Assembly: GCA_016432625.1 (NCBI GenBank) | Contig: CP066697.1 | Span: 151,113 to 215,112, forward strand | Length of the DNA: 64,000 nt | Source: Candidatus Berkelbacteria bacterium | GTDB taxonomy: Bacteria > Patescibacteriota > UBA1384 > 2-12-FULL-50-11 | Direction of reading: 5' to 3' | Part shown: positions 1-64,000 of the stretch, in pieces | How the letters are laid out: every line of letters begins with the position of its first letter | Position numbering within the stretch: the stretch's first letter is position 1 | Made by a program: the position numbers and the translations under genes | Notes under the pieces: generated by a model | Told to the model about the DNA's origin: nothing | What the model saw: only the letters and a program-made list of their open reading frames with translations | Databases searched by the model: none

Positions 1-118
1 GTTCTTGGTAAAAATTTTCGTCTTTTGCAGCGCGTAAAGTTACGAGCTCACTTGCGAGCTGTTCGCCAACGGCAATGCCAATAGCTTTGCGTCCGATATC
101 AAGCCCGAGATACTTCAT
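1..118 (-). CDS. ruvX: RuvX/YqgF Holliday-junction resolvase-like protein, first 39 codons only (runs off window edge)
   Basis: Reverse-strand ATG at 118-116 translates to MKYLGLDIGRKAIGIAVGEQLASELVTLRAAKDENFYQE, matching the YqgF N-terminal LGLDxGxKxIGxAV pattern. Absent from the ORF track because it is truncated. Confidence 0.65.
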   Translation of the reverse strand, partial: MKYLGLDIGRKAIGIAVGEQLASELVTLRAAKDENFYQE

Positions 119-119
119 C

Positions 120-1880
120 TCAAGGAACCGGCGTCGGCACTACTGCTGGGGCGGTAACACTTTCGTTAAAACCATACTCAACGCTGATCGCTTGCTTTAG
201 GATCGGTAAGCGCTGTATCCACCAGCTTGGTGACATTGATATTTTTACTTCGCTTGCCTCGTAGTTATCTTTAAGAGCTGCTTCGGCGGCGCTGCTGGTT
301 TTGTGGCGAATCGATGAGGAGATATCATTCTTACTGATGTCGGCCACGCCGTACCCTCCACCGGCAATCTCGAAGCTTAAGACCGTTTTGTCTTCGGAAT
401 AACTTTTGAAAGCAATGGCCGGCTCCGATCCCTCAGGGACTTCCAGCCTCTTGCCTTCCTCTACTTGAGCCTCAAGAGCTTCTTTGAGTTTGGCTTTGGC
501 TACCTCTTTGTCGAAAACAATCGCCGAGAGCTCAGCGACCAATTTAGCGGTGGCGGTGTCAGTCTGATCATCCACTTTCTTGTCGACGGAGCGTTCTTTG
601 ATGTTTTGGTTGATCGCTCCATCAAGCAAAGTTTGACCCGCGGCCTTTGTGGTTAGCTCAGCTTTAGCTTCGTCTAAGGCCTGCTTCTCTAGCTCGGCGT
701 AGGCTTTATCAACGTCCTCTTTGGTCAGAACGGTTACCTGTTTGGTCGTGCCGCCCGATGTTGAACCAGTGCCGCTGATGCGGCTCGATAGCCCGTTAAC
801 TGCGAAGCTGACGTTCGCTAGGTTATAACCCTCGCCTGCTTCGCTGGCGGTGATTGCGATATTGACTGAAGATGAATTACAAACACTGCCGCCGCCAGAA
901 AACGACCCGGCTGGAATTGTTGCGGCGCTATTTGTGGTGAAGGTTTTACCTGAGGCCGTGACTTTGCTGCCAGCGGCGACGGCATGGGCGTTACTATCCT
1001 CACAGTTTTTGAAAGGAACTGTCCCCGTTGCTTTCGTGCCAATATCTTTTTTGCCAGTGGCTGTCACAGCTTTTGTTAGTGATTTTTCCGCGACCAGTAG
1101 ATTGCCGACAACACTTGTCGCTTCACTGTCAGCTACCGTCTTAGCGTTAAGTGTTAGGGTTTGAGCTACGGCTTTAGCTGGTAACGTTACCGTTACTGTT
1201 GCTTTCGGTAATAAAACATAGGTGATGCCAAAGGCCAAAATGAGTAGAATTCCAGCAGCAATCAATGACTTCCACGGCATTTGAAAATTGAATTCACGTC
1301 GCGCGGTCGGAGTACGGCTAATTATCGCTGGCAGTTCTTCGGCAGGCGCTCTATCTTGGGGGATAATTTGAACCGGCTCGCTGGGGGTTATCTCTTGGAC
1401 GGTCTCTTCCTTCTCGACTGCAACTGGTTCAGGTGCTGGTTGCGGTGGTTCAGCCTCGATAGCTTCTTCTATAGGTGCTTCAACGGGCTGTTCTGGCGCC
1501 TCTGTTTTTTCACCGCCAATGACTGTCGGTGGAACGTAGCGATGAATCGGTGTGCCGTCAGGCAGCGCCTCGTCCTTAGTAGTGGCCGGCTGAACAGTTG
1601 GCGAGGAGGGTTTTGGTACTTCCCGAACAGTTCCCAAGCTAGCGTAAGCTTCTATCCCGACTTGGGCGGCTAGACGCTGGCCAACTTTATTACCGGTAAT
1701 AATAACCACTTCTTTATTAGATTCTTTTGCTTGTTTGGCGAGGAGTTTTAAGTTAACCAAGCTTTGGAAGAGGGTGCTGTTTTTTGGTACCACAATACCA
1801 ATCTTGCCTCCACCAGCTTTAGTGAGTTTATCAATGACGGAAGTAATCTCTTCGTCTGGTTCTAAGTAGACTGGTTCCAT
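120..1880 (-). CDS. Membrane-anchored protein of unknown function. It has an N-terminal alpha/beta-like domain, a Pro/Glu-rich linker, one TM helix and a large Ser/Thr/Gly-rich exterior domain.
   Basis: 586-aa ORF immediately downstream of ftsA. TM segment WKSLIAAGILLILAFGITYVLL. No FtsZ GGGTG(S/T)G motif. Confidence 0.6.
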   Translation of the reverse strand: MEPVYLEPDEEITSVIDKLTKAGGGKIGIVVPKNSTLFQSLVNLKLLAKQAKESNKEVVIITGNKVGQRLAAQVGIEAYASLGTVREVPKPSSPTVQPATTKDEALPDGTPIHRYVPPTVIGGEKTEAPEQPVEAPIEEAIEAEPPQPAPEPVAVEKEETVQEITPSEPVQIIPQDRAPAEELPAIISRTPTARREFNFQMPWKSLIAAGILLILAFGITYVLLPKATVTVTLPAKAVAQTLTLNAKTVADSEATSVVGNLLVAEKSLTKAVTATGKKDIGTKATGTVPFKNCEDSNAHAVAAGSKVTASGKTFTTNSAATIPAGSFSGGGSVCNSSSVNIAITASEAGEGYNLANVSFAVNGLSSRISGTGSTSGGTTKQVTVLTKEDVDKAYAELEKQALDEAKAELTTKAAGQTLLDGAINQNIKERSVDKKVDDQTDTATAKLVAELSAIVFDKEVAKAKLKEALEAQVEEGKRLEVPEGSEPAIAFKSYSEDKTVLSFEIAGGGYGVADISKNDISSSIRHKTSSAAEAALKDNYEASEVKISMSPSWWIQRLPILKQAISVEYGFNESVTAPAVVPTPVP

Positions 1881-1925
1881 GTTATTTCGACTCCCCAGAA
1901 GGAGAAATGTGAGTGGTTATGACGA

Positions 1926-3173
1926 TCATTGTTTCAACCCCGTTATTGCTTTGCGCATCATTGACTCTAAAACCGTTCCTGATCCGACCAGATCGAGGCC
2001 AACGTTGCCCAAGGCGAGCGGGGTAACGTCAGCGGGGTCGGTTAAGGACTGGGTCTCATCCTTCATTGTAACAACGTCGCCAGGTTTTAAGAACTGAACA
2101 TCGGGCTGTCTGGCAAATGGCAGGCCCTTGACCCAACCTTTGTCGAGCAGTGCCGTACGCACTTCTGGCAGATTACTCCCGCCGCCGCAGAGTAAGATTT
2201 TCGATGGCAGCAGGTCGGCTTGATCGAATTCTTCTAAAGAAAGTTGTAAGGCGGATATCCAAACCTTGATGTCGTTGCCGAGGGCGTGCTTAACGAGCTC
2301 GGCCTTCTCTGGCTCTAGTTCGTTACGGGAGTACCTTAATTTTGACTCTTCGGCCGCAGGGAATGTCTCGCCCAAAACCGCCGCCACCCTCTTGGTAAAC
2401 GCCCGGCCACCGATGGCAAACATTTTCGTTCCTTCAACGCCGCCGTTTCGTACGACGGCGATATCTGTCGTGCCGCCGCCGATATCAATAAAAATCGCCG
2501 CGAAATCCGTCGACTCTTCATCAAGGCAGCGTGCCACAGCGTACGGCTCAGCCGCGACCGCCAGAAGCTCTAAACCTAGCTCGCGCACGATCGTCTCCAG
2601 CGCCCCAAGCTGTACGATCGGGGCGAATGAGTTATAGACCCCGACTGAAAGCTCCTTACCTTGATAAGAGAGGGGGTTAGAAACCTTATAACCGTCTATC
2701 ACGACTGAAACTATCGCCGCGTTCACTAATTGAACGTCTATTTCTTCCAGGCCAGTCTCTCGGGCAAGCTCGGCACGGGCTTGGCGGAAGGCCTCGGCTT
2801 GGACTTGGTTAACGATGTCTTGCAGCTCGGTCATGGCAATCTGTGAAGCGGGATTAGCCCGGGTTACTTTAACGGAAGTGGTCGTGCCTTTTACTAGTTC
2901 GCCGGCGATACCAACGATCGCCTTTGTTGGCAGGTATTTGGCTTGAGTTGCTGCTTGCTCGATGGCTTTCTCGCAGTTTTGGGCTACACCGTGGATGTCG
3001 GTGACGCCGCCGCCTTGCATGTCGCTTAGGCGCTGCCGTTCGCGGCCAACGCCACGCACTATGCCAACACCGTCGACAACCTCAAAGACGATGGCTTTAA
3101 CAAATTCCGTGCCGATGTCTAAAGAAATTGCCCAATTCGACTGCTGTTTTTTCTTCCCTCCAAAGAGTCCCAT
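1926..3173 (-). CDS. ftsA: Cell division protein FtsA (actin-like ATPase)
   Basis: ISLDIGTEFVKA phosphate-1 motif, IFIDIGGGTTDIAV phosphate-2 motif, LCGGGSNLP adenosine motif. Confidence 0.8.
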   Translation of the reverse strand: MGLFGGKKKQQSNWAISLDIGTEFVKAIVFEVVDGVGIVRGVGRERQRLSDMQGGGVTDIHGVAQNCEKAIEQAATQAKYLPTKAIVGIAGELVKGTTTSVKVTRANPASQIAMTELQDIVNQVQAEAFRQARAELARETGLEEIDVQLVNAAIVSVVIDGYKVSNPLSYQGKELSVGVYNSFAPIVQLGALETIVRELGLELLAVAAEPYAVARCLDEESTDFAAIFIDIGGGTTDIAVVRNGGVEGTKMFAIGGRAFTKRVAAVLGETFPAAEESKLRYSRNELEPEKAELVKHALGNDIKVWISALQLSLEEFDQADLLPSKILLCGGGSNLPEVRTALLDKGWVKGLPFARQPDVQFLKPGDVVTMKDETQSLTDPADVTPLALGNVGLDLVGSGTVLESMMRKAITGLKQ

Positions 3174-3234
3174 CTAGTCACAAGCTTACCGCCGTACACC
3201 AGATAACGCAACGAGTTGTATCGGTGATTGGAAG

Positions 3235-3744
3235 GTGTATCTTTTGGCTATGGACGAGACTGAGCCACAACCGGGTGACGAAACGTCACCGCCCGAGGAA
3301 TGGCGCGAACCGAGCAACCTTGAAATTGCAGAAGGCGGTCAAGAACAAAGCGCCGAACGTGTTACTCTCGAGGAGCTTTTCCCCCGCTTTGGTTTTGTTG
3401 AGACCGAGGCCATGGTCCAAGCCAGGCAAGCAATTGAGATATTAGCCAGCCAGGGTCCTGTCGAAAGGGAGGCGTTCATGGAGAGCTACCTGACGTACGA
3501 TGACCTTGGAACGGCCGAGGTACTAAGCTATCAAGGCTCAAGCGAGATTATGCTCGGTAAATGTCTAGCCGACGTCAGGTTGATGGTACTCGGCGGTTTT
3601 TTCGAACCGGCACTCGAGCAGATCGATGAAACTATCGAAAGACTTGCTGGAACAGATGCCTTAAACTTCCTTGAAGCTTTTCAGCAGGCTCGCGCTTCGA
3701 TTGAGGTGGAAATAATTGCGCGTGCTAATGAAACCGAGCTTTGA
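3235..3744 (+). CDS. Acidic hypothetical protein (start may be the ATG at 3250)
   Basis: 169-aa ORF in an otherwise empty gap, with helical and acidic composition. No recognisable motif. Confidence 0.45.
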   Translation: MYLLAMDETEPQPGDETSPPEEWREPSNLEIAEGGQEQSAERVTLEELFPRFGFVETEAMVQARQAIEILASQGPVEREAFMESYLTYDDLGTAEVLSYQGSSEIMLGKCLADVRLMVLGGFFEPALEQIDETIERLAGTDALNFLEAFQQARASIEVEIIARANETEL

Positions 3745-3756
3745 CTGCTGAGGGCT

Positions 3757-5454
3757 TCAACCCGAAGAATTAAGGCACTTCGCTTTTATCCGGCGGACGC
3801 CCTGCGAAGACGCCTCTTCTTTGACAATCTCGAATTTGCCTAACTCGCCTGTTCGTTTGACGTGTGGGCCGCCGCATAATTCCTTAGAAAAATCCCCAAT
3901 TTTGTATACCGTAACTTTATCACCGTATTTCTGACCAAATTCAGCCAGCGCGCCACTCTTTAGCGCCGCCTCTTTATCCATTTCTTCGCAAACTACGCTC
4001 ATGTCAGCTTTAATTTTTTCGTTGACGATCTGCTCAACTTTTTTCAGCTCCTCATCAGTTAATTTTCGGTCGAAAGCAAAGTCTATTCTTAGCCTGTCGC
4101 TGGTTACATTCGAGCCGCGTTGGACGACCGACTCGCCTAAAACTTGGCGCAGGGCAGCGAGCAATAGGTGATGGGCTGTGTGATGTTGGATGGTTTTCTC
4201 CTCATGATCCGCTAGACCCCCTTTGAATTGTTTGTCTAGGCCCGCGCGCGAAACCTCCTGGTGAGCCGAAAATAGCTTGGCGAAATGTTCCGCGTCAACT
4301 TTCCACCCCAAGCTAATCAAATGCTCCAAAACCATTTCTTTGGGGAAGCCGAATGATTCGTACATGTAAAAAGCAAGTTCGGTAATTTTCTTTTCGTCGC
4401 GATCGTCGCTCGAAGCGAGCCATTTATCGAGGTACCCTTTTGCACGGGTCATATTGCTTTCAAACTGGCTTTTCTCTCTGCCAAAAACTTCCATAATTTC
4501 GGTGGCGCTCTTTAACTCGTATGTCTTGCCGTAAAACGTCCGAATTTGATTAACCGCTTCCTGCCATTTTAATTCTGCTGCGATGTTCGAGCCTAAGAAA
4601 ATTGCCTTCCGTATTAAACGGCGCAAGACATACTCGCGACCTTTATTGGCCGGCGTAATATCGGAGGAGACCAAAAAGACGATCGCTCGCAAGTGGTCGA
4701 TAATCACCCGCGCTTCAACCCTTTTGGATGAACCAATACTTTCAACCCAACTTTTAAACGGCTCGATTTCCCAAACGGAATTCTTACCTTGCAGCGTGGC
4801 ACTCAGGCGTTCCAGGCCGCTGCCGGTATCGACGCCAGGCGTGTCGAGTTTGGCGAACTTGCCATCGCGATCGCAGTGATACTCATTGAAGACCAAGTTC
4901 CAGACTTCAACGCCGTCAATATAAATTTCTGTTGTCGGGCCGCAGGGACCCTCGTCGCCAGTTGGGCCCCAGAAATTGTCTTCGCGAGCGGCGCGTCGAA
5001 TATCTTTAACGCCTAGCACCTGCCAGATTCCCTCGGACTCAGTGTCGGCTGGTATCTCTTTGTCCCCACCAAACACGGTCACATAAACTCGGTCTTCGCT
5101 AACGCCGAGCTCGTCACGAACAAAGCGCCAGGCTTCATCTATCGCCACTTTCTTCATGGCCATGGAACTCTTTTCGCCAAAGCGGAAATTGCCCAGCATC
5201 TCGAAACTTGTTAGGTGAGTGTCGTCGCCGACTTCAGCGATATCGCTAGTGCGGATTACAGGCTGAACTGTGGCAACTTGTGGTGCTGGGGCATCGCTCG
5301 GGTGGGTGTAGAACGGCTTGAACTGTTGCATGCCGGCGGTTGTGAAGAGCACTGAAGGGTCGTTCTGCGGCACAAGCGGCGAAGGCGGCACGACGTCGTA
5401 GCCACTTTCCTGAAAATAATCCAAAAATTTTTGCCGTAAGGAAACGAGGTCCAT
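3757..5454 (-). CDS. alaS: Alanine--tRNA ligase, short form (catalytic plus editing domains, no C-Ala domain)
   Basis: N-terminus FLDYFQESGYDVVPPSPLVPQNDPSVLFTTAGMQQFKPFY. Editing-domain HTAHHLL and CGGPHV motifs near the C-terminus. Only 565 aa. Confidence 0.9.
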   Translation of the reverse strand: MDLVSLRQKFLDYFQESGYDVVPPSPLVPQNDPSVLFTTAGMQQFKPFYTHPSDAPAPQVATVQPVIRTSDIAEVGDDTHLTSFEMLGNFRFGEKSSMAMKKVAIDEAWRFVRDELGVSEDRVYVTVFGGDKEIPADTESEGIWQVLGVKDIRRAAREDNFWGPTGDEGPCGPTTEIYIDGVEVWNLVFNEYHCDRDGKFAKLDTPGVDTGSGLERLSATLQGKNSVWEIEPFKSWVESIGSSKRVEARVIIDHLRAIVFLVSSDITPANKGREYVLRRLIRKAIFLGSNIAAELKWQEAVNQIRTFYGKTYELKSATEIMEVFGREKSQFESNMTRAKGYLDKWLASSDDRDEKKITELAFYMYESFGFPKEMVLEHLISLGWKVDAEHFAKLFSAHQEVSRAGLDKQFKGGLADHEEKTIQHHTAHHLLLAALRQVLGESVVQRGSNVTSDRLRIDFAFDRKLTDEELKKVEQIVNEKIKADMSVVCEEMDKEAALKSGALAEFGQKYGDKVTVYKIGDFSKELCGGPHVKRTGELGKFEIVKEEASSQGVRRIKAKCLNSSG

Positions 5455-6170
5455 TAGCGCAAGAGATTTTGCCAGAGGTCTTCAATCGGGGCGACTTGTT
5501 CCTCGATCTGGTCTATCTGCTGAGTGAAGAGGAAGTTCTTCCAAAACTCGTTCAAGTCGAGCGTAAACAACGAGCTGTCGCGACGCGGCTCAACGTTGAA
5601 CTCCCCGGCGGCCTTGCGAGCGCAAAAGTCGCCGTAGATTTTAATATACGCGTCACGCATCGCGAGGATTCGTTTGGCGTACCCGACGGTGCTTTTGATC
5701 GGGCTGCCGGCTTCGTACAGGCGCACTGCGCCGCCGCCGCCGTTGTAAGCGATCAAGACCTTAGTAAGATTGCCGCCGTATTGGTCGATTAATTCTTTTA
5801 AGTGAAAAGTCCCCATTTGAATTGCCAAATCGGGGTTACCGATAAGCTGGTTGGCGTTGAATTTCGCTCCGGCTTCGGCGCCGTTAATTGTGGTATAGAC
5901 GCGCCTGGCGGTGGACGGAATAAACTGCGTCAAGCCAACAGCGCCAGCGCCTGAGCGAGCGTTTGGGTTCCAGGTGCTTTCAGCCATGATTTTGGCCGCC
6001 TCCAAGTGCACATCGACGCCGTATTCCTTGCTCCATTTGCAGAGCGAATCCTCGTACTTTAACGGGTAAGCAACGCTGGCGAAAAGTACCGGCCCGATGA
6101 CGTAAAGAATCACGCCCAAACCAAGTAGGGCTACAACCGACCAAAGCCACCATTTTATTGATCGCGCCAT
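5454..6170 (-). CDS. Membrane-anchored lytic transglycosylase (SLT domain)
   Basis: N-terminal TM helix. AESTWNPNARSGAGAVGLTQFIP matches the SLT catalytic E-S ... GLMQ-type motif. Confidence 0.8.
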   Translation of the reverse strand: MARSIKWWLWSVVALLGLGVILYVIGPVLFASVAYPLKYEDSLCKWSKEYGVDVHLEAAKIMAESTWNPNARSGAGAVGLTQFIPSTARRVYTTINGAEAGAKFNANQLIGNPDLAIQMGTFHLKELIDQYGGNLTKVLIAYNGGGGAVRLYEAGSPIKSTVGYAKRILAMRDAYIKIYGDFCARKAAGEFNVEPRRDSSLFTLDLNEFWKNFLFTQQIDQIEEQVAPIEDLWQNLLR

Positions 6171-6218
6171 TACTAGAAGTGTACCTGATGGGTAGTTTCG
6201 CCGCTACCGCGGGACGTT

Positions 6219-6539
6219 TTAGGCTTTTAATAGCGGATAAATATCAAAAGCGACTTCTTCATAGGGGTGAGCTACTTTTAATTTTGCAATTGCTTGAGGC
6301 AGGATTTCCTTATTAAGCTCAACCTCAATTCTCTCCTCCTCAACTTGCTCATAGTTTCCTGCCTTACCTATGGTTGGGCTAGAATCTTTGTTGCCTCTAA
6401 AACGTCCGGTACCCTTAGTGGAGAAAGAGCAAAAATCGTAATTACCAATTTTCCCCGCGCCAGCTTCGCCAAGTGCCTGTCGCACGACGTCAGCGTGACT
6501 TGTTGGCACAAAGACGACTAATTTGACGAACTCATCCAT
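6219..6539 (-). CDS. Stand-alone Nif3/YqfO cap-domain-like protein
   Basis: MDEFVKLVVFVPTSHADVVRQALGEAGAGKIGNYDFCSFSTKGTGRFRG...AHPYEEVAFDIYPL resembles the inserted cap domain of NIF3 (GTP cyclohydrolase I type 2) proteins. The track ORF was trimmed to the ATG at 6539 because the upstream extension overlaps two tRNAs. Confidence 0.7.
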   Translation of the reverse strand: MDEFVKLVVFVPTSHADVVRQALGEAGAGKIGNYDFCSFSTKGTGRFRGNKDSSPTIGKAGNYEQVEEERIEVELNKEILPQAIAKLKVAHPYEEVAFDIYPLLKA

Positions 6540-6541
6540 TG

Positions 6542-6625
6542 TGCGCGAGAGAGGACTTGAACCTCCACGGGATTGCTCCCACAGCCACCTCAAGGCTGCG
6601 TGTATACCAGTTTCACCACTCGCGC
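6542..6625 (-). tRNA. tRNA-Leu (anticodon GAG), type II with long variable arm
   Basis: Hand-folded cloverleaf. Acceptor GCGCGAG/CTCGCGC, anticodon stem CAGCC/GGCTG with loop TTGAGGT, T-arm GGAGGTTCAAGTCCTCT. Confidence 0.85.
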
Positions 6626-6642
6626 TTGTAAAATACGAACCG

Positions 6643-6725
6643 TGCCGGAGAGAGGAGTTGAACCTCCATGCCCTTGCGGACACTACGATCTGAACGTAGC
6701 GCGTCTACCGTTTCGCCACTCCGGC
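6643..6725 (-). tRNA. tRNA-Leu (anticodon CAG), type II
   Basis: Acceptor GCCGGAG/CTCCGGC, anticodon stem CTACG/CGTAG with loop TTCAGAT, T-arm GGAGGTTCAACTCCTCT. Confidence 0.85.
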
Positions 6726-6776
6726 GTTCCGAGTAATTTTACCAGAGTTTCTCCTATTTGAGAGGCCTTAGAGGCG

Positions 6777-8090
6777 CTATTTGACGTACCAGTCGGCGAT
6801 TGACCGATAACGGTCTGAAGCGTTTTGGGCGAGCCAGGGCTTCTGAACGGCGATCGTGTCCTCGGCGATAAAACTTACCGACTCCTGCTTCAGAAATTTC
6901 GCAACGCCCTCTCGCTGCAACGCCTCGTGTAACGATTTTATCGCTGCTGTGCGCTCAGCGACATTAGTCAGCTGGCGCAGGGTATCGATTTGAACGTCGA
7001 TACCGTCATTATTGATGCCGGAAAAATTATTGCCCGGCGGTCGGATTTGAGAGGAGTGCCATAAGTAGGTTGGATCCATCTCGGCGCCGTAATCGATTCC
7101 CGTTAGCAAGGCCTGAAACTGCCGGCTCGGCCCGGCCTTGTCTTGGATTTCGTCCAGCGGTTTTAGCTCTAGGGTGACTTGGGCGCCGAGTGCCTGCCAG
7201 CGCTTAACGAGCTCCTCGGCCAGACCCTTATACGGTTCCTGGTCTGCGGCCGTGAGAGTAAATGGCGAATTTGCTACCGTCGATTCGTCAATCAACGCCC
7301 GACGCATCGCCCCGTCACGAAACGGCGACTTGTTAATGTTGAAAATGACGGCGTAATACTTTGACAACTCAAATGATTGCAGGTGATAGCCTTCCGGCAC
7401 TGTTAAGTTTTCGTTCTCGGCGCCGTCTACCTTACCCTTGTCCAGCGCTTGCTGGAGCAACGCTTTGTCGGCGTAGGTGTGGACGATAACTTTGTTCAAG
7501 TAAGGCCGAACCGCCCCCTCGCGCGGATTGCGACTGAAAATCGTTGTCTTGCCGGTCGCTTTATTAAGCTTGTATGGCCCGTAATCAAATAGTGGCTGCG
7601 TCAGCAGTAGGGGAATATTCGGATTGGCCTTAGTCGTTTTGATCGCAATTTCGTCGCCATCGGTCAGTTCTACAGAGGCAGGGCCAAGTAGCTCCAGACT
7701 ATTTTGCAATTCGGTAAGGATTTCGTTCTTACTTACTTCCTTCAAAAGCTTGAAGAAGTACTCGGTTTTTTCTGGATTGACGCGCCAATCTTGGACAAGC
7801 ACGTTTTCCAACTCGCCATCGTTATTAATAGTAAACAACCCAGTTTTTGTCAGACGCGTCGCAATTTGTTGGACGTCACGCTCAGTGCCGACGAGCCCTT
7901 CAACATAACTGCCACCGGCGGTGGCAGTGCCTTGATTCTGGGCAAACTGGCGGTACCAGAAAGTACCGCTAATAACGATCACTACGGCGAGTAGGGCCAG
8001 GATCACTTTTTCGTAATGGCTGATTATCTGCGTCACTCGCGCCGCGTATCGTTTTTGACGCGCAAAGAAATTGTCCATCGAAGATCGCAT
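6777..8090 (-). CDS. Membrane-anchored solute-binding-protein-like protein (family 5 peptide/oligosaccharide-binding fold, tentative)
   Basis: 437-aa ORF with an N-terminal TM helix. General resemblance to SBP_bac_5 proteins, judged by recall only. Confidence 0.5.
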   Translation of the reverse strand: MRSSMDNFFARQKRYAARVTQIISHYEKVILALLAVVIVISGTFWYRQFAQNQGTATAGGSYVEGLVGTERDVQQIATRLTKTGLFTINNDGELENVLVQDWRVNPEKTEYFFKLLKEVSKNEILTELQNSLELLGPASVELTDGDEIAIKTTKANPNIPLLLTQPLFDYGPYKLNKATGKTTIFSRNPREGAVRPYLNKVIVHTYADKALLQQALDKGKVDGAENENLTVPEGYHLQSFELSKYYAVIFNINKSPFRDGAMRRALIDESTVANSPFTLTAADQEPYKGLAEELVKRWQALGAQVTLELKPLDEIQDKAGPSRQFQALLTGIDYGAEMDPTYLWHSSQIRPPGNNFSGINNDGIDVQIDTLRQLTNVAERTAAIKSLHEALQREGVAKFLKQESVSFIAEDTIAVQKPWLAQNASDRYRSIADWYVK

Positions 8091-8116
8091 TGATTCCTAC
8101 TAGACTAGGGAGAAAC

Positions 8117-8341
8117 TCATATCGACGGAATGAGCAACTGGGCAATCACTGCCAGGACAAAAACCGTGGCAAAAATTACAGAAGCTCGTAACAGCAATTT
8201 TTCAATACCTCGGCGACTCCGGTACGACATACCTTCTCCGCCAAAGGCCCCACCTAGACCGGTTCCCCGATGTTGCAGCAGTACGGCGATAACTAGCAGA
8301 AGTCCGGCAGCGATTTGGGCGACCTGTAAGAAACTGGTCAT
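8117..8341 (-). CDS. secG: Preprotein translocase subunit SecG
   Basis: 74 aa, two TM helices. LLQHRGTGLGGAFGG matches the SecG glycine-rich loop. Confidence 0.8.
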   Translation of the reverse strand: MTSFLQVAQIAAGLLLVIAVLLQHRGTGLGGAFGGEGMSYRSRRGIEKLLLRASVIFATVFVLAVIAQLLIPSI

Positions 8342-8423
8342 GTACCGGATATCCTAAGGCTTTGCATGTTTGGCGTCAACCCCTTTTACTCTTTAAGCGC
8401 TTCGATTTTCTACGTTGCTCTTG

Positions 8424-8495
8424 AGGCCACGAGGGGATTTGCACCCCTGTAAAACGGTTTTGCAGACCGTTCCCTGACTACTCGGGCACGTGGCC
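8424..8495 (-). tRNA. tRNA-Cys (anticodon GCA)
   Basis: Acceptor GGCCACG/CGTGGCC, anticodon stem ACGGT/ACCGT with loop CTGCAAA, T-arm AGGGGTGCAAATCCCCT. Confidence 0.85.
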
Positions 8496-8643
8496 GATTC
8501 CCGGGTATTGTACCTTTTAGCTCGTTAAAAAACGAGGCTATAGTCTGGCATTTTCGCGAGAGGGGGTCTAAACTGTACGGGCGTATTTACGCGGTACCGG
8601 GGATGGATCCCCGCGAACCTCTTATCAATGCTACAGGTGCAAC

Positions 8644-9366
8644 ATGTCGATAGTCTCACAGCAAAAACGATCATCACTCGCCCCCACGGGGGCCACGACC
8701 AGTTCGGCGAATGGGCTAATCAGCCCGGCACTCGCCAATGCCAGTCTCCATACCTTGGAAACGCTCGGCCACAGACGGCTCCTGGAAACCAGGCGCGTCC
8801 AGTTCGATAACGTTATCGAAAGGCTTAAGGGGGACGGCCTGACTATGAGGGAGCTCAGAGAGCTGCTGCAGAACACATGCCGCGACATTCCTGACGGGTT
8901 GATCCTGTCTGGCGAAGAGTCGCTGCGCCATCGTCACGAAGAGTTGGGGGTGACGCTGACCTGCCGATCCGACGGCAGCGTCGATGTCTGCTGGAGCGTG
9001 TACAAGGGGCGATCCGACGTCCTTCGCTTACTGCTCACCAGCGACGATCAAGGCTTGGAGCTCGAGGAGCTCAGGTACAAGCCGGAAGAGTTTCAGATGC
9101 CAGGTCTGACAGCTCCAACTCGCCACTTGGAATGGCTGCTTCCAGTCTACGACTGGATAGCGGCCCACGACGTCAGGGGGAAGGACCACTTGGCCTGGAA
9201 ACAAGTCGAAGCGCTCTATGGGCAGACCATCCCGTTTGTCCGCCTTGACCGCAAACGCCACAAGACCCTCGAGGATCTCGGACGCATGCCGTCGATGTTC
9301 CAGCCATTACGGCAGGAATTCCAGCGGTTGAACGCGCTTGGATCCTTGATCCAGTTCCAAAGCTAG
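8644..9366 (+). CDS. Hypothetical protein (GC-rich orphan between two tRNA genes)
   Basis: 240-aa ORF with ATG start, followed by its own hairpin terminator. No recognisable motif. Confidence 0.5.
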   Translation: MSIVSQQKRSSLAPTGATTSSANGLISPALANASLHTLETLGHRRLLETRRVQFDNVIERLKGDGLTMRELRELLQNTCRDIPDGLILSGEESLRHRHEELGVTLTCRSDGSVDVCWSVYKGRSDVLRLLLTSDDQGLELEELRYKPEEFQMPGLTAPTRHLEWLLPVYDWIAAHDVRGKDHLAWKQVEALYGQTIPFVRLDRKRHKTLEDLGRMPSMFQPLRQEFQRLNALGSLIQFQS

Positions 9367-9386
9367 CCCTGTAGCACCCCGCCCAG

Positions 9387-9425
9387 AAAGCCCGAGACAC
9401 GACGTCCCGGGCTTTCCTCTTTTTC
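9387..9425 (+). terminator. Rho-independent terminator after the 240-aa ORF
   Basis: AAAGCCCG ... CGGGCTTT stem followed by CCTCTTTTT. Confidence 0.6.
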
Positions 9426-9427
9426 TG

Positions 9428-9500
9428 AGCGGTAGACCGGTCTCGAACCGGCGACCTTATCCTTGGCAAGGATACGCTCTACCAACTGAGCTACTACCGC
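9428..9500 (-). tRNA. tRNA-Gly (anticodon GCC)
   Basis: Acceptor GCGGTAG/CTACCGC, anticodon stem TATCC/GGATA with loop TTGCCAA, T-arm GCCGGTTCGAGACCGGT. Confidence 0.85.
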
Positions 9501-9582
9501 AAAACTGTTGTAATTTTACCGATTCCGCCAGTAAAGAGCAATTGGCTTGCCCGCTTCCAACAGAAGCGGTAAAGTTTTGGCG

Positions 9583-9906
9583 ATGAGCAAGAAGTCGAAA
9601 CGTAACATTAAGGCTCTACTTGCCAAACGTGCGCAGCTCGAAGAGCTTAATCGCGGCAAGACGAATCTTGTTAGTATCCCTGGTGCGCCGAAATTAGCTC
9701 GACCCGAGGCACCGACTCCGGTGGCCCGGGAACTAAATCGACCGGAACTCCCCGAATACGCTCCGGGCAAGGGAATCTGGCGAACGCTAATTGGCACGGC
9801 AATTATTGCCGTAATTCTTGTTGCTGTTGTCGTTCTAGATAACTCGCGTCATTTCCTGGCGCCATTCGGCGACACACTTTACAACGCCTTGCGCTTGAAC
9901 GACTAA
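9583..9906 (+). CDS. Small basic membrane protein
   Basis: The ATG at 9583 gives MSKKSKRNIK... with one TM helix (LIGTAIIAVILVAVVVL). The track start at 9547 is a TTG. Confidence 0.5.
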   Translation: MSKKSKRNIKALLAKRAQLEELNRGKTNLVSIPGAPKLARPEAPTPVARELNRPELPEYAPGKGIWRTLIGTAIIAVILVAVVVLDNSRHFLAPFGDTLYNALRLND

Positions 9907-10022
9907 TTTATGGCGTTGAGCGTTCTAACGGCGGTATAAACCACGGTCGCGATTGCTGCCATTACTAACAAAACCAAGAAAATCTCGACGATGATTTTGA
10001 TTGGGCCTCCTCCGCGTTCCAT
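9903..10022 (-). CDS. Possible 39-aa membrane peptide downstream of comM
   Basis: MERGGGPIKIIVEIFLVLLVMAAIATVVYTAVRTLNAIN. The ATG is 13 nt after the comM stop. Below the ORF-track size cutoff and no clear SD. Confidence 0.3.
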   Translation of the reverse strand: MERGGGPIKIIVEIFLVLLVMAAIATVVYTAVRTLNAIN

Positions 10023-10035
10023 TGCTTAATTCTAG

Positions 10036-11556
10036 CTACGTGGCGCTAAAGAAGCGATACTGCAGCGCTTCGGCGACGTCCCCCGTCTTAATAGCCTCCC
10101 GGTCGTCAAGGTCGGCAATTGTTCGAGCAACTTTGAGCAATTTATGGTAGCTGCGTCCTGTAATTACGAACTTTACTGCCGCCTTTTCTAGCAAATCCTG
10201 CGCCGCTTGGTCGATCTGACAGATTTTAGCGACGTTCGCGCCAGGGATGTTAGCATTCAGACGACCGGCATTACGTTCCAGCTGACGCGTTCTTGCTCGT
10301 CCGACTTTGGTTCGCGATGTTTTTAGTTCCGCTGTATCACGCTTTGGTGATCGCAGATCGCCGAGCGGCACGGCTTCAACTGCCAAAAACAGGTCGATCC
10401 GGTCTAGGATCGGACCACTAATTTTCTTGCGGTATTGGGAGATTTGATAAGGCGAGCATTGACAATCCCTTTGGGCCGAGTTTAACCAGCCACAAGGGCA
10501 GGGGTTCATGGTTGCGACTAGCATGAACGAAGCCGGGTAACGGATAGTCTGGGCGATTCGCGAGACGTGAACTTCACCGTCCTCCAGCGGCTGCCGCAGC
10601 GCCTCAATGACGTTACGAGGGAATTCTGGCAATTCATCCAAAAATAGAACGCCGCGGTGCGATAAGGAAATTTCGCCTGGTCTTGGGTTACTACCGCCAC
10701 CAACGATGGAGATATGGCTGGCGGAGTGATGCGGCGAACGAAACGGTCGCGATAAACTGTCTAGGGCACGATTCGTCTTCAGCTCGCCGGAGACGCTATA
10801 TAGTTTAACAACCTCGATCATTTCGTCCCTGTCCATTGGCGGCAACAGGGCTCTTAAGCCTCGGGCAACTAGAGTTTTGCCGGCGCCAGGCGGCCCCTCG
10901 AGCAGTAAGTTATGGCCGCCGGCAGCAGCGATTAGTGCCGCTCGTTTGGCTTTCTCCTGACCTTGGATTTGCAACCAGTCGTCATCAAGAATCTCCGACT
11001 GCTCCGGCTCCTCATTTGCTGCCTCTTCTTGCGGACTAAATTCACCGTTAATCCAGCCAATAACTTGCGAGAAGTTTTCTAAGCCGACCAAACTTATTCC
11101 CTCGACCAAGCTGCCTTCGCCAAGATTTGCTCTTGGCATAACAACTGCTTCGTAGCCGTGCTTTTTGGCCCATTCTACAAAAATTAACGTGCCGTGAATT
11201 GCTTGTAGTTGACCGTCCAAAGACAGTCCGGCGACAAACAGCGTTTTTGTCAGTCTTGGATTGGTTTTCAGCTGGTTGTCGGCGAGCAGAACGCCGAGCG
11301 CGATCGGTAAGTCAAAATGAACGCCGGATTTTTTGCGCTCCGAAGGCGCTAGGTGCACCGTAATGCGCGATAACGGAAAAGTAAAACCGGAATGTTTCAG
11401 CGCCGAGCGGACTCGCTCGCGTGATTCCTCGACGGCTTTGTCTGCTAATCCGACGACGATAAAGCCTGGCAAGCCGCTCGATACGTCAACTTCAACTTTA
11501 ACTTCTGAGGCGGCAATACCTTCGGCGGCTACAGAGCCAAGCTTCGCCAGAGCCAT
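10036..11556 (-). CDS. comM: YifB/ComM family Mg-chelatase-like AAA+ ATPase
   Basis: Walker A GPPGAGKT, Walker B VLFLDELPEF, C-terminal ChlI-like region. The start is set at MALAKLGS (11556), which removes the overlap with the upstream gene. Confidence 0.85.
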   Translation of the reverse strand: MALAKLGSVAAEGIAASEVKVEVDVSSGLPGFIVVGLADKAVEESRERVRSALKHSGFTFPLSRITVHLAPSERKKSGVHFDLPIALGVLLADNQLKTNPRLTKTLFVAGLSLDGQLQAIHGTLIFVEWAKKHGYEAVVMPRANLGEGSLVEGISLVGLENFSQVIGWINGEFSPQEEAANEEPEQSEILDDDWLQIQGQEKAKRAALIAAAGGHNLLLEGPPGAGKTLVARGLRALLPPMDRDEMIEVVKLYSVSGELKTNRALDSLSRPFRSPHHSASHISIVGGGSNPRPGEISLSHRGVLFLDELPEFPRNVIEALRQPLEDGEVHVSRIAQTIRYPASFMLVATMNPCPCGWLNSAQRDCQCSPYQISQYRKKISGPILDRIDLFLAVEAVPLGDLRSPKRDTAELKTSRTKVGRARTRQLERNAGRLNANIPGANVAKICQIDQAAQDLLEKAAVKFVITGRSYHKLLKVARTIADLDDREAIKTGDVAEALQYRFFSAT

Positions 11557-11564
11557 CTTTGTTT

Positions 11565-12209
11565 CTAGGGTCCAAAAATAATCACAAAGAATCCGAAGAG
11601 GCAGATGGCGATAACGCTCCACCCCATAAAGATTATCGGTAGGCGACGGCCAAGAACGGCCAGAACTGTTCCAGCTACATAGGCCGCGGCGATCAAAACC
11701 AGCGTCAAAATATTTGGCCCGCCTGTGGGTAACGGCTCAGCGGCAGCGGCTTGGAAGCCTTCGCTTGATGCGGCAGCGACTGTCAGGATGCCGCCGGCCA
11801 CGGTTAGCATGGCAGCCAAAGCGGCCTGAGATCGTGAGTAAAGACCAAGAGCTGCGGAGCTGCCGTTTTCGGCAAGCCAATTGTTGAACAGCGCTAACTG
11901 GCCGCGGGGGTAGAACGTGCCGCGGCAATCTGGGCAAGTCCACATCTTAAATCCGGTTGGCCCAGCGTCATGTTCGGATTGTTCTAGCAAAGTTTGGTCG
12001 CTAGGACAGAGGAGATTTATGCTCTGCAGCGAGTAATTAGGTTGGGCTTGGTCAATTTCTGAAACCGACGTAGCCGAAAGCCCTTCGTCAGTGCCGGAAT
12101 CAAACCAAACGCCGCCGCACTGTCCGCAACGGCGAGCCCTCCGGATGTCGCCACTTAGACTGCGAATGGAGACGGGCTCGAACTCGCCTTCGCATAACGG
12201 ACACTTCAT
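11565..12209 (-). CDS. Zinc-ribbon membrane protein
   Basis: Two CxxC...CxxC pairs (CPLC...CGQC; CPSD...CPDC), followed by hydrophobic C-terminal helices. Confidence 0.6.
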   Translation of the reverse strand: MKCPLCEGEFEPVSIRSLSGDIRRARRCGQCGGVWFDSGTDEGLSATSVSEIDQAQPNYSLQSINLLCPSDQTLLEQSEHDAGPTGFKMWTCPDCRGTFYPRGQLALFNNWLAENGSSAALGLYSRSQAALAAMLTVAGGILTVAAASSEGFQAAAAEPLPTGGPNILTLVLIAAAYVAGTVLAVLGRRLPIIFMGWSVIAICLFGFFVIIFGP

Positions 12210-12302
12210 TTACCCCTCCCGCGCATATCCACACTGTAGCGTAACTGGGTTGAGTTTCAAGAAGTTTCCAGGTAAAATGCCCAAGTTCGAGGATCCGCAG
12301 CC

Positions 12303-13109
12303 TTATCTCAACAACCGTGGACTCGGGCCCGGCGACTTCGGTCGCCGGTTTTTATAACTCAGCCACTTTTTGACTAATATTTCTGCCTCAACCTCGTTTT
12401 TCACGAATTGGATATCGCCGTGATGACGCCACCAGGTTAACTGTCGTCTAATATAATGTCGGCTAGATTTCTGGAACTCCTCGATGGCAATCTGGCGGTT
12501 CATTTTTTGCCGCAGATAAAAACTCGCGAAACGATAATCAAGGCCAAGCTTTTCCAGCCATTCATGACTTACGCCCTGGCTTAATGTTGTCCGTGTTTCA
12601 TCGAGCAACCCGTCAAAAATTCTCTCAAATCGTTCGTCTGATTTTTGATATAACGTCTCGCGGTCAACATCCGGCTGCAGGATCAACGAGTCGAAGCTAT
12701 TACTTCTCCTTCGTTTCGAGAATCGGCCTGCGCCGGGCTCATAACCTTCAAGCAAGGCCGTAACGTAAAGGCCCGTCCCGCCAACAATTATGGGTAATTT
12801 TTCGTGGCTCCAAATAAGTTTTACCGCGTCCTCGGCCTGTTCCAGCCAATCGTTGAGGGTAAAAGGCGTTTCCGGCTCGACGATGTCAACCAGTAGCTGC
12901 GGCACACCCTCAATGATCCTTGCCGGTTGGTTCTGCCACCTGCCCGGCTCACCTTCTTTATTAGTCCCGACGTCTAATCCTTTATAGACCTGTCGCGAAT
13001 CGGCGCTCAAAATTACGCCGTCAAAAACCTTGGCGAGCCGAACGCCAAGGTTTGTTTTTCCCGACCCCGTCGGCCCAACAACGGCCAGAATTTTGTTTTC
13101 GCTTCTCAT
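12303..13109 (-). CDS. miaA: tRNA dimethylallyltransferase MiaA
   Basis: ILAVVGPTGSGKTNLGVRLA P-loop, SADSRQVYKGLDVGTNK motif. Confidence 0.85.
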   Translation of the reverse strand: MRSENKILAVVGPTGSGKTNLGVRLAKVFDGVILSADSRQVYKGLDVGTNKEGEPGRWQNQPARIIEGVPQLLVDIVEPETPFTLNDWLEQAEDAVKLIWSHEKLPIIVGGTGLYVTALLEGYEPGAGRFSKRRRSNSFDSLILQPDVDRETLYQKSDERFERIFDGLLDETRTTLSQGVSHEWLEKLGLDYRFASFYLRQKMNRQIAIEEFQKSSRHYIRRQLTWWRHHGDIQFVKNEVEAEILVKKWLSYKNRRPKSPGPSPRLLR

Positions 13110-13130
13110 TTTTGATACTTTCGAGTTCGG

Positions 13131-13859
13131 ATGCTACTGCTGAAAACACTCTCAAAAGAATTCTACCAGACGCGCAACACGACATTTCCCGTTATCAAGT
13201 CGTTGAGCCTGACGGTCAAGAAGGGCGAAGTCTACGGCTTCTTGGGGCCGAACGGTGCCGGCAAAACGACAACCGTCAAAATGATCGCCGGCCTACTTTT
13301 TCCCGACAAAGGAAGCGTGACGATTGGCAAATACCCGGCCGGATCAAATGAAGCGGCGCAAATTTTAGGCTTCATGCAGGAAAATCCGCAATTTTACCGC
13401 TACTTGAGAGCGAGCGAAGTGTTAGAGTTTGTCGGGGAACTGTTCGGCCTTGAAAAAGAAGTTATCGCCGCTCGGTCGAATAAACTTTTACAGCAAGTGG
13501 GTTTGGAGAAGTTCGCCGACATCGCGGTACGCAATTTCTCCAAAGGCATGCATCAGCGCCTAGCCTTTGCCGTTGCCTTAATGAACGACCCCGAGCTGTT
13601 GGTTCTTGACGAGCCGCTCGACGGACTTGATCCGCTGGGACGACTAGACTTCAAAAAACTGATGGCTACCTGGAAAAAAGAAGGCCGGACTATATTCTTT
13701 AGCTCTCATATTTTAAGCGACGCCGAGGAGCTTTGTGACAGGGTCGGGATTTTGCAGCACGGTCAGCTTCTGGCCGAAGGCAAGCCTCGCGATCTGATTA
13801 AAGGCCAAGCTAAAACTTTGGAAGAGTACTTTGTCAAAACCGTAAGGCAGAATGCTTAA
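13131..13859 (+). CDS. ABC transporter ATP-binding protein (ABC-2 type)
   Basis: Walker A GPNGAGKTT, signature FSKGMHQRLA, Walker B LLVLDEP. Confidence 0.85.
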   Translation: MLLLKTLSKEFYQTRNTTFPVIKSLSLTVKKGEVYGFLGPNGAGKTTTVKMIAGLLFPDKGSVTIGKYPAGSNEAAQILGFMQENPQFYRYLRASEVLEFVGELFGLEKEVIAARSNKLLQQVGLEKFADIAVRNFSKGMHQRLAFAVALMNDPELLVLDEPLDGLDPLGRLDFKKLMATWKKEGRTIFFSSHILSDAEELCDRVGILQHGQLLAEGKPRDLIKGQAKTLEEYFVKTVRQNA

Positions 13860-14616
13860 AACTATTTTTGCGATTGCTCGAAACACATTCAAGGAAACAA
13901 TCCGCGACCGCGTTTTATATTCGTTAATCGGTTTTGCGGTTATCGTCATCGCCGCGAGTTTACTAGCGGCGTCGGTCTCGTTAGGCCAGGAAACGCGAGT
14001 AATTCAAAGTTTCGGCCTGACAGCGATGCTCGTTTTCCTACTCATAATTACTATTTTTATCGGTACCCAACTCGTCTGGCGGGAGGTCGAACGCAGGACC
14101 ATTTATATGGTGCTGTCGAAACCAGTCAGCCGCGAGGCATTTTACCTGGGCAAGTTCCTTGGCCTCTGCCTGACTATTCTGGTTGTCATGCTAATTATGG
14201 GCGCGGTGTTTGTGGCGCTGGTTGGTTATAAAACTAAAGCTGTCAGCGGCGTTCAAATTGCGGCGATCGTGATGATGATGGTCGAAGCCTGGCTGCTAAC
14301 CGCCGTTGGAATGTTATTTGCGAGTTTCACTTCGCCGCTTGCTAGCGCCGTTTACGCCTTCGCACTGGCGTTAATTGGGCATTCGGCAACCTCAATTTAT
14401 ATCATCGCCGCTAAATCGACTGGCTTTGCCAAATACATGTTAGAAGCGGTCTACTACGCTTTTCCGAATCTTGAAAAATTCAATCTGCGTAACGAAGTGA
14501 TTTTCAACGCGCCGCTAGACTTCAGTTATTTCTGGACGGCAATGCTATATTTTGTCGGCTATACCGCGGCGATGTTGCTACTAGGCATAGCCATCGTGCG
14601 CAAACATGAGTACTAA
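13852..14616 (+). CDS. ABC-2 type transporter permease
   Basis: Polytopic 254-aa protein that overlaps the ATPase gene by 8 nt. Confidence 0.7.
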   Translation: MLKTIFAIARNTFKETIRDRVLYSLIGFAVIVIAASLLAASVSLGQETRVIQSFGLTAMLVFLLIITIFIGTQLVWREVERRTIYMVLSKPVSREAFYLGKFLGLCLTILVVMLIMGAVFVALVGYKTKAVSGVQIAAIVMMMVEAWLLTAVGMLFASFTSPLASAVYAFALALIGHSATSIYIIAAKSTGFAKYMLEAVYYAFPNLEKFNLRNEVIFNAPLDFSYFWTAMLYFVGYTAAMLLLGIAIVRKHEY

Positions 14617-15454
14617 TTTTCTATTTCGCCGCCCAGCGCTACTGGCGCTCGTCTTTCTTGTCGTTGCGTACGCAGCGCAGATTTTTACGGACACACGGCG
14701 GTTTTACTCTAACCAGGGCAAGGTGGCGGTAAGCGCCAACATCTATATCGAACCGCAACCGCTATTCCCAGAAACAGCTAAGCTTGTTAGCTTTGGCGCC
14801 CGGGAATTCTTAGCCGATTGGTACTGGCTGAAGCTCATCCAATACTACGGCGGCGGCGACCCGCAGGGCAAATATCGTAAGCTCGGCGAGATGTTCAATG
14901 TCGTCACGGAATTATCACCGAAGTATTCTGCCGCTTACCAAACTGGCTTATTGGTCTTGCCGGGCGAAGGCTTTATTGATGAAGCGATCAAACTGGGTGA
15001 GAAAGGTCAGAAGAATTTACCAGATAAGTGGGAGATGCCGTACTACACCGGTATCGTTTACCACGTCTATAAAAAAGATTACGTTGCCGCTGCGAAAAAG
15101 TTTGACCAAGCCGCAGCGATCCCGGGAGCGCCGGAAACCACCAAGTTATTCGCGGCGATTTATTACAACAAAGCTGACGAACGACAAACCGCTTATCAGA
15201 TTTTCAAAACTGTTTACGAGACAAGCGACAGTGAATTTGCCAGGGACCGAGCCGAAAAATATGTCGAGCACCTCGACGTGTACTTTTTCCTTGAAGATGC
15301 AACCAAGAATTTCAAACAACGTTTTGGTCGCTACCCGGCAACGCTTGATGAGCTAGTGACTCGCGGCGTGATTAAAGAAATTCCTTCTAGCCCGCTCAGC
15401 GTGCCGTTTACAATCAACCCGGAGAACGGACAGATTAGCGAGTCAAAACGTTGA
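14606..15454 (+). CDS. Membrane-anchored helical-repeat protein, function unknown
   Basis: 282-aa ORF overlapping the permease gene. N-terminal TM helix, then TPR-like helical composition. Confidence 0.5.
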   Translation: MSTNFLFRRPALLALVFLVVAYAAQIFTDTRRFYSNQGKVAVSANIYIEPQPLFPETAKLVSFGAREFLADWYWLKLIQYYGGGDPQGKYRKLGEMFNVVTELSPKYSAAYQTGLLVLPGEGFIDEAIKLGEKGQKNLPDKWEMPYYTGIVYHVYKKDYVAAAKKFDQAAAIPGAPETTKLFAAIYYNKADERQTAYQIFKTVYETSDSEFARDRAEKYVEHLDVYFFLEDATKNFKQRFGRYPATLDELVTRGVIKEIPSSPLSVPFTINPENGQISESKR

Positions 15455-16415
15455 GCTTGGCGCGTAGCGGTGACTTTGCCGCTCGCAGTACAACATCAGC
15501 TAATTTCTCCGCGTCGTGGTAGAGCGGCCGCTGCTCGTCTATTACGTCAGCCAAAATAACTGGCATGCCCTCAATTTCGGTTTTGTCGGTTGTAATATTG
15601 CACACTTGTCCGAGCTTGCCCTCGTTGTTTGATTGGGCAACGACGGTATCATTAACGATCACGCCGTCGAAACGTGTGCCATTGACGTATTCGCGCAAGC
15701 GCCGGACGTGGTCTTCGACGCGATAGTTCTCGGTCTCGCCGCGCTCAGTGGAGGCGTTGCAGACGTAAAGTTTGCTGCCCTTGGCCTTCTCGAAAGCATC
15801 GCGAATCTCCTTAATTAAAAAGTTAGGCACAACGCTGGAGTAAAAACTACCTGGGCCGACAAGAATTAAGTCGGCTTCCTCAAGAGCGCGAACCGCCGCC
15901 GGATTAGCTGTCGCGTCCGGTGGCAGAAGCTGCACCCGTTTGATCGGCGAGCGGTGTCCCAGTACTGAAACGTCAACTTGCCCAAGGGCTGTCTGGCCAT
16001 TTTCAAGCTCGGCCGTTAGATTGACGTTGTCGAAAGTCGAAGGGATAACCTTCCCTTTGACGGCTAAGAATTGACTGGAGGCTTCAACGGCCGACTCAAA
16101 GTCGCCGGTAATATCGGCAAGCGCTAGTAGCAGTAAATTGCCCAAACTGTGCCCAGACAATCCTCGGCCCTGCTTGAAACGGTAAGCGAAAAGTTTGGTC
16201 GCTAGCTCCTCGTCTTTAGCCAGCGCTGTCAGGCAGTTACGGACGTCGCCCGGCGGCAGGATGCCTGTTTCTCGACGAAGACGGCCGCTGGAGCGGCCGT
16301 TGTCGGTCATCGTTACTATGGCGGTAAGTTTAACTGGATAGCTTTTTAAGCCTCGCAGCAAGGTTGCCAAGCCGCTTCCCCCGCCCAAGGCAACAATCTT
16401 CAGATGATCATTCAT
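15435..16415 (-). CDS. yvcK: YvcK/CofD-like (UPF0052) gluconeogenesis-factor family protein
   Basis: IVALGGGSGLATLLRGLK N-terminal motif and PGSFYSSVVPN motif. Confidence 0.8.
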   Translation of the reverse strand: MNDHLKIVALGGGSGLATLLRGLKSYPVKLTAIVTMTDNGRSSGRLRRETGILPPGDVRNCLTALAKDEELATKLFAYRFKQGRGLSGHSLGNLLLLALADITGDFESAVEASSQFLAVKGKVIPSTFDNVNLTAELENGQTALGQVDVSVLGHRSPIKRVQLLPPDATANPAAVRALEEADLILVGPGSFYSSVVPNFLIKEIRDAFEKAKGSKLYVCNASTERGETENYRVEDHVRRLREYVNGTRFDGVIVNDTVVAQSNNEGKLGQVCNITTDKTEIEGMPVILADVIDEQRPLYHDAEKLADVVLRAAKSPLRAKLNVLTR

Positions 16416-16942
16416 GGCAGTAAAGGATAGACGAAATCATTCTTCTCGTCATCTTTACCCCAGGCCTGCACTGTAAAAGACTCCTCCGCGCTAGCGGTTT
16501 GCCGATTAACTGAGCCGTGTACCGTAATCCTAAAAAGGCCGATATCGTGAAAGTCGCTGACTTTAAACCGGTAAGAATACCGGCCTGTCTCGTCGGCGTT
16601 AACTTGTCGGGTCTCCGGGCGCTCGTAATTACCGTTCGAACCAGCGGCGACGATGTTCAACTCGGCGAAAGGCAGCGCGGTAACTGTAACGACTTGGTAC
16701 TGCCCAAGCTTCATTACCTTGCGGGACAACTCAAGCTTCAACTTAAAGTCCTGTCTTGAGGAGTTTCCAGCTTCTGCGAGTACTGTTTGGGCGATGGATA
16801 TCGGTTCTCTCTGGGCAGCCGATTGCTTATTCCAAGCAACCCCGGCACCAGTCAAAACGACAACCGCTCCGGTAAAGACCGTGTTACGGATAGTTTTGAT
16901 TAAGGCTTGAGTCTGTTCCGGGGTTCTACGCGAGCGGGACAT
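16412..16942 (-). CDS. Membrane-anchored hypothetical protein
   Basis: 176-aa ORF with a 4-nt overlap with yvcK. One TM helix near the N-terminus. Confidence 0.5.
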   Translation of the reverse strand: MSRSRRTPEQTQALIKTIRNTVFTGAVVVLTGAGVAWNKQSAAQREPISIAQTVLAEAGNSSRQDFKLKLELSRKVMKLGQYQVVTVTALPFAELNIVAAGSNGNYERPETRQVNADETGRYSYRFKVSDFHDIGLFRITVHGSVNRQTASAEESFTVQAWGKDDEKNDFVYPLLP

Positions 16943-17030
16943 TAAGGGTATTGTAGCAAACCATCGCTCGCGTACGCGGTACGGCTGCTTTTCTGGTTGG
17001 CTAAAATGTGGTTATGCTAAGAAAGCTATC

Positions 17031-18008
17031 ATGACAGATGTTTTAGTTATCGGTTCAGGTATGGCAGGGCTTTCAGCAGCGATTTACGCTGCTCGTTATA
17101 ATTTGGAAACGCTTGTTATTGGTCATGAGTTTGGCGGTGCCACCTCAACTGCTTGGACTATCGAGAACTATCCCGGCTACGTCTCAATCGATGGCTACGA
17201 CCTAATGATGAAGGTTAAAGAGCAGGCAGAAAAGACCGGCGCCAAGATTGTCACGGACCGAGTTATTAAACTCGAAAAGAAGAACGATCACTTCGTGGCT
17301 CAAACTTTTGAGGGCGAAATGTACGAAACTAAAACTATTATTCTTGCCTGTGGCGCGGCGCGAAAAAAAATGGGACTGGCACGTGAAGATGAGTTCGCAC
17401 TCGGAAAAGGCGTCCACTACTGCACTACCTGCGACGGCCCGCTCTACAAAGGCAAAACCGTCGCCGTAATCGGTAGCGGCGATTCGGCGGTCAAGGGTAT
17501 AAAGCTCGCCGTACAGTACGCTGAGAAAATTCACTGGCTAATCCGTGGTGAAGTTATTAAAGCCGAGCCGTTCAATTATGAAAAAGTTAAACACTACTTC
17601 GGCGACAAGATTATTGTTCACTACAACACGTCCATTACCGAGCTTTTGGGCGAGAAACGACTTAACGCCGTCAAGCTTAATACCGGTGAGACCCTAGAGC
17701 TTGATGGCTTGTTCGTTGAGATCGGCGCTCTTCCTGAAGTTGAGCTCGCTCACCACTTAGGCGCGGCGCTCGACGAGTTCGGTTTTATAAAAGTAGACAA
17801 CATGATGGAGACTAACGTTGATGGCATCTACGCTGCCGGCGACGTGACGAACTTTTTCGGCCACTTTAAGCAAGACATTACCGCCGCGGCAATGGGTTCA
17901 GTCGCCGCCACTAGCGCTTTTAAGCATATTCAACACGCCCCAACAGTCCAGGAGGCGAAAGCCACGCCCGCCGAGCAGCCATCAACGGTTAGTAATTTGA
18001 ATAAGTAG
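17031..18008 (+). CDS. trxB: Thioredoxin-disulfide reductase
   Basis: VIGSGMAGLSAAIYAAR FAD motif, redox-active CTTCDG, VIGSGDSAV NADPH motif. Confidence 0.9.
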   Translation: MTDVLVIGSGMAGLSAAIYAARYNLETLVIGHEFGGATSTAWTIENYPGYVSIDGYDLMMKVKEQAEKTGAKIVTDRVIKLEKKNDHFVAQTFEGEMYETKTIILACGAARKKMGLAREDEFALGKGVHYCTTCDGPLYKGKTVAVIGSGDSAVKGIKLAVQYAEKIHWLIRGEVIKAEPFNYEKVKHYFGDKIIVHYNTSITELLGEKRLNAVKLNTGETLELDGLFVEIGALPEVELAHHLGAALDEFGFIKVDNMMETNVDGIYAAGDVTNFFGHFKQDITAAAMGSVAATSAFKHIQHAPTVQEAKATPAEQPSTVSNLNK

Positions 18009-18054
18009 TGGGTCGGGTGGGGATTTCCTCCGCTGCGCTCCGGTATCCCCACCC
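18008..18054 (-). repeat. tRNA-Lys 3'-end copy 1 (short form) abutting the trxB stop codon
   Basis: GTGGGTCGGGTGGGGAT (18008-18024) is identical to the tRNA-Lys 3' end read on the plus strand. It pairs with ATCCCCACCC at 18045-18054 around a 20-nt CGCT-rich loop. Confidence 0.75.
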
Positions 18055-18065
18055 TCTTGGCCAAG

Positions 18066-18090
18066 TGCAAAAACCGCCCATGAGGGCGGT
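18066..18090 (-). terminator. Rho-independent terminator (minus strand)
   Basis: ACCGCCC-tcat-GGGCGGT followed by TTTTT when read on the minus strand. Confidence 0.6.
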
Positions 18091-18100
18091 CTCTGCATTG

Positions 18101-18196
18101 GTGGGTCGGGTGGGGATCTCGCGCCTTCGGCGCTTGAAAGCTCCTTCGCTCACGCTCTGTCGCTATCGAACCCACTTCGTGCGTTCTCTCCCCACC
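18101..18196 (-). repeat. tRNA-Lys 3'-end copy 2: pseudo-tRNA 3' fragment with a roughly 48-nt structured insert in the T-loop
   Basis: Minus-strand reading is GTGGGTTCGAT[AGCGACAGAGCGTGAGCGAAGGAGCTTTCAAGCGCCGAAGGCGCGAG]ATCCCCACCCGACCCAC. Removing the bracketed part restores the T-arm and acceptor 3' strand of the neighbouring tRNA-Lys. Confidence 0.75.
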
Positions 18197-18203
18197 ACAA
18201 ACG

Positions 18204-18224
18204 AAAAAGCTGCCAAATGGCAGC
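18204..18224 (-). terminator. Rho-independent terminator directly after tRNA-Lys
   Basis: GCTGCCA-tt-TGGCAGC followed by TTTTT on the minus strand. Confidence 0.6.
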
Positions 18225-18235
18225 GCTTCCGTTTG

Positions 18236-18307
18236 TGGGTCGGGTGGGGATCGAACCCACGACACACGGCTTAAAAGGCCGTTGTTCTACCACTGAACTA
18301 CCGACCC
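18236..18307 (-). tRNA. tRNA-Lys (anticodon TTT)
   Basis: Acceptor GGGTCGG/CCGACCC, anticodon stem ACGGC/GCCGT with loop CTTTTAA, T-arm GTGGGTTCGATCCCCAC. Confidence 0.9.
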
Positions 18308-18724
18308 TGAGCTCTGAGCGAGCGCAGGAGTGGAACCGGAAGGCGCGGAAAATGCTGTTATTTTTCGGCATTTGCAGCGCCGAGGGATTCCTTCAAGTTA
18401 TTTTACGGGAAACATGCCTTTTCCTCAATTAGGAAACGGATCAAGAAACGGTTGAGCTTTTGACAGTAGGTGCTATCATTGTTAGACCTTTGCGCTTCAA
18501 CGACGCAGTGCAAGGGAAATCGGAGGGTATCCAATCGTGTCATTTAATAGAAGCAATCTCGTCGCTCATGCGTCCAACAGGACGACCTTCTCCTTCAAGG
18601 GAGGGAACCGCCGACCGGCACCGAACTGCTCGCCTCTGAGCAATCAGCGTCGGCTGCAGAACATCAACGGCGGCAAACGCCAGCAGGCGAAGAAGTAGAG
18701 GCGAATCCGCTTCACACCAAAGAA

Positions 18725-18752
18725 AGGCCGGACACATCCGAGTGTCCGGCCT
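18725..18752. terminator. Strong hairpin, probable terminator of the 18772-19302 gene (possibly bidirectional)
   Basis: AGGCCGGACAC-atccga-GTGTCCGGCCT. T-rich runs follow on both strands. Confidence 0.6.
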
Positions 18753-18771
18753 CTTCCTTATATTTTAATAT

Positions 18772-19302
18772 TTAGTAATCGGAAGAACTTCTTGATTTCC
18801 CAAGTCCACCTGTCGCAATGAGCGCGATAAGCGGCGCTATCATCCACCATGGGGTGTGGCTAATAAAAATCCGGGCGATTCGTGAGTTCTGGGCGAACTG
18901 ATCCCGCGCCGCCGGATCCATAAACGAGAAAATGGCGGTTAAAATTAAGGCTGAATTTAAAAAACTAAAAATCGCCAGCTCAAAAGCCGAGAGTGCGCCG
19001 CGACCGCTTGAGCCTTTGCCCATACCGGAGCGGATCGAGACCAGTACCGTCGTTAACAAGAATATTCCCGCTGAAATTGTAAAAGGCGAGGCGTTGGCTT
19101 TAATGAATAGCTGGTTGCCGATTGTTTTATCGCCTTGGAAGAACTGCTGCAGCGGCGCGCCCAACACCTGCGCCATCACGATACCGGCGTAAATCGCCAG
19201 TAACGTCACCACAACCTTATCGCGCTGCAACACGAAGCTGTAGCCGATCGAAACGATGAAAAATATTGCTAAAAACAGATCCCAGCTTGGTACGGTTTGC
19301 AC
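18772..19302 (-). CDS. Polytopic membrane protein, function unknown
   Basis: 176-aa ORF with about 5 hydrophobic helices. Confidence 0.6.
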   Translation of the reverse strand: MQTVPSWDLFLAIFFIVSIGYSFVLQRDKVVVTLLAIYAGIVMAQVLGAPLQQFFQGDKTIGNQLFIKANASPFTISAGIFLLTTVLVSIRSGMGKGSSGRGALSAFELAIFSFLNSALILTAIFSFMDPAARDQFAQNSRIARIFISHTPWWMIAPLIALIATGGLGKSRSSSDY

Positions 19303-19351
19303 TCTTCTTTCCCTCCGCTACTACTTTCTCTAGTTTCAGGAGGAGTGTCAA

Positions 19352-19957
19352 TTAGCGTTGCAGATTGCGGAGTTGCTCGTACAGATCACGTTCTTCGCGT
19401 GAGGGGCGCTTGGGGATTTCAATATGGATAACAACCGTCAAATCTCCCCGACCGCGGCGAGTTTGGGCGCCTTTGCCACGAAAACGAAAAGCCGCGCCTT
19501 CGGGTGTGCCGGGTGGAATCTTCAGCTCGATCTCATCGCCAAAATTGGTTTTGAAACGAACCGTGTCGCCAAGCACCGCTTGCGGGATCGAAACTGCCAA
19601 TTGAACCTGGACTTGAGAGAAGGCTGATTCGAACAAATCCTCAAAAATTGAGCCAAAACCTCCGCCGCCCTGACCACTAAAACTGCTGAAGTCGAAACCC
19701 CCAGCTTGACTCCCGAAACCGCTTTGGCTGCCAAAACCGGCTCCGGCCCGTGCCCCAGCGTGGCCGAACTGATCGTACTGGGCTCGTTTGTTTTTATCCC
19801 CCAGTACCTGGTAGGCCTCGTTTATTTCCTGGAACGCCGCCTTATCCCCACCTTTGTCGGGATGTAATTTGTGCGCTTTCGAACGGTAGGCCTTTTTAAT
19901 TTCGCCATCGCTGGCACCGCGGGGAACACCTAAAACTTCGTAAAAATCTCGAGCCAT
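19352..19957 (-). CDS. dnaJ: DnaJ-like co-chaperone, truncated architecture (J domain, G/F region, one C-terminal beta domain, no zinc finger)
   Basis: [35 protein letters not shown] with the HPD tripeptide, followed by a G/F-rich stretch. No CxxCxGxG repeats. 201 aa. Confidence 0.8.
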
Positions 19958-19979
19958 ATTTTCGATATTTTACCCTAAA

Positions 19980-20008
19980 AATGTCAAGTTTGCTTTACAG
20001 AGTATAAT
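19980..20008. promoter_or_regulatory. Divergent dnaJ-like / ybjQ promoter region containing operator copy O3 (TGTCAAG-TTTG-CTTTACA, 19982-19999)
   Basis: On the minus strand the palindrome reads TGTAAAG-CAAA-CTTGACA, with GACATT at the position where the other two copies have TACAAT/TACATT. On the plus strand a TATAAT at 20003-20008 lies 6 nt before the ybjQ ATG. Confidence 0.5.
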
Positions 20009-20014
20009 GAATTC

Positions 20015-20338
20015 ATGGATAAGGAAAATATTACAACCTCTTTTGAGCTACCGAATAAGAAAATTGTTAAAAATTTCGGCCTAGTCCGCGGCATAACCGT
20101 TCGCTCCCGATCGATTTTTGGGACAATCGGCGGCTCGCTGCAGACCATTCTTGGCGGCAATATCACCCTGTTTACCGAGCTGTGTGAGAAAACGCGCCAG
20201 GAAGCCTATGCCCTGATGGTCAAACACGCGGAAGAGATGGGCGCCAACGGCATTGTTATGGTTCGCTATGACGCCAACGAAGTTATGAGCGGTGTAACCG
20301 AAGTGCTCTGCTACGGCAGTGCAGTGGAGGTTGAATAA
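20015..20338 (+). CDS. ybjQ: YbjQ/UPF0145 family protein
   Basis: 107 aa. GLVRGITVRSRSI...GGNITLFTELCEKTRQEAYALMVKHAEEMGANGIVMVRYD matches the YbjQ pattern. Confidence 0.8.
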   Translation: MDKENITTSFELPNKKIVKNFGLVRGITVRSRSIFGTIGGSLQTILGGNITLFTELCEKTRQEAYALMVKHAEEMGANGIVMVRYDANEVMSGVTEVLCYGSAVEVE

Positions 20339-20565
20339 TGGACGAGGTAAAAAAAGTTAAAGTGAATATGCCTAGAGGCATTACGATCGTAAACCGTTAC
20401 AAAGGACCGGGCGGTGGCGCTTATTTCCTGGGTTTCCTAGGGGCTTTCATTTACTACATGCAAACGGCGGCTACTTTCGGCGATGGTGTTATCGGATTTC
20501 TAAAAGCCCTTGTCTGGCCGGCGTTTTTGGTTTATCACATCTATAAATTCTTGGGGCTCCAGTAG
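20338..20565 (+). CDS. Small membrane protein
   Basis: 75 aa with two hydrophobic helices. The start overlaps the ybjQ stop (TAATG). Confidence 0.5.
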   Translation: MDEVKKVKVNMPRGITIVNRYKGPGGGAYFLGFLGAFIYYMQTAATFGDGVIGFLKALVWPAFLVYHIYKFLGLQ

Positions 20566-20574
20566 AATTTAGGC

Positions 20575-21240
20575 CTAAACCACCGATACCTCACCGTTTT
20601 CCACAACTAAATACGTTGCTACCGGGGGTTCGAATATCCCGGAATTTGCGAAATGGTTTTCCTTGTCAACGACTGCCAAATGGCTGTGAGCGCAAATTAG
20701 CCAGTGTTCTTTAGGCAAATTGGTGTTTTTCCAGGCAATCATCTTTTCGTTGTCCTTTCGGTAGATGTGTAAAAACGGCTTGCCGAAGTTTTGTATACAA
20801 AAGCGCTCAATTTTTACCGCGATCTCATAGAACCAGTAAAAATAGGCGATTCGAGGCAGGCGCATGTCTAAAGTCGGGGCAAGTTTGTCGCCATGGCGGA
20901 CATGGAACGTGACGCCGTTTTGAATAAAATCGTATTCGTTACTTGTCAAAACTGAAAACTCGTTCGTTCGCGAGTCATTTTTATATTCCCGGTCGTGGTT
21001 GCCGTAAAGGTAAACTGCCTCCTTGTTTTTGAATAAGCCAAAAAGCTTTCTCCAGTCGAAGGTTAGAAATTCTTCCAAAGTGTAAGCAAAACCTTCCCAA
21101 AGATCGCCGTTAATTATTAGCTTGTCAGCTGGACTCACGGCGCTATTAATTTGGGCGAATTTTATCTCGTTAAACTTTTTACCTAAATGTAAGTCGGAAA
21201 TTATTACCACCTTTTTCCCGCTGAGGTCTTCCGGTGTCAT
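20575..21240 (-). CDS. Calcineurin-like metallophosphoesterase
   Basis: Motifs ISDLHLG, NGDLWE, GNHD, HGD and AHSH in the canonical order. Confidence 0.7.
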   Translation of the reverse strand: MTPEDLSGKKVVIISDLHLGKKFNEIKFAQINSAVSPADKLIINGDLWEGFAYTLEEFLTFDWRKLFGLFKNKEAVYLYGNHDREYKNDSRTNEFSVLTSNEYDFIQNGVTFHVRHGDKLAPTLDMRLPRIAYFYWFYEIAVKIERFCIQNFGKPFLHIYRKDNEKMIAWKNTNLPKEHWLICAHSHLAVVDKENHFANSGIFEPPVATYLVVENGEVSVV

Positions 21241-21324
21241 TGCTTTGCAATTTTACTACAAAGCGGTCCAGCATAAGAGGAATGGGGAGGGTACAGGAAT
21301 CCGCCCGGCGAGTGCCGAGCGGAT

Positions 21325-21588
21325 CTAGTGCGGCCAAAGCACCCGATAGATAGTGATGCTGGCCATGACGACTGGGAAAACGATGCCAAAGAAAGCGATG
21401 AACTTTTTCAGGCCGTTGCTGTGGAAGTATGCCCTCCAGTAAACAACGAAGACGAAGACGTTGATCGCCAGCTGAATGACAGCGGCGATCTGGTTTGCTC
21501 CCTGGAAAACATGGGAGAAGTTGGCGATCAAGAAGAACGCGAACCCCATGCTTCCGGAGAGAATCATCCAGAACGTACTGTTTTTCAC
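21325..21588 (-). CDS. Small three-helix membrane protein
   Basis: GTG start preceded by GGAGG at 9 nt and by a near-consensus promoter. 87 aa. Confidence 0.55.
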   Translation of the reverse strand: MKNSTFWMILSGSMGFAFFLIANFSHVFQGANQIAAVIQLAINVFVFVVYWRAYFHSNGLKKFIAFFGIVFPVVMASITIYRVLWPH

Positions 21589-21615
21589 TGCTATTCAACC
21601 TCCGAAGTCTGGTGG

Positions 21616-21644
21616 ATTATATTCCTCAAACCTGTAAAAGTCAA
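21616..21644 (-). promoter_or_regulatory. Sigma-70-type promoter for the 87-aa membrane protein
   Basis: Minus strand reads TTGACT - 17 nt - TATAAT. Confidence 0.6.
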
Positions 21645-21787
21645 GGATTGGGGCGGCTTTTTCTCGGGTATGCGAAAAGAAAAATAGAGAGCCTAATTAC
21701 CTTTTACTGCATAGAAAAGGAACTGAAGTATAACTTTTGGTTATTCTACAGCCAGTCTCTTTTTCGGCAAACTCACGAATCTCCGTT

Positions 21788-22159
21788 TCAAACGCTTTTC
21801 TTTTGGCCGTCTCTAACTGAGAGTTGGTCAGAGTACGTGTTACGGAGCTTGATATATTCATCAATCGTGTAGGCCCTCTGCCAATCACACTCCAACACAT
21901 CAACCAAATGGAAAAAATTATTTTCAAGTTTCGCTCTGCGCTCATCAATCTGCTCCCGCGAGCGAAGATCACGGATACCTAAGTATTTTTCATAGATTCC
22001 TTTCGCTCTCAGATGGAAAGAATCCAGTTTGGTTTCGATTAACTCTCTATTTTTCCACCAAGAATTACGGGCGGTATCCAGAATTTCGTTGGCGTGAGTC
22101 CGTACACATTTGCCCTGGCATCTTCTTTCGGCCTGAGCGAAAAATCTTCTGTGACGCTT
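21788..22159 (-). pseudogene. Start-less open frame continuing the 163-aa ORF in the -1 frame (frameshifted gene, programmed slip, or homopolymer error)
   Basis: 123 stop-free codons with no ATG, GTG or TTG in the first 80 or so. They encode ...NEILDTARNSWWKNRELIETKLDSFHLRAKGIYEKYLGIRDLRSREQIDERRAKLENNFFHLVDVLECDWQRAYTIDEYIKLRNTYSDQLSVRDGQKKSV. The frames join at an A5 run (T5 on the plus strand, 22050-22054). Confidence 0.45.
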
Positions 22160-22530
22160 TCAAAAGTTCCTTTTGGGCATAATATTACTACCACCTTTGG
22201 CATAACGGCCGTGCCGAATTGAATCAACCTGTTCTGGTAGTGAGTCTTTGTCCAATAGAATAAAACTTCAAGGCCTTCACTCTTTTCTTGAAAGGCTTCC
22301 CAGAAGTGTTGAAAATCCATTTTATTGGTAATAAACCCAGAAATTTCTCGATCAATACCCTTGCACCTCAGCGAGATAGTGGCGTAGGGAACGTCTTTTA
22401 CCTTAGATATTACTTCGCCATTTTCAACCGTACTACCAAGCGGTCGGAGTTCGTTAGCTATACATAACTTGCTATCGATAACCGACCACTCATTATCTCT
22501 AAGTAGGACAACTTCTTCTGAGTTATTCAT
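22039..22530 (-). CDS. Hypothetical protein (AT-rich islet), probably the 5' part of a longer frameshifted gene
   Basis: 163-aa ORF with ATG start. No recognisable motif. Confidence 0.5.
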   Translation of the reverse strand: MNNSEEVVLLRDNEWSVIDSKLCIANELRPLGSTVENGEVISKVKDVPYATISLRCKGIDREISGFITNKMDFQHFWEAFQEKSEGLEVLFYWTKTHYQNRLIQFGTAVMPKVVVILCPKGTFESVTEDFSLRPKEDARANVYGLTPTKFWIPPVILGGKIES

Positions 22531-22593
22531 AGCTGAATTTTACTACTTCCTGAATTGATTCAAAGAGAACTGCTCCCTATGCATGTGCCGTTC

Positions 22594-23952
22594 TTATTCT
22601 TTGAGACCCATCTCGGACCGTATATCGCTAATAAAAGTCTTCGCTTTCTCTTCAAGTATATTTTGATCGGGCCTGACACTTGCTAGGAACAACTCGAAAT
22701 ATTTTAGTGCCTTAACTAGGTCGCGCAACTTTTTATAGGCAATGTAGCCAAGCCAAAAATGCAGTTGATTCCTATCAGGATAAGTTTCAAGGAGATTCAA
22801 ACAAAACTGTTCAACCTCTTGGATGGTAAGCCATTCTTCGGAATACTCATGCTCAACAATTTTCCTCGAGGACTTATAAGCCTCGTCGTATTCCGATAAC
22901 CAATAATGCAAAAATGCATCGCTGTACCTCCACTCCTGGGCTCCATTAGCTAAGTTCTTCGCAAGCGCGATTTCTTGTTGCGCCGCCTTCGCATCACCTT
23001 CCTTGAATAGTTCCACGGCTCTTACTAGATGAAAACCGTACTGATTAGGGTAATAACTCTGTGCTCTTTTCGAAAACGTTGAGTACGACGCTAGGTCATC
23101 CTTCAGTAAAGACATTCGTGCTTTTAGCAAATAACTACCTGCCAATAATTGTTTGGCCTTGATCTTTACTTCCTCAATATTTGGAGGTAAATCATTTCTT
23201 TGAAAAAGCTTATCGTCAATTAGGCGCTCGTGGAGGGTTATTGCGAGGTTGACGTCACCAGATAAGAATGCAGCAATACCTACTATGTACTTTGCCGATA
23301 AATAAACAAAATCAGCGGTTAAGGCGAACCCTCTAAATCGGAATTCTTCTAACATCTCCACTTCTTTAGGTAGGGATCTTACAAAGTCGGCAGATAATTT
23401 AAACTGACTGTTTTTGTCTATCGGTGAGTGCACTACTAAACCACTTAAATCAATAAAAATCTTTTCCTTTTCTCCATCAGGACGTTTTTTAACGTCTCCG
23501 AAGACGAAATAGTGTCCATGGACTGTCTCATTTATTGTTCGCGCAATTTCATAGTTTTTTACTTTCTCGGCAATATGGTTGGGTACTTTTACTACTGTGA
23601 CTAACTCACTCAATCCATCTGCGACTAAGTTTTTTCTTACCTGGTCAAGAAAGTCCTTTTTAGCATCTATTTCCTCGAGGTTATCCTCGCTGTAAAGCGC
23701 GAAAACTAATCCAAGCTTCCCCTCGGGTATTTTTGGAAGCCACTTCCTTACTACTATCCAAGCAACTATCTCAATTAAGAGTAATACTACGAGGCCCCAT
23801 CTTAGATAACTGACTCCAAAAAGTTCTAAGAGGGGTTTATAGATAGCCGCAAATATAATGCCCGTTAACACTACCGTGACTAATAATCCGCGAAAACTTG
23901 CAAAGTTAATTCTGATGTATGACAAATAGGGTCGCAGTTTATCAATTGGCAT
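22594..23952 (-). CDS. Two-TM membrane protein with a central alpha/beta-like domain and C-terminal TPR-like repeats (AT-rich islet)
   Basis: The ATG at 23952 gives MPIDKLRP... The track ORF instead begins at a TTG at 24000, immediately after the dnaK stop. TM helices occupy residues 30-90. The C-terminal half is helical-repeat-like (YGFHLVRAVELFKEGDAKAAQQEIALAKNL...). Confidence 0.6.
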   Translation of the reverse strand: MPIDKLRPYLSYIRINFASFRGLLVTVVLTGIIFAAIYKPLLELFGVSYLRWGLVVLLLIEIVAWIVVRKWLPKIPEGKLGLVFALYSEDNLEEIDAKKDFLDQVRKNLVADGLSELVTVVKVPNHIAEKVKNYEIARTINETVHGHYFVFGDVKKRPDGEKEKIFIDLSGLVVHSPIDKNSQFKLSADFVRSLPKEVEMLEEFRFRGFALTADFVYLSAKYIVGIAAFLSGDVNLAITLHERLIDDKLFQRNDLPPNIEEVKIKAKQLLAGSYLLKARMSLLKDDLASYSTFSKRAQSYYPNQYGFHLVRAVELFKEGDAKAAQQEIALAKNLANGAQEWRYSDAFLHYWLSEYDEAYKSSRKIVEHEYSEEWLTIQEVEQFCLNLLETYPDRNQLHFWLGYIAYKKLRDLVKALKYFELFLASVRPDQNILEEKAKTFISDIRSEMGLKE

Positions 23953-24000
23953 CAGCCTATAAAGAAAGAGAGCTGATAGCTCTCTTTCTTGTTTCTCCAA

Positions 24001-25998
24001 TTAGTCTTTTTTGTCCCCGTCATCTTTTGGTTCTTCCGGCACATTTGTGTCCGGGGTGCCATCCGCCTTCGCCGAGGCTTCGTCGGATGAATCGTCTTTG
24101 GGGAGTTCTTCTTCCGGCTTCGGCTGTCCCTCCTGCGCTGAAGCTTCCTCCTTCGCAGATGCTTCGGAGGACGAGTCGGCGGGCGAGTCATACATCGCGG
24201 CGCCGACTTTTTGGAGGGCGGCACTCAATTTTTCCGCCTCCTCTTTGATTTTGTCTTTATCGTCGTTGTGGATGACGGCTTTGACGGCGGTAACGGCGTC
24301 TTCGACTTCGCGTTTGTCGTCCGGTTTGATCTTATCGCCCGCGTCTTTGAGGGTTTTTTCGCTCAAGTGAATAAGGTTTTCGGCGGCGTTTCGTTCTTCG
24401 ACCAGCTCTTTTTTCTTGGCGTCGTCGGCGGCGTGAGCCTCGGCCTCGGTTTTCATCTTTTCGATCTCTTCTTTGGATAGCCCACTCGAAGCCGTAATGG
24501 TGATGTGTTGTTCTTTGGAAGTGGCTTTGTCTTTGGCTTTGACGTTCAGAATTCCGTTTGCGTCGATGTCAAACGTCACCTCAACTTGCGGGACGCCGCG
24601 GGGAGCCGGTGGAATACCATCGAGATGGAACTTACCTAGCGTCCGGTTGTCGGAGGCCATTGGCCTTTCGCCTTGTAAGACGTGGATTTCCACAGATGGC
24701 TGGTTGTCGCTGGCCGTGGAAAACGTTTCCGTTTTTGAAGCGGGAATAGTGGTATTGCGCTCAATGAGCGGCGTCATTACTCCACCCAGAGTTTCGAGAC
24801 CCAAGGTTAGCGGGGTGACGTCGAGCAGAAGAATATCCTTAACTTCGCCTGATAAGACGCCGCCGTTAATGGCCGCGCCTAAAGCAACCGCTTCGTCGGG
24901 GTTAACGCCTTTCGATGGCTCTTTGCCAAAAACATCTTTAACAACTTGCTGAATCATCGGCATGCGGGTCATCCCACCGACCAAGATAACTTCGTCAATG
25001 TCAGATTTGGTGAGTTTGGCGTCTTTCAAAGCGGCTTCGCAGATGCCTCGGGTTTTCTTGATGAGGTCGCCAACTAAACTTTCCAATTTTGCGCGCGACA
25101 GATTCATCTGCAGGTTTTTTGGACCGTCAGCGTCAGCGGTAATAAACGGCAAGTTGATCTCGGCTTCCTGGGTTTGAGAGAGCTCGATCTTGGCTTTTTC
25201 AGCTGCTTCTTTGACCCGTTGCATAGCCATAGCGTCGCCAGTTAGATCGACACCCTCTTTGGCTTTGAATTCGTCGACGATCCAGTTCATCACTTGAATG
25301 TCGATGTCGTCTCCACCGAGGTGAGTATCACCGTTCGTCGAGAGCACTTCGAAGCTGGATTCGCCTTTGTCTTCGCCAATTTCGATGATGGTGATATCAA
25401 ATGTTCCACCACCAAAGTCGTAAACGGCGACTTTCTGGTCTTTTTTGTCTTCTTTGTTAATGCCGTAGGCGAGAGCCGCGGCGGTTGGTTCGTTGATAAT
25501 GCGCTTAACTTCGAGGCCAGCAATGGTGCCGGCGTCTTTGGTAGCCTGGCGCTGGGAGTCGTTAAAGTATGCCGGGACGGTAATAACAGCGCCGTCGACT
25601 TTTTCGCCGAGATAAGCCTCGGCATCAGCTTTGATTTTGGCCAGGATCATTGAGGAGATTTCTTGGGGGGTAGACTCGTTTTCGGCCATTTTGACCTTAA
25701 CGCCATCGCCGCTCTTTACAATTTTGTAAGGCATCAGTTTGATGTCGCGCTGAACTTCTTCGTCAGTGAAGCTACGACCCATTAAGCGTTTAACAGAGTA
25801 GATAGTATTTTCCGGATTGGTGACAGCTTGGCGCTTGGCGAGCGTGCCAACAAGGCGTTCGCCTTTTTTATTGACCGCGACGATGGACGGCACTAAGTTG
25901 CCGCCCTCAGCGGTTGGGATCATTTTGGCTTTACCGCTTTCGATGACGGCTGAAGCCGAGTTAGTTGTTCCCAGGTCAATTCCGATTATCTTAGACAT
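24001..25998 (-). CDS. dnaK: Chaperone DnaK (Hsp70) with an acidic low-complexity C-terminal tail
   Basis: [22 protein letters not shown]-type motif ([12 protein letters not shown]), [11 protein letters not shown]. The start is set at the ATG at 25998 rather than the in-frame GTG at 26004. Confidence 0.95.
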
Positions 25999-26056
25999 TT
26001 GCACCCCATTCTATGTCTGAGATATCCAAAACGGTGTTTTTGATAATCTTTCCCAT
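25991..26056 (-). CDS. Possible 21-codon upstream ORF overlapping the dnaK start
   Basis: ATG at 26056 with an AAGGAGGAGAG tract about 10 nt upstream. Encodes [21 protein letters not shown]. Its stop (TAA, 25993-25991) lies 2 codons after the dnaK ATG in another frame. Confidence 0.35.
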
Positions 26057-26099
26057 TTTGAGTAAGCTCTCCTCCTTAATTAGTCTATGTCTAAAGAAA

Positions 26100-26127
26100 A
26101 TTGTAAAGTTTCCTTTACATTTGTCAA
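26100..26127 (-). promoter_or_regulatory. dnaK promoter with embedded operator copy O1 (TGTAAAG-N4-CTTTACA, 26102-26119)
   Basis: Minus strand reads TTGACA-AA-TGTAAAG-GAAA-CTT-TACAAT. The -35 and -10 boxes are 16 nt apart and the perfect 7-bp-arm palindrome overlaps the -10 box. Confidence 0.65.
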
Positions 26128-26217
26128 TGGCGAAAGATGGCGTAGAGCGTTGAGTTTGAGAGGTGCTTATGAGAAAATGATGGCCGCTCGTAACCACGGG
26201 CAGCAATAGGAGCGGAA

Positions 26218-26967
26218 ATGACCCTTCGAGAAACTTTACAATCCAATCGCCAACCCGACGTCGCCCTGGCGGACGACGTCGCCTTCGCCGTGATCGACTC
26301 GATCCGCCCGTTGATGGGCGCTGAACCACCTCCGGCTCGCGTCGACGGCGACCAAAGCCAACGGATGCGCTCCGCCCGCCTGGCCTACTTCATGCTTCGA
26401 GAACGAAGCGCGCACCTCGACACCTGTTTGCGCGTCATCGGTTCGGAAGAATTTCCGGTCGATGTACTCATTGCCGACTTGAAGGATGCCGAAAAGCGAC
26501 TTCATGCTCGGGCTCACAACGAGAACCAGACACTTAGTTGGCTGGGTCTTGCCGCTGTCGATTTCGATACGGTACTGATAGATGGGAACCAGCACGTCGA
26601 CTTCGACAAAGTCGTTTGTTACGGTTCCGCGACGCAAGAACAAGCCTTCTTTGGCACGATCGCCGGCCTGATGCCGCGACTGGCGTCCGAGGACAACACA
26701 AGCTTCACTAGTCACCTAGCAAAGTCTCTGTGCGCGGCCACGCGCCAGAAGCTCTGCAACGACTGGAACGGTACTGAGCTTTGTCTTGATGCCACGGCGT
26801 TCGGCTTCGCGCTGGGAACACGCGACCTGTATAGGCAGGCACAGACCCTGGCGTTCGAAAACAAGGAGCCGCTGCAACTGGATCATTTCGGCCGAGCAAA
26901 AGGCTGGGAGTCTCTCGCGCTTTTCGCGAGCTATCCGACGATCCGCGCCGCTATCCTGCCCAAATAA
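26218..26967 (+). CDS. Hypothetical protein (GC-rich insert between grpE and dnaK)
   Basis: 249-aa ORF with ATG start, on the strand opposite the chaperone genes, followed by a terminator. Confidence 0.5.
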   Translation: MTLRETLQSNRQPDVALADDVAFAVIDSIRPLMGAEPPPARVDGDQSQRMRSARLAYFMLRERSAHLDTCLRVIGSEEFPVDVLIADLKDAEKRLHARAHNENQTLSWLGLAAVDFDTVLIDGNQHVDFDKVVCYGSATQEQAFFGTIAGLMPRLASEDNTSFTSHLAKSLCAATRQKLCNDWNGTELCLDATAFGFALGTRDLYRQAQTLAFENKEPLQLDHFGRAKGWESLALFASYPTIRAAILPK

Positions 26968-26983
26968 GGCCATGCCCTGACTG

Positions 26984-27019
26984 AAAGCCCCTCCTCCCAC
27001 CATAGAGGCGGGGCTTTTC
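26984..27019 (+). terminator. Rho-independent terminator
   Basis: AAAGCCCC ... GGGGCTTT stem followed by a T run. Confidence 0.6.
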
Positions 27020-27106
27020 ACTATCCAAAAAAGTGCTCTAGCAACTGGATTTTCCCACTTTTTAAGATATAATTCGCACACGAACCTATCAGTTCAGGAG
27101 GCAGCT

Positions 27107-27658
27107 ATGCAGAAATTCACCCCGCTTGGCGGACCAATGCTTCAAGGCATTGAGATGCTAGCACGACAACACGGCCTTCGCGGCCAGTTCAGTATTCTCC
27201 TTGCCGTGCGAACGCAGGAAATGATTGCGGACCACGACGAGAGATGCAGCGGCTGGTCAGTAATGGCTAGCGCCCGCAAAGACGGGAAGATACTCATTTA
27301 CCCATGGATGTGGGAAAGGTTTCTTGAAGAGGACGTCGCGACTGCGGTTGGCTGGATGGCCAATACGCTCGCCGAGGAAATCGGGCATCTCATCGATTAC
27401 GAGCGGTTTCCGGCCTGGACGGAAAGCTTGCTGGATTGGCGGTTTCTGCTGATTCGCAATCTCCGAGACCGGCTCGGGAAATCGATCCCGCGCCTACAGC
27501 CGTCGCTCGTCAAGCTCTACGAATGGGCTTACAGGCGCAGCTTCTTTGAGAAAAGAGCGAAGCGCTTCGCCGAGGATCATGAAGAGCAGTACTTCGCTGC
27601 TATCTGGCCTCACTTCCACTACTACAGGGAGGTCTATCTCAACTTGTCACGGGAATGA
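27107..27658 (+). CDS. Hypothetical protein (GC-rich insert). It contains an AEEIGH motif that loosely resembles a degenerate HExxH/ImmA-type site.
   Basis: 183-aa ORF. AGGAGG lies 6 nt upstream of the ATG and a TATAAT lies further upstream. Confidence 0.55.
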   Translation: MQKFTPLGGPMLQGIEMLARQHGLRGQFSILLAVRTQEMIADHDERCSGWSVMASARKDGKILIYPWMWERFLEEDVATAVGWMANTLAEEIGHLIDYERFPAWTESLLDWRFLLIRNLRDRLGKSIPRLQPSLVKLYEWAYRRSFFEKRAKRFAEDHEEQYFAAIWPHFHYYREVYLNLSRE

Positions 27659-27681
27659 GCGTAAGCTTGTTCCCGTTTCCT

Positions 27682-28218
27682 TTACCCCTTTGAAACGCGG
27701 ACTTTGGCCGGTTTTATTACTTTGCCCTTAAGCATCCAGCCGGATTCAATTTCATCGATGACGGTTTCTGCTGGCAGGTCGCACGCTTCGTAGGAGATTG
27801 CTTCGTGCAAGTTATGATCGAAATGCGCCCCTTGGGTCGGAATGCGCGTCAGGCCGGCGTCGGCGACGATCGTTTCGAGCTGTTTTTCGATTTGGCGTAA
27901 ACCTTCAAAATAGGCGTGAATCTTTTGAAAAGCCTCTTCGCTTAAGGTTGTTTGGTCGTCGTCAAGTGAAATTGTCGGGGCGTGGGTTGAAGCGCGGTAG
28001 AAATTGTCCAGTACAGGGAAGAGTTTATGCAGCCAGTGGGCTAACGTCCGTTCCTCGAGCACGGCTCGGTCGTCGTGCATGCGCCGTTCTAGGTTAGAGT
28101 AATCCGCCGCCAAGCGTTTGCGACTGTTTTCGGCAGTTTCAAGTTTGGTCTTAATCTCGGCCAATTCTTTTTTGAGCTTATCGATTTCGTTGTCGTTTAA
28201 TTTCTTTTTAGGAGTCAT
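27682..28218 (-). CDS. grpE: Nucleotide exchange factor GrpE
   Basis: Coiled-coil N-terminus. DNFYRA (family DNFRKR-like position) and a C-terminal beta domain GWMLKGKVIKPAKVRVSK. Confidence 0.9.
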   Translation of the reverse strand: MTPKKKLNDNEIDKLKKELAEIKTKLETAENSRKRLAADYSNLERRMHDDRAVLEERTLAHWLHKLFPVLDNFYRASTHAPTISLDDDQTTLSEEAFQKIHAYFEGLRQIEKQLETIVADAGLTRIPTQGAHFDHNLHEAISYEACDLPAETVIDEIESGWMLKGKVIKPAKVRVSKG

Positions 28219-28279
28219 GTCAGGAGTATTCTAAAAGACTTTTGTATTAACTTCCAGCCTAAGGTATTACGATTAAAGC

Positions 28280-29482
28280 ATGGGCGTTACTGTTACGCCA
28301 TCACAAAAATTCCTTATTTTTTGGCTGGCCTTGATTGCCGGCCTGGCTGTGGGCTCAAAAATCGATTTGCCGGTGATGACTTTGTTCTGGCTTTTGGCGC
28401 TCTGGCTCTGCTTACTGATAAGTGGCCAACAGGAACGGGTGGAGTTGATCAGTATTATTATGAGCGCCTTTATCGGCGGCTTGGCGGTCTGGCAGCTCAC
28501 TGGTGGCGAGATCTGGTTCAAAGCTGGATTTTTGCAGGGGATTGTGGCGAAGTTAGAACAATTTCGTGACACGATTACTGATCGAATTTTTCTCGCAATG
28601 CCCGAACCGCACGGCTCCTTACTCACTGGGATATTACTTGGCAATCGGGTTAAGCTGGATCGTGACTTGCTAGAAACCTTCAGGGTCGTTGGTCTGAGTC
28701 ACCTTATCGCCGTTTCTGGATATAACTTGAGCATTTTAACCGTTAACGCGCAGGCGTTATTGCGGCCGTGGTTAGGGCGCCGCGCTGTCTTTTTGTCCTT
28801 CGCGCTAATTGTAGCTTTCGTTATCCTATCCGGCGCGCCGAGCTCAATCTTGCGCGCCGCAGTCATGGCATCGGCGTTGTTGCTGGCAACGTATTTGGGT
28901 CGCCCGAGGCGATCGATTAACATTTTGATTTTTGCGGCTGGGTTTTTGGCATTATTCGAGCCGAAGATAATTTTCGAGATTGGTTTTCAACTCTCAATCG
29001 CCGCGACATACGCCCTGGTACGACTGGCGCCGGTTATCGCCTGGTCGTTGGAGCGGTATCCAAAAATACCCGAAACATTACGTTTGATTATTGCTGAGAC
29101 GCTTGCCGCGACTTTAATGACCGCACCAATTTTAATCGCCTATTTCGAGCGCATCTCATTAGTCTCGCCGTTGTCCAATCTTTTAGTGCTGCCGATTATG
29201 CCGATACTAATGGGGATCGGCATTGCTGGGACGGCGTTAGTGCTGCTGGTGCCGGCGCTTGGTAATTTAGCTCTAATGCTTGGCTGGCCGCTTCTGGAAT
29301 GGATCATCCAAGTTTCGCACCGCCTGGGCGGCCTTGAACACGCTGTCGAAGCCGCCTCGCTGCCACTTTGGGCGACCGTATTGATTGTGGTGGGGATGGT
29401 TGTGGCGGTAGAGTGGCTCTTCCTCACTTGGCGGCGGCGCGTTCCGGACATCGCCGTTAACTTCCGTCTCGCACGAATATGA
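28280..29482 (+). CDS. comEC: ComEC/Rec2 DNA-uptake channel, membrane (competence) domain only
   Basis: Polytopic. LLTGILLGNRVKLDRDLLETFRVVGLSHLIAVSGYNLSIL is the ComEC competence-domain signature. Confidence 0.8.
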   Translation: MGVTVTPSQKFLIFWLALIAGLAVGSKIDLPVMTLFWLLALWLCLLISGQQERVELISIIMSAFIGGLAVWQLTGGEIWFKAGFLQGIVAKLEQFRDTITDRIFLAMPEPHGSLLTGILLGNRVKLDRDLLETFRVVGLSHLIAVSGYNLSILTVNAQALLRPWLGRRAVFLSFALIVAFVILSGAPSSILRAAVMASALLLATYLGRPRRSINILIFAAGFLALFEPKIIFEIGFQLSIAATYALVRLAPVIAWSLERYPKIPETLRLIIAETLAATLMTAPILIAYFERISLVSPLSNLLVLPIMPILMGIGIAGTALVLLVPALGNLALMLGWPLLEWIIQVSHRLGGLEHAVEAASLPLWATVLIVVGMVVAVEWLFLTWRRRVPDIAVNFRLARI

Positions 29483-30339
29483 GAACTATCCCGCAACTAA
29501 TCGGCGTCCTGACGCTGCTAGCGTTAATTGTTTTTGGTGCCAGCAAATATGATGCTCAGGAATCACACAACGACCTTAGGGTCTGGTTTTTTGACGTCGG
29601 CCAGGGCGATGCCATATTGCTCGATACTCCCGAGAATCAGCAAATCCTAATTGATGGTGGTCCGGACGGCAGTATCTTGCGCGAACTCAATAAAGCCTTG
29701 CCGTTTACCGACAAAGATATCGATCTCGTGATTGTTACCCACAACCACGCCGACCACATCACTGGAATTGTGGAAGTTCTGAGACATTATCAGGTTAAAG
29801 AAATTTGGCTGACGGGTGCCATTCACACCACGAATATCTTCCGAACAATGCTCGAGGAAATTAATAAACGCGGCGTTAAAGCCGAAGTTGTTGCTGCCGG
29901 AAAAACTATTAATTTCGGCAATTTGGGCGGCATAGTCCTCTACCCACTCGAAGCAAAGACCGGTTCGACACCGGAAGACCAGAACGCCTTATCGCTAGTA
30001 ACCTTCTGGCAGTACGGTGGGACAACCCTATTGATGACGGGGGACGCAGGCGTTGAGCAGGAGTCCGAGCTCTTAGGCCGCCAGTTACTTCGCTCGACAA
30101 CAATTCTAAAAGTCGGCCACCAAGGAAGTCACACAAGTTCAAGTGAGGCGTTCTTAAAACTAATCCAGCCCAAAGTTGGTGTTATCTCAGTGGGGGCGAA
30201 AAATCAGTACGGCCATCCGCACCAGGACGTCCTGGACCGTTACCTAAGTTTAGGGATACCGTTGCTACGCACCGATCAAGACGGGACGATCCGCTTCGAT
30301 ATAACGCTAGAGGGGTACTCATATAAAACTGGTCTCTAG
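29479..30339 (+). CDS. ComEC C-terminal metallo-beta-lactamase domain encoded as a separate ORF
   Basis: 4-nt ATGA overlap with the preceding ORF. N-terminal TM helix. FFDVGQGDAILL and HNHADH motifs. Confidence 0.8.
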   Translation: MRTIPQLIGVLTLLALIVFGASKYDAQESHNDLRVWFFDVGQGDAILLDTPENQQILIDGGPDGSILRELNKALPFTDKDIDLVIVTHNHADHITGIVEVLRHYQVKEIWLTGAIHTTNIFRTMLEEINKRGVKAEVVAAGKTINFGNLGGIVLYPLEAKTGSTPEDQNALSLVTFWQYGGTTLLMTGDAGVEQESELLGRQLLRSTTILKVGHQGSHTSSSEAFLKLIQPKVGVISVGAKNQYGHPHQDVLDRYLSLGIPLLRTDQDGTIRFDITLEGYSYKTGL

Positions 30340-30372
30340 TCCGTTCGGTTTTTGTCCGGTAAGATAAGATTA

Positions 30373-31101
30373 ATGTCGGGTCATTCTAAGTGGGCGCAAA
30401 TCAAAAGGCAGAAGGGCGTTGCTGACGCCCGTCGCTCGGCAACTTTCGGCAAACTAACATGCGCTATTACGATTGCTGCCCGCCAGGGCGCCGATCCGAC
30501 GATGAATTTTCAGCTGCGGATCGCTATAGACAAGGCCAAAGCTGCCAACATGCCCAAAGATAATATCGAACGAGCGATCGACCGCGGTAAAGGTGGTGCG
30601 GCCGGTGGCTTGGAAGAAATGTCGCTCGAGGCTTACGGCCCGGGCGGCACGGCGTACCTAATTGAGGCGGCAACTGATAACCGTAATCGGACAATCAGTG
30701 AAGTTCGTGCCCATCTAAATAAGTTCGACGGCAAGCTGGCGGAATCCGGCGCCGTCAAATACCTCTTCAAGCACGTCGGGCAGATTATTTATGAGACTGA
30801 TAAACCGGAGGAGCTAGAGCTCTCGGCGATCGACGCCGGGGCGACAGATGTTGAGCAAGACGGCGGGACGGTTGTGGTGACTACTGAACCGAAAGGGCTG
30901 GAAGCGGTGCGCCGTAACCTTGAGGAGCTTGGGTACGAGAGCAACGAGGTCGGCTTAGAATGGCACCCAACCGCAACTGTTCCAGTGACCGATCCGGCCA
31001 TCGCGAAGAAAGTTATTCATCTTAGCGAAGCTCTCGACGTACTTGACGACGTAACGCACGTCTCCAGTAACTTTGATGTACCCGCGGAGCTGATAGAGTA
31101 G
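30373..31101 (+). CDS. yebC: YebC/PmpR family transcriptional regulator
   Basis: MSGHSKWAQIKRQKG N-terminus (ATG at 30373) and a full-length family pattern. Confidence 0.9.
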   Translation: MSGHSKWAQIKRQKGVADARRSATFGKLTCAITIAARQGADPTMNFQLRIAIDKAKAANMPKDNIERAIDRGKGGAAGGLEEMSLEAYGPGGTAYLIEAATDNRNRTISEVRAHLNKFDGKLAESGAVKYLFKHVGQIIYETDKPEELELSAIDAGATDVEQDGGTVVVTTEPKGLEAVRRNLEELGYESNEVGLEWHPTATVPVTDPAIAKKVIHLSEALDVLDDVTHVSSNFDVPAELIE

Positions 31102-31107
31102 GACAGC

Positions 31108-31593
31108 ATGGAGGGCAAACGAATTCTTGGCATCGATCCGGGCACGACCAGGCTCGGTCATGGCTTGATAGAAATTATCGAAGGCAAACCGTCGCTAATT
31201 AATCACGGCTGTATTGAAACGACGCCGAACTCCCCCGAAACCCAAAAGCTGTCGCATATTTACGAAGAGATGGTTCGATTGGTGAAAGAAATCAAGCCGG
31301 ACTTAATTGCTGTCGAGATGATCTTTTTTGCTCGCAATTCAACGACTGCTTTTGCTGTTGGCCAGGCCCGCGGTATCGTTCTGTTAGTCGCGGCACAGGC
31401 TAATATCCCGATTGCTGAAGTTGCCCCCCTCCGCTTGAAAAAAATCTTGCTTGGCAATGGCACTGCCAAGAAAAAAGATATTCAACACTTTATTAAAGAC
31501 TACTTCGGCCTTGAGAAGATTCCGAAACCGGACGACGCCGCTGATGCTATTGCCGTGGCGCTGACGCAGTTTTTGGTACCAAAAGCGCTGTAG
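31108..31593 (+). CDS. ruvC: Crossover junction endodeoxyribonuclease RuvC
   Basis: ILGIDPGTTRLGHGLIE, plus a C-terminal PKPDDAADAIAVAL motif. Confidence 0.9.
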   Translation: MEGKRILGIDPGTTRLGHGLIEIIEGKPSLINHGCIETTPNSPETQKLSHIYEEMVRLVKEIKPDLIAVEMIFFARNSTTAFAVGQARGIVLLVAAQANIPIAEVAPLRLKKILLGNGTAKKKDIQHFIKDYFGLEKIPKPDDAADAIAVALTQFLVPKAL

Positions 31594-31679
31594 CTTTGGG
31601 CACTTTGACTGGATTCTACATCTGGAAAAGAGTATAATTTTTGCTACCACAGCTCCAGAATAAAAAAGAAAAGGAGAGC

Positions 31680-32909
31680 ATGTCTCCATTAAATACCCGC
31701 GGTAAATTAGCCGTCCGCCTTAAGGCGACGGAACCGCGCGTCCGGGTAATCTACGTCTCAACCTACATCCCACGCGAGTGCGGTATTGCGACGTACACCA
31801 AAGACCTTACTAATGCTATAAACCTGCTTAATCCTTATTGTCTGGCGGACATTGTTGCGATCGACGATCGCGATATGAACAAAACCAACTACCGCTACCC
31901 GTGGGAGGTGAAATATAAAATCCAGCAAAACAGCCCGAAGTCCTGGCGCGAGGCAGCCGCTTATATTAACCAGTCCAGCGCGGAGATTGTTCACTTTCAG
32001 CACGAATTTGGTATCTATAGTTCATCTGCTGGCTCTGCCGGTGAGCACGCCGTTTTGCTTGCTGAAGCGGTCAACAAACCGATCGTTGTAACTTTCCACA
32101 CGGTCTTGCCACGTCCAAGCAAGGCTCAACTAGCAAGTGTTCGTAAGCTCGCCAAGCTTGCCACGGCCATCACTGTTATGGTCGGTGCGGCGGTTAAACT
32201 TCTAGTAGATGTCTACGGCATCGACGAGAAGAAAATTGTTGTCATACCGCACGGCGTGCCAGACATTGGCTACACAACCACCAAAGGCGCCAAAGAGTAT
32301 CTAGGCCTCGGAGACGCGACGATAATTTCTGGTTTTGGCTTACTCAGCGAAGGCAAGGGTTATGAATACGCCATCGAAGCGATGCCCGCGATCGTCAAGC
32401 AAAACAGCAACGTCAAACTCCTCATCATTGGCGAAACTCATCCTGTTGTTCTTCGCCATCAAGGCGAGGCATATCGCCATAAACTCCACGCTCTAATTAA
32501 AAAACTCAAATTGTCACGTTCAGTAAAAATGGTAAATCGTTACCTGACGCTTGGGGAAATAATCGATTACCTAAAGGCGACAGATATATATATCACGCCG
32601 TTTTTGGGATTGGAACAGATTACTTCCGGCACGCTCTCTTATGCCATCGGTGCCGGTAAGGTCTGCGTTACTACGCCATATCGCTACGCGGAAGAGGTGG
32701 TGGACGACGATCGCGGCGTGTTAGTACCGCCAAGAGACTCGTGCGCAATGGCCGCGACTATCAACGATCTGCTCGCCCACCCAAGAAAGTGCTCGATTAT
32801 GTCCAAAAAAGCATATGCCTATGGGCGTAATATGATCTGGCCGAGCGTTGCCCTGAGGCATCTAGATCTCTTCGAGATCGTTAAAAAGGTTAGCTATGCT
32901 CGAGCTTAA
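31680..32909 (+). CDS. Glycosyltransferase family 4 (GT-B, group 1)
   Basis: ATG at 31680 preceded by AAAGGAGAG. C-terminal GT1-type region ITPFLGLEQITSGTLSYAIGAGKVCVTTPYRYAEEVV. Confidence 0.8.
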   Translation: MSPLNTRGKLAVRLKATEPRVRVIYVSTYIPRECGIATYTKDLTNAINLLNPYCLADIVAIDDRDMNKTNYRYPWEVKYKIQQNSPKSWREAAAYINQSSAEIVHFQHEFGIYSSSAGSAGEHAVLLAEAVNKPIVVTFHTVLPRPSKAQLASVRKLAKLATAITVMVGAAVKLLVDVYGIDEKKIVVIPHGVPDIGYTTTKGAKEYLGLGDATIISGFGLLSEGKGYEYAIEAMPAIVKQNSNVKLLIIGETHPVVLRHQGEAYRHKLHALIKKLKLSRSVKMVNRYLTLGEIIDYLKATDIYITPFLGLEQITSGTLSYAIGAGKVCVTTPYRYAEEVVDDDRGVLVPPRDSCAMAATINDLLAHPRKCSIMSKKAYAYGRNMIWPSVALRHLDLFEIVKKVSYARA

Positions 32910-33930
32910 AGAGTTTCGTAACCGGCCGGTACTTACCCACTTGAAACGCCTGACAACAAAAGACGGGCTAGTTCAGCACGCCGATAAAGAAGTCCCCGAC
33001 CCGAGTTTTGGGTACTCGATTGACGATAACGCCCGCGCCTTAATGGTCTGCCTCTGGCACCACAAGATATTCGGCGATGAGGCAATTCTACGGCTGGCCG
33101 AAATCTACTTTAACTACGTTAAAAAAGTCGAAAAAGACGGCGGAAGCTTTCACAACTTTCTTAGTTTTACCGAACAAATTTTGGATAACGAGGGCTCGGA
33201 GGACTCTATCGGCCGCGCGATTTGGGCCCTGGGAGAAGCATGTGCAGATTCACCGATGAAGTTCATGAAAGAAGCTGCAGAGGGGTCCTTGAAGCGCTCA
33301 GCGCTAGAGCATCACTTGGAGCATCCACATGTGCGGACAAAAGCATATGTTTTACTTGGTTTAATTTCAGCGAATGACGAAACAATGGCTCGAATTTGGG
33401 CCAATAAATTAGTCGATATTTTTCACGCTAATTCAAGTCCCGACTGGCAGTGGTTTGAGGAAGCTCTGCGTTACGCTAACGGCATTTTGCCGTACGCCTT
33501 GGCGAAAGCTTACATTTCTACCAAAGACAAACGATACCTGGAAATTTCAGAGCAATCTTTCCGTTGGTTGAATGGAGTCTCAAGGCTCGATGACAAGCCT
33601 GCACCGATTGGCCAGAACGGCTGGTACTTCAAGGATGGTGACAAAGCTGAATACGACCAACAGCCACTAGAGGCGGCCGACATGGTTCTTGCTGCCACGG
33701 CGCTCTACGAGGCAACGAAAAACGAGGAGTTTCTACGAAACGCCCTTGAATGGATGAGTTGGTATCACGGCAATAACACCGCTAATAAACCGCTCATTAG
33801 CGAACAGACTGGCGGCATATACGACGCTGTGACGCCAGGCGGTGTCAACGAGAACCAAGGAGCCGAGTCGATCGTCACATATTTGCTGGCCTACCTTGCC
33901 TTGTCCGAGATCGCTCATGAGTCCGCATAA
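32896..33930 (+). CDS. Hypothetical protein, possibly an (alpha/alpha)6-barrel glycosidase-like fold
   Basis: 344-aa ORF overlapping both neighbours. Helical-repeat composition with a DDNARALMV motif. The fold call is recall-based and tentative. Confidence 0.45.
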   Translation: MLELKEFRNRPVLTHLKRLTTKDGLVQHADKEVPDPSFGYSIDDNARALMVCLWHHKIFGDEAILRLAEIYFNYVKKVEKDGGSFHNFLSFTEQILDNEGSEDSIGRAIWALGEACADSPMKFMKEAAEGSLKRSALEHHLEHPHVRTKAYVLLGLISANDETMARIWANKLVDIFHANSSPDWQWFEEALRYANGILPYALAKAYISTKDKRYLEISEQSFRWLNGVSRLDDKPAPIGQNGWYFKDGDKAEYDQQPLEAADMVLAATALYEATKNEEFLRNALEWMSWYHGNNTANKPLISEQTGGIYDAVTPGGVNENQGAESIVTYLLAYLALSEIAHESA

Positions 33931-34879
33931 ATTGGGCGTCATTGGCGCTGGGGCTTTTACGGACTTCGCACTCCAAGGTTACAAAGAGCATCTCGACACG
34001 CTTGAATTAACAGCGATCACCGACCCTAAATTGGAGCTCGCCAAGAGTCTGGCCGCAAAATATGGCATAAAAAAAGTATATGCTTCGAACGAGGAGTTGT
34101 TTCAGGATGAGAGTATCAGTATCGTTTTGATCCTGACGCCGCCTAACACTCATTTTGTACTAGCCAAGCAAGCGCTCGAACATGATAAACATGTGTTAGT
34201 CGAAAAGCCGATCGCCTTTAAGGAAGATGACGCCCTCGAGTTAATCAACTTGGCAGACGCAAAATCCAGACAACTTTCCGCCAACCTAGTTTTGCGCCAC
34301 CACCCATTCCACAGAAAAATTGCCGACTACGTTCAGAACGGCTCGCTGGGTAAACTAGAGAGAATCGAGTCGGTCGCTAAACTTGCCGCTTATCCGGTCG
34401 GCCACTGGTACTGGGACGCCAAGATCAGCGGCGGGTTTTTCCTGAACACTTTTTGTCACTTCTTAGACTTGTATGATTTCATCTTTGGCTTGTCGCCAGG
34501 CAGTCTTGAGTCCTCAGGAAGTACCGACAAGGTCGTGACAATTAAATCAACCTATCCTGACGGCCAGAGCGCGACGCTTCAGGCAGATATCCACGTCAAG
34601 AACGAAGACGAGTTTGTGGAGACCGTCTATTTTTTCGAAAAAGCCGTCATTAAAACCCGTGGCTGGCTGCCAGAAGAAATGGCTATAGAGCAAGACGGCG
34701 CACTCAAGACCTGGCGAAATGATGAAAAGTTGCCACTTTATCGCCAGCTACTCGCCGAAATTATGGAGGAACTACTACGACGCGTTGATAATCCCGCCGT
34801 GAAGACGCTCATAACTCACCAGGCCTTGCTTCAAGCGGTCAAGAGCCCTACAAGAGCAGAGCATAATTGGTTAAGCTAA
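33917..34879 (+). CDS. Gfo/Idh/MocA family oxidoreductase
   Basis: The ATG at 33917 gives MSPHKLGVIGAGAFTDFAL (Rossmann GxGxxG). EKP motif (VLVEKPIA). Confidence 0.75.
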   Translation: MSPHKLGVIGAGAFTDFALQGYKEHLDTLELTAITDPKLELAKSLAAKYGIKKVYASNEELFQDESISIVLILTPPNTHFVLAKQALEHDKHVLVEKPIAFKEDDALELINLADAKSRQLSANLVLRHHPFHRKIADYVQNGSLGKLERIESVAKLAAYPVGHWYWDAKISGGFFLNTFCHFLDLYDFIFGLSPGSLESSGSTDKVVTIKSTYPDGQSATLQADIHVKNEDEFVETVYFFEKAVIKTRGWLPEEMAIEQDGALKTWRNDEKLPLYRQLLAEIMEELLRRVDNPAVKTLITHQALLQAVKSPTRAEHNWLS

Positions 34880-34972
34880 GTCTCAGGGAGGGAACCAATC
34901 GAACAATACGGCGAGTTTTCCCATCAGGGAGACGAATACATTATCTATCGGCCTGATACGCCCAAACCTTGG

Positions 34973-37297
34973 GTGAACTTTATAACTAACGGCCAATACG
35001 TCGCGCAGGTTTCCCAGACAGGCGGCGGGCATTCGTTTATTGAAGACTCGGCCTATAACCGTATAACCAGGGAAATCCCGGGCGATAACCTCATCGAAGA
35101 CCGCCCCGGGCGTTACGTCTATATCCGCGACAACGATACCGGCGAGTATTGGGGCTTAACCTGGCAGCCGGTCATGAAGAAACTCGACCATTTTCAGACT
35201 CGTCACGGCATCGGCTACACCACCATTGAATCGTCGTACGACGGCATTGATGGCTCAATTACTTATTTCGTGCCACTTGAGGACCCGTGTGAGATCTGGC
35301 AGATCAAACTCAATAACTTTACAGAGCGCAAAAGGCGCCTAAGTATTTTTGTTTTCGTTGAATGGGATCTAGGCGTCAGACATGAAAATATCCTTGAGGC
35401 AGCCTTTAACGATTTGTTTAACGACATGATCTTTAAAGACAACACGATTTTCGCGACCAAACGGCGCTGGAACACTGCCGAGCGGGAGGGTCTGTATTGG
35501 GATAAAGTAGCGTTTCTGACTATGGATCATCAGGCGGATAGTTTTGACTGCATTAAAGAAAGATTCACCGGTATGTACGGTGACATTATTGCGCCGAAGG
35601 CTGTCATCGAAGGTAAATGCACCCGGAGTCAGGGATTAGGTCACCGCGCCGTTGGCGTTTTGCAGAAAAATATCACTCTCGGTCCGAAAGCGCCGGCGCA
35701 TTTCAACGTAATTCTCGGCGCTGGTTACACAAATCCCGAAGCAAAGAGCTTCGTTCAAGCCCAAACTTCGGGCATGCGTCACGCGGCCAAAATCATTGAA
35801 AAGTATCAGAAACCAAGCGCCATCGAACAAGCTTTTGAAGCTGTTCGCGCTCACTGGGAAGAGTATAACGGCCACGTTATGAGTAAATCGCCCGACCCGT
35901 TATTCGATTATTCATTTAATTATTGGAACAAGTATCAGTCTTGGATTACCAGCCACTGGTCTGAGATGGACACATATTATATCGGCGGCGGCGGCACGAT
36001 CGGTTTTCGAGACATGGCGCAGCACTTGATCGGCGTCATGCCAAACGATATCACCCTCGCTCGTAAACGTCTGCTCGAATTGCTCAGCTACCAATTCAAA
36101 GAGGGTCGTACAGTACATAACTGGGACAAGCTGACCAAGCGGGGTCATGTCACTGACCATTCCGACGACACTCAGTGGCTGATTACCTCAGTGTTGTTTT
36201 ACCTGAAAGAAACCGGCGACCTCAAATTCCTCAAAGAGGAAGTCGATTACTACGACACCGGACGGGCCACGATTTTACATCACGTCATTCGAGCGATGGA
36301 TTACAGCTTGAAGCACTTGTCCAGCCGCCATTTGCCGTATCGGATGAGCGCCGACTGGAACGACGCCCTAAATGGGGAACACGAGAGCAAAGGCGAGAGC
36401 CAGATGGTTGCTTGCCAGATTTGTTACAACATCCGCGAACTGGCGCCGTTCTTAAATGAGATCGGCGAGCACGAGTTGGTTGATAAATACCAGCGGATTT
36501 ATAAGAAAATAAAAGAATCTGTTAATCACTATCTTTGGGATGGCGGTTGGTACACTCGGGGTACCGCCAAAGACCATTCCGCTATTGGCTCAAAAAAGAG
36601 TAAAGCCAACAAGATCGATATTAACGCCCAAAGTTGGGCGGTGCTAAGCGGTGTTGCCGACAAGCCCCGCGGTATTAAGGCGATGGACGCGGTCTGGAAA
36701 CACCTCAACACCAAATACGGTCCGGCGATGTTTTTACCTTCATATCAACACCCAGAAGAACGCTACGGCGTGATCTCGCAATTTACGCCTGGCACTAAAG
36801 AGAACGGCGCTATCTTTAACCATCCGGTGGCCTGGGCGGTTATTGCTGAAACGGTTCTGGGGCGAGGGGATCACGCCTATAAGTTCTGGAAAGAGACGAG
36901 TTTCGCCTATCGAGGTCAGGAACCAGAGCTCTATCGCGTCGAGCCGTACGTCTACGCAGAGTTTGTTTACGGTCCGGAGCACCCGGAGTTTGGCCGAGGG
37001 TCTTTCACTTGGGCAACTGGTTCCGCCTCCTGGTTCTGGCGCGCCTGCTTAGATTACATCCTAGGTCTGCAGCCGGTTTTGGGTGGTTTGAAAATCGACC
37101 CATGCTTGCCCAAAGACTGGCGGCAGGTTGAGATCGGCCGCAAGTTCCGTGGTGCCGATTATCACATCCGGATTCAAAATCCGTTCCGCGTTAATCGTGG
37201 CGTTGACCGAATTCTCGTTGACGGCGTCAGAATTACCGGCAACGTTATCGCTCCGTTTAATTCCGGCGTCCACTTTGTCGAAGTAGTCTTAGGCTAA
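34973..37297 (+). CDS. GH94 glycoside phosphorylase (cellobiose/chitobiose-phosphorylase-like). The 5' end is anomalous (see findings).
   Basis: 774 aa from the first canonical start (GTG). Family-typical N-terminal region PWVNFITNG...GGGHSF...GRYVYIRD and a catalytic-domain-sized body. Confidence 0.8.
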   Translation: MNFITNGQYVAQVSQTGGGHSFIEDSAYNRITREIPGDNLIEDRPGRYVYIRDNDTGEYWGLTWQPVMKKLDHFQTRHGIGYTTIESSYDGIDGSITYFVPLEDPCEIWQIKLNNFTERKRRLSIFVFVEWDLGVRHENILEAAFNDLFNDMIFKDNTIFATKRRWNTAEREGLYWDKVAFLTMDHQADSFDCIKERFTGMYGDIIAPKAVIEGKCTRSQGLGHRAVGVLQKNITLGPKAPAHFNVILGAGYTNPEAKSFVQAQTSGMRHAAKIIEKYQKPSAIEQAFEAVRAHWEEYNGHVMSKSPDPLFDYSFNYWNKYQSWITSHWSEMDTYYIGGGGTIGFRDMAQHLIGVMPNDITLARKRLLELLSYQFKEGRTVHNWDKLTKRGHVTDHSDDTQWLITSVLFYLKETGDLKFLKEEVDYYDTGRATILHHVIRAMDYSLKHLSSRHLPYRMSADWNDALNGEHESKGESQMVACQICYNIRELAPFLNEIGEHELVDKYQRIYKKIKESVNHYLWDGGWYTRGTAKDHSAIGSKKSKANKIDINAQSWAVLSGVADKPRGIKAMDAVWKHLNTKYGPAMFLPSYQHPEERYGVISQFTPGTKENGAIFNHPVAWAVIAETVLGRGDHAYKFWKETSFAYRGQEPELYRVEPYVYAEFVYGPEHPEFGRGSFTWATGSASWFWRACLDYILGLQPVLGGLKIDPCLPKDWRQVEIGRKFRGADYHIRIQNPFRVNRGVDRILVDGVRITGNVIAPFNSGVHFVEVVLG

Positions 37298-37464
37298 AAT
37301 AGCGGCTGGCTCAAGTCGATAGTAATCGGTTCGAAGAATTCTGCGGCCCCAATGCCGCTATTTTGCAGTTGAATTAGCAACGCATAAGCGCCGATTGCCA
37401 GAGTTACGAAAAATACAAACGCGTAGAGTAGTAACCAGCGACGTTCCTTGTGGCGCGCACTCAT
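37294..37464 (-). CDS. Possible 56-aa single-TM protein
   Basis: MSARHKERRWLLLYAFVFFVTLAIGAYALLIQLQNSGIGAAEFFEPITIDLSQPLF. ATG start. Below the ORF-track cutoff. Convergent 4-nt overlap with the GH94 stop. Confidence 0.35.
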   Translation of the reverse strand: MSARHKERRWLLLYAFVFFVTLAIGAYALLIQLQNSGIGAAEFFEPITIDLSQPLF

Positions 37465-37483
37465 TAGAATTAGACTACATCAA

Positions 37484-39493
37484 ATGCCAGAGCCTATCAC
37501 GCTTTCAAGCAGTATCACCAAATTGTATGGCGTGGGAGAGCAAGTGCAGACCAAGCTCTCTAAGCTCGGCGTCAAAACCGTCAGAGACCTGCTTGAATTA
37601 TTGCCTCATCGCGCCGAAGATCGGACGAACCTTTGTTTGATTAAAGATTTAAAGATCCAAGACGAAGCGGTGATTCACGGCACGATAACTCGTGTCAGCG
37701 CCCGGATGAGCAAGCGCGGTGTTTTGGTAATTGAAGCGAGAGTTAAAGATAACAGCGGCTCGATTAACGCAGTTTGGTTCAATCAACGTTACTTGCTGAA
37801 GAATTTAGAAGAGGGACAAAGCATCAGTCTTTACGGCGCTAAACGAATTGTACCGACAATGGGGAACCCGTTTTTCGTTAAGAAAATTATTTCTAACTTG
37901 GAAATTGCTCCTATATATCCCGGAACCTCGGGTCTGAATCAGGCAACAATCAGCCGATTGATTTCGCAAGTTCGGCCGCTCCTAACCAGCATTAAGGATA
38001 TTATCCCACCCAAAGTCGTGACAGAACTTGGCCTGCCGTCACGTCGGTTAGCGTTGGAAGCGGCGCATTTTTCGCCAAACGAAAAAACCTTAGAACAAGC
38101 ACGCAAGTTACTTGGCTTCGAAGAGCTATTTATACTGTGTTTGCAGGCTTTGGTTGCCAAAGAGTCTCGTCAAGAGGATCGGGCGATGAGCATTAAGCCT
38201 GAGGGTAAAGAAATCGCAAGAATAAAAAGTAGTGTTGGTTTTGATTTAACGGCTTCTCAGGAGGAAGTGCTGTCGGAAGTGATCTCGGATCTAAGCGAAT
38301 CTTACCCGATGAACCGCTTGCTCTACGGAGAAGTTGGTAGTGGCAAGACGGCAGTTGGTTTGATAGCGGCGGCAATGGTCGCCCGACGAGGCAAAAAAGT
38401 GGTTTGGCTTAGTCCAACAACGGCGCTTGCCAACCAGCAAGCGCGGCTAACGGGAGAATATTGTAATAAGTTACAGTTAACTTGTAGTCTACTGACCGGT
38501 CACCATAAGGATCCACATGAAAAGGCGTCAGTTATCGTTGGTACGCACGTTCTTTTGCAAGAGAAGGTTACCTTGGGAGATGTGGGGCTGGTGGTTATCG
38601 ATGAGCAGCATAGGTTCGGGGTCGACCAGCGCAACTTCTTACTGAAAAATCATCCGCACGCCCATTTATTAATGCTCAGCGCTACGCCAATTCCTCGCAC
38701 ACTCGCGCACACCCTCTTCGGCCACTTAGATGTTAGCTATTTGACCGAAAAACCATCACATCAAAAACCGATTGAGACATATGTCTTTGAAGACGATGAG
38801 CGCGAGAAAGTTGAAGCGCATATTAATAAGCGACTCGAAAGCAAACAGCAAGGGTATATCATTTGCCCACTTATTAATCCGACAGGAAATACGACAACGC
38901 TATTCCAAAGCGAACGAAAAGCCGTGACGACTGAGCTGAAGCGTGTTGAAGAGGCGCATCCTACGGCCAAAGTCGGTCTCTTGCACGGAAGATTAAAGCA
39001 GGAAGATAAGGAGGCGGTAATGCAAGGTTTCATGGAGGGGGAGATCGACATCCTGCTTTCCACAAGCGTAGTAGAAGTTGGCATCGATAATAAAAACGCC
39101 ACTTGGATATTAATTGAGGAGGCAGATTGTTTCGGGCTGAGCCAGCTTCATCAATTGCGTGGTCGAGTTGGCCGAGGTGAACGGCCGTCGGTTTGTTTTC
39201 TGCAAAATTCACAAACTACTGAGCACGCAACTGAGAGATTGAAAGCTTTGAGGAACGCTAAAGATGGTTTAGAAATAGCTGAGTTTGATTTAAAGTTTCG
39301 CGGGCCGGGCAATATCGCGGGTTACGAGCAAAGCGGCTTGCCCAATCTTCGTTACGCTGACTTAAATGACCTCGGGGAAATAAAAAAAGCATATACTGCA
39401 GCTAAGGAAATTATGGACGAAGGGTTGAGTAAGTATCCGCTGCTAACAAAACAGCTAAAGAATGGTCAGGAAAATGGACTTGCCGCGGCTTGA
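37484..39493 (+). CDS. recG: ATP-dependent DNA helicase RecG
   Basis: Wedge/OB N-terminal region. Helicase motifs GEVGSGKT, VIDEQHRFG, SATPIPRT, QLHQLRGRVGRG. Confidence 0.9.
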   Translation: MPEPITLSSSITKLYGVGEQVQTKLSKLGVKTVRDLLELLPHRAEDRTNLCLIKDLKIQDEAVIHGTITRVSARMSKRGVLVIEARVKDNSGSINAVWFNQRYLLKNLEEGQSISLYGAKRIVPTMGNPFFVKKIISNLEIAPIYPGTSGLNQATISRLISQVRPLLTSIKDIIPPKVVTELGLPSRRLALEAAHFSPNEKTLEQARKLLGFEELFILCLQALVAKESRQEDRAMSIKPEGKEIARIKSSVGFDLTASQEEVLSEVISDLSESYPMNRLLYGEVGSGKTAVGLIAAAMVARRGKKVVWLSPTTALANQQARLTGEYCNKLQLTCSLLTGHHKDPHEKASVIVGTHVLLQEKVTLGDVGLVVIDEQHRFGVDQRNFLLKNHPHAHLLMLSATPIPRTLAHTLFGHLDVSYLTEKPSHQKPIETYVFEDDEREKVEAHINKRLESKQQGYIICPLINPTGNTTTLFQSERKAVTTELKRVEEAHPTAKVGLLHGRLKQEDKEAVMQGFMEGEIDILLSTSVVEVGIDNKNATWILIEEADCFGLSQLHQLRGRVGRGERPSVCFLQNSQTTEHATERLKALRNAKDGLEIAEFDLKFRGPGNIAGYEQSGLPNLRYADLNDLGEIKKAYTAAKEIMDEGLSKYPLLTKQLKNGQENGLAAA

Positions 39494-39911
39494 AGAGCAG
39501 CTTAGTCACCGGTTCGGCTGGGTGGTGACGTTATTTCTTGTTGCTGGAACGGCCTTCATCCTCGGTCGGCAGTATCAACCAAGAATCGAGACGACCTCGG
39601 GGGACGAGGTCGTCAGCGCTAGCCAACCGGCGGGCATAATTCAGGATATTCAACAGTCGCTATCTAGCGGAACCGATACCGACGTTGTCACTTCTAGCGA
39701 CCCTATCGCTGAAAGCACGGGGATTGTTCACCTAAATAGCGCCACTCTTGCCGAGCTCGACAAGTTACCCGGGATCGGTCCAACGAAAGCTCGAGCCATT
39801 ATTGACTACCGGACGGCCAATGGCCCGTTTGTTCGCGTTGACGATCTCGTGAACGTAAAAGGTATTGGACCAGCGACGTTAGAGAAACTGCGTAGCCAAA
39901 TTACCTTATAA
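39462..39911 (+). CDS. comEA: ComEA DNA-binding competence protein (helix-hairpin-helix). The start could instead be the ATG at 39474.
   Basis: N-terminal TM helix. LNSATLAELDKLPGIGPTKARAIIDYR and VKGIGPATLEKL HhH motifs. Confidence 0.8.
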   Translation: MVRKMDLPRLEEQLSHRFGWVVTLFLVAGTAFILGRQYQPRIETTSGDEVVSASQPAGIIQDIQQSLSSGTDTDVVTSSDPIAESTGIVHLNSATLAELDKLPGIGPTKARAIIDYRTANGPFVRVDDLVNVKGIGPATLEKLRSQITL

Positions 39912-39961
39912 CTGCTGAATTTGTTCGAGATTTTTGTTAAAATTAACCAGTTAATTAGGCA

Positions 39962-40044
39962 GCCGGGATGGCGAAATGGTAGACGCACTAGCTTTAGGAG
40001 CTAGCGGGAGCAATCCCATGGAGGTTCAAGTCCTCTTCCCGGCA
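39962..40044 (+). tRNA. tRNA-Leu (anticodon TAG), type II
   Basis: Acceptor GCCGGGA/TCCCGGC, anticodon stem CTAGC/GCTAG with loop TTTAGGA, long variable arm, T-arm GGAGGTTCAAGTCCTCT. Confidence 0.85.
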
Positions 40045-40045
40045 C

Positions 40046-40124
40046 TGAACCCAAGGTTCACTACGAACCGCCGAAGGCGGTGAAGTGCCAAGCACGTTAG
40101 TGCGAGCGGTCCTCTCCCAGGCAC
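40046..40124 (+). repeat. Hairpin-rich segment ending in a degenerate copy of the tRNA-Leu(TAG) 3' end
   Basis: GTCCTCTCCCAGGCAC (40109-40124) matches GTCCTCTTCCCGGCAC (40030-40045) at 14/16 positions. Between them lie TGAACC-caa-GGTTCA and ACCGCC-gaa-GGCGGT hairpins. Confidence 0.5.
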
Positions 40125-40141
40125 GGACGAGTTAGGTTAGA

Positions 40142-41173
40142 ATGTGCAAAATGCCTCTGACGGTTCTCGAGGAAAGAATATTAGATTCGATTATTGTTGC
40201 CTCAGACAACGACCCCGCAAAGCCGGAGTTTCCTGCCGATGATCCGAAGTTTCCAGCAACGCCGACATACAAAATCGAAATCCCAGGTTTTAGTAATGTT
40301 TGGCTTAAAGATGAGTCGCATAACCCAACTGGCACCCACAAAGACCGGATGGCCTGGGAGATCATCGTCACCTACCGTGACTTTTTAGTAGCAAAAGAGA
40401 GCGGCCAAGTCTCCGGCGGACTGCCGACGCTGTCCATTATCTCCTCGGGTGGAGCAGCAGTTTCTATCCAGACCCAGTTACGTAAATATAAACTACCGAA
40501 CCTCAAGGTCTTAGCCGACAAGACGACATCAAAAACCATACTGGCTTTTCTGCACCATTTAGGATGCGAACTTTATCTAACCGATTTATCCAGGCGGCCA
40601 TTTAGTACTAGGGAGATTCTGAAGCTAACGAACAATCCTAGCGGTTTCGATATTACTTCAAGCGAAGCGCTTGATCCGACAACAAGATTTTATGACTGGT
40701 TAAGTTATGAGGTTCTTAATAATTCACCGGAATATTGCTTTATCCCTTTCGGGACTGGGAATCTTTACGAGAACATACTCAATATAAATAAGCGGGAGGC
40801 GACGGCCGACACACACGATCCGCGTTTCAAAGGCGATGTTCGGATTTTGCGACAGTGCAACTTTTTTGGCGCTACATCAAACAACCGCAATACCAAAGCC
40901 GACAAGCTATATTCGCCGCACTTGCCGTTCGTACACTACGACGAGCAGTGGATCCGGTTTTATCGCCAAGCCGGTTACTGCGGTCCCGATTCTGATGTCT
41001 TTCCGGTGGAGGAGAAGTACTTCGATGAAGCAATGCAACTAGCTGATGCTAATAACGTGAGGTGTGAGTACTCAGGGATCGCTGGACTAGCGCTAATGTT
41101 GCAGATGAAAGACTCCCTGCCGCGTGACAAGAAAATGTTGATAGTAAATACCGGTAAATCCGTCTCCTCATAG
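40142..41173 (+). CDS. Fold-type II PLP-dependent enzyme (threonine synthase / cysteine synthase-like)
   Basis: LKDESHNPTGTHKDR resembles the PLP-lysine motif (NPTGSFKDR) of this superfamily. 343 aa. Confidence 0.6.
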   Translation: MCKMPLTVLEERILDSIIVASDNDPAKPEFPADDPKFPATPTYKIEIPGFSNVWLKDESHNPTGTHKDRMAWEIIVTYRDFLVAKESGQVSGGLPTLSIISSGGAAVSIQTQLRKYKLPNLKVLADKTTSKTILAFLHHLGCELYLTDLSRRPFSTREILKLTNNPSGFDITSSEALDPTTRFYDWLSYEVLNNSPEYCFIPFGTGNLYENILNINKREATADTHDPRFKGDVRILRQCNFFGATSNNRNTKADKLYSPHLPFVHYDEQWIRFYRQAGYCGPDSDVFPVEEKYFDEAMQLADANNVRCEYSGIAGLALMLQMKDSLPRDKKMLIVNTGKSVSS

Positions 41174-41382
41174 CTGGTGTTACAGCAACTCCCAAAGGTG
41201 CCTGAAAATCGATGAATATGGTCCAGAACGAGGTTTTCGTGCGTCTCCAAACCTAACAAAAGAAGGGCTTGGCGGCTTGATTTAGCGACCTAAAGTGTGT
41301 AAGATTTGGGGCGTCCAAAGCTCTTTTACGGGGCAATGGCGCAAATCTCATCACTGAATGGATCCGAAAGGAGTAGAAAAGA

Positions 41383-42366
41383 TTGAAGTTTCTCCGATCT
41401 CTAAAGGAATACCTCCTCTTTGCCTGGGAATACCTGACGCATGACCCGGGCAAGGGGCGCTACGCCCTCCACATGTTCGCCAACACGGCCGACATGTACT
41501 TTTTCGTTAACAGGGGTGGCGTCTTAAGGGGATCAGAGAACCCGGCCACTCAACTGACTCGTCAACGGCTCGGCGGCAGCTACAAACCGCTCCTGCCTAA
41601 TGAGGACCTCGGTATGGTTATCGAGTGCCTCGAGACTGGACAGCCCAAGGAAATCTTTGGGTTATTCGACGGCAAACGTGCCGTCTGGACCTGCACGCCT
41701 AGGCTCGGAACCGGCGAAGTGATGGTTTGCCTCTCGGTTGAACGAGGGGAGCTAATCCACCAAGCCACGATCCACCCCTTGAGCGGCCTACGTAACAGGT
41801 TGGCCTTCGAGACTGACTTAGACCGGATGCCTTCGGTCGAGAACGGCACCTACGAAGCCATAGTGTTCATTGATGTCGACAACTTTGGCGACTTCAATAG
41901 CAGCCTTGGCCACGAAATAGGTGATTTCGTCATCCGCGAGGTGGGTCATGCCACCAGGGAACAGTTCCGCCAGATCGACATGTCGTACACCTACGGTGGC
42001 GATGAGGAGGTCGTGCGAATGCGCGAGATACCTGGCGAATTTGCTGAAGCGAAGAAGGTCGTGGAACAGACGACCAAACTGCTTCAGCGCAGGATCGCTC
42101 GCATCAAGCACAAGGGCAAAGCACTTGGCATCACCGTCTCGATTGGCGTTACGCTTTTCGAGAGCGGTGAAACCGATCTGCAGCAGCGGATCAAGGAGGC
42201 CGACGACGCCCTCTACTTCGCCAAGGAAACAGGACGAGACAGGGTCTGCTTCTTCCAAGAAGTCGATCCGTCCTGGCTATCCGAACGCCGCAAAGTCGCT
42301 CCGACTATCGGAGCGACGGAGCAGAAACGGCCTGTTGTAGTGAAAACCGCAAAGAGCCCGGCCTAG
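41383..42366 (+). CDS. GGDEF-domain protein (diguanylate cyclase-like) with an uncharacterised N-terminal domain. The active-site motif reads GGDEE.
   Basis: TTG start with AAAGGAG 9 nt upstream. Motifs HPLSGLRNRLAF, FIDVDNFGDFNSSLGHEIGD, RQID-x5-GGDEE, SIGV, ADDALYFAKETGRDR. Confidence 0.8.
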   Translation: MKFLRSLKEYLLFAWEYLTHDPGKGRYALHMFANTADMYFFVNRGGVLRGSENPATQLTRQRLGGSYKPLLPNEDLGMVIECLETGQPKEIFGLFDGKRAVWTCTPRLGTGEVMVCLSVERGELIHQATIHPLSGLRNRLAFETDLDRMPSVENGTYEAIVFIDVDNFGDFNSSLGHEIGDFVIREVGHATREQFRQIDMSYTYGGDEEVVRMREIPGEFAEAKKVVEQTTKLLQRRIARIKHKGKALGITVSIGVTLFESGETDLQQRIKEADDALYFAKETGRDRVCFFQEVDPSWLSERRKVAPTIGATEQKRPVVVKTAKSPA

Positions 42367-42431
42367 TGCCGGGCTCGACTCTTACCCTCCAAGTTTTGTA
42401 TTAAAGAAACGTCCCTGTAACAATACGTTTG

Positions 42432-43349
42432 ATGCTGAAGCGAAAAATAATCCTCGAACCTCGCGATCTTTGGTGGGAAGCTCAGGGCGTGTTTAATCCG
42501 GGGGTCGCTGAATATAATGGTCGCACCTATATGCTTTATCGCGCTTTTGGCCGCGATAATTTGTCGCGTCTTGGCCTAGCAATCTCAGAGGACGGCGAGC
42601 ATTTTGAACGATTTGATCAACCAATGCTCGAAGCGGATGAGCATAATCCGTACGAGCGTCTTGGTGTTGAAGACCCACGAATTACCAAAATCGACAAGGA
42701 TTATTACATCACCTACATCGCCGCCTCCGTCTACCCGGCGGACTATAAAGGGATGAGCGCGCACTCTTTGAATACCCCTGGGGTACCTTGGCGAGTGAGA
42801 GTTTGCGGATACCGAACCCGCGACTTCCGGACCTTCGAGAAGCTCGGCGTTCTCATTCCTAATTTAGACACCAAAAACCCAGCGCTCTTTAGCCGCAAAA
42901 TTCAAAATAACTATTGGTTAATTCATCGAATATCGCTGGCCATCTACGTCTCAGTTTCGACAAACTTGAAACAGTTTGGCGGTGGCTATCAACTGATGCA
43001 GCCGGAAACGGAGTGGGAAGCGGCCAAGGTTGGGGTTGCCTGCCCACCGCTCGAAACTGAGCACGGCTGGCTGATGTTTTATCACGGGGTTGACGAGAAA
43101 TCGGTCTACCATATCGGTGTCGCCCTCCTTGATCGTCAAAACCCCGCCTTTATCCTGAAGCGAACTAAAACGCCGCTCATGAGCCCAGAAGAGCCCTGGG
43201 AGAAGAAAGGCTATGTAAATAATGTTGTGTTCGTAACTGGTGTAACTGAGCGTCGGGGCATGCTGAATTTGTACTATGGGGGTGGCGATAAGGTAGTCGG
43301 TGTTGCTAAAATCTCAATTGATGCAGTACTTGAATCTCTCGATCGCTAA
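42432..43349 (+). CDS. GH130 family glycoside phosphorylase/hydrolase-like protein
   Basis: GVFNPGVAEYNGRTYMLYRA and EDPRITKIDKDYYITY motifs are typical of GH130 (DUF377) beta-propellers. Confidence 0.75.
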   Translation: MLKRKIILEPRDLWWEAQGVFNPGVAEYNGRTYMLYRAFGRDNLSRLGLAISEDGEHFERFDQPMLEADEHNPYERLGVEDPRITKIDKDYYITYIAASVYPADYKGMSAHSLNTPGVPWRVRVCGYRTRDFRTFEKLGVLIPNLDTKNPALFSRKIQNNYWLIHRISLAIYVSVSTNLKQFGGGYQLMQPETEWEAAKVGVACPPLETEHGWLMFYHGVDEKSVYHIGVALLDRQNPAFILKRTKTPLMSPEEPWEKKGYVNNVVFVTGVTERRGMLNLYYGGGDKVVGVAKISIDAVLESLDR

Positions 43350-43641
43350 ATCAGGCTACGATCGGTGGCGATCGCTATCCGAAGAACATCGCCTAACTGT
43401 TAGATGGGCAATGGTGACGGCCATGACGGTGGCTGTCTACTTTTGGGCGCTATTCGTTATGCCAGAGAATCAGACGGTTATGCGTTATTTCTTGAGCCTT
43501 TATGTTGTTGATAGTATCGTTTTCTTCCTTATTTTTCGCGACTATCAAGCCCTTGGCAAGACAATGCTAGTCTTCCTTTTCGCCTTAGAATTGGTCGTCG
43601 CGCTTTACTACGGCTTCAATTATTTGAGCGCTGGGGTATGA
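43321..43641 (+). CDS. Small three-TM membrane protein (start uncertain, 43300-43321)
   Basis: Overlaps GH130 at its 5' end and GT2 at its 3' end (ATGA). Hydrophobic helices. Confidence 0.45.
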   Translation: MQYLNLSIAKSGYDRWRSLSEEHRLTVRWAMVTAMTVAVYFWALFVMPENQTVMRYFLSLYVVDSIVFFLIFRDYQALGKTMLVFLFALELVVALYYGFNYLSAGV

Positions 43642-45155
43642 AGCCTTTCCACGTTCGGTTGTGGGAGGTAATTCCTGGCTTCATGACCTGGTCAACGATC
43701 ATTCTGCTACTGCTCTTCTCTTTTAGCGAGCCGTATATAGTTGCGACGATCGTGATGATTTACTCGATCTACTGGTTGATTCGAATTTTTATCATGACAG
43801 GCTTTCTAATTGCCGGCTTTGTCCGCTACCGTCGCGAAATTGCCATTGATTGGCAGCAACGCCTCAAAACCGAATTTCCGCTTCGCGAGGAGGAGCTATA
43901 TCACTTGGCAATCGTACCCTCTTACAAAGAGGATATCTCGATCTTACGCCACACTTTAGACTCAATCCGGCGCAGTCATTACTCGCACCGAAAAATGATC
44001 GTGGTTTTGGCTTTTGAGGAACGTGACAAAGAGCTTGCGCCGCAGTACGCGCCGATTCTAACTCGTGAATACGAACACCAATTTGCGAAGTTTATGGTTA
44101 CGCACCATCCGACTGATATCCCGGGTGAAGTTCGCGGCAAAGGGCCGAATATTACCTGGGCGGCACGTCAGATAAAGGAATGGATTGACGACAAGAAAAT
44201 TCCTTATGAAAAAATTATTACCACCACCTTAGATGCGGATAACCGCGTCGACCCACAATATTTCGCGAATGTCGCTTGGGCATTTTTGAGTTCGGACGAC
44301 CCGCATCATAAAACGTTCCAACCGTTGCCGATGTTCTTCAATAATATTTGGCAAGTGCCATTGCCGGTCAAAATTACGGCTCTGAGCTCCACCTTCTGGC
44401 AAATGATTCAGGCGCTTAGGCCGCACCATGCCCGTAATTTTTCCGCTCACGCCCAGAGCTTTAAGGCTTTGGTCGAAACTGACTTCTGGTCAGTTACTAC
44501 TGTGGTCGAAGACGGCCATCAGTATTGGCGGTCATTCTTCCGCTTTAACGGTAATCACCGGATTGTGCCGATCTTTGTCCCGGTCTATCAAGACGCTGTG
44601 CAGGGGGAAAATATGTACGATACATTTCGCGAACAGTACCTGCAGCGCCGTAGGTGGTATTGGGGCGCTTCAGACATCCCTTACGTATTTCATATGTCGT
44701 TTCGTAACAGCAATATCCCCTTTTTCTACAAATGGCTGCAACTAGGACGACTGGTTGAGGCCCATTACTCTCTGGCGACTCAGTCCTTTATTCTGTTGAT
44801 CGGATGGTTGCCGTTGCTGGCGGTTTCCGAGTTTCGTACGACGGTTATTGGCTATAATTTCCCCGCCGTCTATCGCGCGGTTCTGGCCGCGGCTTGGATC
44901 GGCATGATTGCCAACATGACAATCGCCTCAAGCTTGGTACCGCCACGCCCAGGTAGTCGCGGCATGTACTGGCTTATGCTGGCTCGCGAGTGGGTTTTTG
45001 CACCGATTGCCATGCCGATCTCCGGAATTTTGTTTTCTGCCTTGCCGGCGATAGACTCACAGACCCGGATGTTAATAAATAAACCCTTTACCGTTTTCAA
45101 CGTCACGAAAAAAGCCGCAATACCGAGCGGAGTGTTACAAAAGAGCAGTCCTTAA
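43638..45155 (+). CDS. Membrane-integrated family 2 glycosyltransferase (processive synthase-like)
   Basis: TM helices at both ends. TLDADN (DxD), VVEDGH (ED), LQRRRWYWG (QxxRW-like). Confidence 0.75.
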   Translation: MKPFHVRLWEVIPGFMTWSTIILLLLFSFSEPYIVATIVMIYSIYWLIRIFIMTGFLIAGFVRYRREIAIDWQQRLKTEFPLREEELYHLAIVPSYKEDISILRHTLDSIRRSHYSHRKMIVVLAFEERDKELAPQYAPILTREYEHQFAKFMVTHHPTDIPGEVRGKGPNITWAARQIKEWIDDKKIPYEKIITTTLDADNRVDPQYFANVAWAFLSSDDPHHKTFQPLPMFFNNIWQVPLPVKITALSSTFWQMIQALRPHHARNFSAHAQSFKALVETDFWSVTTVVEDGHQYWRSFFRFNGNHRIVPIFVPVYQDAVQGENMYDTFREQYLQRRRWYWGASDIPYVFHMSFRNSNIPFFYKWLQLGRLVEAHYSLATQSFILLIGWLPLLAVSEFRTTVIGYNFPAVYRAVLAAAWIGMIANMTIASSLVPPRPGSRGMYWLMLAREWVFAPIAMPISGILFSALPAIDSQTRMLINKPFTVFNVTKKAAIPSGVLQKSSP

Positions 45156-45216
45156 CCTTCGCGAGGTATATGCGCAGTGCAATTATCCCCAGCGGCGTCG
45201 TCAGGATTAGCGAGAG

Positions 45217-45831
45217 CTAGTTGTTCTTGAGGTAGAAATTGTGGCTGCAGCTTTGCACGAAGTCGTCTTTGTCGCAGAGCTTGAACCCTAAGCTACCGCC
45301 GGTCTGGAATTCGGTGCTATATGGCTTCAGGTCGGTTGCGGGATCGGGCGCGCTATCGCTCATGTTGACCGATCGCTCAAGCCGACCCATAAGGTAGAAA
45401 CCTTTCGGCGTTTGTGACACGCCTTCGCTGACGGCAGTGTAGATGAATTGCCCGAAGTTGGCGTCATAACACTGTTCGCCGACGTGGAGCTGGTAGACGG
45501 GATCCTGAGGAATAGTGGTGACGTAGACTGGCGCGAGGAATTCTTTGTCGCCGTACGGCGGACAGCCAGAACCGCCAATTTTCTCAAGCTGCCAGCGGGC
45601 GATAAATAATCCACGGGGATTGGCGGTTATCGGCGGATAGTGTCTATTCTCGAGGTAGTACTGCTCTAGACCGTTCTTTATAAGTTGGAGGTCGGTGATT
45701 CGTTGATAATCGCGTGAGCGCACTAACGACGAGTTGTACATGTAGGTAGTAATGGTCACCAGGATCCCGATTATTGAAACAACCGTTAGCACCTCGACTA
45801 AAGTGAAGCCCCGTCGCAATGTTGAACGCAT
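45217..45831 (-). CDS. Type IV pilin-like protein (prepilin N-terminal cleavage/methylation domain)
   Basis: The ATG at 45831 gives MRSTLRRGFTLVEVLTVVSIIGILVTI, the class III signal G|FTLVE plus hydrophobic helix. Confidence 0.75.
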   Translation of the reverse strand: MRSTLRRGFTLVEVLTVVSIIGILVTITTYMYNSSLVRSRDYQRITDLQLIKNGLEQYYLENRHYPPITANPRGLFIARWQLEKIGGSGCPPYGDKEFLAPVYVTTIPQDPVYQLHVGEQCYDANFGQFIYTAVSEGVSQTPKGFYLMGRLERSVNMSDSAPDPATDLKPYSTEFQTGGSLGFKLCDKDDFVQSCSHNFYLKNN

Positions 45832-45890
45832 AAAGCAAGTGTGCCGCAGAATTGCCCGGAGCGCAAACAAACGCTGGTACAATGCTTCTA

Positions 45891-46376
45891 ATGAGCGATC
45901 TATTGTGGATTTTCAGTTCGGTGGTGCTGATGTTGCCGGCTGTGGTAGGTATTTTCATTCCGGTTGTTCCTGGGATACCGCTGATGTTCTTAGTGGCGTT
46001 AGTTTTTGGTTTTATTAATAAGTTCGCAGCATTGACTGCTAGTGAGCTTGTAATCTTGCTGACAATTGCCCTGGTTTCAATCGCTGTTGATTATCTTGCC
46101 GGGGTCTTGGGCGCCAAATACTCCGGCGCCTCAGCCCGTGCCTTGGTAATTGGTTTCATCTGTATGATTCTCGGCGTGCTTATCTTGCCGCCGTTTGGTG
46201 GCTTGATAGGTTTGTTTATCGGCGTATTGGTGGCGGAGCTCGGAAATCGCACTCACCGCGAAGCAATCAGGGCGGCAACTGGCAGTCTAATCGGCGCCTT
46301 AACGGGAATCCTTATCAATTTCTTGCTAGCGCTACTCTTTATCACCCTTTTCATTATTTTTGCCTGGCCGCGCTAA
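45891..46376 (+). CDS. DUF456-like polytopic membrane protein
   Basis: ATG at 45891. An extended -10 (TGgTACAAT, 45875-45883) lies 7 nt upstream. GIPLMFLVALVFGF-type helices. Confidence 0.6.
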   Translation: MSDLLWIFSSVVLMLPAVVGIFIPVVPGIPLMFLVALVFGFINKFAALTASELVILLTIALVSIAVDYLAGVLGAKYSGASARALVIGFICMILGVLILPPFGGLIGLFIGVLVAELGNRTHREAIRAATGSLIGALTGILINFLLALLFITLFIIFAWPR

Positions 46377-46409
46377 ATTTTCTTGACAGCCGAAGGTAGC
46401 TAACGGAGT

Positions 46410-47192
46410 ATGGAAGTAATGAAACTCAGGCGGTTACTGGCTTTAACTGTCGGGCGCAATCTGCTTATTGCCGCGGTTTTTGCGTCGGTTGGCGTCGTGC
46501 TACTCTTGACCGCTCCCAAGGAGAAACCTGTACAGGCCCAAGTTGGTGGGCAATACAGCGCCAATTGGGAAGCGACCCACCTACTTATCGCTCGCTTGGT
46601 TCAACCTGACCTGTTAACTAAACAGAAGTGTGAAACCGTGAACTCAGTGACTCGCCCTTACGGTGAGCCCGCTAACTCGGAAGTGGCCATCGGCCCGTCC
46701 CGCTGGGAGGTAAGAGGTCAGATGGATGACGGCTCTCGGTTTAAAGAAATCTGGACCACGGCCCAGATCCCTGCTCGGATCACTTACGGTGAGGGAACCT
46801 GGTACACGAACTGGTTTTTCAACGGTTACTGCAGTACACCTGGCTTAAAGTTAAAGATTATGGGTAACCAGAACCAGGAAGACTGGATCATCGGCTTCAT
46901 GCAGGACAGAAGCCTAGGAATGTCGGCGATGGAATTTCGGACAATCGGTGTCAACGACGCGATGACTAATACTAGTAACTATCCTGATGGTAACGTACGG
47001 AACATCAGTAAAACGACTTCTTGCCAACGAACAAACCGCTGTGTCTTTACAACCGGTCCGTATGCCTGGACGACTTTCCACGAAATCGACCAAGCTACCG
47101 AAAGTAAGTACGAGAATGTCGGAACCTTAATACCTGCTCACTGGGATGTGAGGGGTACGTTATGTCCTGTGGGGGATAACCGTTGTGATTAA
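46410..47192 (+). CDS. Secreted six-cysteine protein, paralogue 1 of 3 (start may be the ATG at 46419)
   Basis: Signal/anchor LLIAAVFASVGVVLLL...VQAQ. Blocks shared with paralogues 2 and 3 (SEVAIG, RFKEIW, TTSCQ, GDNRCD at the C-terminus). Confidence 0.6.
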   Translation: MEVMKLRRLLALTVGRNLLIAAVFASVGVVLLLTAPKEKPVQAQVGGQYSANWEATHLLIARLVQPDLLTKQKCETVNSVTRPYGEPANSEVAIGPSRWEVRGQMDDGSRFKEIWTTAQIPARITYGEGTWYTNWFFNGYCSTPGLKLKIMGNQNQEDWIIGFMQDRSLGMSAMEFRTIGVNDAMTNTSNYPDGNVRNISKTTSCQRTNRCVFTTGPYAWTTFHEIDQATESKYENVGTLIPAHWDVRGTLCPVGDNRCD

Positions 47193-47469
47193 TATGACGC
47201 CGCAAAAGTTTTCGAACGCAGTTTTGGCCTTGAGCGTGCTAGTTTTGCTTTTGGGTATCTCAACATATTGGCAAAGTAACGCGGAGCCAAATCTTGACTC
47301 AAAGACCTCGGTTACAGAGCGGGACGCCGCACTTTCGAGAGCTAGAATCGGCGACGGCACGTATAGTTTCTCAACTAGCTTCATCCCAGGGCTTGGCTAC
47401 ATCGGCTCTGCCGAGCAGACCAGACAAAAATTTAAGCAAGATAATAAAGGAGCGATAACCAACCAATGA
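47185..47469 (+). CDS. Small membrane-anchored protein embedded in the paralogue array
   Basis: 94-aa ORF overlapping both neighbours (8 nt and 4 nt). One TM helix (AVLALSVLVLLLGI). Confidence 0.45.
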   Translation: MINMTPQKFSNAVLALSVLVLLLGISTYWQSNAEPNLDSKTSVTERDAALSRARIGDGTYSFSTSFIPGLGYIGSAEQTRQKFKQDNKGAITNQ

Positions 47470-48170
47470 AGCGTGCTGCTAGTCTGTCCGTCATATTGCT
47501 AGGGATACTAGGTTTAGTTCTGGTTAATTCGCAACAAGTGAGCGCTCAAAGTAGCGACTACACAACCAAGTGGGACGCAAATAGTCTAATCGTTGGGACG
47601 TTGCACCGCCCGATTACTGGTAACTCCGAGGGCGATTGCGTTAATGGCACGCTTCTTGGTAATTACGGCGACCCGGCCGGATCAGAAATCGCCTTCGGTA
47701 TTAATCAGTGGACCGTCAAGGGGCGTATCACTGGCTCGACAAAATTTAAAGAAGTCTGGTCGGCACCGCAGTTGCCTTATGCTTACACCTACGGCGGCAC
47801 TTGGAATGGCAGCTGCCAAAACCTTAAGCTAATTGTCTCCGGCAACAACAGCATGACTGATTGGCTGATGGGCTACATTTCTAATGAAACATATACGCGG
47901 AGCGTAATGGCTTTTCGCTCAGTTGGTATCTCGCAAGGTATCAATAATAAGGTTAACGTCGACGTTTCTCGGGCTGACAACATCGGCAAAACGACGTCAT
48001 GCCAACGCCAGAACAACTGTTTGTATGCCACTGGCGGCTATGGCTGGACGGCTGCGCACGAAATCGATGACGCCCATGCCTGGAAGCCGATCAATGTTGG
48101 TATATTAATGCCTCTCAAGTGGACGATCAGTGGTGATATCTGCGACGGTGGAGACACTAGATGCGATTAA
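47466..48170 (+). CDS. Secreted six-cysteine protein, paralogue 2 of 3
   Basis: Signal peptide MKRAASLSVILLGILGLVLVNSQQVSAQ. Shared blocks SEIAFG, KFKEVW, TTSCQ and C-terminal GDTRCD. Confidence 0.6.
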   Translation: MKRAASLSVILLGILGLVLVNSQQVSAQSSDYTTKWDANSLIVGTLHRPITGNSEGDCVNGTLLGNYGDPAGSEIAFGINQWTVKGRITGSTKFKEVWSAPQLPYAYTYGGTWNGSCQNLKLIVSGNNSMTDWLMGYISNETYTRSVMAFRSVGISQGINNKVNVDVSRADNIGKTTSCQRQNNCLYATGGYGWTAAHEIDDAHAWKPINVGILMPLKWTISGDICDGGDTRCD

Positions 48171-48901
48171 AAATCATGGCTAATAGATTAGGCATTTTGA
48201 GGGTCTTGGTGGCGGTGCTAGTCCTTTTGGTGGGGTCAATCTTAGTCGGCGACGTGCCGGCCGTAGCACAAGCCAGTGACTACACAATCAACTGGCAAGC
48301 CACTGATCTAATCGTCGCCCGACTTAAGAAACCGAATTACGCACATAACCAGGCGGAGTGCACAACTTGGCGGCTTGACCCCCTTGGTACTCCCATCGAT
48401 TCTGAAGTGGCTATAGGTGTCCATAAGTGGACTGTCAGAGGCGAGCTTCCAGGCTCAGCAAGATTCAAAGAAATCTGGAGCACTCCCGCATTACCGAGAG
48501 CTTTCACATACACAGGTGATTTCATCAATGGCGAATGTCGAAACGGTCGCTTGATTATCGATGGCTTGGCAGGTCCTAACGACTGGCTGACCGGATATCT
48601 CAATGTAAGTAACCTTGGAGTCTCAGCCATGGAAATAAGAACGGTGGGTGTCACAACTGAGGTCGGACATCACAATCTAGACCCAGGCAGTGTTCGCAAC
48701 ATCGGCAATACTACATCATGTCAGGCGAGTGGGGGCGATACTGATCGCTGTACCTACACGACCGGTGCTTATAGTTGGCTCACTCTCCACAGGTTTCAGT
48801 CGGGAATGGATAAGAAGCACATGAATCTCGGTACGATGATCCCGCTCAAATGGTCTGTCAGCGGTACCTTCTGTGAACCTGGCGACAATCGCTGCGACTA
48901 A
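48161..48901 (+). CDS. Secreted six-cysteine protein, paralogue 3 of 3 (alternative start ATG at 48176)
   Basis: Signal peptide ...VLVAVLVLLVGSILVGDVPAVAQA. Shared blocks SEVAIG, RFKEIW, TTSCQ and C-terminal GDNRCD. Confidence 0.6.
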   Translation: MRLKIMANRLGILRVLVAVLVLLVGSILVGDVPAVAQASDYTINWQATDLIVARLKKPNYAHNQAECTTWRLDPLGTPIDSEVAIGVHKWTVRGELPGSARFKEIWSTPALPRAFTYTGDFINGECRNGRLIIDGLAGPNDWLTGYLNVSNLGVSAMEIRTVGVTTEVGHHNLDPGSVRNIGNTTSCQASGGDTDRCTYTTGAYSWLTLHRFQSGMDKKHMNLGTMIPLKWSVSGTFCEPGDNRCD

Positions 48902-48915
48902 CGGGCGAAAAATCT

Positions 48916-48999
48916 GCGGTCCCAACGGGAAGTCTCGCAGCTGAGCTGCTCGGAAAGCTCCTACGCTAACGCTCCGTCGCTACCGAACCCGCGGGTTCG
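48916..48999 (-). repeat. tRNA-Glu 3'-end copy with the same structured T-loop insert as the tRNA-Lys copy 2
   Basis: GCGGTCCCAACGGGA (48916-48930) equals 49053-49067 inside and next to tRNA-Glu. Minus-strand reading is GCGGGTTCGGT[AGCGACGGAGCGTTAGCGTAGGAGCTTTCCGAGCAGCTCAGCTGCGAG]ACTTCCCGTTGGGACCGC. Confidence 0.75.
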
Positions 49000-49053
49000 A
49001 CACCGCGAGCAGGTAGTAAACACGGCCCGGAAATTCCGCGCCGTGTTCCCTAG

Positions 49054-49127
49054 CGGTCCCAACGGGAGTCGAACCCGTGATTTCCGGGATGAAAACCCGG
49101 CGTCCTAGGCCACTAGACGATGGGACC
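49054..49127 (-). tRNA. tRNA-Glu (anticodon TTC)
   Basis: Acceptor GGTCCCA/TGGGACC, anticodon stem CCGGG/CCCGG with loop TTTTCAT, T-arm ACGGGTTCGACTCCCGT. Confidence 0.9.
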
Positions 49128-49227
49128 AATTTACGAAAGCCTAACAGGTCAATTTTACTGAATACGCCACCAGTTATCAATGCTAAGATGATCGCCAATA
49201 ACCGACTTTCTTGGTAATAATTAGTTG

Positions 49228-50082
49228 ATGAGGGGGTTGCTACTTTTTTCGATCGCCGTTTTAGCCGCTGCGGTAGGAGTGGTTTTATTTCTTGTGTCAT
49301 ACGGCGGAAAGATCGCCGGGACGGAGCAACCTAATAGTAAAGTTGTCGCGGCGGATATACCTATAAAAACGCCAGAAACACGCCGTCGCGCGGAAGTGCC
49401 CATCCTGATGTACCACTACATTCGGGATTATAAGAGCGAAACGGACCCGCTCGGCGTCCAACTATCTGTTTCACCGGCGGCGTTTAGGGCTCAGCTGCAA
49501 GCCCTAAAGCGCGACGGCTATTCGACGATTAGTCTATCGGAATTCGCCAAAGGTAATTTTGGCTCTAAGCCGATCGTCCTGACTTTTGATGACGGGTACG
49601 AGGACCACTTCACTACAGCGTTACCGATCCTGCAGGAACTCAACTACACTGCTACCTTTTTTATCGTCAAAAATTTCATTGGGCGTCCTGGTTACTTGAG
49701 TGCTGCGCAAATAAGCATGCTACAGGACGCCGGTATGGAAATAGGCGGCCATTCCACAAATCACGCTAACCTCTCGAAAATGACTTATGAGAAGGCCGTC
49801 GCCGACATCTCCTCTAGTCTAGCTGGTCGCGACAACGTCTTTTCTTACCCCTCAGGGCAGTATACTTACGAGACCCTGGACGTAGTTAGCGGCCTGGGAG
49901 TAACGGCTGCGGTGACAACCGAACAGGGCGTCGCCACAACCGAAACCAACCTGCTGGAGCTGCCGCGTATTAGGGTAAAAGAGAAGACTGATCTAATTAG
50001 CAAGATCGCCGAGCTTAGAGACATCCAAGTACCGTCGAAGGCTTCACAGCCACCGGCCGCTGAGGTAGAATTACAGGAGTAG
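49228..50082 (+). CDS. Membrane-anchored polysaccharide deacetylase (NodB homology domain)
   Basis: PILMYHYI, VLTFDDGYEDHF, GGHSTNH motifs. ATG at 49228 (the track start at 49225 is a TTG). Confidence 0.8.
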   Translation: MRGLLLFSIAVLAAAVGVVLFLVSYGGKIAGTEQPNSKVVAADIPIKTPETRRRAEVPILMYHYIRDYKSETDPLGVQLSVSPAAFRAQLQALKRDGYSTISLSEFAKGNFGSKPIVLTFDDGYEDHFTTALPILQELNYTATFFIVKNFIGRPGYLSAAQISMLQDAGMEIGGHSTNHANLSKMTYEKAVADISSSLAGRDNVFSYPSGQYTYETLDVVSGLGVTAAVTTEQGVATTETNLLELPRIRVKEKTDLISKIAELRDIQVPSKASQPPAAEVELQE

Positions 50083-50154
50083 CGCGGTTAGCTCAGCTGG
50101 TAGAGCATTTCCTTGACGTGGAAAGGGTCAGTGGTTCGAGTCCACTACCGCGCA
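50082..50154 (+). tRNA. tRNA-Val (anticodon GAC)
   Basis: Acceptor GCGCGGT/ACCGCGC, anticodon stem TTTCC/GGAAA with loop TTGACGT, T-arm AGTGGTTCGAGTCCACT. Abuts the preceding stop codon and the following ATG. Confidence 0.9.
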
Positions 50155-50155
50155 C

Positions 50156-50713
50156 ATGAAAGGTTTAACGCTACTTATTGTGATCGCGCTGGTTATCATC
50201 GGCGCGTTTATGTTGGTTCCAAAAAAACAAAATGAAGGAGGCGCTGTGACAACAACTACCAATAATACTGCCGTAAAAAAAGCAATAATTGAAACCGATA
50301 AGGGCAATATCGAGCTCGATCTTTACCCTGACGTGGCGCCAAAGACTGTGGATAACTTTATTCAAAAAGCTAACGCCGGTTTCTTTAATGGCTTGAAGTT
50401 TCACCGAGTGGAAGATTGGGTTATTCAGGGCGGTGATCCGCTGAGCCGTGATGAGTCTCAAAAAGACTTGTGGGGCACTGGTGGCGGCAATATTGATACC
50501 GAGCTTTCGGACAAACCGTTCGGCGTTGGCGCTTTGGGCGTAGCCAGAGGCAACGAGATAAAGATCTCGAACGACTCGCAATTCTTCATAACCAAAAAGG
50601 ACGCGCAGTTTTTAAACAGCCAGTACACGATCTTTGGTCAAGTCACCGCCGGCATGGACGTCGTTGAAAAAATCGCCATCGGCGACCTCATCAAATCCGT
50701 AACTATTAAATAA
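50156..50713 (+). CDS. ppiB: Membrane-anchored cyclophilin-type peptidyl-prolyl isomerase
   Basis: FHRVEDWVIQGGDP and SNDSQFFIT motifs. N-terminal TM helix. Confidence 0.9.
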   Translation: MKGLTLLIVIALVIIGAFMLVPKKQNEGGAVTTTTNNTAVKKAIIETDKGNIELDLYPDVAPKTVDNFIQKANAGFFNGLKFHRVEDWVIQGGDPLSRDESQKDLWGTGGGNIDTELSDKPFGVGALGVARGNEIKISNDSQFFITKKDAQFLNSQYTIFGQVTAGMDVVEKIAIGDLIKSVTIK

Positions 50714-50900
50714 CAAGCGAAAAACGGGCGAATCTAACTATGCAGGTTATTCACCCGTTTTTCACCTTGTCCACGACAGTGAGCGTGCTTGGGTGGGGAG
50801 TGCAGAGGGGTAGGGCAGCGCTTCGCAAGTAGCACCCGTACCCCTCTGCAAAACAAAAAAGCGCCGTAGCGGCGCCTTTTGCTTCGCTTGAAAAGCGAGT

Positions 50901-51605
50901 CTACTTCTTCTTCACCTGAATCTTCGTGGTCTTCGGCTTAGCCGGTTCCACTTTCGGCGCCACTATCTTAAGCGTCCCGTTTTCGAGTTTGGCCTCAACC
51001 TTGTCTTCTTTGATCGGCGTGGCAAATCGAATTGAACGACTGAACTCACTGTGTTGCCACTCACGACGCACAACATTCTTGCCTTCTTTCTCATTTTCGT
51101 CGTGCTTTTTAGTGCCAGTGATAGTTAGTGTATCTTCCGTCATCTCGATCTGAACATCGTCTTCGGCGTAACCCGGAACCTGTAATTCGATTTCGTACTC
51201 TTTGTCGGTTTCATGAATATTCATGGCGCCGGCAACGGTGCCCAGTGCTCGCGACCAATCACCACGACCAAAATTACGGTTGACCATCTCGCTCATCTCT
51301 TCTTGCATTCGATCCATTGCCTGAAACGGACTCCATGGTGCTAATTGCATCTTCGACTGCTCACCTCCTTCCTGAATTTCGTTATCGGTTGCTTGCTGAA
51401 CAATGTTTATGCCTTCGATTAAATCCGGCAAATTACAGCGGAAAAATTCCATCAGTGAAATCAAAACTGGCGCGCTAGGCAGATACTCGCCACGTTCAAG
51501 CGAGATTATCGATTGGCGAGATACGTTTAATTCCCGAGCCAATTCTTCTTGGCTCAGATCTCGCTGGGTGCGTAACTGGCGTAGTAATAAACGGAATCGA
51601 GGCAT
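50901..51605 (-). CDS. Fusion protein: N-terminal XRE/Cro-type helix-turn-helix domain plus a complete Hsp20/alpha-crystallin small heat-shock protein
   Basis: Residues 1-65 (LRQLRTQRDLSQEELARELNVSRQSIISLERGEYLPSAPVLISLMEFF) fit the HTH_3 pattern. Residues about 125-215 (HETDKEYEIELQVPGYAEDDVQIEMTEDTLTITG...FSRSIRFATPIKEDKVEAKLENGTLKIVAPK) fit the alpha-crystallin domain. The C-terminal KIQV is an I-x-I/V motif. Confidence 0.8.
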   Translation of the reverse strand: MPRFRLLLRQLRTQRDLSQEELARELNVSRQSIISLERGEYLPSAPVLISLMEFFRCNLPDLIEGINIVQQATDNEIQEGGEQSKMQLAPWSPFQAMDRMQEEMSEMVNRNFGRGDWSRALGTVAGAMNIHETDKEYEIELQVPGYAEDDVQIEMTEDTLTITGTKKHDENEKEGKNVVRREWQHSEFSRSIRFATPIKEDKVEAKLENGTLKIVAPKVEPAKPKTTKIQVKKK

Positions 51606-51615
51606 TTATACGCCT

Positions 51616-51644
51616 AATGTAAAGTAAACTTTACATAGCGTCAA
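51616..51644 (-). promoter_or_regulatory. Promoter of the HTH-Hsp20 gene with embedded operator copy O2 (TGTAAAG-N4-CTTTACA, 51618-51635)
   Basis: Minus strand reads TTGACG-CTA-TGTAAAG-TTTA-CTT-TACATT (17-nt spacer). The ATG lies 10 nt after the -10 box, which implies a near-leaderless mRNA. Confidence 0.65.
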
Positions 51645-51655
51645 GGGAAAGGTTT

Positions 51656-52852
51656 TTACTCAAACCGCAAAGCGTCGACGGGATTTTTACGGGCGGCGCG
51701 AATTGCCGGGAAAAGGCCAAAGACAATACCAGCAAAAGCGCCCATTCCAACGGCTAACATGATTGTTTGCCAGCTCATAACGGGATTAAGCGGGGAGAAT
51801 CTAGCGATTAGTAGCGTCGAGATACGCGCTAAGCCAATGCCGATCAAAGAGCCAAAGAGGGTCAACAGTATTGCTTCGATCAGAAATTGCAACAAGATTG
51901 CACTTTCGGTAGCGCCAACGGCCTTTCGAATACCGATCTCTCGCGTCCGCTCTGTCACAGTGACGAGCATGATATTGGAGATGCCTATTCCGCCGACAAG
52001 CAGGGAGATAGAGGCAATTCCAACCACGAGATAAGCCATGACGTCGGTAATTTGATTGACCGTCGAAAGCAGATCGGTCGGCTTAAAGACTGAAAAGTCA
52101 CTCGTACCGTGTTTCGCGGTAAGCAGGCTTTTAACCTCCGCTATCGCCGGGTCAACGTCTTCAACCGTTTTGGCTTTGACGACAATGCGGTTAACGGCTT
52201 CTGATTTATTAATCTCGGTGGCGACGCTCGCCGGAACCAAAAACATATCGCCGGTCGTAGAAGTGAGATTCAATTCTTGGTCAATTTTGAATAAGCCCAC
52301 AACCTCAAAAGTTGACGCCCCAATTTTGACGCTATCGCCAACTTTAACGCTTATTTGTTCAGCTGACTTCTCGCTTAAGACGATTACCCTGTTCTTATTG
52401 GTAAGGTCGTTGTCGTTGATACTGCGGCCACCGACTATCTTGACGCTGAATAAATCTTCCGCGCCAGGCGTTATACCAACTGGCAGGCCGTTCAGCTTCT
52501 TGTCGTTGTGGTTAACGAGTCCGCCAAAGAAGACGGCGTACTCCATGTCTGGATCAAGTAATTTAGATTTGTCTTGCAAGTGCGTCACATCGTCAACGAA
52601 AATCGTTGACGGTGCCGTTATGCCAGAGATACTCGGCGCCCCTTCTTCAGCTTGTTCGCCCGGCATAATCAGGATCGTCCGTGGCCCAAAGTCCTCAACG
52701 AAGCCGGCAATTTGTTTCTGTACGCCACGGGCGGCCGAAAGCAACGTCACCACGGCGTAGATGCCGATAACGATGCCAAGCACCGTCAGGAAGCTACGCA
52801 GTTTATTGGCCCAGAGTGAGCCGATGGCGCTCCGTAAGCTGTCAAGCAGCAT
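51656..52852 (-). CDS. MacB/FtsX-type ABC transporter permease
   Basis: N-terminal TM helix, large periplasmic-type domain, and a C-terminal FtsX 3-TM bundle (REIGIRKAVGA motif). Confidence 0.8.
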   Translation of the reverse strand: MLLDSLRSAIGSLWANKLRSFLTVLGIVIGIYAVVTLLSAARGVQKQIAGFVEDFGPRTILIMPGEQAEEGAPSISGITAPSTIFVDDVTHLQDKSKLLDPDMEYAVFFGGLVNHNDKKLNGLPVGITPGAEDLFSVKIVGGRSINDNDLTNKNRVIVLSEKSAEQISVKVGDSVKIGASTFEVVGLFKIDQELNLTSTTGDMFLVPASVATEINKSEAVNRIVVKAKTVEDVDPAIAEVKSLLTAKHGTSDFSVFKPTDLLSTVNQITDVMAYLVVGIASISLLVGGIGISNIMLVTVTERTREIGIRKAVGATESAILLQFLIEAILLTLFGSLIGIGLARISTLLIARFSPLNPVMSWQTIMLAVGMGAFAGIVFGLFPAIRAARKNPVDALRFE

Positions 52853-53528
52853 TGCTCCTCCGCTCGTCTTTAGTAATCTGGCCGTCCTTCATCTGAATGA
52901 CACGGTCGGCGTAATTTAACAGCTCGGTATTGTGCGTCACCATAACGATCGTGGTGCCAGTTTTATGAATTCGTTTAAAAAGTTCCATGATTTCCAGGCC
53001 GGTCTTGGTGTCTAGGTTCCCGGTTGGTTCATCGGCAAGGATAACTTTTGGCGCCGTGACGAGCGCTCGGGCGATGGCAACACGCTGCTGTTGGCCGCCA
53101 CTTAGCTGATTTGGCCGACTATGCTCACGATCGAGCAAGCCGACGTTTCCTAATACCTCGCGCGCTTTCTGGTCCCGGGAGTCGCCGTGGCGGTATTTCA
53201 ACGGCAACATGACGTTGTCGTAAGCCGTAGTTCGCGGCAAAAGATTAAAAGACTGAAAAACAAAACCGAAGGTCTCGTTTCGATACTTGGCGCGCTGTTT
53301 ACTATTTAAGTCGTCAACTCTTTTGCTGTCGATGATGTATTCGCCAGAATTAGGTACGTCGAGCAAGCCGATAATGTTTAATAGTGTCGATTTACCGCAG
53401 CCGCTCGGTCCGATAATGCCGATGAACTCGCCGTCCCGAATCGTTAGATTAAGGTCATCAAGGGCGTGGATCGTCTCGCCCAGTTTATAGTCGCGGTTAA
53501 TACTTTTGAGCTGAAGCATCAAAAGCAT
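52842..53528 (-). CDS. MacB/LolD-type ABC transporter ATP-binding protein
   Basis: Walker [10 protein letters not shown], signature [15 protein letters not shown], Walker [12 protein letters not shown]. Confidence 0.9.
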
Positions 53529-53578
53529 CTTATACCCTGTGAAAGTAAAGAAAAAGCCGCCCTGCGGTGACTTTTTCT

Positions 53579-53965
53579 TGGTGGACCTGCCGGGAGTTGA
53601 ACCCGGGTCCGAGAACCTACGAACGAAGACGTCTACAAGCGTAGAAAGTTTAAAGTCTTAGCAGCTGGGCTTGAGAGCTTTCAAAAAACCCGACTGAGCA
53701 ACATCTTATTCTGAGGAGTTGTACCGATGTGCGCACAATCCCGGTTCTACTTTTTGACGCCTCGTTACCTTAGTAGAAGTCAGGTGACGAAACGGCATTG
53801 GCCGTTAGGCTAATGCTGTTGCAAAAGAAGGAGTCGCGAACAAGTTCGCAACACGAGCTTTTGCAGTTTCAAATGCGTTTGCACGTATTTGTTTTGCGCT
53901 CTAAGGCAGGCGCGTCCGCTTGCAGTCCTCGCTGTAAACGTTCCCGTCGAAGCCAGTACAGGCCC
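53579..53965 (-). ncRNA. ssrA: tmRNA (SsrA), about 387 nt, CCA encoded
   Basis: 5' GGGCCUG pairs with 3' CAGGUCC-ACCA, giving a G3:U pair. 3' T-arm GGACCCGGGTTCAACTCCCGGCAGGTCCACCA. The internal tag frame ends ...ATPSFATALA-TAA. Confidence 0.9.
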
Positions 53966-53975
53966 GTTAAGATCT

Positions 53976-54004
53976 TTCTTACCACTTTCAACCTGTTAAG
54001 TCAA
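53976..54004 (-). promoter_or_regulatory. Candidate tmRNA promoter
   Basis: Minus strand reads TTGACT - 17 nt - TAAGAA, about 10 nt upstream of the tmRNA 5' G. Confidence 0.4.
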
Positions 54005-54098
54005 TGGTACTAGCCCTATTTTGCTTTGAAGCCCTTGCGTTATTTTGCAGCTTAGCTTTAATATTGAGGAGTAGTAATAATCCTGAAAAGGAGGATAG

Positions 54099-54362
54099 AT
54101 GTGGGTAGATATCATAGGTGGACTGATTGGTGGTTTGATCCTTACATGGATTGCCGCCATGGTCGTTAAGAACGCTATGGTCGCGATGATTATCGGTTTT
54201 GTCATAATGATGATCGTCTTCGGCTTTGGTTGGTTGGGCGAGGGTATTAACGTTTACAACGTTATTGCTTCTCTCGTCGGTGCCTTTATTGGGTACTTTG
54301 CAACCAAGGGTCGCTCGGGGAGCACCCCGCCAGCTGCGCCGCCAGCTGCTCCAACCGCCTAA
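54099..54362 (+). CDS. GlsB/YeaQ/YmgE-family small stress membrane protein with a Pro/Ala-rich tail
   Basis: AAAGGAGGA lies 4 nt upstream of the ATG. Glycine-zipper helices IIGGLIGGLILTWIA. Confidence 0.65.
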   Translation: MWVDIIGGLIGGLILTWIAAMVVKNAMVAMIIGFVIMMIVFGFGWLGEGINVYNVIASLVGAFIGYFATKGRSGSTPPAAPPAAPTA

Positions 54363-54383
54363 CTTTAGGTATTTAGGAGACAG

Positions 54384-54409
54384 AAAAAGCCGCCGTGAGG
54401 CGGCTTTTT
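54384..54409. terminator. Bidirectional rho-independent terminator
   Basis: AAAAAGCCGCC-gtga-GGCGGCTTTTT between convergent genes. Confidence 0.75.
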
Positions 54410-54422
54410 CTTTACTGGTAAT

Positions 54423-54992
54423 TTACAAGCTAATTTCTTCGGCGATTTCTTTCATGGCGTCTAACACAATGCCGGTGAACTCATCTAAGGCAATGCCTAG
54501 TTTCGCCTCGCAAAGCTCAATTTTCTCCCGGTCAACACCGGCGGCAAATGATTTTTGCGGCAGCTTATTGAGTACTGTTTCCGCGGTAACGGAAGCAAGT
54601 TTTTTGTCAGGCATAACGAGCGCACAGGCGACAATTAGTCCCGTTAGCTCGTCGCAGCAGTACAGCGCCCACTCCATGAGGCTTTGGGGCGGTTCGTGGC
54701 CGTTGTGAAAGTGGTTATGAGCGAGGATAGCGCCCTTAATCCCCTCATCGCCAAGATCCAAATCTTCGAGCCACTCGACGACTTTTTTGGCGTGGATTTC
54801 CGGAGTGTCGCGAGTAACTTCCCAATCGGCGTCATGAAGCAAGCCAGCAATGCCCCAAGACTCCTCGTCTTCGTTGAAATAGTTGGCAAGCCCCTTCATT
54901 GAAGCCTCAACAGCCAGGCAATGTCGAATCAGGTTATCGCTCTGTACTTTGCTGACAAGCAGCTTGTAGGCTTCGTCTCGACTAACAGGCAT
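54423..54992 (-). CDS. HD-domain (HDIG-type) phosphohydrolase
   Basis: IRHCLAVE ... GLLHDADWE ... ILAHNH metal-ligand pattern. Confidence 0.75.
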   Translation of the reverse strand: MPVSRDEAYKLLVSKVQSDNLIRHCLAVEASMKGLANYFNEDEESWGIAGLLHDADWEVTRDTPEIHAKKVVEWLEDLDLGDEGIKGAILAHNHFHNGHEPPQSLMEWALYCCDELTGLIVACALVMPDKKLASVTAETVLNKLPQKSFAAGVDREKIELCEAKLGIALDEFTGIVLDAMKEIAEEISL

Positions 54993-55552
54993 TACTCAAC
55001 CTCTTTTTTGACACGCTCCTCGATTTGCTCAGCGTTTAGAGTCTCCGTCATTTCGGTCAGCTCACTATCAGGCTTCTGAATCCCCAAATGTTGTTGGATT
55101 TCCTGCAGCATCTCCAAGCACTTAGTGATTTCATGCTCGGCTTGAACATTCACCTGGAAGTCCACTTCTTCACGCAAGTCGGCGATATCGGCCTCACGCG
55201 ATTGACTCATTAAGACAAAGATCGCCAGGATAATCGCTTCCAGTGAGACGATGGTGGTCAGCATCACGAATGGGAATGGATCAAAGATTGGGAAGATCGG
55301 CAGCGCCCCACTGTTAACAAGTACCCAGCAGGTGAAGAACAGGACGTTTATCGTCAAGAAAGCGAACGTGCCTGAGCGTGTGGTAACGAAATCGGCGATC
55401 TTTTGCGTTGGCGTTCGATGGGAGTTAGCTTTTGCCTTAAAAGTGCGGTACGCCTCGCGACTTTGTTCCATCTGTTCTGCTTTGTGATTACTGATGGCCC
55501 CTAAAACGTGACCAAGCGTTTCGGTTAACTTGTTACGGTCGTAGCTGTTCAT
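54992..55552 (-). CDS. DUF1003-like membrane protein
   Basis: The ATG at 55552 gives MNSYDRNKLTE... FADFVTTRSGTFAFLTINVLFFTCWVLVN and two TM helices fit DUF1003. The longer track ORF has an implausible N-terminal extension. Confidence 0.65.
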   Translation of the reverse strand: MNSYDRNKLTETLGHVLGAISNHKAEQMEQSREAYRTFKAKANSHRTPTQKIADFVTTRSGTFAFLTINVLFFTCWVLVNSGALPIFPIFDPFPFVMLTTIVSLEAIILAIFVLMSQSREADIADLREEVDFQVNVQAEHEITKCLEMLQEIQQHLGIQKPDSELTEMTETLNAEQIEERVKKEVE

Positions 55553-55753
55553 AACACTAAAGTAACTTATTCTTCGTGGGGATACCACGGGTGGCAAAGT
55601 CCCTCGCGAGAGCTGTCGCCGCTTTACGGAGCAGAGTGGTGCGAAGCGAAGAAGAAGATGTCCTGAGCCGCTGGCCAGGGCATCTTCATTAGGAACCAAT
55701 CCTCAAACGGTCGACTATTTAACCTCCTAATGCTATACTTGCCCTGTTTTTAC

Positions 55754-55833
55754 GCCCCCGTAGCTCAGTGGATTTTACGCGCTAGCGCTTCAATCCCCTT
55801 CGCTACTTCGGCAAAATGAAACAATAGTATTCT
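55754..55833 (+). repeat. Duplicate of the first 21 nt of tRNA-Arg, followed by a hairpin and a CGCT-rich tail
   Basis: GCCCCCGTAGCTCAGTGGATT occurs at 55754-55774 and again as the tRNA 5' end at 55834-55854. The first copy is followed by GCGC-ta-GCGC TTCAATCCCCTTCGCTAC. Confidence 0.75.
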
Positions 55834-55907
55834 GCCCCCGTAGCTCAGTGGATTAGAGCGGGACGGTTCTAACGTCAAGGTCGCAGGTTCGAATCCTGCC
55901 GGGGGTA
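55834..55907 (+). tRNA. tRNA-Arg (anticodon TCT)
   Basis: Acceptor GCCCCCG/CGGGGGT (G1:U72), D-arm GCTC/GAGC, anticodon loop GTTCTAA, T-arm GCAGGTTCGAATCCTGC. Confidence 0.75.
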
Positions 55908-55955
55908 CTACTTCTACTTGACAAGCTCGGCATTTCCCCCGATTGTAGTGTGTAG

Positions 55956-57005
55956 ATGGAGGGAAGTGTGAACGCCCGCAAACTGGTTATATACGGAGGG
56001 GTTATTTTCTTGTCGTTGACAACGATATTTGCCGTGATTGCCAACAGTAGCCTTTATCGCGCTCAGGTTGCCCTCGAAGAGCCTTGTATCGCCGAGACTG
56101 ACGTTAATGGCGACGGTTTAATCAATAACGACGATTGTACTGGCGGCGGGGGCGGTAACGTTGAGCCTTGTCCTGAGCCCATTCCTGTTGAAGAGGGTAC
56201 GGCAATTACACAAACGGTCCCGAAAGAGTGTGAGGAGGATCCGGTTTGTGAGCCTGACCCACCATTTGATACCGCATTCGAGGGCCACACAATTGGAGCG
56301 TTCGGCAGCGGCGGTAGCGGTGCAAATCAAATTACTCAGCCGCTCAGCACACTACTTGGCGTTGACGCAGCGCTTGCCCAGTCCGGTGGCAGCCAACTGA
56401 GCGAAAGCCGCAAGTTCGAAGAAAAGGCTAAGCAGTTGATACTGCAGTCCTGGGATGAAGTAAAATTCCGCTATGACCGCACGTTGTTGATTCTGCGAAA
56501 TCCGTCCGACTGGTTCAATAATCAATCTAACTTGAATCGTTTTGCCTCTACTTTCTCTAGCGAGATTACCGAAGTTATGACCGACCCGACGCTACCTTAT
56601 TACGAACGTTGGCGTGCCGCCCAGCAGGCTGCGCCGGACGCGTTCAAGCGAGCGATGGAGCAGTTTGCTTATGGTAAAAAGGACAAACATGCGGAAGGAC
56701 ACGTTAAGGTGCCTGACAACGATAACCCATGGAAACTTGACGTTGAGCCAAACTGGTCCGAGTTCGTGACCTCAGGACTACGTAACTTAGAGTTACATGC
56801 AGATGTTTACAACTGGGTTGGCAGTAATAGCGGCTCCTATACGAAATGTGACGCTGACTTTGGGTTCGCTTCTGGCAATAGCTCCAACAGGTTCAAAGGG
56901 CTTAAGCTTAATATTGAACATGGCAGTAATACAACACTCTTCCGTGCCTCAGTTGGCTGGAATCACGGTTTGACCTTCGGGGCGTTCTACCAGAAGTCGT
57001 TCTAA
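55956..57005 (+). CDS. Secreted or anchored protein with a dockerin/EF-hand-like Ca-binding loop and a Cys/Pro/Glu-rich segment (start may be the GTG at 55968)
   Basis: TM/signal VIYGGVIFLSLTTIFAVIA, DVNGDGLINNDDC loop, and a C-terminus ...GLTFGAFYQKSF. Confidence 0.55.
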   Translation: MEGSVNARKLVIYGGVIFLSLTTIFAVIANSSLYRAQVALEEPCIAETDVNGDGLINNDDCTGGGGGNVEPCPEPIPVEEGTAITQTVPKECEEDPVCEPDPPFDTAFEGHTIGAFGSGGSGANQITQPLSTLLGVDAALAQSGGSQLSESRKFEEKAKQLILQSWDEVKFRYDRTLLILRNPSDWFNNQSNLNRFASTFSSEITEVMTDPTLPYYERWRAAQQAAPDAFKRAMEQFAYGKKDKHAEGHVKVPDNDNPWKLDVEPNWSEFVTSGLRNLELHADVYNWVGSNSGSYTKCDADFGFASGNSSNRFKGLKLNIEHGSNTTLFRASVGWNHGLTFGAFYQKSF

Positions 57006-57021
57006 ACAAACTTAAAACGAC

Positions 57022-57056
57022 AAAAGCCGCTGGCGTTATTCACGCTGGCGGCTTTT
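57022..57056. terminator. Bidirectional terminator hairpin
   Basis: AAAAGCCGC ... GCGGCTTTT between convergent genes. Confidence 0.7.
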
Positions 57057-57076
57057 GGTATTTACTCAGCTGGTCG

Positions 57077-57751
57077 TCAGTTAACGACGTCAAGCCTCGT
57101 GATCCGGAGCTTGCCATCGACCTTGCCGAAGCGAAGGTCTAGACCGAACGACATGCCAGGGCGTGGCCCTTTGGCATCGCGCGAGGTCATCTTGACCTTG
57201 ACACCGTGTTTGGTGAGCTCGTAGGCCTCGAAGTTCTTAATGCCCTCCTCGTTGCCGTTCAAGCTGCCTCGCTCCTTGAGAAACTCAATTCGTTCGGCTA
57301 GATATTCCGGCCAAGCCGGATGATCTGGTCCCTTGACGATCGCAGTCGGGTCGCTACCCGATTGGGCTGTCTCGACGAAGTACTTCGCGAGCGCCAACCG
57401 GGAATCGAGCAGCTTTCCCGAGGCCTCAGCGACGAGCGGCAGCTTGCCGCCGGCCGAGACTTTCAGGCTGAGCTCGAAGCCCGCTTTGTCGAACTTTTGG
57501 GCGTCGTTAACGGCTCGGAAGTTGGTTAGACCATCGGCATCGGAGCGATAGAGGGTAACGTTGCCGTCGGTGCAAAAGGCTTTGAAGTCCTTGAGCGCCT
57601 GTTGCAACCCCACCTGGTTCCGGCCGTCGGTCGTTACCATGAGTAGGGCTTCGGCTGGGTCCTTCTGGGCCCGGGCGACGAAGTCGTCGAGTTGGTCGGC
57701 GCTTGTCAGACACGCAGTTGCAAGCAAAAGAAGTGCGAAAAGATGTTTCAT
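57077..57751 (-). CDS. Secreted or lipoprotein-like hypothetical protein (GC-rich)
   Basis: Signal MKHLFALLLLATACLTSA. 224 aa with no known motif. Confidence 0.55.
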   Translation of the reverse strand: MKHLFALLLLATACLTSADQLDDFVARAQKDPAEALLMVTTDGRNQVGLQQALKDFKAFCTDGNVTLYRSDADGLTNFRAVNDAQKFDKAGFELSLKVSAGGKLPLVAEASGKLLDSRLALAKYFVETAQSGSDPTAIVKGPDHPAWPEYLAERIEFLKERGSLNGNEEGIKNFEAYELTKHGVKVKMTSRDAKGPRPGMSFGLDLRFGKVDGKLRITRLDVVN

Positions 57752-57833
57752 CTGATCCTCCTGAGGGAAACGTGCGCTAATTTTAACCGAACGCTAACCG
57801 TAGATCAATGATAACGAGGCCAATTTTGGTGGA

Positions 57834-58319
57834 TCAAATTTTAATGAGTGTGCCGACAAAAACCGCCACCGCTATTACAACGGCACCGATCAGGGTGATT
57901 TTGATGGCGCCGCGCAGCGGGTGGTGATGCACGAAATAACCCTTAAAGAGGCCGACGCAAAACAGGGCGAAGAGACTAGCGCCGATCGACCAATAGAAAG
58001 CCATCATGGTGTTGTCGAAAATTATATAGGGTAATAGTGGGATTAAACCGATTAGGGCGTAAGAAAAGAGCATAACGATCGCATCGCTAAGTTGGTTCTC
58101 TTTTTCTGCCGGGTCAAGTTCTTTCTCGGAATCCTCGGAGATATAAACTCCAGCTCCCATAGAGATAGCCTCGACCATAATTAGAATTACGCCGCTTAAA
58201 ATAATTTCGCGCGACGGAAGACCTGCGAAGCTAACGCCGGAAAGCAGTCCGACCGTTGAAACCAAGCCGTCTTCGGCTCCGAAGACGAAGTTACGCAGGA
58301 AACCTTTGGAGCCCTTCAT
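57834..58319 (-). CDS. VIT1/CCC1 family iron/manganese transporter
   Basis: The ATG at 58319 gives MKGSKGFLRNFVFGAEDGLVSTVGLLSGV, the VIT-family signature. Five TM helices. Confidence 0.8.
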   Translation of the reverse strand: MKGSKGFLRNFVFGAEDGLVSTVGLLSGVSFAGLPSREIILSGVILIMVEAISMGAGVYISEDSEKELDPAEKENQLSDAIVMLFSYALIGLIPLLPYIIFDNTMMAFYWSIGASLFALFCVGLFKGYFVHHHPLRGAIKITLIGAVVIAVAVFVGTLIKI

Positions 58320-58323
58320 AAAC

Positions 58324-58893
58324 CTATTGTAACGCAATTGTCCCGGCCGTGCCGGCCGGGACAATGATCGGGGTCTTATCGACGCTCTCTAAGCGCCAGA
58401 TTTCATCTGTGGGCTTGCCGGGAAGCTTCTTCCAGCGCAACCGCCACTCAAAGCCTTTCAGCTCTAAGCCTACGGGAATGACACCCTCCGGATAGCGGAA
58501 TCGGACGATCACGAGATCCTGAGTGTCATTCTTCTTGTCACCCATAACGAGCTCGTAGCTGATCGTTTTGCCTTTGAGGGAGGGGTTGCGTTCGAGCTCA
58601 GTCCATCCCTGGGCGAAGTCCTTGATGAAGTAGACGCGCCGTTCCTCTCGGAGACGGTCAAACTCGGTCTCGATGAGCTGGGGATCGAAATACACCATAT
58701 TCTTGACGGCGTCGTAGCCGTCTTTTAGGGTGCCAATAGGCGTTTCCCGACCAACGGCGCGAGTTTTCTCGATCATGACCCGCGTGAGGTTAACCCGAAT
58801 GTCCTCGGAAGGATTCATCGGGAACAACGATGTCGAAGCGTCGGCACAACCTAGGGTTGCAACGACGATAAATGGAAGAACGAATAGTCGCAT
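58324..58893 (-). CDS. Secreted or lipoprotein-like hypothetical protein (GC-rich)
   Basis: The ATG at 58893 gives MRLFVLPFIVVATLGCADAS (lipobox-like LGC). Confidence 0.5.
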   Translation of the reverse strand: MRLFVLPFIVVATLGCADASTSLFPMNPSEDIRVNLTRVMIEKTRAVGRETPIGTLKDGYDAVKNMVYFDPQLIETEFDRLREERRVYFIKDFAQGWTELERNPSLKGKTISYELVMGDKKNDTQDLVIVRFRYPEGVIPVGLELKGFEWRLRWKKLPGKPTDEIWRLESVDKTPIIVPAGTAGTIALQ

Positions 58894-58964
58894 ATTTGCC
58901 TCCGTGCAACGAATGCCTGACAATTTTCGACTAATTTTAAGCGCAAATCAAGAGGCTGGGTTCT

Positions 58965-59930
58965 TTACTTACGGCCAACGTAGGCGACAACGTTACCGCG
59001 TGGGATGGCGCGCTTGGTAACAACGGCCCAACCGGCGAAGTTCATCTCTGAAACATAGACGTATTGGGCGTCGAATCCTTCAACGTAGGCGACGTGTCCA
59101 ACGGGCGATTCCCAAGTTACAGCCACGTCTCCGACAGCTGGTGAGGATTTGACAGGAATGCCGTTTAAGCGGGCATAAGCAGGGTACTGGCCGCCATTGC
59201 CCATCTTTGCCGGCAAGTCAGGACGCTTGTATTTGACCCAGTTGGTGCATTGGCCACGGAAAGCGCCGTTAGTTGGCAGATTGGTAAATTTGCCAACCAC
59301 AGTGTAATCGCCGTAGCTTGCCACTCTAGTACCCCCGCTTCGCGGGGTTGTAGTTCGCTGGTTGCGCTGTAGGCGACGCTGCTTTTCTAGCTCAGCCTGA
59401 CGCGCGGCTTCGCGTTCCTTTTCCTTAATGGCGTTCAATTCGTCTAGCCATGCGAGTGAGGTTGAATCTGGTTTCTCGCTGGACGGAATAAGAATCTCGG
59501 TGCCCGGCTTAATCTTCTCAATATCAGCCACGGCAATGTTGTTGGTCTCTATAAGCTGAGCAACGGTAGTGTTATAGCGACCAGCGATGCCCATCAAGCT
59601 ATCGCCCTTCTCTACGGTATAAGAAAAAGCGTAAAGCTGTTGAACTTCACCAGTAAGAATGGTTTGGCCGATAAAGAGTTGCGGCTTGCCGACAAAACCA
59701 GCGGCTTGCGCCTCGATCTGCTCGTCGATGATTGAAGAGGCGTAAAAGTTCGGGTCGTAGGCCTGGCCTTCCCCAACTGAAAAGGTTAGAAAGACCAAAA
59801 TAAACGAGCCGAAGCTAAGCTGTGTCGAGTAACGGCGGATAAATTTTCGGACGCGCTTGGTTTGTGGCCTGGCAAGATATGACCTCAGAAACAGCCGGCT
59901 GTTGTCGGCACCGTTAATAAGCCGGTTCAA
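58965..59930 (-). CDS. LysM plus CHAP domain peptidoglycan hydrolase, membrane-anchored (5' end uncertain, see findings)
   Basis: LysM YTVEKGDSLMGIAGRYNTTVAQLIETNNI. CHAP GQCTNWV ... GHVAYVE. Confidence 0.8.
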   Translation of the reverse strand: MNRLINGADNSRLFLRSYLARPQTKRVRKFIRRYSTQLSFGSFILVFLTFSVGEGQAYDPNFYASSIIDEQIEAQAAGFVGKPQLFIGQTILTGEVQQLYAFSYTVEKGDSLMGIAGRYNTTVAQLIETNNIAVADIEKIKPGTEILIPSSEKPDSTSLAWLDELNAIKEKEREAARQAELEKQRRLQRNQRTTTPRSGGTRVASYGDYTVVGKFTNLPTNGAFRGQCTNWVKYKRPDLPAKMGNGGQYPAYARLNGIPVKSSPAVGDVAVTWESPVGHVAYVEGFDAQYVYVSEMNFAGWAVVTKRAIPRGNVVAYVGRK

Positions 59931-60100
59931 TATTGGCTCTAAATGTCTGGAAAGTTTTTTTAGTCGAAGTTGTAGCGAATGAAATGTATCAGCAAGGATA
60001 CGAATCTGCCTCCTTTTGGTGAGACGAGACCCAGTTTACCGGTTATGACTTTTCTGTCAACCCCCAGCTAAGCTTCGCTATTAGAGGAATATACAAATGC

Positions 60101-60481
60101 CTAACGCCAGAAGTCCAGATAGAGGCCGAGCAACAAGGCGACAAACGATGAGGCGAAAATCACGACGGAATTCCACTTCTCTTTGGTGGAGCGCAGGGTG
60201 CCGAAGATATAACGCAAACTACCCTTATCCGTTTCTGTTAGGTCTAGGCTTTCGATCTTTTTCTCTAAGTCATTCTCGACAATCAAGCGCGCACGGGTTT
60301 GAGAAATCTGGTAGCGGTGCAAGAAGTAGATAATAAAGCCGATCGTACCGATGTACCAGGTTAGTTGGACTAACTCTCGGTCGCTGATGATAACAATCGA
60401 ACGATAGGCGAGTGTGGCGACGATCCCGCAAAGAAAAAATAAATAACGGACAAAATTAGAGTGAGGCTTGGGGGCTTCCAT
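60101..60481 (-). CDS. Four-helix membrane protein, function unknown
   Basis: 126-aa hydrophobic ORF with ATG start. Confidence 0.5.
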   Translation of the reverse strand: MEAPKPHSNFVRYLFFLCGIVATLAYRSIVIISDRELVQLTWYIGTIGFIIYFLHRYQISQTRARLIVENDLEKKIESLDLTETDKGSLRYIFGTLRSTKEKWNSVVIFASSFVALLLGLYLDFWR

Positions 60482-60565
60482 ATATCTAATTTAGACATAA
60501 ATTATCGGTTGGCCTAGTCTTGTGTTGTTTAGCCGCCGTTGGCCGCCTGAGCAGTATGATAGCGA

Positions 60566-61087
60566 TCAGGCATTCTGACGACAGAGCTTGATAGCTTCGG
60601 TTATCTCTTCCTCGATCCCTTCAATGCACTGGTAATCCAGGATCTCCTTATCGTTAACCCAAGCATAATCGGAAAAAGCACCCTTCTCTGGCCGGACTTT
60701 GCCGGACTTATATTCAGCGATGAAAACCGCAAACATGACGGGAATTTCATCAGGTCGGACAAACATCAAACTCTTTAGATAAGTCATCTTGTCTTTAATC
60801 TGAATCCCGGCCTCTTCGAGAACCTCTCGCTGCAGGAGTTTTTCGATCGGTCGATGAAAATTTGCTACTTCATCATTCAAGGTTCGGTCTGGATGGGTAA
60901 TGTCGAAGTCCTGGTGCTCGAGTTTGCCGCCGATCATCCCCCAAAGGCCGGGAAAAACTTTCTCTGTTTCAGCTCGTTTCAAAATTAAAACCCGCGCATC
61001 TTTGGCGCGGTAGACGACGACGTTGGCGACAAAATAGAACAGCTTCTCAGGTTTAGCGTTGTCGGTGGATATTCTTGAGGGCAGCAT
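60566..61087 (-). CDS. NUDIX hydrolase
   Basis: Nudix box GGKLEHQD...REVLEEAGI. Confidence 0.8.
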   Translation of the reverse strand: MLPSRISTDNAKPEKLFYFVANVVVYRAKDARVLILKRAETEKVFPGLWGMIGGKLEHQDFDITHPDRTLNDEVANFHRPIEKLLQREVLEEAGIQIKDKMTYLKSLMFVRPDEIPVMFAVFIAEYKSGKVRPEKGAFSDYAWVNDKEILDYQCIEGIEEEITEAIKLCRQNA

Positions 61088-61181
61088 GAGTCAATTAATA
61101 ACCTAATTTTTTCCAGGCTACTAGCGTTGAAAACGGTCGAGATTAGCTTTACTATATACCAACCACAACCTGTGGTTTGAG

Positions 61182-61502
61182 GTGAATCTCATGCGATTTG
61201 GTAAAAAGAAGGCGCAGAATCAAGCGCCGGCCGATCCGAACCTTCCAAGTTCAGCCGATGATCCGGGCGCAACACCAGTTGCATCCAAAAGGAGCATCAG
61301 GCTGCCAAGCGTCAGACTTCCCGGTATCTACCCGACAGTCGTCGCCCTCGGCGTTGTTATCATCACGCTGACCGTCGGCGTATGCGTAGCGATAGCCACG
61401 GGAAACTCTCAGCTGGTGACGCCGCTACTCGCTCTCGACGGCGGACTCGCTGTTCTGGCGATGATCTGCTGCGTGGTCGGTGCCGCTAACGGTGCGACGT
61501 AG
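61182..61502 (+). CDS. Small membrane protein (start may be the ATG at 61191)
   Basis: 106-aa ORF with two hydrophobic helices. Confidence 0.4.
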   Translation: MNLMRFGKKKAQNQAPADPNLPSSADDPGATPVASKRSIRLPSVRLPGIYPTVVALGVVIITLTVGVCVAIATGNSQLVTPLLALDGGLAVLAMICCVVGAANGAT

Positions 61503-61601
61503 GCTGGGCTCTAGAGACCCGGCCAATCTCTTTAGGCTGCCGCTCCCACGGCAGCCTAAAAAATATTTGCAAATACCGCCAAACCAGTTACATTAGCCTT
61601 A

Positions 61602-62024
61602 ATGACTCCTCGCCAAGTGTTGTATGCTAAAGCGGCCTTCGTAATATCCTTAGTGGCGACAATAGGCAGCTTATATTTCAGTAATGTCGCGCTCTACGCG
61701 CCGTGTGACCTTTGTTGGTACCAACGAATCGCCATCTACCCATTGTTAGCGATCGTTGGAGTTGGCCTAATAAGACATGATAACAATTTACATTTTTACG
61801 CTCTGCCGCTGCTAATGTTTGGCTTAATCGTGTCTGTCTATCAGAATTTACTCTATTACGGCATCGTCGCTGAGAGTACGGCAGTTTGCGGCTTGGGCGT
61901 ATCGTGCGCCGCTAAATACATTGAATGGCTCGGTTTTATAACAATCCCCCTGCTATCACTTATCGGATTGATTACTCTAACGGTGTTAATGTTTGCTTTC
62001 AAAAAAGAAGGAGCGACTAAATGA
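61602..62024 (+). CDS. Disulfide bond formation protein DsbB/BdbC family
   Basis: CDLCWYQRIAIYPL motif and a second Cys pair, VCGLGVSCA. Four TM helices. Confidence 0.8.
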   Translation: MTPRQVLYAKAAFVISLVATIGSLYFSNVALYAPCDLCWYQRIAIYPLLAIVGVGLIRHDNNLHFYALPLLMFGLIVSVYQNLLYYGIVAESTAVCGLGVSCAAKYIEWLGFITIPLLSLIGLITLTVLMFAFKKEGATK

Positions 62025-62677
62025 GTTCTGATATGAAGTTTGTCGGTGCGATTGTAGTAGTTGCAGTTCTAGCGATCGTCGGATTTGTTATTTTTGGCAA
62101 AAACGCTAAAACCAGCGATCCCGCGGCACAGGTTGAGGCGGCCGCCTTGACTGACGCTGGCCAGCAAGTCCGTCCTGATTCATACAAAAAAGGTATCGAA
62201 AACGGCAAGGTGATCGTAGTTGAGTGGGGAGATTATCAGTGCCCAGCCTGCCAAGCGGCAGATACCGAAGTAACGCAGATAGTTAGCGATTTTGCCGACC
62301 GCATTACATTTGTTTTCCGCCATTTCCCGTTGCCTAACCATAAATTCTCACAACTTACGGCGACTGCCGTTGAGGCAGCAGGGGCGCAAGGTAAATATTG
62401 GGAGATGCACGCCAAGCTTTATGGTAATCAAGAGGAATGGAGCACGGCTTCTACCTCAAAAGCGGTCGAACTTTTTGTCGGTTACGCTAAGGATCTTGGA
62501 ATCGACACCGAAAAGTTCCGCGCTGACTTGGTGGGACGTGTCTACAACGACAAGATCGCTCGGGATCTCGCGGACGCCGCGGCGATCGGTGTCAGTAAAA
62601 CCCCAACCTTCTTCGTTAATAGCGTCGAAGTTGGCCTGGATGGTTTGCGAACAGCAATTGAAGAGGGGTTAAAGTAA
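62021..62677 (+). CDS. Membrane-anchored DsbA/BdbD-like thiol:disulfide oxidoreductase
   Basis: Thioredoxin-fold CPAC active site (YQCPACQ). 4-nt overlap with the dsbB-like gene. Confidence 0.8.
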   Translation: MSSDMKFVGAIVVVAVLAIVGFVIFGKNAKTSDPAAQVEAAALTDAGQQVRPDSYKKGIENGKVIVVEWGDYQCPACQAADTEVTQIVSDFADRITFVFRHFPLPNHKFSQLTATAVEAAGAQGKYWEMHAKLYGNQEEWSTASTSKAVELFVGYAKDLGIDTEKFRADLVGRVYNDKIARDLADAAAIGVSKTPTFFVNSVEVGLDGLRTAIEEGLK

Positions 62678-63454
62678 CGATCCCAACCAGCCCGAGAACA
62701 CTTGCCTAAACTCGTTGAGGTGTTTCTTTTCGTGCGGTGTGTGGCGCATGCCGTTAATAACGTGAAGCTCTTTTTTGCCTGGCAGTTTTCCGACCAGAAT
62801 TTCTTGGTGTTCTAATGGGCAGGATTCGTCGTTACTACCGACAATAATAAGGAGTGGCATGGTGATTTTATTGGCGGAAGGCAAAACGTCGTATCTTAAG
62901 CGATCGGCCATGTGCGACCATTTGAGTTTCTTTGTAACTCCAGGCTTGGAGGTGCTTGGTTGAATCTGCCAACCGGTTCCTTGCCAAACTTTCATGCTTT
63001 CAGGATCCTTTTTGAGTAGGTAATCGTATGAAAGTTGGCCGGAAACTAATGGGGCCATCGGTGCTAAGGCCAACACATTTTCCGGATGGTCTTCGGCATA
63101 GAGTATGGAGCACATCCCGCCCAAACTATGGCCGGCTAGGATAAATGGCTGCTGATACCAGTCTTGGGTTGCAGCCCAGGTTATTACATCGTCATAATCC
63201 TCTTTGTAGTTGGTAACGGTAGCGTCTTCATAATTTCCGTCTGATTCGCCGAAACTATTTGTAGCGTCAAATCTCACCGTCGAATAGCCGTGCCGAAGCA
63301 ACTCTTCGGCAAGAACTTGGATATGCGGCTGTTCTTTAAATCCGCCCAGGCCATGCATGACGAACGCCAAGCCCTTTTGTGGCTGAGCTAGCTCAACCAG
63401 GACGGTAATCTTCTGTTCATGCCGATTGATGATGGATGCCTTCATCCCGCCCAT
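62669..63454 (-). CDS. Alpha/beta hydrolase
   Basis: Nucleophile elbow GHSLGG and a C-terminal H in GMRHTPH. Confidence 0.75.
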   Translation of the reverse strand: MGGMKASIINRHEQKITVLVELAQPQKGLAFVMHGLGGFKEQPHIQVLAEELLRHGYSTVRFDATNSFGESDGNYEDATVTNYKEDYDDVITWAATQDWYQQPFILAGHSLGGMCSILYAEDHPENVLALAPMAPLVSGQLSYDYLLKKDPESMKVWQGTGWQIQPSTSKPGVTKKLKWSHMADRLRYDVLPSANKITMPLLIIVGSNDESCPLEHQEILVGKLPGKKELHVINGMRHTPHEKKHLNEFRQVFSGWLGSLL

Positions 63455-63781
63455 CTTAGATCTGAGAGTTAGATCTGTCGACCCTTGTTACTGGGGGGAT
63501 TAGGAGTATGGTGAGACAGGTTATTGGTGTCAATTTTCGGATATCGGGAATTGAATCCTCACAAGAGGTCGCCCGAGAGGGCGACTTTTTGTAAGCAGCA
63601 TAATTCGGGTACTAAAGATGGACTTTTGGGAAGCTTCGTGCTACGATTGCATAACTTTATGTGATTCCTGGCCACAATTCAGGACTAAGTAAAGCAAATA
63701 TTGCTTTCGGATTGTTGCCCCACAAATAATAGGCGGCACTACTGTCTGGGAGCCCAAACAGTAGAAAGGCTGTAATTATAA

Positions 63782-64000
63782 ATGAATAGTCATATTAAAA
63801 ACCGCAGTCGCGGTTTCAATCGCTTGCGAAGTTTCGGTGGTCGTACGCGACCTGCGAAAACTTCTCGAGTCAACTCGTCAATGTACATCAACAAGGCTGT
63901 TGATGTACCGGACCAAGTAAATGAACCAATCGTCCATCGCTTTGAGGACTTCCAGTTAGCGGAACGGATCGTTGAACGCGTTAAAGCACGCGGTTTCACG
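63782..64000 (+). CDS. DEAD-box RNA helicase, N-terminal 73 codons (runs off window edge)
   Basis: The ATG at 63782 gives a basic N-terminal tail, then FEDFQLAERIVERVKARGFT, the Q-motif region of DEAD-box helicases. Confidence 0.7.
   Translation, partial: MNSHIKNRSRGFNRLRSFGGRTRPAKTSRVNSSMYINKAVDVPDQVNEPIVHRFEDFQLAERIVERVKARGFT

Follow-up and report, generated by a model that had tools for sequence, protein, structure and literature searches.

Behind the gene for tRNA-Glu(UUC) in a Candidatus Berkelbacteria genome lies a second copy of the 3′ end of that same tRNA, and the T-loop of this copy is interrupted by an inserted sequence. A homologous insert is found behind tRNA-Lys(UUU) in the same 64,000-nt stretch of DNA (the window), which represents 8% of the ~0.77-Mb genome of this MAG from the CPR. 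The first-pass annotation had suggested either a mobile element targeting tRNA T-loops or a functional structured RNA or DNA site. Which of the two is it, and does the module belong to a known family? Sequences from about 5 genomes of a single clade were compared with each other and with E. coli.

Copies of the tRNA 3′ End at the Glu and Lys Loci

The last 15 nt of tRNA-Glu(UUC) (49053–49067, GCGGTCCCAACGGGA) recur exactly at 48916–48930 (Table 1), and all coordinates and sequence strings of the first-pass annotation proved correct. Read in tRNA sense, the Glu module is GCGGG-TTCG-[50 nt]-ACTT-CCCGT-TGGGACC-G-C. The strong hairpin directly behind the tRNA occupies the position of a first terminator (T0); its U-tract is not clear, and it was not called by the terminator scan. 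The H1 palindrome of this module combines a degenerate inverted copy of the T-arm (CGCGGUGUCGAACCCG; tRNA 51–60 at +52..+61 in the k-mer map) with a direct copy of the T-stem 5′ half and the start of the T-loop (GCGGGUUCGG; tRNA 51–58 at +62..+69). The tail copy is followed by AGAUUUUUCG and then by the stop codon of a convergent 246-aa ORF. Over 271 nt of the Glu locus, an independent Logan assembly made from the same sample (L001) has an identical sequence, and the module is therefore not an artefact of a single assembler. Logan contigs also extended the window by ~5 kb and ~3 kb, and these extensions contain no further tRNA.

At the Lys locus, T0 has the sequence GCUGCC-AUUU-GGCAGC-UUUUUCGUUU with an extended stem. 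The inverted T-arm copy (GGUGGGGAGAGAACGCAC) agrees with the reverse complement of the T-arm at 15/18 positions and is followed by GAA and a direct copy of tRNA nt 48–58 (GUGGGUUCGA). In the relative L019 an A-to-G change in P1/H1 preserves the pair as G.U, which holds solely on the tRNA-sense strand. The module reads GTGGG-TTCGA-[48 nt]-ATC-CCCAC-CCGACCC-A-C in tRNA sense. Copy 1 is followed by CA and so reads ...ACCA, although the tRNA-Lys gene itself has no CCA. The second terminator, T1, matches the terminator part of the RNAI model and is kept in L021. As T1 lies beyond the tail copy and T0 before it, the Lys module is flanked by two terminators.

Where the first-pass annotation had given one downstream copy of the 3′ 17 nt of tRNA-Lys, there are two (18101–18117 and 18008–18024). 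The second is the end of a further unit, E2, in which the inverted repeat GGGUGGGGAU is followed by a cassette remnant of 20 nt (ACCGGAGCGCAGCGGAGGAA) and by this 17-nt tail copy, which abuts the trxB stop codon. The similarity of E2 to the core of the full modules is weakly significant (local alignment against shuffles), and its 20-mer is identical to the fragment-proximal 20-mer of L020 at 15/20 positions by hand count. E2 is absent from L019. Altogether the 64 kb hold two full and two partial copies, all of them beside tRNA genes.

Table 1. Features of the tRNA-Glu, tRNA-Lys and tRNA-Arg loci in the window
Feature	Position	Strand	Basis or remark
tRNA-Glu(UUC)	49053..49127	-	parent of copied 3′ end; ARAGORN, Rfam 63.7 bits
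sigma70-like promoter of tRNA-Glu	49180-49152		promoter scan
strong hairpin directly 3′ of tRNA-Glu	49019..49047	-	AACACGGCGCGG-AAUUU-CCGGGCCGUGUU; sequence and MFE folds
Glu H1 palindrome	48984..49007	-	k-mer map and sequence
Glu type-1 cassette, 50 nt	48934..48983	-	tRNA sense: GUAGCGACGGAGCGUUAGCGUAGGAGCUUUCCGA + hairpin + GAG; 34/38 against Lys core
Glu hairpin Pb, GCAGC-UCA-GCUGC	48937..48949	-	3 nt upstream of T-loop remainder
tRNA-Glu 3′-end copy, ACU-U-CCCGU-UGGGACC-G-C	48916..48933	-	exact identity 48916-48930
tRNA-Lys(UUU)	18235..18307	-	ARAGORN, Rfam
promoter-like site of tRNA-Lys	18428-18400		promoter scan
T0, intrinsic-terminator-like hairpin directly 3′ of tRNA-Lys	18198..18234	-	terminator scan and folds
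Lys inverted and direct T-arm copies	18165..18196	-	helices P1 and H1
Lys type-1 cassette, 48 nt	18118..18165	-	UAGCGACAGAGCGUGAGCGAAGGAGCUUUCAA-GCGCC-GAA-GGCGC-GAG
Lys hairpin Pb	18121-18133	-	GCGCC-GAA-GGCGC
tRNA-Lys 3′-end copy 1	18099..18117	-	AUCCCCACCCGACCCAC; 17-nt identity 18101-18117
T1, second terminator	18069..18091	-	GACCGCCC-UCAU-GGGCGGU-UUUUU
Lys unit E2, hairpin-less	18008..18054	-	inverted repeat, cassette remnant and tail copy 2
probable mirror-image relative at tRNA-Arg(UCU)	55754..55833	+	direct-copy search and cassette similarity

The Shared Cassette and Its Hairpin

The inserts at the two loci are homologous, as the first-pass annotation had claimed. A degenerate 38-nt core (GAAAGCTCCTwCGCTmACGCTCyGTCGCTAyCGAACCC) has exactly two matches in the window (18136–18173 and 48953–48990) and none in 100 dinucleotide shuffles. 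Local alignment gives 34/38 identical positions, which corresponds to the 35/40 counted earlier, and this score was reached in 0/500 shuffles. The core is thus ~90% identical between Glu and Lys, and a compensating hairpin lies alongside it.

The module is ~90–135 nt long and lies directly 3′ of the tRNA gene, presumably in its transcription unit. Its order is T0, a degenerate inverted T-arm, the T-stem 5′ half with UUCGA, the cassette, a linker, the tail copy and often T1. Both the Glu and the Lys module begin 1 nt past the tRNA and share its strand; promoters lie upstream of both tRNAs, and T0 is terminator-like. The cassette of 46–50 nt combines a purine-rich single-stranded stretch (GGA/AGGAG) with a 5-bp hairpin with a 3-nt loop. 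In front of it stands the copy of the T-stem 5′ half with TTCG(A). Behind it, after a linker of 3–4 nt, comes the exact tRNA copy from T-loop nt 58/59 to nt 74 (or CCA), so that the last 15–17 nt of the tRNA are repeated. The T-loop interruption is real at both loci, and the interrupted T-arm is a partial copy that lacks tRNA nt 1–47. The k-mer maps also revealed the inverted T-arm copy in the upstream part of both modules, which the first-pass annotation did not contain.

The hairpin beside the tail copy, Pb, had been described as GCGCC/GGCGC at Lys against GCAGC/GCTGC at Glu, and this reading is correct. Across 6 distinct sequences (E. coli included) all 30/30 cells pair and 5/5 pairs change on both sides, which none of 500 shuffles reached. 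The Glu hairpin is compensatory with respect to Lys, L021, L027, the Gly module of L019 and E. coli, and structure-preserving substitutions are present in the additional copies from L021, L027 and L019-Gly. G.U pairs in the modules occur solely on the tRNA-sense strand.

Two types of cassette could be distinguished: type 1 at Lys and Glu, and type 2 at Lys in L021 and L027 and at Gly in L019. The three phased CGCT repeats, which the first-pass annotation took as part of the core, are not kept in the second type. The insert length stays at 46–50 nt among unrelated insert sequences, and only the tRNA-derived flanks are locus-specific. Between the direct repeats lie 116–122 bp that hold no credible ORF. 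With the two cassette types out of register, a MAFFT alignment of whole modules yielded no convincing consensus in RNAalifold, and L021 has no helix P1.

Conservation in Related Genomes

Further copies exist in the relatives, namely at tRNA-Lys in the syntenic genomes and at tRNA-Gly in L019, and the modules of L019, L020, L021 and L027 likewise lie directly 3′ of the tRNA on the same strand. Orthologous Lys modules can differ in cassette type. At Glu, at Gly and with three acceptor variants of tRNA-Lys, the tail copy matches the tRNA beside it.

TrxB of the window and of L019 are 88% identical, with third codon positions at 40–41% at equal GC3. Over 207 nt, tRNA-Lys and its module are 96% identical, compared to 75% for the flanking 8.6 kb, and the Lys module alone has 124/132 identical positions (94%) where synonymous sites are saturated. 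Conservation of the module is far above the neutral level, which fits the functional structured site that had been considered at the outset. The 94–96% identity between the window and L019 could in principle also stem from a recent event in which tRNA and module were transferred or converted as one unit. Between L021 and L027, T0 and the spacer have diverged, but the cassette is kept and both hairpins show compensatory changes. Judged from these comparisons, the module appears to be kept by selection, with tRNA-like conservation, in a genome with little room for junk.

The tandem units of L026 are plain 61-nt duplications of the 3′ third of tRNA-Glu and its trailer in which the T-loop is intact. 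The relative L005 has a large serine recombinase beside its tmRNA.

Modules at tRNA-Gly and tRNA-Arg

At tRNA-Gly, L019 has a module with a tail copy of 17–18 nt (exact), whereas the window has an empty site; the direct repeat is 17–18 bp. A filled and an empty version of the same site means that gain or loss occurs at the DNA level.

A probable mirror-image relative was found at tRNA-Arg(UCU). Here nt 1–21 of the tRNA are copied exactly at 55754–55774, behind a promoter at 55711–55739, followed by a truncated type-1-like cassette on the opposite strand (55775–55805), a spacer and the gene itself (55834–55908). The duplicated piece extends from the D-loop as far as nt +1 and lies behind the original promoter. 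Since the similarity of this cassette to the core has p~0.01–0.02, its membership in the element family is tentative. With related cassettes at tRNA-Lys, -Glu, -Gly and probably -Arg, the first-pass view of a genuine element family rather than a chance repeat holds. Its suggestion of a mobile element targeting T-loops fared less evenly: the filled and empty tRNA-Gly sites fit mobility, but T-loop targeting is too narrow, because the interrupted T-arm is a partial copy rather than a gene and the Arg case involves the D-loop and the 5′ end of the tRNA.

Resemblance to the TLRs of E. coli

The first-pass annotation could match the module to no known family, yet its layout is that of the E. coli tRNA-linked repeats (TLRs). 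These repeats were described in 1978 (Egan and Landy, 1978; Rudd, 1999, as cited in PMC8144298). By the definition that PMC8144298 gives after Rudd (1999), a TLR is part of a tRNA or rRNA operon, where it directly follows the stable-RNA gene with the same orientation, and its last 18–19 bp are identical to the 3′ end of that gene. Rudd's families are sequence families. E. coli K-12 has 22 TLRs, which “have no known function” (PMC8144298, 2021). Those of tyrT/tyrV are 178-bp repeats that give the rtT RNA (gene rttR), and RrA, RrB and RrF are TLRs between the terminators T1 and T2 of rrnA, rrnB and rrnD (PMC8144298). RrB is made by read-through of T1 and then processed, the repeat having been proposed as a processing signal, and it binds Hfq and CsrA (PMC8144298).

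The Berkelbacteria modules agree with TLRs in location and orientation, in 3′-end identity and in the tyrT-type layout, the latter being our own reading of the E. coli sequence and not part of the published definition. In the k-mer maps of both organisms the order is an inverted T-arm piece, a direct T5′/T-loop piece, a gap and the direct 3′ end, with offsets of +39, +60 and +117 for Lys and +52, +62 and +123 for Glu in the window, and of +57/60, +81/84 and +157/160 for tyrT/tyrV. Both kinds of repeat lie directly 3′ of a tRNA gene, within its transcription unit (presumably so in the CPR), and end in the last 15–19 nt of the local tRNA, the CPR copies being slightly shorter, with exact matches of 15 nt at Glu and of 17–18 nt for both Lys copies and for Gly in L019. 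The T-loop is split identically, after UUCGA, and both have a GAGAA(C/G) anti-loop, a 5-bp hairpin with a 3-nt loop 3–5 nt before the tail copy, and a purine-rich, GCGA-rich insert. Tandem units are found in each (3.14 repeats in E. coli), and in each the internal part is common to the loci while the ends are locus-specific.

They differ in host (CPR/Patescibacteria here, Enterobacteria there) and in insert length (46–50 nt as opposed to 68 nt). In the CPR, moreover, the tRNA genes have no encoded CCA, there are two cassette types, and a strong hairpin or terminator stands between tRNA and repeat. This last feature is closer to the rrn TLRs, and around the 5S 3′ end of E. coli rrnB the same plan was found between T1 and T2. 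RrA, RrB and RrF follow the order gene, T1, module, 3′-end copy, T2, just as the Lys locus of the window has T0, module, copy, T1. They share with the CPR modules a split copy of the 3′ region of the upstream RNA and two hairpins with a GGA-containing linker between them; their upstream gene is a 5S rRNA and hence has no T-arm. Expression by terminator read-through is documented for RrB and would be expected by analogy for the CPR modules.

Rfam searches at the gathering threshold gave only tRNAs and tmRNA in the whole window. Below it, the best match of the Lys module is RtT (RF00391), with 19.2 bits and an E of about 0.1–0.2 in a search of only 181–261 nt. The alignment covers model positions 1–130, the full model length, and is in register for P1, the anti-T strand, GGUUCGA and the AUCC...CCACCA tail. 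As 19.2 bits is below the gathering score of 45, the Lys module is not a member of RF00391 by the Rfam criterion. The Glu, L021 and L020 modules gave no RtT match at E<10. Local alignment of the inserts with those of E. coli reached p values of 0.015–0.05 at best, uncorrected and with the biased composition of GCGA-rich sequence. Similarity at this marginal level leaves common descent with the E. coli TLRs unproven, and the two could be convergent.

Searches for Further Copies and Other Families

A 25-nt core had 0 matches in genome contigs of species representatives (excluding the source MAG and its relatives). The pattern GGTTCGA-N35-65-ATCCCCACCNGACCCA gave 2 chance matches in species-representative genomes, of which one falls in coding sequence and the other in the flank of a tRNA-Tyr. 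A pattern search of metagenome contigs gave 3 matches, all unrelated, and four patterns in viral contigs gave chance or coding matches only.

Several other candidates were rejected. A homing crRNA of a type V-K CAST, a TnpB/IscB guide RNA and an IS110 bridge RNA all lack the nuclease or transposase context; the CPR host and the distance of 120 bp between copy and target also speak against these guide readings. Core motifs and Rfam matches are missing for hammerhead, pistol and twister ribozymes. A sigma70 promoter in the cassette would have the wrong spacing, and the promoter scan was empty there. No start codon stands at the right distance behind the AAGGAG motif for a small ORF. H1 resembles the R''/R' pair of an integron attC site, but its T-loop origin explains this. 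The CCA complement expected of a retroviral-type primer-binding site is present in only 2/8 copies.

Discussion

The most probable reading, to which we give about 55%, is that the element is a TLR of the rtT type: a trailer RNA co-transcribed with the tRNA, in which the tail copy would act as a 3′-end processing signal. Transcription would reach the module by reading through T0. The inverted T-arm copy might then pair with the direct one (P1 and H1), with the cassette branching off as a junction, and the tail copy would hand the trailer RNA the 3′-end determinants of the tRNA. The tRNA 3′-maturation machinery could thereby set free a defined small RNA in amounts that follow tRNA transcription; release of this kind is the explanation proposed for E. 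coli RrB. Copies may be gained and lost by DNA events on the direct repeats of 15–21 bp, such as duplication, recombination or gene conversion. The antisense cassette at tRNA-Arg fits a DNA-level logic better than a co-transcribed RNA.

A less probable but serious alternative is that the module is a trans-mobilised miniature DNA element, with a unit of 80–160 bp that integrates in the T-loop or D-loop of tRNA genes. Such a unit would carry its own loop-to-gene-end segment and leave the tRNA intact, its hairpin cassette would be the recognition site of a recombinase or ssDNA transposase whose gene lies elsewhere in the genome, and its conservation would reflect selection for mobility or recent spread and not benefit to the host. 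The filled and empty tRNA-Gly sites with their direct repeat agree with this, as do the presence of E2 in the window and its absence from L019, the tandem units of L026 and E. coli, the occurrence of each cassette type at different tRNAs with flanks alone locus-specific, the orthologous Lys modules with different cassette types and the mirror symmetry at tRNA-Arg. The duplications moreover stop at tRNA gene ends, like those of integrases using the T-loop sublocation, one of the sublocation classes of integrases in tRNA genes reportedly distinguished by Williams in 2002. On the other hand, a scan of 38 ORFs from part of the window, itself 8% of the genome, turned up no integrase, transposase or reverse transcriptase, and the T5′-like arm that a tyrosine recombinase expects beside the crossover loop is here 46–50 nt away. 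The vertically inherited copies of L021 and L027 keep their cassette across saturated divergence, whereas fixed selfish copies should decay. The strand-specific G.U pairs also argue against a DNA element, as do the searches of viral, metagenome and genome contigs with their chance matches. MITEs or PATEs would be expected as many near-identical copies at unrelated sites, with defined ends and a cognate transposase; the 64 kb of the window show two full and two partial copies, all at tRNAs, and no transposase in the part annotated.

That the modules are functionless scars, either attR-type remnants of prophages or islands or leftover tandem duplications of tRNA 3′ ends, is very unlikely, even if integration into tRNA genes classically leaves direct repeats of their 3′ ends behind and the plain duplications with intact T-loop in L026 and the serine recombinase of L005 would suit it. 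This reading is largely refuted by module conservation, with tRNA and module at 96% against flanks at 75% and synonymous sites saturated, and by the covariation of the hairpins. The ORF-less 116–122 bp between the repeats, the steady insert length and the tail copy tracking three tRNA-Lys acceptor-stem variants point the same way. Tycheposons, too, are said to integrate in the T-loop region of tRNA genes, and the modules resemble att-site repeats in having a direct repeat from the T-loop to the tRNA 3′ end, in forming tandem arrays and in varying in presence among relatives. The CPR repeats differ in enclosing neither cargo nor integrase, in the T-loop of the copy being split by a cassette, and in the purifying selection and covariation on what would be the junction sequence. 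Scarcely credible is an interrupted or split tRNA, with a T-loop intron (archaeal-type or group I) or a trans-joined 3′ half. The T-arm copy is indeed broken at a defined site, 58/59, a structurally tolerant spot of the T-loop, and Patescibacteria are rich in tRNA group I introns, but those described so far sit in the anticodon loop (PMC13011429). Furthermore, the copy lacks the 5′ strand of the acceptor stem as well as the D-arm and the anticodon arm, an intact tRNA gene is immediately adjacent, and at 46–50 nt the insert falls far short of a group I intron and has no Rfam match.

It is improbable, though worth stating, that TLR-type modules from Enterobacteria to CPR are products of one general, unrecognised mechanism. 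A terminal tRNA segment would receive a two-hairpin cassette at its loop-side end, and the product would be installed beside the parent gene, the segments nt 58/59–76 (3′) and nt 1–21 (5′) being the same pieces as tRF-3 and tRF-5. This might be RNA-mediated, by fragment capture and reverse transcription, or an enzyme might cut the folded displaced ssDNA of highly transcribed stable-RNA genes at loops. Some hints exist: duplication boundaries equal mature RNA ends, the Arg case is mirror-symmetric, the split point is after A58 in both phyla, and some copies (copy 1 of Lys in the window, L021) carry CCA though the gene does not.

What appears to be new, going by the sequences compared here, is the anatomy of a TLR in a very distant CPR bacterium with a tiny genome. 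The split T-arm layout, the split point, the GAGAA anti-loop and the hairpin before the tail are not an enterobacterial oddity. In E. coli the copies are few and closely related, which limits comparative work. The Berkelbacteria lineage supplies orthologues that have diverged, cassettes of two types and sites both filled and empty, and this material suits the derivation of structure by covariation and the study of how modules are born. If the RNA reading is true, the tRNA units of these reduced genomes would carry an extra class of small RNA with an output tied to tRNA synthesis. If the module is mobile instead, it would be an element of unusually small size that restores the tRNA gene into which it inserts.

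Anatomy and setting of the modules

The 15-mer downstream of tRNA-Glu is identical to the 3′ end of that gene, as the first-pass annotation had said, and the last 17 nt of tRNA-Lys are copied twice downstream. The inserts at the two loci, which it took to be homologous, are identical at 34 of 38 aligned positions (a score reached by 0/500 shuffles), and its two compensated position differences in the hairpin were found again. The window has exactly two occurrences of a degenerate 38-nt core, and 100 shuffles had none; the identical sequence is present in a separate Logan assembly from the same sample. The reported T-loop interruption is real, but what carries it is an incomplete copy of the T-arm region, palindromic in form, and not a gene.

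Read in the tRNA sense, the Lys module consists of a terminator-like hairpin behind the tRNA (T0), a degenerate inverted T-arm copy (GGUGGGGAGAGAACGCAC, 15/18 to the reverse complement of its own T-arm), the linker GAA, a direct copy of tRNA nt 48–58 (GUGGGUUCGA), a 48-nt cassette (UAGCGACAGAGCGUGAGCGAAGGAGCUUUCAA, then hairpin GCGCC-GAA-GGCGC, then GAG), a tail copy of tRNA nt 58–74 (AUCCCCACCCGACCCAC, CA next) and a second terminator (T1). Next comes a second, shorter unit, in which a 20-nt remnant of the cassette lies between an inverted repeat (GGGUGGGGAU) and the second tail copy; this unit directly adjoins the stop codon of the convergent trxB-like gene. At the Glu locus the plan is repeated, its tRNA-derived parts being specific to Glu; it comprises a palindrome (UCGAACCCG/CGGGUUCG), a 50-nt cassette and a tail copy. 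The ORF adjoining it is HZB70_01850, and neighbouring genes are housekeeping genes (CofD, thioredoxin-reductase-like, DnaJ/DnaK/GrpE, ComEC, RecG, PPIase).

In all nine tRNA genes of the window C follows the discriminator base and CCA is not encoded; in the tmRNA CCA is encoded, and the predicted tag (ANAFETAKARVANLFATPSFATALA) is unusually long. A stretch upstream of tRNA-Lys, 72% identical to the relative L019 over 307 nt despite saturated synonymous sites, had no Rfam match at gathering level and could be a leader or an ncRNA missing from the annotation. Next to dnaK, GC falls to 0.41–0.46 (~0.50 elsewhere) and two ORFs have no Pfam match; this DNA may be foreign or fast-evolving.

Positions of the features discussed, by sequence
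Sequence	Feature	Position	Strand
Window	nine tRNA genes	6541-55908	
Window	tRNA-Lys(UUU)	18235-18307	minus
Window	copies of tRNA-Lys last 17 nt	18101-18117; 18008-18024	
Window	conserved stretch upstream of tRNA-Lys	18399-18702	
Window	low-GC region	20000-24000	
Window	ORFs in low-GC region	22039-22530; 22594-24000	
Window	tRNA-Glu(UUC)	49053-49127	minus
Window	copy of tRNA-Glu 3′ end	48916-48930	
Window	tmRNA	53579-53965	
Window	tRNA-Arg(UCU) locus	55711-55908	
Window	promoter at tRNA-Arg	55711-55739	
Window	copy of tRNA-Arg nt 1-21	55754-55774	
L021	inverted tRNA-Lys block	11024-11270	
L026	tRNA-Glu with tandem units	254-450	
L005 (GCA_022843855.1)	serine recombinase gene at tmRNA	16312-18266	
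L003	inverted repeats	83-200	
L004	inverted repeats	800-880	
L091 (E. coli, NC_000913.3)	rrnB repeat	4171757-4171950	

Modules in related genomes

Syntenic loci in four other genomes were reached via homologues of the trxB-like gene, and the element family proposed in the first-pass annotation has further copies behind tRNA-Lys there. In L019 (TrxB 88% identical) the type-1 module stands as in the window and the second unit is absent, while L020 (84%) has a diverged 49-nt insert without the hairpin. In L021/L022 (79%) tRNA-Lys and module are inverted as a block, and the 48-nt insert has another sequence, called type 2 (CUGCGA, hairpin GCAAG/CUUGC, GAGAAGUGGA, hairpin GCCGC-AAU-GCGGC, GGAA). 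The block, whose orientation is judged against trxB and the F420-ligase gene, includes the promoter region in both. L027 (75%) also has a type-2 insert, both of whose hairpins carry compensated changes (GCAAA/UUUGC; GUCGC/GCGAC). Insert length is constant at 46–50 nt among unrelated sequences. The tail copy tracks the local tRNA, being the 3′ end of the genome's own tRNA-Lys in every genome compared, and the acceptor stems vary among these genomes (CCCGACCCA, CCUGACCCA, CUCGGCUCA).

Modules are also gained or lost between relatives: tRNA-Gly(GCC) carries a type-2 module in L019, and the window site is empty with the same downstream terminator. At the tRNA-Glu loci, L005 has nothing behind the gene, and in L026 the tRNA-Glu gene encodes CCA and two 61-nt units stand in tandem behind it. 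Each unit joins a trailer containing an anti-T strand (complement of CACGGGUUCGA) to a second copy of the 3′ third of the tRNA, in which the T-loop is intact. These units may show what preceded the module, in a state still lacking the cassette. Elsewhere in L005 a large serine recombinase gene directly adjoins the tmRNA gene, which suggests an element integrated at ssrA. Two large scans of species representatives gave nothing useful on further copies because these MAGs are not among them.

Conservation and covariation

Between the window and L019 the flanking 8.6 kb are 75% identical and trxB third codon positions 40–41% identical at nearly equal GC3 (0.55 vs 0.52), whereas tRNA-Lys with its module is 96% identical across 207 nt (module alone 124/132). 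L021 and L027 have diverged in T0 and spacer but conserve the part that runs from GGGUUCGA to the tail copy, cassette included, and the differences within it are compensated pairs in hairpin stems. For the hairpin adjoining the tail copy, located by eye in six distinct sequences (five CPR and one E. coli), 30/30 cells are paired and 5/5 pairs changed on both sides; 0/500 shuffles reach the observed pairing or covariation, and every slid register fails. The structure-preserving changes by which the first-pass annotation would have its proposal judged are thus found in additional copies, both in L021 against L027 and in the six-sequence set. A decaying scar is largely ruled out by the conservation of the module over diverged flanks and third positions together with the hairpin covariation.

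Relationship to E. coli tRNA-linked repeats

In the Rfam search suggested by the first-pass annotation, run with relaxed thresholds, the best match of the Lys module was RtT RNA (RF00391), over the full model length but at 19.2 bits, under the gathering score of 45 (E about 0.1–0.2). The alignment is in register for the P1 strand, GAGAAC, GGUUCGA and the AUCC...CCACCA tail. The tRNA-linked repeats (TLRs) have their founding members in the 178-bp repeats that follow tyrT/tyrV in E. coli, the source of this RNA; E. coli K-12 has 22 TLRs at ten loci within tRNA or rRNA operons (PMC8144298). Every TLR closes, on its 3′ side, with 18–19 bp in which the 3′ terminus of the gene immediately before it is repeated exactly; TLRs have no known function, and the repeat was proposed as a 3′ processing signal (PMC8144298).

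Mapped with one and the same script, the inverted T-arm piece, the direct T5′+UUCGA piece and the 3′-terminal copy lie at +57, +81 and +157 behind E. coli tyrT, at +39, +60 and +117 behind the window Lys gene and at +52, +62 and +123 behind Glu. E. coli and CPR copies alike have the T-loop split after UUCGA, the anti-loop GAGAA(C/G) is common to E. coli, the window, L019 and L021, and a 5-bp hairpin with a 3-nt loop precedes the tail copy (in E. coli AGCGC-GCA-GCGCU, 5 nt before it). The TLR between T1 and T2 of E. coli rrnB is built analogously about the 3′ end of 5S: a split 5S 3′-region copy (GAGTAGGA ... AACTGCCAGGCATCAAAT), its halves separated by two hairpins and a GGA-rich linker as in the tRNA-linked units. 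The Glu, L021 and L020 modules gave no match to the RtT model and insert-to-insert similarity between CPR and E. coli is marginal; we therefore file the element in the TLR class, by definition and architecture, and not in the Rfam RtT sequence family. The relation between the CPR and E. coli elements may be one of common descent or convergence.

Possible RNA function and DNA mobility

Promoter-like sites lie upstream of the tRNA-Glu and tRNA-Lys genes. By analogy with RrB, the module would be transcribed by read-through of T0, and the resulting RNA would form a junction, with its inverted T-arm copy paired to the direct one and the cassette as a side branch. The tRNA-like tail would set the RNA 3′ end, giving a small RNA whose amount would follow tRNA transcription. 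The conserved single-stranded AAGGAG/GUGGAG stretch is an obvious candidate for a binding site. In helix H1, which the two T-arm copies would form, two G.U pairs (L019, L021) are present on the tRNA-sense strand only.

The main rival, that the module is a DNA-level mobile mini-element, appears rather unlikely to us, although several observations speak for it. The tRNA-Gly site is filled in one genome and empty in the other, one cassette type occurs at different tRNAs with locus-specific flanks, and cassette types are exchanged between orthologous Lys modules. At tRNA-Arg an exact copy of the 5′ 21 nt stands directly behind the sigma70-like original promoter, and the first part of the 59 bp separating copy and gene is a type-1-like cassette, truncated and on the opposite strand. 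The unit mirrors the arrangement of the 3′ modules, so that the geometry has the gene as its axis of symmetry and does not follow the direction of transcription. The 38 window ORFs scanned yielded no recombinase, transposase or reverse transcriptase. Inverted repeats (GTCATyCTGAGCGnAGCGAAGrA ... TCCTTCGCTGACGCTCAGGATGAC) on two JGI metagenome contigs, with no tRNAs near them, have a core similar to that of the type-1 cassette; this similarity is not independent evidence because they were picked by our own search pattern. The RNA and mobile-DNA readings are compatible, and the modules may arise and turn over by DNA events and be maintained by an RNA function.

Follow-up and report, generated by a model that had tools for sequence, protein, structure and literature searches.

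The gene at 50901-51605 of the window (the whole stretch of 64,000 nucleotides that was analysed) joins a DNA-binding domain and a small heat-shock protein (sHSP) in one reading frame, which raises the question of whether its product is a chaperone, a regulator of chaperone genes, or both. The initial annotation had described a single uninterrupted 234-codon ORF made of two modules, and this was confirmed on the minus strand, ATG included. The protein is 100% identical to the NCBI entry 'Hsp20 family protein [Candidatus Berkelbacteria bacterium]'. The Pfam search that had been proposed as a check found both domains on one chain, HTH_3 (PF01381) at residues 8-62 (E 1e-14) and HSP20 (PF00011) at residues 130-231 (E 8e-21), together with weak CS and ArsA_HSP20 matches. 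The helix-turn-helix (HTH) peptide LSQEELARELNVSRQSIISLERGEYLPS and the C-terminal K-I-Q-V that had been picked out are likewise both in the protein. The gene and its parts are as follows.

50901..51605, minus strand: HTH-sHSP fusion gene, 234 aa, ATG start, stop included (ORF list, Pfam HTH_3 and HSP20).
51420..51584, minus strand: Cro/C1 (XRE) HTH domain of the CylR2-like type, residues 8-62 (Pfam, AF2, PDB sequence matches).
51351..51419, minus strand: variable linker, residues 63-85 (alignment A1, AF2).
51231..51350, minus strand: sHSP N-terminal region, residues 86-125, with the motif M-Q-L-x-P-W-x-P-F (alignments A1 and A2).
50946..51230, minus strand: alpha-crystallin domain, residues 126-220 (Pfam HSP20, AF2, Foldseek).
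50913..50921, minus strand: C-terminal I-x-V motif, I229-Q-V231, the sHSP oligomerisation tail (alignment of 54 homologues).
50856..50880, minus strand: bidirectional intrinsic terminator 3' of the fusion gene (sequence).

The terminator serves both the fusion gene and a convergent cyclophilin gene (50156-50713); the neighbours of the fusion gene in the window are this cyclophilin and a MacB/FtsX-type ABC transporter.

Such a gene could be an assembly chimera, a frameshift or a mis-called ORF, the two halves being in reality separate genes. Some database entries are indeed HSP20-only proteins of 147-152 aa at 62-76% identity, but these are start-codon mis-calls or contig-end truncations. The split that they suggest was ruled out by two loci: in one (L252) the frame extends upstream through a complete HTH to an operator-bearing promoter, and in the other (L253) the HSP20-only form is cut off at the contig end. 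Moreover, the identical 234-aa protein is encoded in three independent assemblies, namely the MAG contig at NCBI and the Logan assemblies SRR12113407 and SRR12113397, and the fused frame persists in over 100 clusters with identities of 44-86% and in thousands of more distant homologues, which together exclude a chimera or frameshift; the chance that the halves are separate genes is negligible. The fusion is thus conserved in relatives and no artefact. Thousands of Patescibacteria homologues have the HTH-sHSP architecture, all of them labelled only 'Hsp20 family protein'. A full-text search of the literature available without subscription returned neither a description of the fusion nor a characterised regulator of this architecture, in agreement with the initial annotation, which knew of none.

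The structure was modelled with alignment-based AF2, the single-sequence model (mean pLDDT 56) having been discarded. Residues 11-60 of the HTH have a pLDDT of about 85-91, and helices at 8-14, 19-26, 30-37, 45-55 and 59-62 give the five-helix fold expected of XRE domains; the PDB sequence matches are a PbsX-family regulator (9k3w), CylR2 (2xiu, 1utx) and DdrO. The linker is poorly conserved in its amino acids apart from G-G-E (alignment A1) and its pLDDT is below 50, so the model is uninformative on the arrangement of the two domains and on any communication between them. The sHSP module was correctly described as complete, with N-terminal region, alpha-crystallin domain and I-x-V tail all present. 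The N-terminal region, which in sHSPs is the usual client-binding part, carries the motif M86-Q-L-A-P-W-S-P-F, kept in most family members (A1, A2), and a helix predicted with low confidence at residues 93-108 (AF2); it is missing in a short subgroup (L002, L136, L149, L248). The alpha-crystallin domain is modelled mostly at a pLDDT of about 90 (58-75 over residues 161-190), and the best 50 Foldseek matches in the PDB are all sHSPs, e.g. 1gme, 3w1z and 1shs. Its F-x-R signature is F188-S-R190 and its A-x4-G-x-L signature is A205-K-L-E-N-G210-T-L212. All 54 homologues have R190, A205 and G210, and conservation reaches at least 90% at F188 and L212 and also at I229 and V231 of the tail; the tail motif is also present in a distant branch, e.g. 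as KKITIKK.

The alpha-crystallin domain could be only an oligomerisation module, in which case it would have a purely structural role and the repressor would be constitutive or would answer another signal. In other proteins, domains of the HSP20-like and CS kinds do serve simply for interaction, and the weak CS and ArsA_HSP20 matches fit such a role. We nevertheless consider this highly improbable, as the N-terminal region, the F-x-R and A-x4-G-x-L signatures and the I-x-V tail are retained as in working sHSPs, the regulon (below) consists purely of proteostasis genes, and a conserved internal start would yield a canonical sHSP.

A candidate binding site for the HTH lies in the promoter of the fusion gene. 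The palindrome there, ATGTAAAGT-TT-ACTTTACAT (51617-51636), has perfect 9-bp arms around 2 central bases, and the core that is kept across genomes is TGTAAAG-N4-CTTTACA, found in the window at 51618-51635. An 18-bp perfect palindrome across the spacer and the -10 box had been reported here: its position in the gene's own promoter holds, whereas the element is a 7-N4-7 repeat and not a perfect 18-mer. The sites and promoters in the window are listed below.

51618..51635, no strand assigned: operator at the fusion gene's own promoter, TGTAAAGTTTACTTTACA on the gene strand and TGTAAAGTAAACTTTACA on the plus strand (pattern scan; orthologues).
51616..51644, minus strand: fusion gene promoter, -35 TTGACG at 51644-51639, 17-nt spacer, -10 TACATT at 51621-51616 (consensus scan).
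26100..26127, minus strand: dnaK promoter-operator, -35 TTGACA at 26127-26122, operator at 26119-26102, -10 TACAAT at 26105-26100.
19982..19999, no strand assigned: operator with 1 mismatch (TGTCAAG arm) between the dnaJ-like gene and ybjQ (scan; promoter reading).

The ATG of the fusion gene stands 10 nt past the -10 box and has no SD. The dnaK operator (26102-26119) has 0 mismatches to the core and precedes dnaK by 104 nt; the identity of this gene (24001-25998) was verified with Pfam HSP70. The third site overlaps core promoter elements in both directions, those of the divergent dnaJ-like gene (19352-19957, minus strand; Pfam DnaJ and DnaJ_C) and ybjQ (20015-20338, plus strand; YbjQ_1). The initial annotation had placed the same palindrome at the dnaK and dnaJ-like promoters, and the scan agrees. 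The number of operator sites expected in 64 kb is 0.14, against the three observed, and none of 100 shuffles gave as many. Upstream of grpE in the window no operator site was found. The claim that no CIRCE (TTAGCACTC-N9-GAGTGCTAA) lies near dnaK or grpE can be extended to the whole window, where none occurs at up to 4 mismatches; HAIR (CTTGAGT-N7-ACTCAAG) is absent from the same 64 kb at up to 2 mismatches.

In this lineage the operator occupies the spacer between -35 and -10, and the -10 box (TACAnT) takes its four leading bases from it. This is the geometry of a repressor site, since a protein bound there would exclude RNA polymerase, and from this promoter geometry we infer repression and not activation.

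The operator is not confined to the window. Each of eight orthologues retrieved by protein (L001, L002, L246-L251; 30-65% identity to the window protein) has exactly one perfect core site in its 6.6-20.8 kb, always 3-5 nt past TTGAC and shortly before the ATG. With the 14-base core as the pattern, a scan through 185,579 species genomes gave at least 120 loci, an unbiased sample and not a census, and many unrelated taxa are among the matches listed. Within these, a chaperone or protease gene stands directly downstream in 5 of the 13 Patescibacteria-named loci (dnaK in L071, L105 and L119, clpP in L111, clpB in L058) versus 0 of the 107 others (Fisher, about 7e-6). A metagenome scan, with both the core and the -35 in the pattern, listed 120 matches, and the downstream genes among them include dnaK (12), groES (9, followed by groEL in 7-8), grpE (5), clpP (1) and the fusion gene itself (17). 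The expectation that the palindrome would be conserved upstream of chaperone genes in relatives is therefore borne out for dnaK, groES-groEL, grpE, clpP, clpB and the dnaJ-like gene. In four cases (the window, L218, L119 and L123) it stands at two or three separate heat-shock promoters of one contig. Eleven further sites, at ParB genes, share one sequence context and probably come from one taxon; they were left out of the regulon.

The promoter geometry of the metagenome matches is partly built in, because the -35 was part of the search pattern. The same -35/operator/-10 layout was nevertheless found at 11 of 11 Patescibacteria sites in the scan whose pattern lacked the -35, and T occupies the sixth -10 position, which lies outside the search pattern, in all 27 heat-shock sites. 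In at least one Patescibacteria locus (L058) the two sites, neither of which has a -35, are accompanied by a perfect CIRCE, which indicates that the system coexists with HrcA in some lineages and does not replace HrcA everywhere.

The connection between this type of HTH and the palindrome comes from other phyla. In 32 of the 120 genome-scan matches listed, the site is followed, at a distance of 0-200 bp, by the start of a homologue of the HTH, and 29 of these 32 are stand-alone proteins of about 65-71 aa from Bacillota, Chloroflexota, Proteobacteria and others. The fusion and the stand-alone relatives adjoining the same palindrome have the recognition-helix sequence (S/T)-R-Q-(S/T) in common. 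The recurrence of the palindrome at stand-alone CylR2-like XRE genes, the only kind that it precedes in the matches listed from other phyla, links the HTH type to the site, and it is this co-occurrence that suggests binding of the palindrome by the HTH of the fusion. It also changes one point of the initial annotation, according to which the alpha-crystallin domain supplies the dimerisation that the HTH needs: the 65-71-aa relatives adjoin the palindrome without that domain, which is therefore unnecessary for HTH dimerisation. The cytolysin promoter of the CylR2 system contains TGTCAAG-N5-CTTGACA, an inverted repeat that is reportedly the CylR2 binding site (Rumpel et al. 2004). The exact 7-N4-7 pattern has no match in that promoter, the related repeat being 7-N5-7. 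CylR2 is the cytolysin repressor and works with the membrane protein CylR1, through which the signal is thought to come (review PMC3709268). Small membrane proteins, DUF2178 among them, accompany a stand-alone XRE gene in about 30 of the metagenome matches listed, while no CylR1/DUF2178 partner was found among the neighbours of the fusion gene in the window; the CylR1-type partner is replaced by the fused sHSP.

These stand-alone genes allow another reading, namely that the fusion is mainly an sHSP whose HTH autoregulates its own gene only, and that a stand-alone paralogue of the CylR2-like XRE type, signalled via a DUF2178/CylR1-type membrane partner, occupies the chaperone sites. Stand-alone XRE genes with the same operator and small membrane proteins are common, and the paralogues that occur also in Patescibacteria (L012, L054) could bind chaperone promoters there. 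We regard this as improbable. None of the 107 listed loci outside Patescibacteria has a chaperone gene after the site, so that the chaperone link tracks the fusion-bearing lineage and not the stand-alone family. Like the fusion gene's promoter, the chaperone promoters have the operator between -35 and -10, whereas the stand-alone genes outside Patescibacteria have it after the -10 box. Moreover, the 64-kb window has three sites and a single HTH of this family, that of the fusion; no stand-alone paralogue was found in it, the window being part of a contig of roughly 769 kb.

The architecture and its conservation, the position of the operator, the content of the regulon and the co-occurrence of HTH and palindrome across phyla are direct observations, and with them it is quite likely that the fusion protein is the operator-binding heat-shock repressor of Patescibacteria. 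The mechanism that we favour is an autoregulated heat-shock repressor with its chaperone module as stress sensor, which as a whole we hold to be reasonably probable. The CylR2-like XRE domain would bind TGTAAAG-N4-CTTTACA as a dimer, the centres of the half-sites being 11 bp apart, and the bound protein would keep RNA polymerase off the dnaK, groES-groEL, grpE, clpP, clpB and dnaJ-like promoters and its own. When proteins unfold, the sHSP module would be drawn into client assemblies, or its oligomeric state would shift; once it is engaged the HTH would leave the DNA and the regulon would be derepressed. After clearance of the clients by DnaK and ClpB the repressor would be free again and the response would be switched off. 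Physical binding, repression and sensing through the chaperone module are what we infer, and the balance tilts slightly towards a sensor role of the module, whether clients titrate it or its oligomeric state changes. A precedent for an sHSP as titratable sensor is given by IbpA of E. coli, an aggregation sensor that represses the translation of two mRNAs, its own and rpoH (bioRxiv 10.1101/2020.04.20.050740; PMC10410725; PMC10474464).

The repressor might instead be an intrinsic thermosensor that senses heat directly, through an oligomer shift or unfolding of the HTH or linker, with no client binding. The evidence for a repressor role serves this alternative just as well, and nothing in the sequence separates direct sensing from client titration. 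The members that lack the N-terminal region still retain the HTH, the alpha-crystallin domain and the I-x-V motif. It is established for sHSPs that their oligomers rearrange with temperature, and direct temperature sensing occurs in RheA, CtsR and some HrcA proteins. Campylobacter HrcA is an example (PMC8533110). On the other side, most members keep the P-W-x-P-F region, an argument for the importance of client binding, and we consider direct thermosensing unlikely, though less so than the alternatives above.

The sHSP-sensor mechanism may, in addition, involve more than one product of the gene, as two features within it suggest.

51361..51372, minus strand: internal SD-like sequence GGAAGGAGGTGA inside the linker codons E-G-G-E (duplex energy; conservation).
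51348..51350, minus strand: internal in-frame ATG (M86), predicted start of a 149-aa sHSP-only product (SD and ATG conservation).

The duplex of the internal SD with the 16S tail (-15.6 kcal/mol) is the strongest of 228 positions in the fusion gene, and stronger than that at any of the 31 ORF starts measured in the window. At synonymous positions, 8-9 of 9 genes retain GGA GGT GA, and in 22 of the 27 fusion genes the M86 position is an ATG that follows an SD-like site with a duplex energy of -8 kcal/mol or lower. A gene caller even picked the M86-type start in L252, despite the frame continuing upstream through the HTH. The conserved internal SD and ATG suggest a second, sHSP-only product besides the fusion protein. 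Thus the fused chain of the proposed single-polypeptide regulator stands, while the single polypeptide may be too simple. It is possible, and we put it forward tentatively, that one heat-inducible, autoregulated mRNA yields a scarce HTH-sHSP from its leaderless or SD-less 5' AUG and an abundant sHSP from M86. The alpha-crystallin domain and the I-x-V tail would bring the two into common assemblies, and the HTH subunits would report the client load of the sHSP pool to the promoters of dnaK, groESL, grpE, clpB, clpP and their own gene, so that sensor, chaperone and repressor would be one gene and the whole would form a master proteostasis circuit of Patescibacteria.

Patescibacteria (the candidate phyla radiation) make up a large share of bacterial diversity, and gene regulation in them is almost unknown. 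The group gains a candidate regulator, its operator, a coherent heat-shock regulon and a promoter consensus, TTGACA-N16-18-TACAnT, often with leaderless mRNAs. The protein is very probably a master heat-shock repressor of Patescibacteria that has hitherto not been described, and thousands of 'Hsp20 family protein' database entries are probably transcription factors. If the mechanism is true, the chaperone-titration feedback of sigma32-DnaK, HrcA-GroEL and HspR-DnaK would be compressed into one gene, a transcriptional counterpart of the IbpA translational sensor and a compact, portable aggregation-responsive switch; with two isoforms it would be a new coupling of the chaperone pool to transcription.

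Among known systems, HspR/HAIR with DnaK (Streptomyces, Mycobacterium, Helicobacter) resembles the proposed one in its chaperone-load-dependent negative feedback on the dnaK and clpB operons, in an operator overlapping the promoter and in autoregulation. However, HspR is of the MerR type, binds HAIR and needs a separate DnaK, whereas the fusion is of the XRE type, has TGTAAAG-N4-CTTTACA as its putative site and carries the sHSP covalently attached. HrcA/CIRCE with GroEL is alike in regulon content (groESL, dnaK operon) and in the logic of a repressor under feedback from the state of a chaperone, but there GroEL is separate, and the fusion protein has no GroEL part; family searches with it gave no match to the HrcA family. 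RheA-hsp18 of Streptomyces albus and the archaeal HSR1/Phr link a dedicated heat-sensitive repressor to an sHSP gene. In these two, regulator and sHSP are separate genes and proteins with a small regulon, unlike the single gene found here. CylR2 of Enterococcus faecalis shares the HTH subfamily (PDB match E 4e-6 over residues 8-64) and recognition-helix residues with the fusion, and the repeat in the cytolysin promoter is very close to the operator half-site. It is a small dimeric repressor of 66 aa without a chaperone domain and controls a toxin operon, not chaperones (PDB 1utx, 2xiu). The long and short forms of ClpB are two in-frame products from an internal start; the likeness lies in an internal SD and ATG within a chaperone gene and in a short isoform able to co-assemble with the long one. 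In the fusion gene, where the two isoforms are predicted, only the long form would carry the DNA-binding domain. Finally, IbpA of E. coli is a functional analogue only: the sHSP is itself the regulator, its free form represses, aggregates relieve the repression, and it is autoregulated. IbpA acts on translation, binding mRNA 5' UTRs via the sHSP body with no dedicated nucleic-acid-binding domain, whereas the fusion would work at the level of transcription and contact its operators in DNA by means of a separate HTH.

The gene at window 50901-51605 (minus strand) is a single ORF of 234 codons with an ATG start, and it joins an HTH to an sHSP as the initial annotation had claimed: Pfam places HTH_3 at residues 8-62 (E 1e-14) and HSP20 at residues 130-231 (E 8e-21). 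In the NCBIfam search with this protein the sHSP and XRE matches were all sub-threshold, and nothing HrcA- or HspR-like was found. The protein is 100% identical to the NCBI entry 'Hsp20 family protein [Candidatus Berkelbacteria bacterium]', and the suspicion of an assembly artefact is answered by two further independent assemblies that encode the identical protein. The HTH_3 plus HSP20 architecture is kept across genomes in more than 100 clusters (44-86% identity). A second branch, more distant at about 30% identity to the window protein, accounts for 4380 matches, the best 120 of which are all fusions, and both domains are present in 16 of 16 members of a mixed alignment. In the 50%-identity representative library 59 proteins score E 1e-30 or better, and roughly 80-100 of its best 150 proteins are full-length fusions; in every case seen the source name was 'Hsp20 family protein' or similar. 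Four library proteins, P0244 (1002 aa), P0250 (883 aa), P0262 (703 aa) and P0309 (1148 aa), are long and have 8-13 stretches in tandem that match the part of the profile with the N-terminal HTH. A few relatives, of 147-152 aa, look 'HSP20-only'. Two loci were rejected as HSP20-only genes, since in L252 the frame runs upstream through a full HTH to an operator-bearing promoter and in L253 the ORF is cut at the contig end.

All the hallmarks of a working non-metazoan sHSP are present in the C-terminal 149 residues. The P-W-x-P-F region at the sHSP N-terminus, F188-x-R190, A205-x4-G210-x-L212 and the I229-x-V231 tail are all invariant or nearly so in the homologue alignments. The alignment-based AF2 model has two confident domains separated by a low-confidence linker; its best structural matches are sHSPs only, and none of the structure matches is a solved chain spanning both domains. 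It is possible that the alpha-crystallin domain is purely structural, although the residues of a working chaperone have been retained.

The palindrome described for the promoter of this gene is real, though not as a strictly perfect 18-mer, and its conserved core is TGTAAAG-N4-CTTTACA. Its presence at the fusion gene's own, dnaK and dnaJ-like promoters was borne out, the core occurring three times in the 64-kb window against 0.14 expected; the dnaJ-like site lies in the dnaJ-like/ybjQ intergenic region.

Control elements of the fusion gene in the window
51617-51636: palindrome, ATGTAAAGT-TT-ACTTTACAT
Promoter, sigma-70-like: TTGACG, 17 nt, TACATT
Terminator: bidirectional, common to the convergent cyclophilin gene

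Eight orthologues covering both branches (L001, L002, L246-L251) were retrieved by exact protein identity, with no DNA pattern used. Each of these loci (6.6-20.8 kb) has exactly one perfect core site, which follows TTGAC after 3-5 nt and immediately precedes the fusion gene. In Patescibacteria the operator begins 2-4 nt after TTGACA, the spacer is 16-18 nt and the -10 hexamer TACAnT begins with the last four bases of the operator. This spacer-operator geometry was found in 11 of 11 Patescibacteria sites where the search pattern excluded the -35, and -10 position 6, also absent from the search pattern, is T in all 27 heat-shock sites of the metagenome set. A dimer at the operator would necessarily be in competition with RNA polymerase, which makes repression the natural interpretation. 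In stand-alone relatives from other phyla the operator lies just after the -10, followed by the SD and ATG.

The 14-base core was searched in one genome per species (185,579 species), giving at least 120 loci. In at least 32 of these the site is followed at 0-200 bp, mostly at 0-25 bp, by the start of a homologue of this HTH domain; at least 29 of the homologues are stand-alone XRE proteins (65-71 aa, many phyla) and at least three are fusions. The recognition-helix residues (S/T)-R-Q-(S/T), plus other positions, are common to both groups, and CylR2 is among the nearest solved HTH relatives. The cylR1/cylL intergenic region of E. faecalis has a single inverted repeat, TGTCAAG-N5-CTTGACA (TTGTCAAGTGTCACTTGACAA, L245 884-904, cytolysin plasmid). 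This repeat, which we take to be the CylR2 binding site, differs from the Patescibacteria operator by one base per arm and has a centre one base wider; the window's dnaJ-like site has the same TGTCAAG half-site as its left arm. A K-K-D-E-R motif resembling that of the DUF2178-type partners is present in cylR1. CylR2 binds the cylR1/cylL promoter in vitro (review PMC3709268). The proposed pairing of this HTH with the operator thus has strong cross-phylum co-occurrence and one characterised relative behind it.

The stand-alone module is itself very widespread (Bacillota, Chloroflexota, Proteobacteria, Spirochaetes and others, e.g. L033, L041, L046, L051, L073 and L080 among the genome-scan loci L003-L122, and about 30 of the metagenome loci L123-L242). 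It consists of a 65-71-aa CylR2-like XRE gene, often with a small DUF2178-type membrane protein partner, preceded by the TGTAAAG-N4-CTTTACA palindrome, sometimes in duplicate, and this operator has an unusual degree of cross-phylum conservation.

The palindrome had been expected to be conserved upstream of chaperone genes in related genomes, and it was found there before dnaK, groES, grpE, clpP and clpB. In the genome scan, which is unbiased (at least 120 loci), a chaperone or protease gene directly follows the site in 5 of 13 Patescibacteria- or Berkelbacteria-named loci and in 0 of 107 others among the matches listed, the targets being dnaK (L071, L105, L119), clpP (L111) and clpB (L058, an atypical case). 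The metagenome scan, with TTGAC-N3-5 then the core as its pattern, also gave at least 120 loci; counts from both scans are samples, not censuses.

Genes downstream of the site in the metagenome scan
dnaK: at least 12 loci
groES: at least 9 loci, groEL next in 7-8
grpE: at least 5 loci, as first gene of grpE-dnaK-dnaJ-like operons
clpP: at least 1 locus
HTH-sHSP fusions: at least 17 loci
DUF2178-type small membrane proteins, the usual stand-alone XRE partners: about 30 among the matches listed
ParB genes: at least 11 loci, one repeated sequence context
Miscellaneous genes: the rest of the matches listed

The ParB loci (L127, L128, L131, L139, L167, L180, L185, L203, L221, L226, L229) probably come from one abundant taxon; all eleven have a nearly identical promoter-operator context, TTGACAtctaTGTAAAGAAAGCTTTACA, and 29 nt further downstream a gene of the ParB family (ParB_N, HTH_ParB, ParB_C).

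Two or three separate heat-shock promoters per contig carry the operator in the window, L218, L119 and L123. By Pfam the window targets are DnaK, a J-domain protein and YbjQ; the window grpE has no operator site. It is possible that a stand-alone paralogue controls the chaperone promoters; some Patescibacteria have such paralogues (L012, L054). In L058 (Patescibacteria) two identical palindromes, TGTAAAGACCTCTTTACA, lie 58 bp apart upstream of clpB (3777-3794 and 3835-3852), neither with a recognisable -35, and beside them is a perfect CIRCE, TTAGCACTC-N9-GAGTGCTAA (3965-3991). The HrcA system and that of the palindrome apparently coexist in this lineage.

In many regulon genes the ATG comes only 6-10 nt after the -10 and without an SD, so that their mRNAs would be leaderless or nearly so.

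Short-leader regulon genes
L111 4875-4903
L119 331-359
L117 3509-3537
L089 7384-7413
L247 9974-10003
L251 2975-3003

In contrast, the window dnaK leader is estimated at roughly 95 nt (-10 at 26105-26100, ATG at 25998). It contains a 21-codon upstream ORF (25991-26056, minus strand) whose start, MGKII, resembles that of DnaK and whose stop codon overlaps the dnaK ATG (25998-25996). The sole SD of the leader (AAGGAGG, 26077-26071) precedes this ORF and not dnaK. This small ORF could encode a leader peptide or serve translational coupling, or it could be left over from a duplicated 5' end. The dnaK stop is followed, with no intergenic gap, by a 468-aa ORF (22594-24000, minus strand), which is therefore probably co-transcribed with dnaK under the operator; the 468-aa product has hydrophobic segments near its N-terminus and gave no Pfam match. 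The YbjQ (UPF0145) gene (20015-20338, plus strand) diverges from the dnaJ-like gene at the same operator; as a TATAAT box lies 3 nt after it, ybjQ could be a heat-shock regulon member in this genome. Across branch 1 the fusion gene has a conserved neighbour close downstream and on the other strand, a gene for a cyclophilin-type peptidyl-prolyl isomerase (50156-50713, plus strand, in the window; also in L001, L002, L247, L248, L249, L252 and L253). In the window and in several of the loci the two genes converge directly. The conserved upstream neighbour is a MacB/FtsX-type ABC transporter pair.

The fusion gene also contains a putative internal start signal.

Putative internal start in the window
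51372-51348, minus strand: perfect Shine-Dalgarno sequence and in-frame ATG, GGAAGGAGGTGA-N10-ATG

The linker, otherwise variable, keeps G-G-E or K-E immediately ahead of a conserved Met, with which the sHSP N-terminal region begins. At -15.6 kcal/mol, the internal SD is predicted to pair with the 16S tail more strongly than any other of 228 positions in the gene and than any of 31 ORF starts measured in the window (median -3.7). Of 27 fusion genes, 22 have such an ATG behind an SD-like site that reaches -8 kcal/mol or better (median -11.2), and in 15 of the 22 this is the best site of the whole gene. Four of the five exceptions (L002, L136, L149, L248) are short forms without the N-terminal region, and the fifth, L117, has a weak site. 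Of 9 genes, 8-9 retain GGA GGT GA at synonymous positions, also where Asp has replaced Glu; the 5'-terminal starts, in contrast, have no SD (median -1.7). The internal SD and ATG were also noticed in L132, L176, L186, L202, L227, L236, L242, L247, L249, L250, L252 and L082. From these sequence features we infer that the internal start would yield a 149-aa sHSP-only isoform beside the full-length repressor; it can also explain the occasional 'Hsp20'-only ORF of gene callers. Alternatively, the SD could be a ribosome-pausing signal. A relic of the fusion event is unlikely, because the SD sequence is still conserved where protein identity has fallen to about 30%.

On genomic grounds, the model with the best support is that of an autoregulated repressor in which the chaperone part would sense proteotoxic stress. 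As signal, the protein could be sequestered into assemblies of sHSP and client or change its oligomeric state on heating, and clearance of clients by DnaK/ClpB would bring shut-off; pure thermosensing by the fusion protein is also possible. No description of the fusion or its operator was found in a full-text literature search. The DNA-binding family, the operator and the covalent chaperone-regulator architecture are new here, as possibly is the two-isoform design, and this novelty applies across the whole superphylum. We rate the fusion as belonging to an already-known kind, the chaperone-feedback heat-shock repressors, and its proposed logic matches HspR-DnaK and HrcA-GroEL. The closest match in logic is E. 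coli IbpA, an sHSP and aggregation sensor that represses translation of the ibpA and rpoH mRNAs (bioRxiv 10.1101/2020.04.20.050740; PMC10410725).

Follow-up and report, generated by a model that had tools for sequence, protein, structure and literature searches.

Why does the start of an arginine tRNA gene occur twice at this locus? In the window, as the whole 64-kb stretch of DNA analysed here is called, the 21-mer GCCCCCGTAGCTCAGTGGATT is found at two places whose starts are 80 nt apart, and the copies are 100% identical (21/21). The second is positions 1–21 of tRNA-Arg(TCT), as the initial annotation had it (Table 1). The displaced, upstream copy comprises the acceptor 5' strand, the D-stem 5' strand and the D-loop, and the breakpoint lies within the D-loop, one base ahead of the D-stem 3' strand. 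An assembly artefact is ruled out as the source of the repeat, because the locus is base-for-base identical in two more independent Logan assemblies, L001 and L002 (three in all).

In the syntenic relative L004 (flanking protein 89% identical) tRNA-Arg is uninterrupted, reading ...CCTGTTTTTAT|GCCCCCGTAGCTCAGTGGATTAGAGC with no bases between. The window therefore carries an 80 nt insertion, which consists of 59 nt of non-local sequence and a 21 nt duplication of the target type. The flank preceding the displaced copy has its homologue in the native upstream region of L004 and includes a promoter-like site, whose counterpart region in L004 is also homologous, with TAAAAT at its -10 position; judged from these motifs, it is the ancestral tRNA-Arg promoter. 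The displaced copy has thus retained the ancestral flank and the putative promoter, the downstream copy is part of the intact gene, and since a copy of the gene start lies inside the insertion, tRNA-Arg stays whole. The comparison of relatives for empty sites proposed in the initial annotation accordingly gives an empty site at Arg, and it gives filled and empty states at a tRNA-Gly (below). With one empty site for Arg, the L004 state may have arisen by loss through recombination between the repeats, which would need an earlier insertion anyway. None of the more distant relatives L005–L007, L056 and L057 has a tRNA-Arg near DUF1003, so there is no Arg outgroup.

Local tandem duplication, which the initial annotation had named as an outcome that would count against an element, is ruled out for the promoter region because the upstream flank is homologous to L004 while the 59 nt are not derived from it. 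The inserted bases are not a copy of neighbouring sequence: against the upstream regions of the window or L004, in both orientations, the insert gives p = 0.6–0.8 and only the 21-mer is repeated. A likeness of the insert to the L004 upstream region suggested by MAFFT is not significant. Neither the 64-kb window nor the fetched loci contain the 59 nt a second time.

Table 1. Features of the Arg locus and of the units at other tRNA genes of the window (CM, covariance model).
Feature	Position	Strand	Remarks
Promoter-like site TCGACT-17-TATACT, TG-extended -10	55711..55739	+	Upstream of the displaced copy
Displaced copy of tRNA-Arg positions 1–21	55754..55774	+	Occupies the ancestral gene-start position; 21/21 identical
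Inserted sequence, 59 nt	55775..55833	+	Missing from L004; not derived from adjacent upstream DNA
Palindrome GCGCTAGCGC	55779..55788	.	4 nt (TTAC) from the displaced copy
Imperfect inverted copy of the 21-mer, AATCCCCTTCGCTACTTCGGC	55792..55812	+	15/21 match
Intact tRNA-Arg(TCT)	55834..55908	+	ARAGORN; Rfam tRNA 62.2 bits; first 21 nt (55834–55854) are the second repeat copy
Unit Lys2, canonical type	18099..18175	-	Downstream of tRNA-Lys(TTT) 18235–18307 (-); CM R1 untrained, E = 6.5e-4
Unit Lys3, short form	18006..18056	-	tRNA-Lys; CM E = 0.09, mostly from the tail
Glu unit	48914..48992	-	Downstream of tRNA-Glu(TTC) 49053–49127 (-); CM R2 untrained, E = 0.0036
Leu unit, tRNA sense	40052..40126	+	Downstream of tRNA-Leu(TAG) 39962–40045 (+); CM R1 untrained, E = 0.003

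The displaced copy continues, as initially described, as TTAC-GCGC-TA-GCGC-TTCAATCCCCTTCGCTAC. The palindrome is followed by an inverted copy of the 21-mer, and a match of 15/21 is reached by 0/20000 shuffles and by 0/1081 genomic 59-mers. The inverted arm pairs with the displaced copy in a predicted leader hairpin (fold -21.6 kcal/mol, z = -3.1); with the GC palindrome and the inverted copy in the insert, the 5' leader is predicted to trap the displaced tRNA fragment in a hairpin. A minimum-free-energy fold shows a misfold in which the displaced 5' copy pairs with the 3' acceptor strand, a pairing that the inverted arm might prevent. Whether read as the 5' portion of a different tRNA or as a tRNA gene on the minus strand, the arm fits no cloverleaf (ARAGORN), and the ends of the insert, TTACGCGCTAG... 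and ...CAATAGTATTCT, have no inverted-repeat relation. Quasi-palindrome or template-switch events yield direct and inverted copies of one segment, and a perfect direct copy and a 15/21 inverted copy of one 21-mer around a GC palindrome would suit an independent replication or repair accident (template switching or fold-back synthesis with filler DNA), unrelated to the units at other tRNA genes described below; that the 59 nt are unique in available DNA suits it too. However, the mismatches of the inverted copy are clustered, the difference between 21/21 and 15/21 implies that one template did not give rise to both copies at once, and the remaining 38 nt of the insert are non-local. Other tRNA-end duplications with insertions in the same neighbourhood and in relatives also speak against an isolated accident.

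In the 64-kb window four of the nine tRNA genes are affected, and partial copies of the tRNA do exist, as initially noted, at Lys (17 and 18 nt), at Glu (15 nt) and at Leu. Lys2 runs from GTGGGTTCGAT through a degenerate core to the P2 hairpin (18121–18133) and an 18 nt copy of the tRNA 3' end (18101–18118), and orthologous units are present in L008, L009 and L010. The Glu unit shares 38 nt with Lys2 at 89% identity (E = 3e-8) and terminates in a 15 nt copy of the tRNA 3' end (48916–48930); the distant relative L012 has no unit at the Glu site. In the Leu unit P1 (40067–40081) and P2 (40092–40103) precede the tail GTCCTCTCCCAGGCA (40109–40123), which matches the tRNA 3' end at 13/15 positions. 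Lys3 is built from a 10 nt inverted arm, GGGTGGGGAT (18045–18054), a 20 nt spacer and a 17 nt copy of the tRNA-Lys 3' end (18008–18024); it lacks the family core and is not present in the relative L008.

These units belong to a family that is defined here by the covariance models R1 and R2. The canonical order is a T-arm-like arm, TTCGAC-TGCGA, a covarying P1, GAGAAGTGGA, a covarying P2, (G)TAA and the tRNA copy, which forms a tail of 15–21 nt from T-loop position ~58 to the gene end or 1–4 nt beyond (17–18 nt at Lys, 15 at Glu, 17–18 at Gly, 19–21 in L053). In P1 and P2, 93% of cells are paired and double changes occur in 8/11 pairs, which none of 500 shuffles equals. At tRNA-Lys in four relatives the tails follow each tRNA's own sequence; the tRNA-Gly site is occupied in L008 but not in the window, L009 or L010; and members also occur in other Berkelbacteria and Patescibacteria beyond the window and its relative. 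The Lys, Glu and Leu units are one genuine oriented family bordered by tRNA-end copies. The initial annotation had seen the same plus-strand layout whichever tRNA end is duplicated, with Leu-TAG as its mirror image, and neither statement survives. There is no strand rule: all CM matches lie downstream of their tRNA in tRNA-sense orientation, the Leu unit included, the likeness of the Lys and Glu layouts comes only from the minus-strand position of both tRNAs, and Arg alone differs.

The family is undescribed and is in no RNA-family library. Rfam 15 at gathering thresholds returns only tRNA and tmRNA in the window, and at permissive thresholds neither the Arg locus nor a canonical two-unit locus yields anything above noise. 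A hammerhead-like reading of the core (CUGCGAG...CGAGAAG) was discarded, being one base short of consensus and without an Rfam match. Neither conserved left ends nor terminal inverted repeats are visible among the units. The exact window-type core AGCGNNNGAGCGNNAGCGNAGGAGCNTTC has no match in genome_contigs or metagenome_contigs, from which the source genome is evidently absent; matches of the relaxed pattern CGACTGCGAGCN{7,13}GCGAGAAGT are mostly due to chance in GC-rich genomes and real only beside Patescibacteria tRNAs. The family core was not found in 2.9 million viral contigs.

The strong covariation of P1 and P2 would be expected if the units were functional tRNA-like small RNAs (a minihelix that has an expanded T-loop and a mimic of the 3' acceptor strand) kept matched to their tRNAs by gene conversion or selection, with a regulatory or processing role for the Arg leader hairpin. 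In accordance with this, G.U pairs are in fivefold excess over A.C pairs on the tRNA-sense strand, the units are predicted to share three-way-junction folds, the tails exactly follow four different tRNA-Lys sequences, and one unit lies tRNA-like inside a tRNA-Leu/tRNA-Val operon with spacers of 9 and 4 nt. Most units, however, sit behind a strong terminator-like hairpin, P1 is lost in units of the window, close relatives differ by gains and losses of units, the units pile up in tandem, no Rfam family matches, and the origin of the copies is left unexplained. We consider a primarily functional nature of the units very unlikely.

The tails also bear on how the copies were made. In L053 they copy the gene trailer (CAA...) instead of CCA, reaching 3–5 nt beyond the gene, and the duplication was therefore made at the DNA level. 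A mature (CCA-bearing) tRNA is ruled out as the general template, since other tails carry the gene's own trailer. This weighs on an RNA-mediated insertion homing to tRNA genes, by SINE-like target-primed reverse transcription (TPRT) or from tRNA-primed cDNA, for which one could cite that duplications of 15–21 nt are within the size range of TPRT target duplications, that the units are conserved at their copy-proximal (3') end and variable or truncated at the other (short forms Lys3 and Arg), and that CCA follows some tails. The CCA after Lys2 and in L010 is, however, part of the homologous native trailer and terminator, the tails in L053 and L009 copy the trailer (CAA, GTA), and no reverse transcriptase was seen among the scanned ORFs. 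We know of no RNA-mediated system in bacteria that homes to tRNA genes, and this route appears extremely improbable.

Does the Arg insert belong to the family? It shares two of its traits, an exact terminal copy of 15–21 nt beside a tRNA gene that starts in a tRNA loop, and a presence/absence polymorphism in which the native flank continues past the displaced copy (empty in L004). It departs from the family in lying upstream, in duplicating the 5' end and in aligning antisense only, and is the sole such case seen. Neither the core TTCGAC-TGCGA, P1 nor GAGAAGTGGA is present at Arg: R2 over the whole window gives E > 10, and a search of the Arg locus alone (96 nt) gives at best 0.3 bits (E = 0.28), with the alignment in register. 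This lack of CM-level homology is a point in favour of an independent accident.

In pairwise comparison, GCGCTT-CAATCCCCTTCGCT of Arg against GCGCTTGAAAGCTCCTTCGCT of the Lys element matches at 17/21 positions with one gap (single-pair p = 0.003–0.007). For the P2-linker module, an anchored test over the 34 nt beside the displaced copy yields p = 0.0016 with Lys2 (genomic null 19/7526) and 0.004 with L043, p = 0.05–0.27 against four other members, with Glu, L010 and Leu not significant, and about 0.01 after correction for seven comparisons. Against the Glu element p is about 0.1–0.27 (not significant), and Smith-Waterman against all 13 family sequences gives p = 0.035 in one orientation only. 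The tail likeness to the Lys element that was initially claimed thus stands as a nominally significant single pair; it does not extend to Glu and the CM is blind to it. The CGCT-rich tail, initially taken for a core motif, is mainly the inverted 21-mer copy. The 34 nt resemble Lys2 and L043 in register. On the minus strand, GCGCTAGCGC and TTAC read as a candidate counterpart of the family P2 hairpin and GTAA linker, and Lys3 and Arg have a common architecture of inverted arm, GC-rich spacer and copy. As far as the alignments go, the Arg insert is a borderline homologue of the family and probably a truncated, inverted member of it. The initial reading as an oriented element flanked by a target duplication therefore holds for the Lys, Glu and Leu family, and at Arg for the duplicate flanking an insertion, while Arg membership in that family is borderline. 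The register match of the copy-proximal 34 nt to two members is a further point against an accident unrelated to the family, which we regard as unlikely.

For the Arg repeat as the footprint of an 80-bp insertion, made by a Berkelbacteria process that places structured units at tRNA ends, we judge the balance to be even. Such a lineage-specific process would set small non-coding structured units at tRNA ends, downstream at Lys, Glu, Leu and Gly. A second antisense fragment resembling the core, which is present upstream of tRNA-Lys in the window only, is in its favour. A hypothetical trans-acting enzyme would cut beside the target motif with a stagger of ~15–21 bp, and gap repair would then duplicate the interval between the cuts. 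Insertions would survive only where the duplication reaches the gene end and leaves the tRNA intact, and this filter would account for the sites observed, the T-loop in sense and the D-loop in antisense; repeated events would stack units into polarised arrays. The Arg insert would be a 5'-truncated short form retaining only the copy-proximal hairpin and linker, and its opposite orientation may be due to the antisense D-loop (AATCCAC) mimicking the usual T-loop/T-stem target (ATCCCCAC). Transcription of tRNA-Arg would still begin at the old promoter and would add a leader of ~85 nt, presumably removed by RNase P. A Cas1-like, HUH-type or reverse transcriptase enzyme is a candidate driver; the 20 large ORFs scanned in the window (Pfam) and the Pfam matches of the flanks include no recombinase, no transposase, no Cas1 and no reverse transcriptase. 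More tentatively, and with rather more doubt than confidence, the units could be undescribed non-autonomous structured mobile elements that home to the tRNA T-loop (sense) or D-loop (antisense) in Berkelbacteria and related Patescibacteria, or a new class of tRNA-like RNAs, with Arg a truncated, inverted member caught between two close relatives.

Genes for tRNAs are classic landing sites of large mobile elements, and the T-loop is reportedly a known sublocation for integrases. The repeats might be what is left, as attL/attR-type sites, of a site-specific integrative element that brought its own tRNA end and has been nearly all deleted; it could have been an island with a tyrosine or serine recombinase, or a very small element mobilized in trans. 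A partial tRNA duplication bounded by the gene end is the classic footprint of such elements (PMC9897764), in which a terminal tRNA direct repeat brackets foreign DNA and the gene is rebuilt; the Arg locus shows the restored gene, and the canonical copies run from the T-loop to the 3' end. Integrated elements exist in the lineage, a serine recombinase island adjoining the tmRNA in L012. The tails in L008 Gly unit 1 and in L045 are unlike the neighbouring tRNA, so a tail can travel with its unit. Unlike the published examples, with 9–23 kb between the repeats (PMC9897764), the units have just 59–142 non-coding nt at several independent loci (59 nt at Arg, without multi-kb cargo) and no recombinase or integrase gene nearby. 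Units with one conserved structured core are found at many different tRNAs and stacked in tandem. Their tails match many tRNAs exactly, for each of which an element-borne attP would need a separate specificity. A double-stranded circle of 80–160 bp is an implausible recombination substrate, the T-arm halves in the units are ~50 nt apart, unlike a recombinase core site, the 5'-end location in the D-loop at Arg is atypical, and the viral contigs lack the core. Att scars are on this evidence quite unlikely.

Casposon and CRISPR spacer integration resembles the proposed insertion process in the long target duplication produced by widely staggered cuts beside tRNA T-loop sequence, and in the addition of new units beside the gene to give a polarised repeat-insert-repeat array, as at tRNA-Lys. 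In A. boonei the casposase requires the T-loop segment and duplicates 15 bp that overlap the 3' end of tRNA-Pro (PMC5137440). That duplication lies mostly downstream of the tRNA, with a 5-bp overlap, and casposons are large, have terminal inverted repeats (TIRs) and encode Cas1 and PolB, whereas the units have neither inverted repeats nor coding capacity and a duplication that varies from 15 to 21 nt. No cas1 was found among the scanned ORFs of the 64-kb window (the genome being roughly 770 kb).

The small non-autonomous repeats of bacteria (MITEs, REP/BIME, RPE, Correia, ERIC) are short, non-coding, hairpin-forming, dependent on enzymes in trans and polymorphic in presence (PMC2229807, PMC10969869), and the units are likewise short, non-coding, structured and polymorphic. 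MITEs, however, have TIRs, duplications of 2–10 bp, many kinds of site and many copies per genome, whereas the units have one conserved end, no TIRs, duplications of 15–21 nt and a strict association with tRNA ends. For the Arg insert itself a MITE was rejected on the lack of inverted repeats at its ends, the 21 nt duplication and the single copy among the window and the fetched loci. Eukaryotic SINE/LINE target-primed retroposition and site-specific R2-type elements are alike in the size range of the duplication, the conserved structured 3' module, the variable or truncated 5' extent, and in being non-autonomous and site-specific; they differ from the units, which have no A-tail and no reverse transcriptase found, and whose tails copy gene DNA including the trailer and not the mature tRNA. 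They are not known to have a counterpart in bacteria. In the tyrT operon of E. coli, 178-bp tandem repeats downstream each end with the 3'-terminal 19 nt of tRNA-Tyr. Tandem repeats downstream of a tRNA gene that end in a copy of its 3' end are common to both, but tyrT is a local trailer duplication at a single locus; it lacks conserved covarying hairpins and is no family that spans several tRNAs and genomes.

Bacteria with very small genomes are thought to hold few mobile elements. If the units are mobile, gene-free elements of 60–140 nt would use tRNA genes as landing sites in ultra-small (CPR/Berkelbacteria) bacteria, and would point to an enzyme that cuts tRNA genes with a stagger of 15–21 bp, in a chemistry that recalls the Cas1/casposase integrases from which CRISPR arose. 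Should they be RNAs, they would form a new class of tRNA mimics. In either case partial tRNA copies can mislead tRNA annotation and genomic-island detection in MAGs, and filled and empty sites are usable as strain markers.

The first 21 nt of tRNA-Arg(TCT), GCCCCCGTAGCTCAGTGGATT, occur twice at the Arg locus. This 21-mer covers the acceptor 5′ strand, U8-A9, the D-stem 5′ strand and the D-loop, and ends one base before the D-stem 3′ strand; the upstream copy continues as TTAC-GCGCTAGCGC-TTCAATCCCCTTCGCTAC..., exactly as read in the initial annotation. The locus was looked up via the flanking HD-domain protein and is identical throughout in two further independent assemblies, which rules out an assembly artefact. 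A homologue of the adjacent DUF1003 protein (89% identity) is encoded on L004, a fully syntenic 12.8-kb contig of a relative in which tRNA-Arg(TCT) is uninterrupted (...CCTGTTTTTAT/GCCCCCGTAGCTCAGTGGATTAGAGCAGG...). In the region preceding the displaced copy, window and L004 share homologous sequence (score 36 vs null 13.5). The 59 inserted bases match neither the window nor the L004 upstream region in either orientation (p = 0.6–0.8), which excludes local tandem duplication, the event that would have undone the original proposal. As the site is empty in L004 and the 59 nt are non-local, the window carries an insertion of 80 nt, composed, on sequence comparison, of 59 nt of non-local sequence and a 21-nt duplication. 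The upstream copy occupies the ancestral place of the gene start and follows a promoter-like site (TCGACT-17-TATACT). In more distant relatives tRNA-Arg is absent from the corresponding position, which leaves the insertion with no outgroup. The Arg finding is a solid, recent insertion polymorphism. The 59 nt occur only once in the window and recur in none of the fetched loci. A rival explanation of the insertion is a single accident of template switching or repair.

Read in reverse complement, the inverted copy in the insert (AATCCCCTTCGCTACTTCGGC) agrees with the duplicated 21-mer at 15/21 positions, a value reached by 0 of 20,000 shuffles and 0 of 1,081 genomic 59-mers. The ‘CGCT tail’ proposed for this locus is therefore largely this arm. 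As RNA, the 80 nt are predicted to form an extended hairpin with imperfect pairing (-21.6 kcal/mol, z = -3.1). In the predicted fold of the whole precursor the displaced GCCCCCG is a competitor for pairing with the 3′ acceptor strand; its sequestration in the hairpin may have functional importance.

Positions of the features discussed; Arg insert parts are listed in order.
Feature	Sequence	Positions	Remarks
Promoter-like site	window	55711-55739	precedes the upstream Arg copy
Displaced 5′-end copy	window	55754-55774	21 nt
Palindromic segment	window		17 nt, contains GCGCTAGCGC
Imperfect inverted copy	window	55792-55812	21 nt
A/T-rich segment	window		21 nt
tRNA-Arg(TCT)	window	55834-55908	+ strand; second 21-mer copy at 55834-55854
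Lys3 unit	window	18006-18056	third, short unit at tRNA-Lys
tRNA-Lys and units	window	18006-18307	compared with L010 11024-11238
tRNA-Lys leader	window	18308-18405	minus-strand reading
Empty tRNA-Gly(GCC) site	window	9400-9430	counterpart of the L008 insertion
Insertion after tRNA-Gly(GCC)	L008	1951-2108	142 nt + second copy of ACCGGTCTACCGCTCCA
Unit between tRNA-Leu(TAA) and tRNA-Val(TAC)	L045	3793-3883	RIFCSPLOWO2_01_FULL_50_28
Unit locus with masked upstream DNA	L055	1-69	Patescibacteria MAG
tmRNA	window	53579-53965	compared with L004 8230-9506
Recombinase/TraG-like stretch	L012	16312-18266	GCA_022843855.1
tRNA-Glu and hypothetical genes	window	47466-50082	

The Lys, Glu and Leu elements of the window form a real family. 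Each lies downstream of its own tRNA, read in tRNA sense, and consists of a T-arm-like 5′ arm, a ~48-nt insert and a tRNA-derived copy that begins in the T-loop (position ~58) and runs to the end of the gene; a 38-nt stretch is 89% identical between the Lys and Glu elements (E = 3e-8). Relatives of the Lys locus were fetched via the adjacent thioredoxin-reductase gene (protein identities 88%, 85% and 80%). Downstream of tRNA-Lys all three have a unit whose tail is the 3′ end of that genome's own tRNA-Lys, even where the tRNA has changed; in a rival reading, the units are functional tRNA-like RNAs whose match to their tRNA is maintained. In the 80% relative (L010), tRNA-Lys and unit have the opposite orientation with respect to the thioredoxin-reductase gene. 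Even there the unit follows tRNA-Lys on its downstream side, and the C-to-T change of that tRNA recurs in the unit's tail; tRNA and unit therefore move and change as a pair. A pattern derived from the units finds further members only beside tRNAs in Berkelbacteria/Patescibacteria: one at tRNA-Lys(TTT) and two in tandem at tRNA-Lys(CTT) in GCA_022843855.1, one between tRNA-Leu(TAA) and tRNA-Val(TAC) in Berkelbacteria RIFCSPLOWO2_01_FULL_50_28, and one in a third MAG. The consensus reads arm, TTCGAC-TGCGA, hairpin P1, GAGAAGTGGA, hairpin P2, the linker (G)TAA, and AT + tRNA 3′ end.

The unit on L045 is separated from its neighbours tRNA-Leu(TAA) and tRNA-Val(TAC) by spacers of 9 and 4 nt, has no terminator and is placed as a tRNA would be within an operon. 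The tail of this unit (ATCCCCACCTCGGGCA) matches neither of its neighbours and resembles tRNA-Lys tails, and loci L030 and L035 are identical. On L055 a run of N masks the DNA just before the unit and hides its tRNA partner, and the next 2.2 kb contain no ORF of at least 110 aa (table 11).

A first covariance model, built from seven members, recovers as untrained members the Lys units of L009 (E = 3e-4) and L008 (E = 6e-4) and the window units Lys2 (E = 6.5e-4) and Leu (E = 3e-3); a second model recovers the untrained Glu unit (E = 0.0036). The two hairpins covary: in P1 and P2, 93% of cells are paired with both-side changes in 8 of 11 pairs, pairing that 0 of 500 shuffles equal and that collapses in slid controls. 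On the tRNA-sense strand G.U pairs exceed A.C pairs by 5 to 1. No Rfam family matches the units. Canonical units are all in tRNA sense and all downstream of their own tRNA. The plus-strand layout said to be shared by Lys and Glu comes down to just two minus-strand tRNAs with units downstream in tRNA sense, and the supposed mirror image at Leu is likewise a unit downstream in tRNA sense. Arg is the sole upstream case with a 5′-end duplication, and is also antisense, if related at all.

The link of the Arg insertion to the family is suggestive. The family covariance model does not detect the Arg insert; applied to the Arg locus alone, its best alignment scores 0.3 bits (E = 0.28), in the expected register. 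The best of 13 Smith-Waterman comparisons with family sequences reaches p = 0.035, and that only for the minus strand. The proposed likeness to Lys2 stands pairwise (17/21, p = 0.003–0.007) and not at the level of covariance-model detection. An anchored test, which compares the 34 nt adjoining the tRNA-derived copy, gives p = 0.0016 for Arg against Lys2 (genomic null 19/7526), 0.004 against L043, 0.05 against Lys3, 0.06 against Leu, 0.17 against L010 and 0.27 against Glu; the part common to Arg and L043, TTAC-G-CGCTA..GCG-C, is linker + P2. Lys3 has the same architecture as Arg (inverted arm, ~20-nt GC-rich spacer, copy), its arm being complementary to the copy start at 10/10 positions, and in canonical units the 5′ arm likewise pairs with the tail start as a closing stem. 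The 5′ leader of the window tRNA-Lys contains a window-specific insertion of ~70 nt with an antisense core fragment (p = 0.0015), so family-related DNA can occur in antisense on the upstream side of a tRNA. This insertion comes without a duplicated tRNA 5′ end. On balance, the Arg insert is judged somewhat likelier than not to be a truncated short-form member. A further rival sees in the repeats the scar left by an integrase-borne element, or a miniature form of one, such elements being the usual origin of partial tRNA genes (PMC9897764).

In the tRNA-Lys leader, the -10 box TAAAAT stands ~93 nt upstream of the tRNA +1 vs 15–29 nt in four relatives, hence the ~70 nt of added length. The tRNA-proximal part (CGCGCCTTCCGGTTCCACTCCTGCGCTCGCTC) is a match, in reverse complement, to the core of the downstream Lys2 unit (p = 0.0015) and could pair with that unit across tRNA-Lys.

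The family is gained and lost among relatives. Directly after tRNA-Gly(GCC) comes the terminator in the window, L009 and L010; in L008, a close relative, the insertion precedes the ancestral terminator, and its copy of the tRNA 3′ end measures 17–18 nt. This insertion comprises two tandem units, the proximal one ending in a foreign tRNA-like tail, GGTCCCGTCTCTCGCTCAA; tandem stacking also occurs in L053. Lys3 is missing from L008. Unit tails contain the gene plus 1–5 nt of its own trailer, so DNA, rather than mature tRNA, was the template of the copies: 3/3 copies in L053 read ...GGCCCACAA, not CCA, and where CCA follows Lys2 and the L010 unit, it is part of the homologous native trailer and terminator. 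An RNA-mediated (SINE-like) process is a rival account of the units. Repeat lengths are 15–21 nt; the unit end adjoining the displaced copy (P2 + linker) is conserved, and the end adjoining the functional gene is variable, often with a terminator hairpin at its start.

The event is an insertion with target-type duplication in which the conserved unit end adjoins the displaced copy. The duplication is DNA-level, 15–21 nt long, begins in a conserved tRNA loop and extends to the gene end or slightly past it. A trans-acting enzyme would cut the two strands 15–21 bp apart beside an ATCC-type motif, candidates being the T-loop/T-stem junction ATCCCCAC and the antisense D-loop of tRNA-Arg, AATCCAC; gap repair would duplicate the interval between the staggered cuts. 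An intact tRNA would remain only if the duplication extended to the gene end. The distance from the T-loop to the tRNA 3′ end is ~17 nt and that from the D-loop to the 5′ end ~21 nt, which would make these loops the survivable insertion sites. Casposase/Cas1 integration is the nearest precedent, with a 15-bp duplication that overlaps the tRNA-Pro 3′ end and a required T-loop segment (PMC5137440). Scans of 20 large window ORFs and the Pfam hits of the flanks yielded no candidate for the enzyme.

Partial tRNA duplications next to mobile DNA are well known. In Rfam and the literature searched we found no description of 60–140-nt non-coding units with conserved covarying structure, tied strictly to tRNA gene ends, that combine 15–21-nt duplications, tandem stacking and restriction to one CPR lineage.

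In the more distant relative L012, a serine recombinase gene (Resolvase/Recombinase/Zn_ribbon_recom) and then TraG-like genes extend from the tmRNA 3′ end; this stretch is an integrated element at tmRNA. The L012 tag peptide looks mis-called by ARAGORN, since a tag sequence like that of the window can be read in the upstream DNA. The predicted tag of the window tmRNA is unusually long (25 residues, ANAFETAKARVANLFATPSFATALA); L004 has a variant ending in AAPALAPAFA and, relative to the window, two additional small ORFs between tmRNA and the ABC transporter. The window tRNA-Glu is flanked by three consecutive hypothetical genes (234, 246 and ~285 aa), preceded at short distance by a relative of 257 aa (41% identity); these genes seem to form a paralogous family specific to the lineage, and the 246-aa protein has very few homologues (4 at E <= 1e-30 among 5.8 billion proteins).
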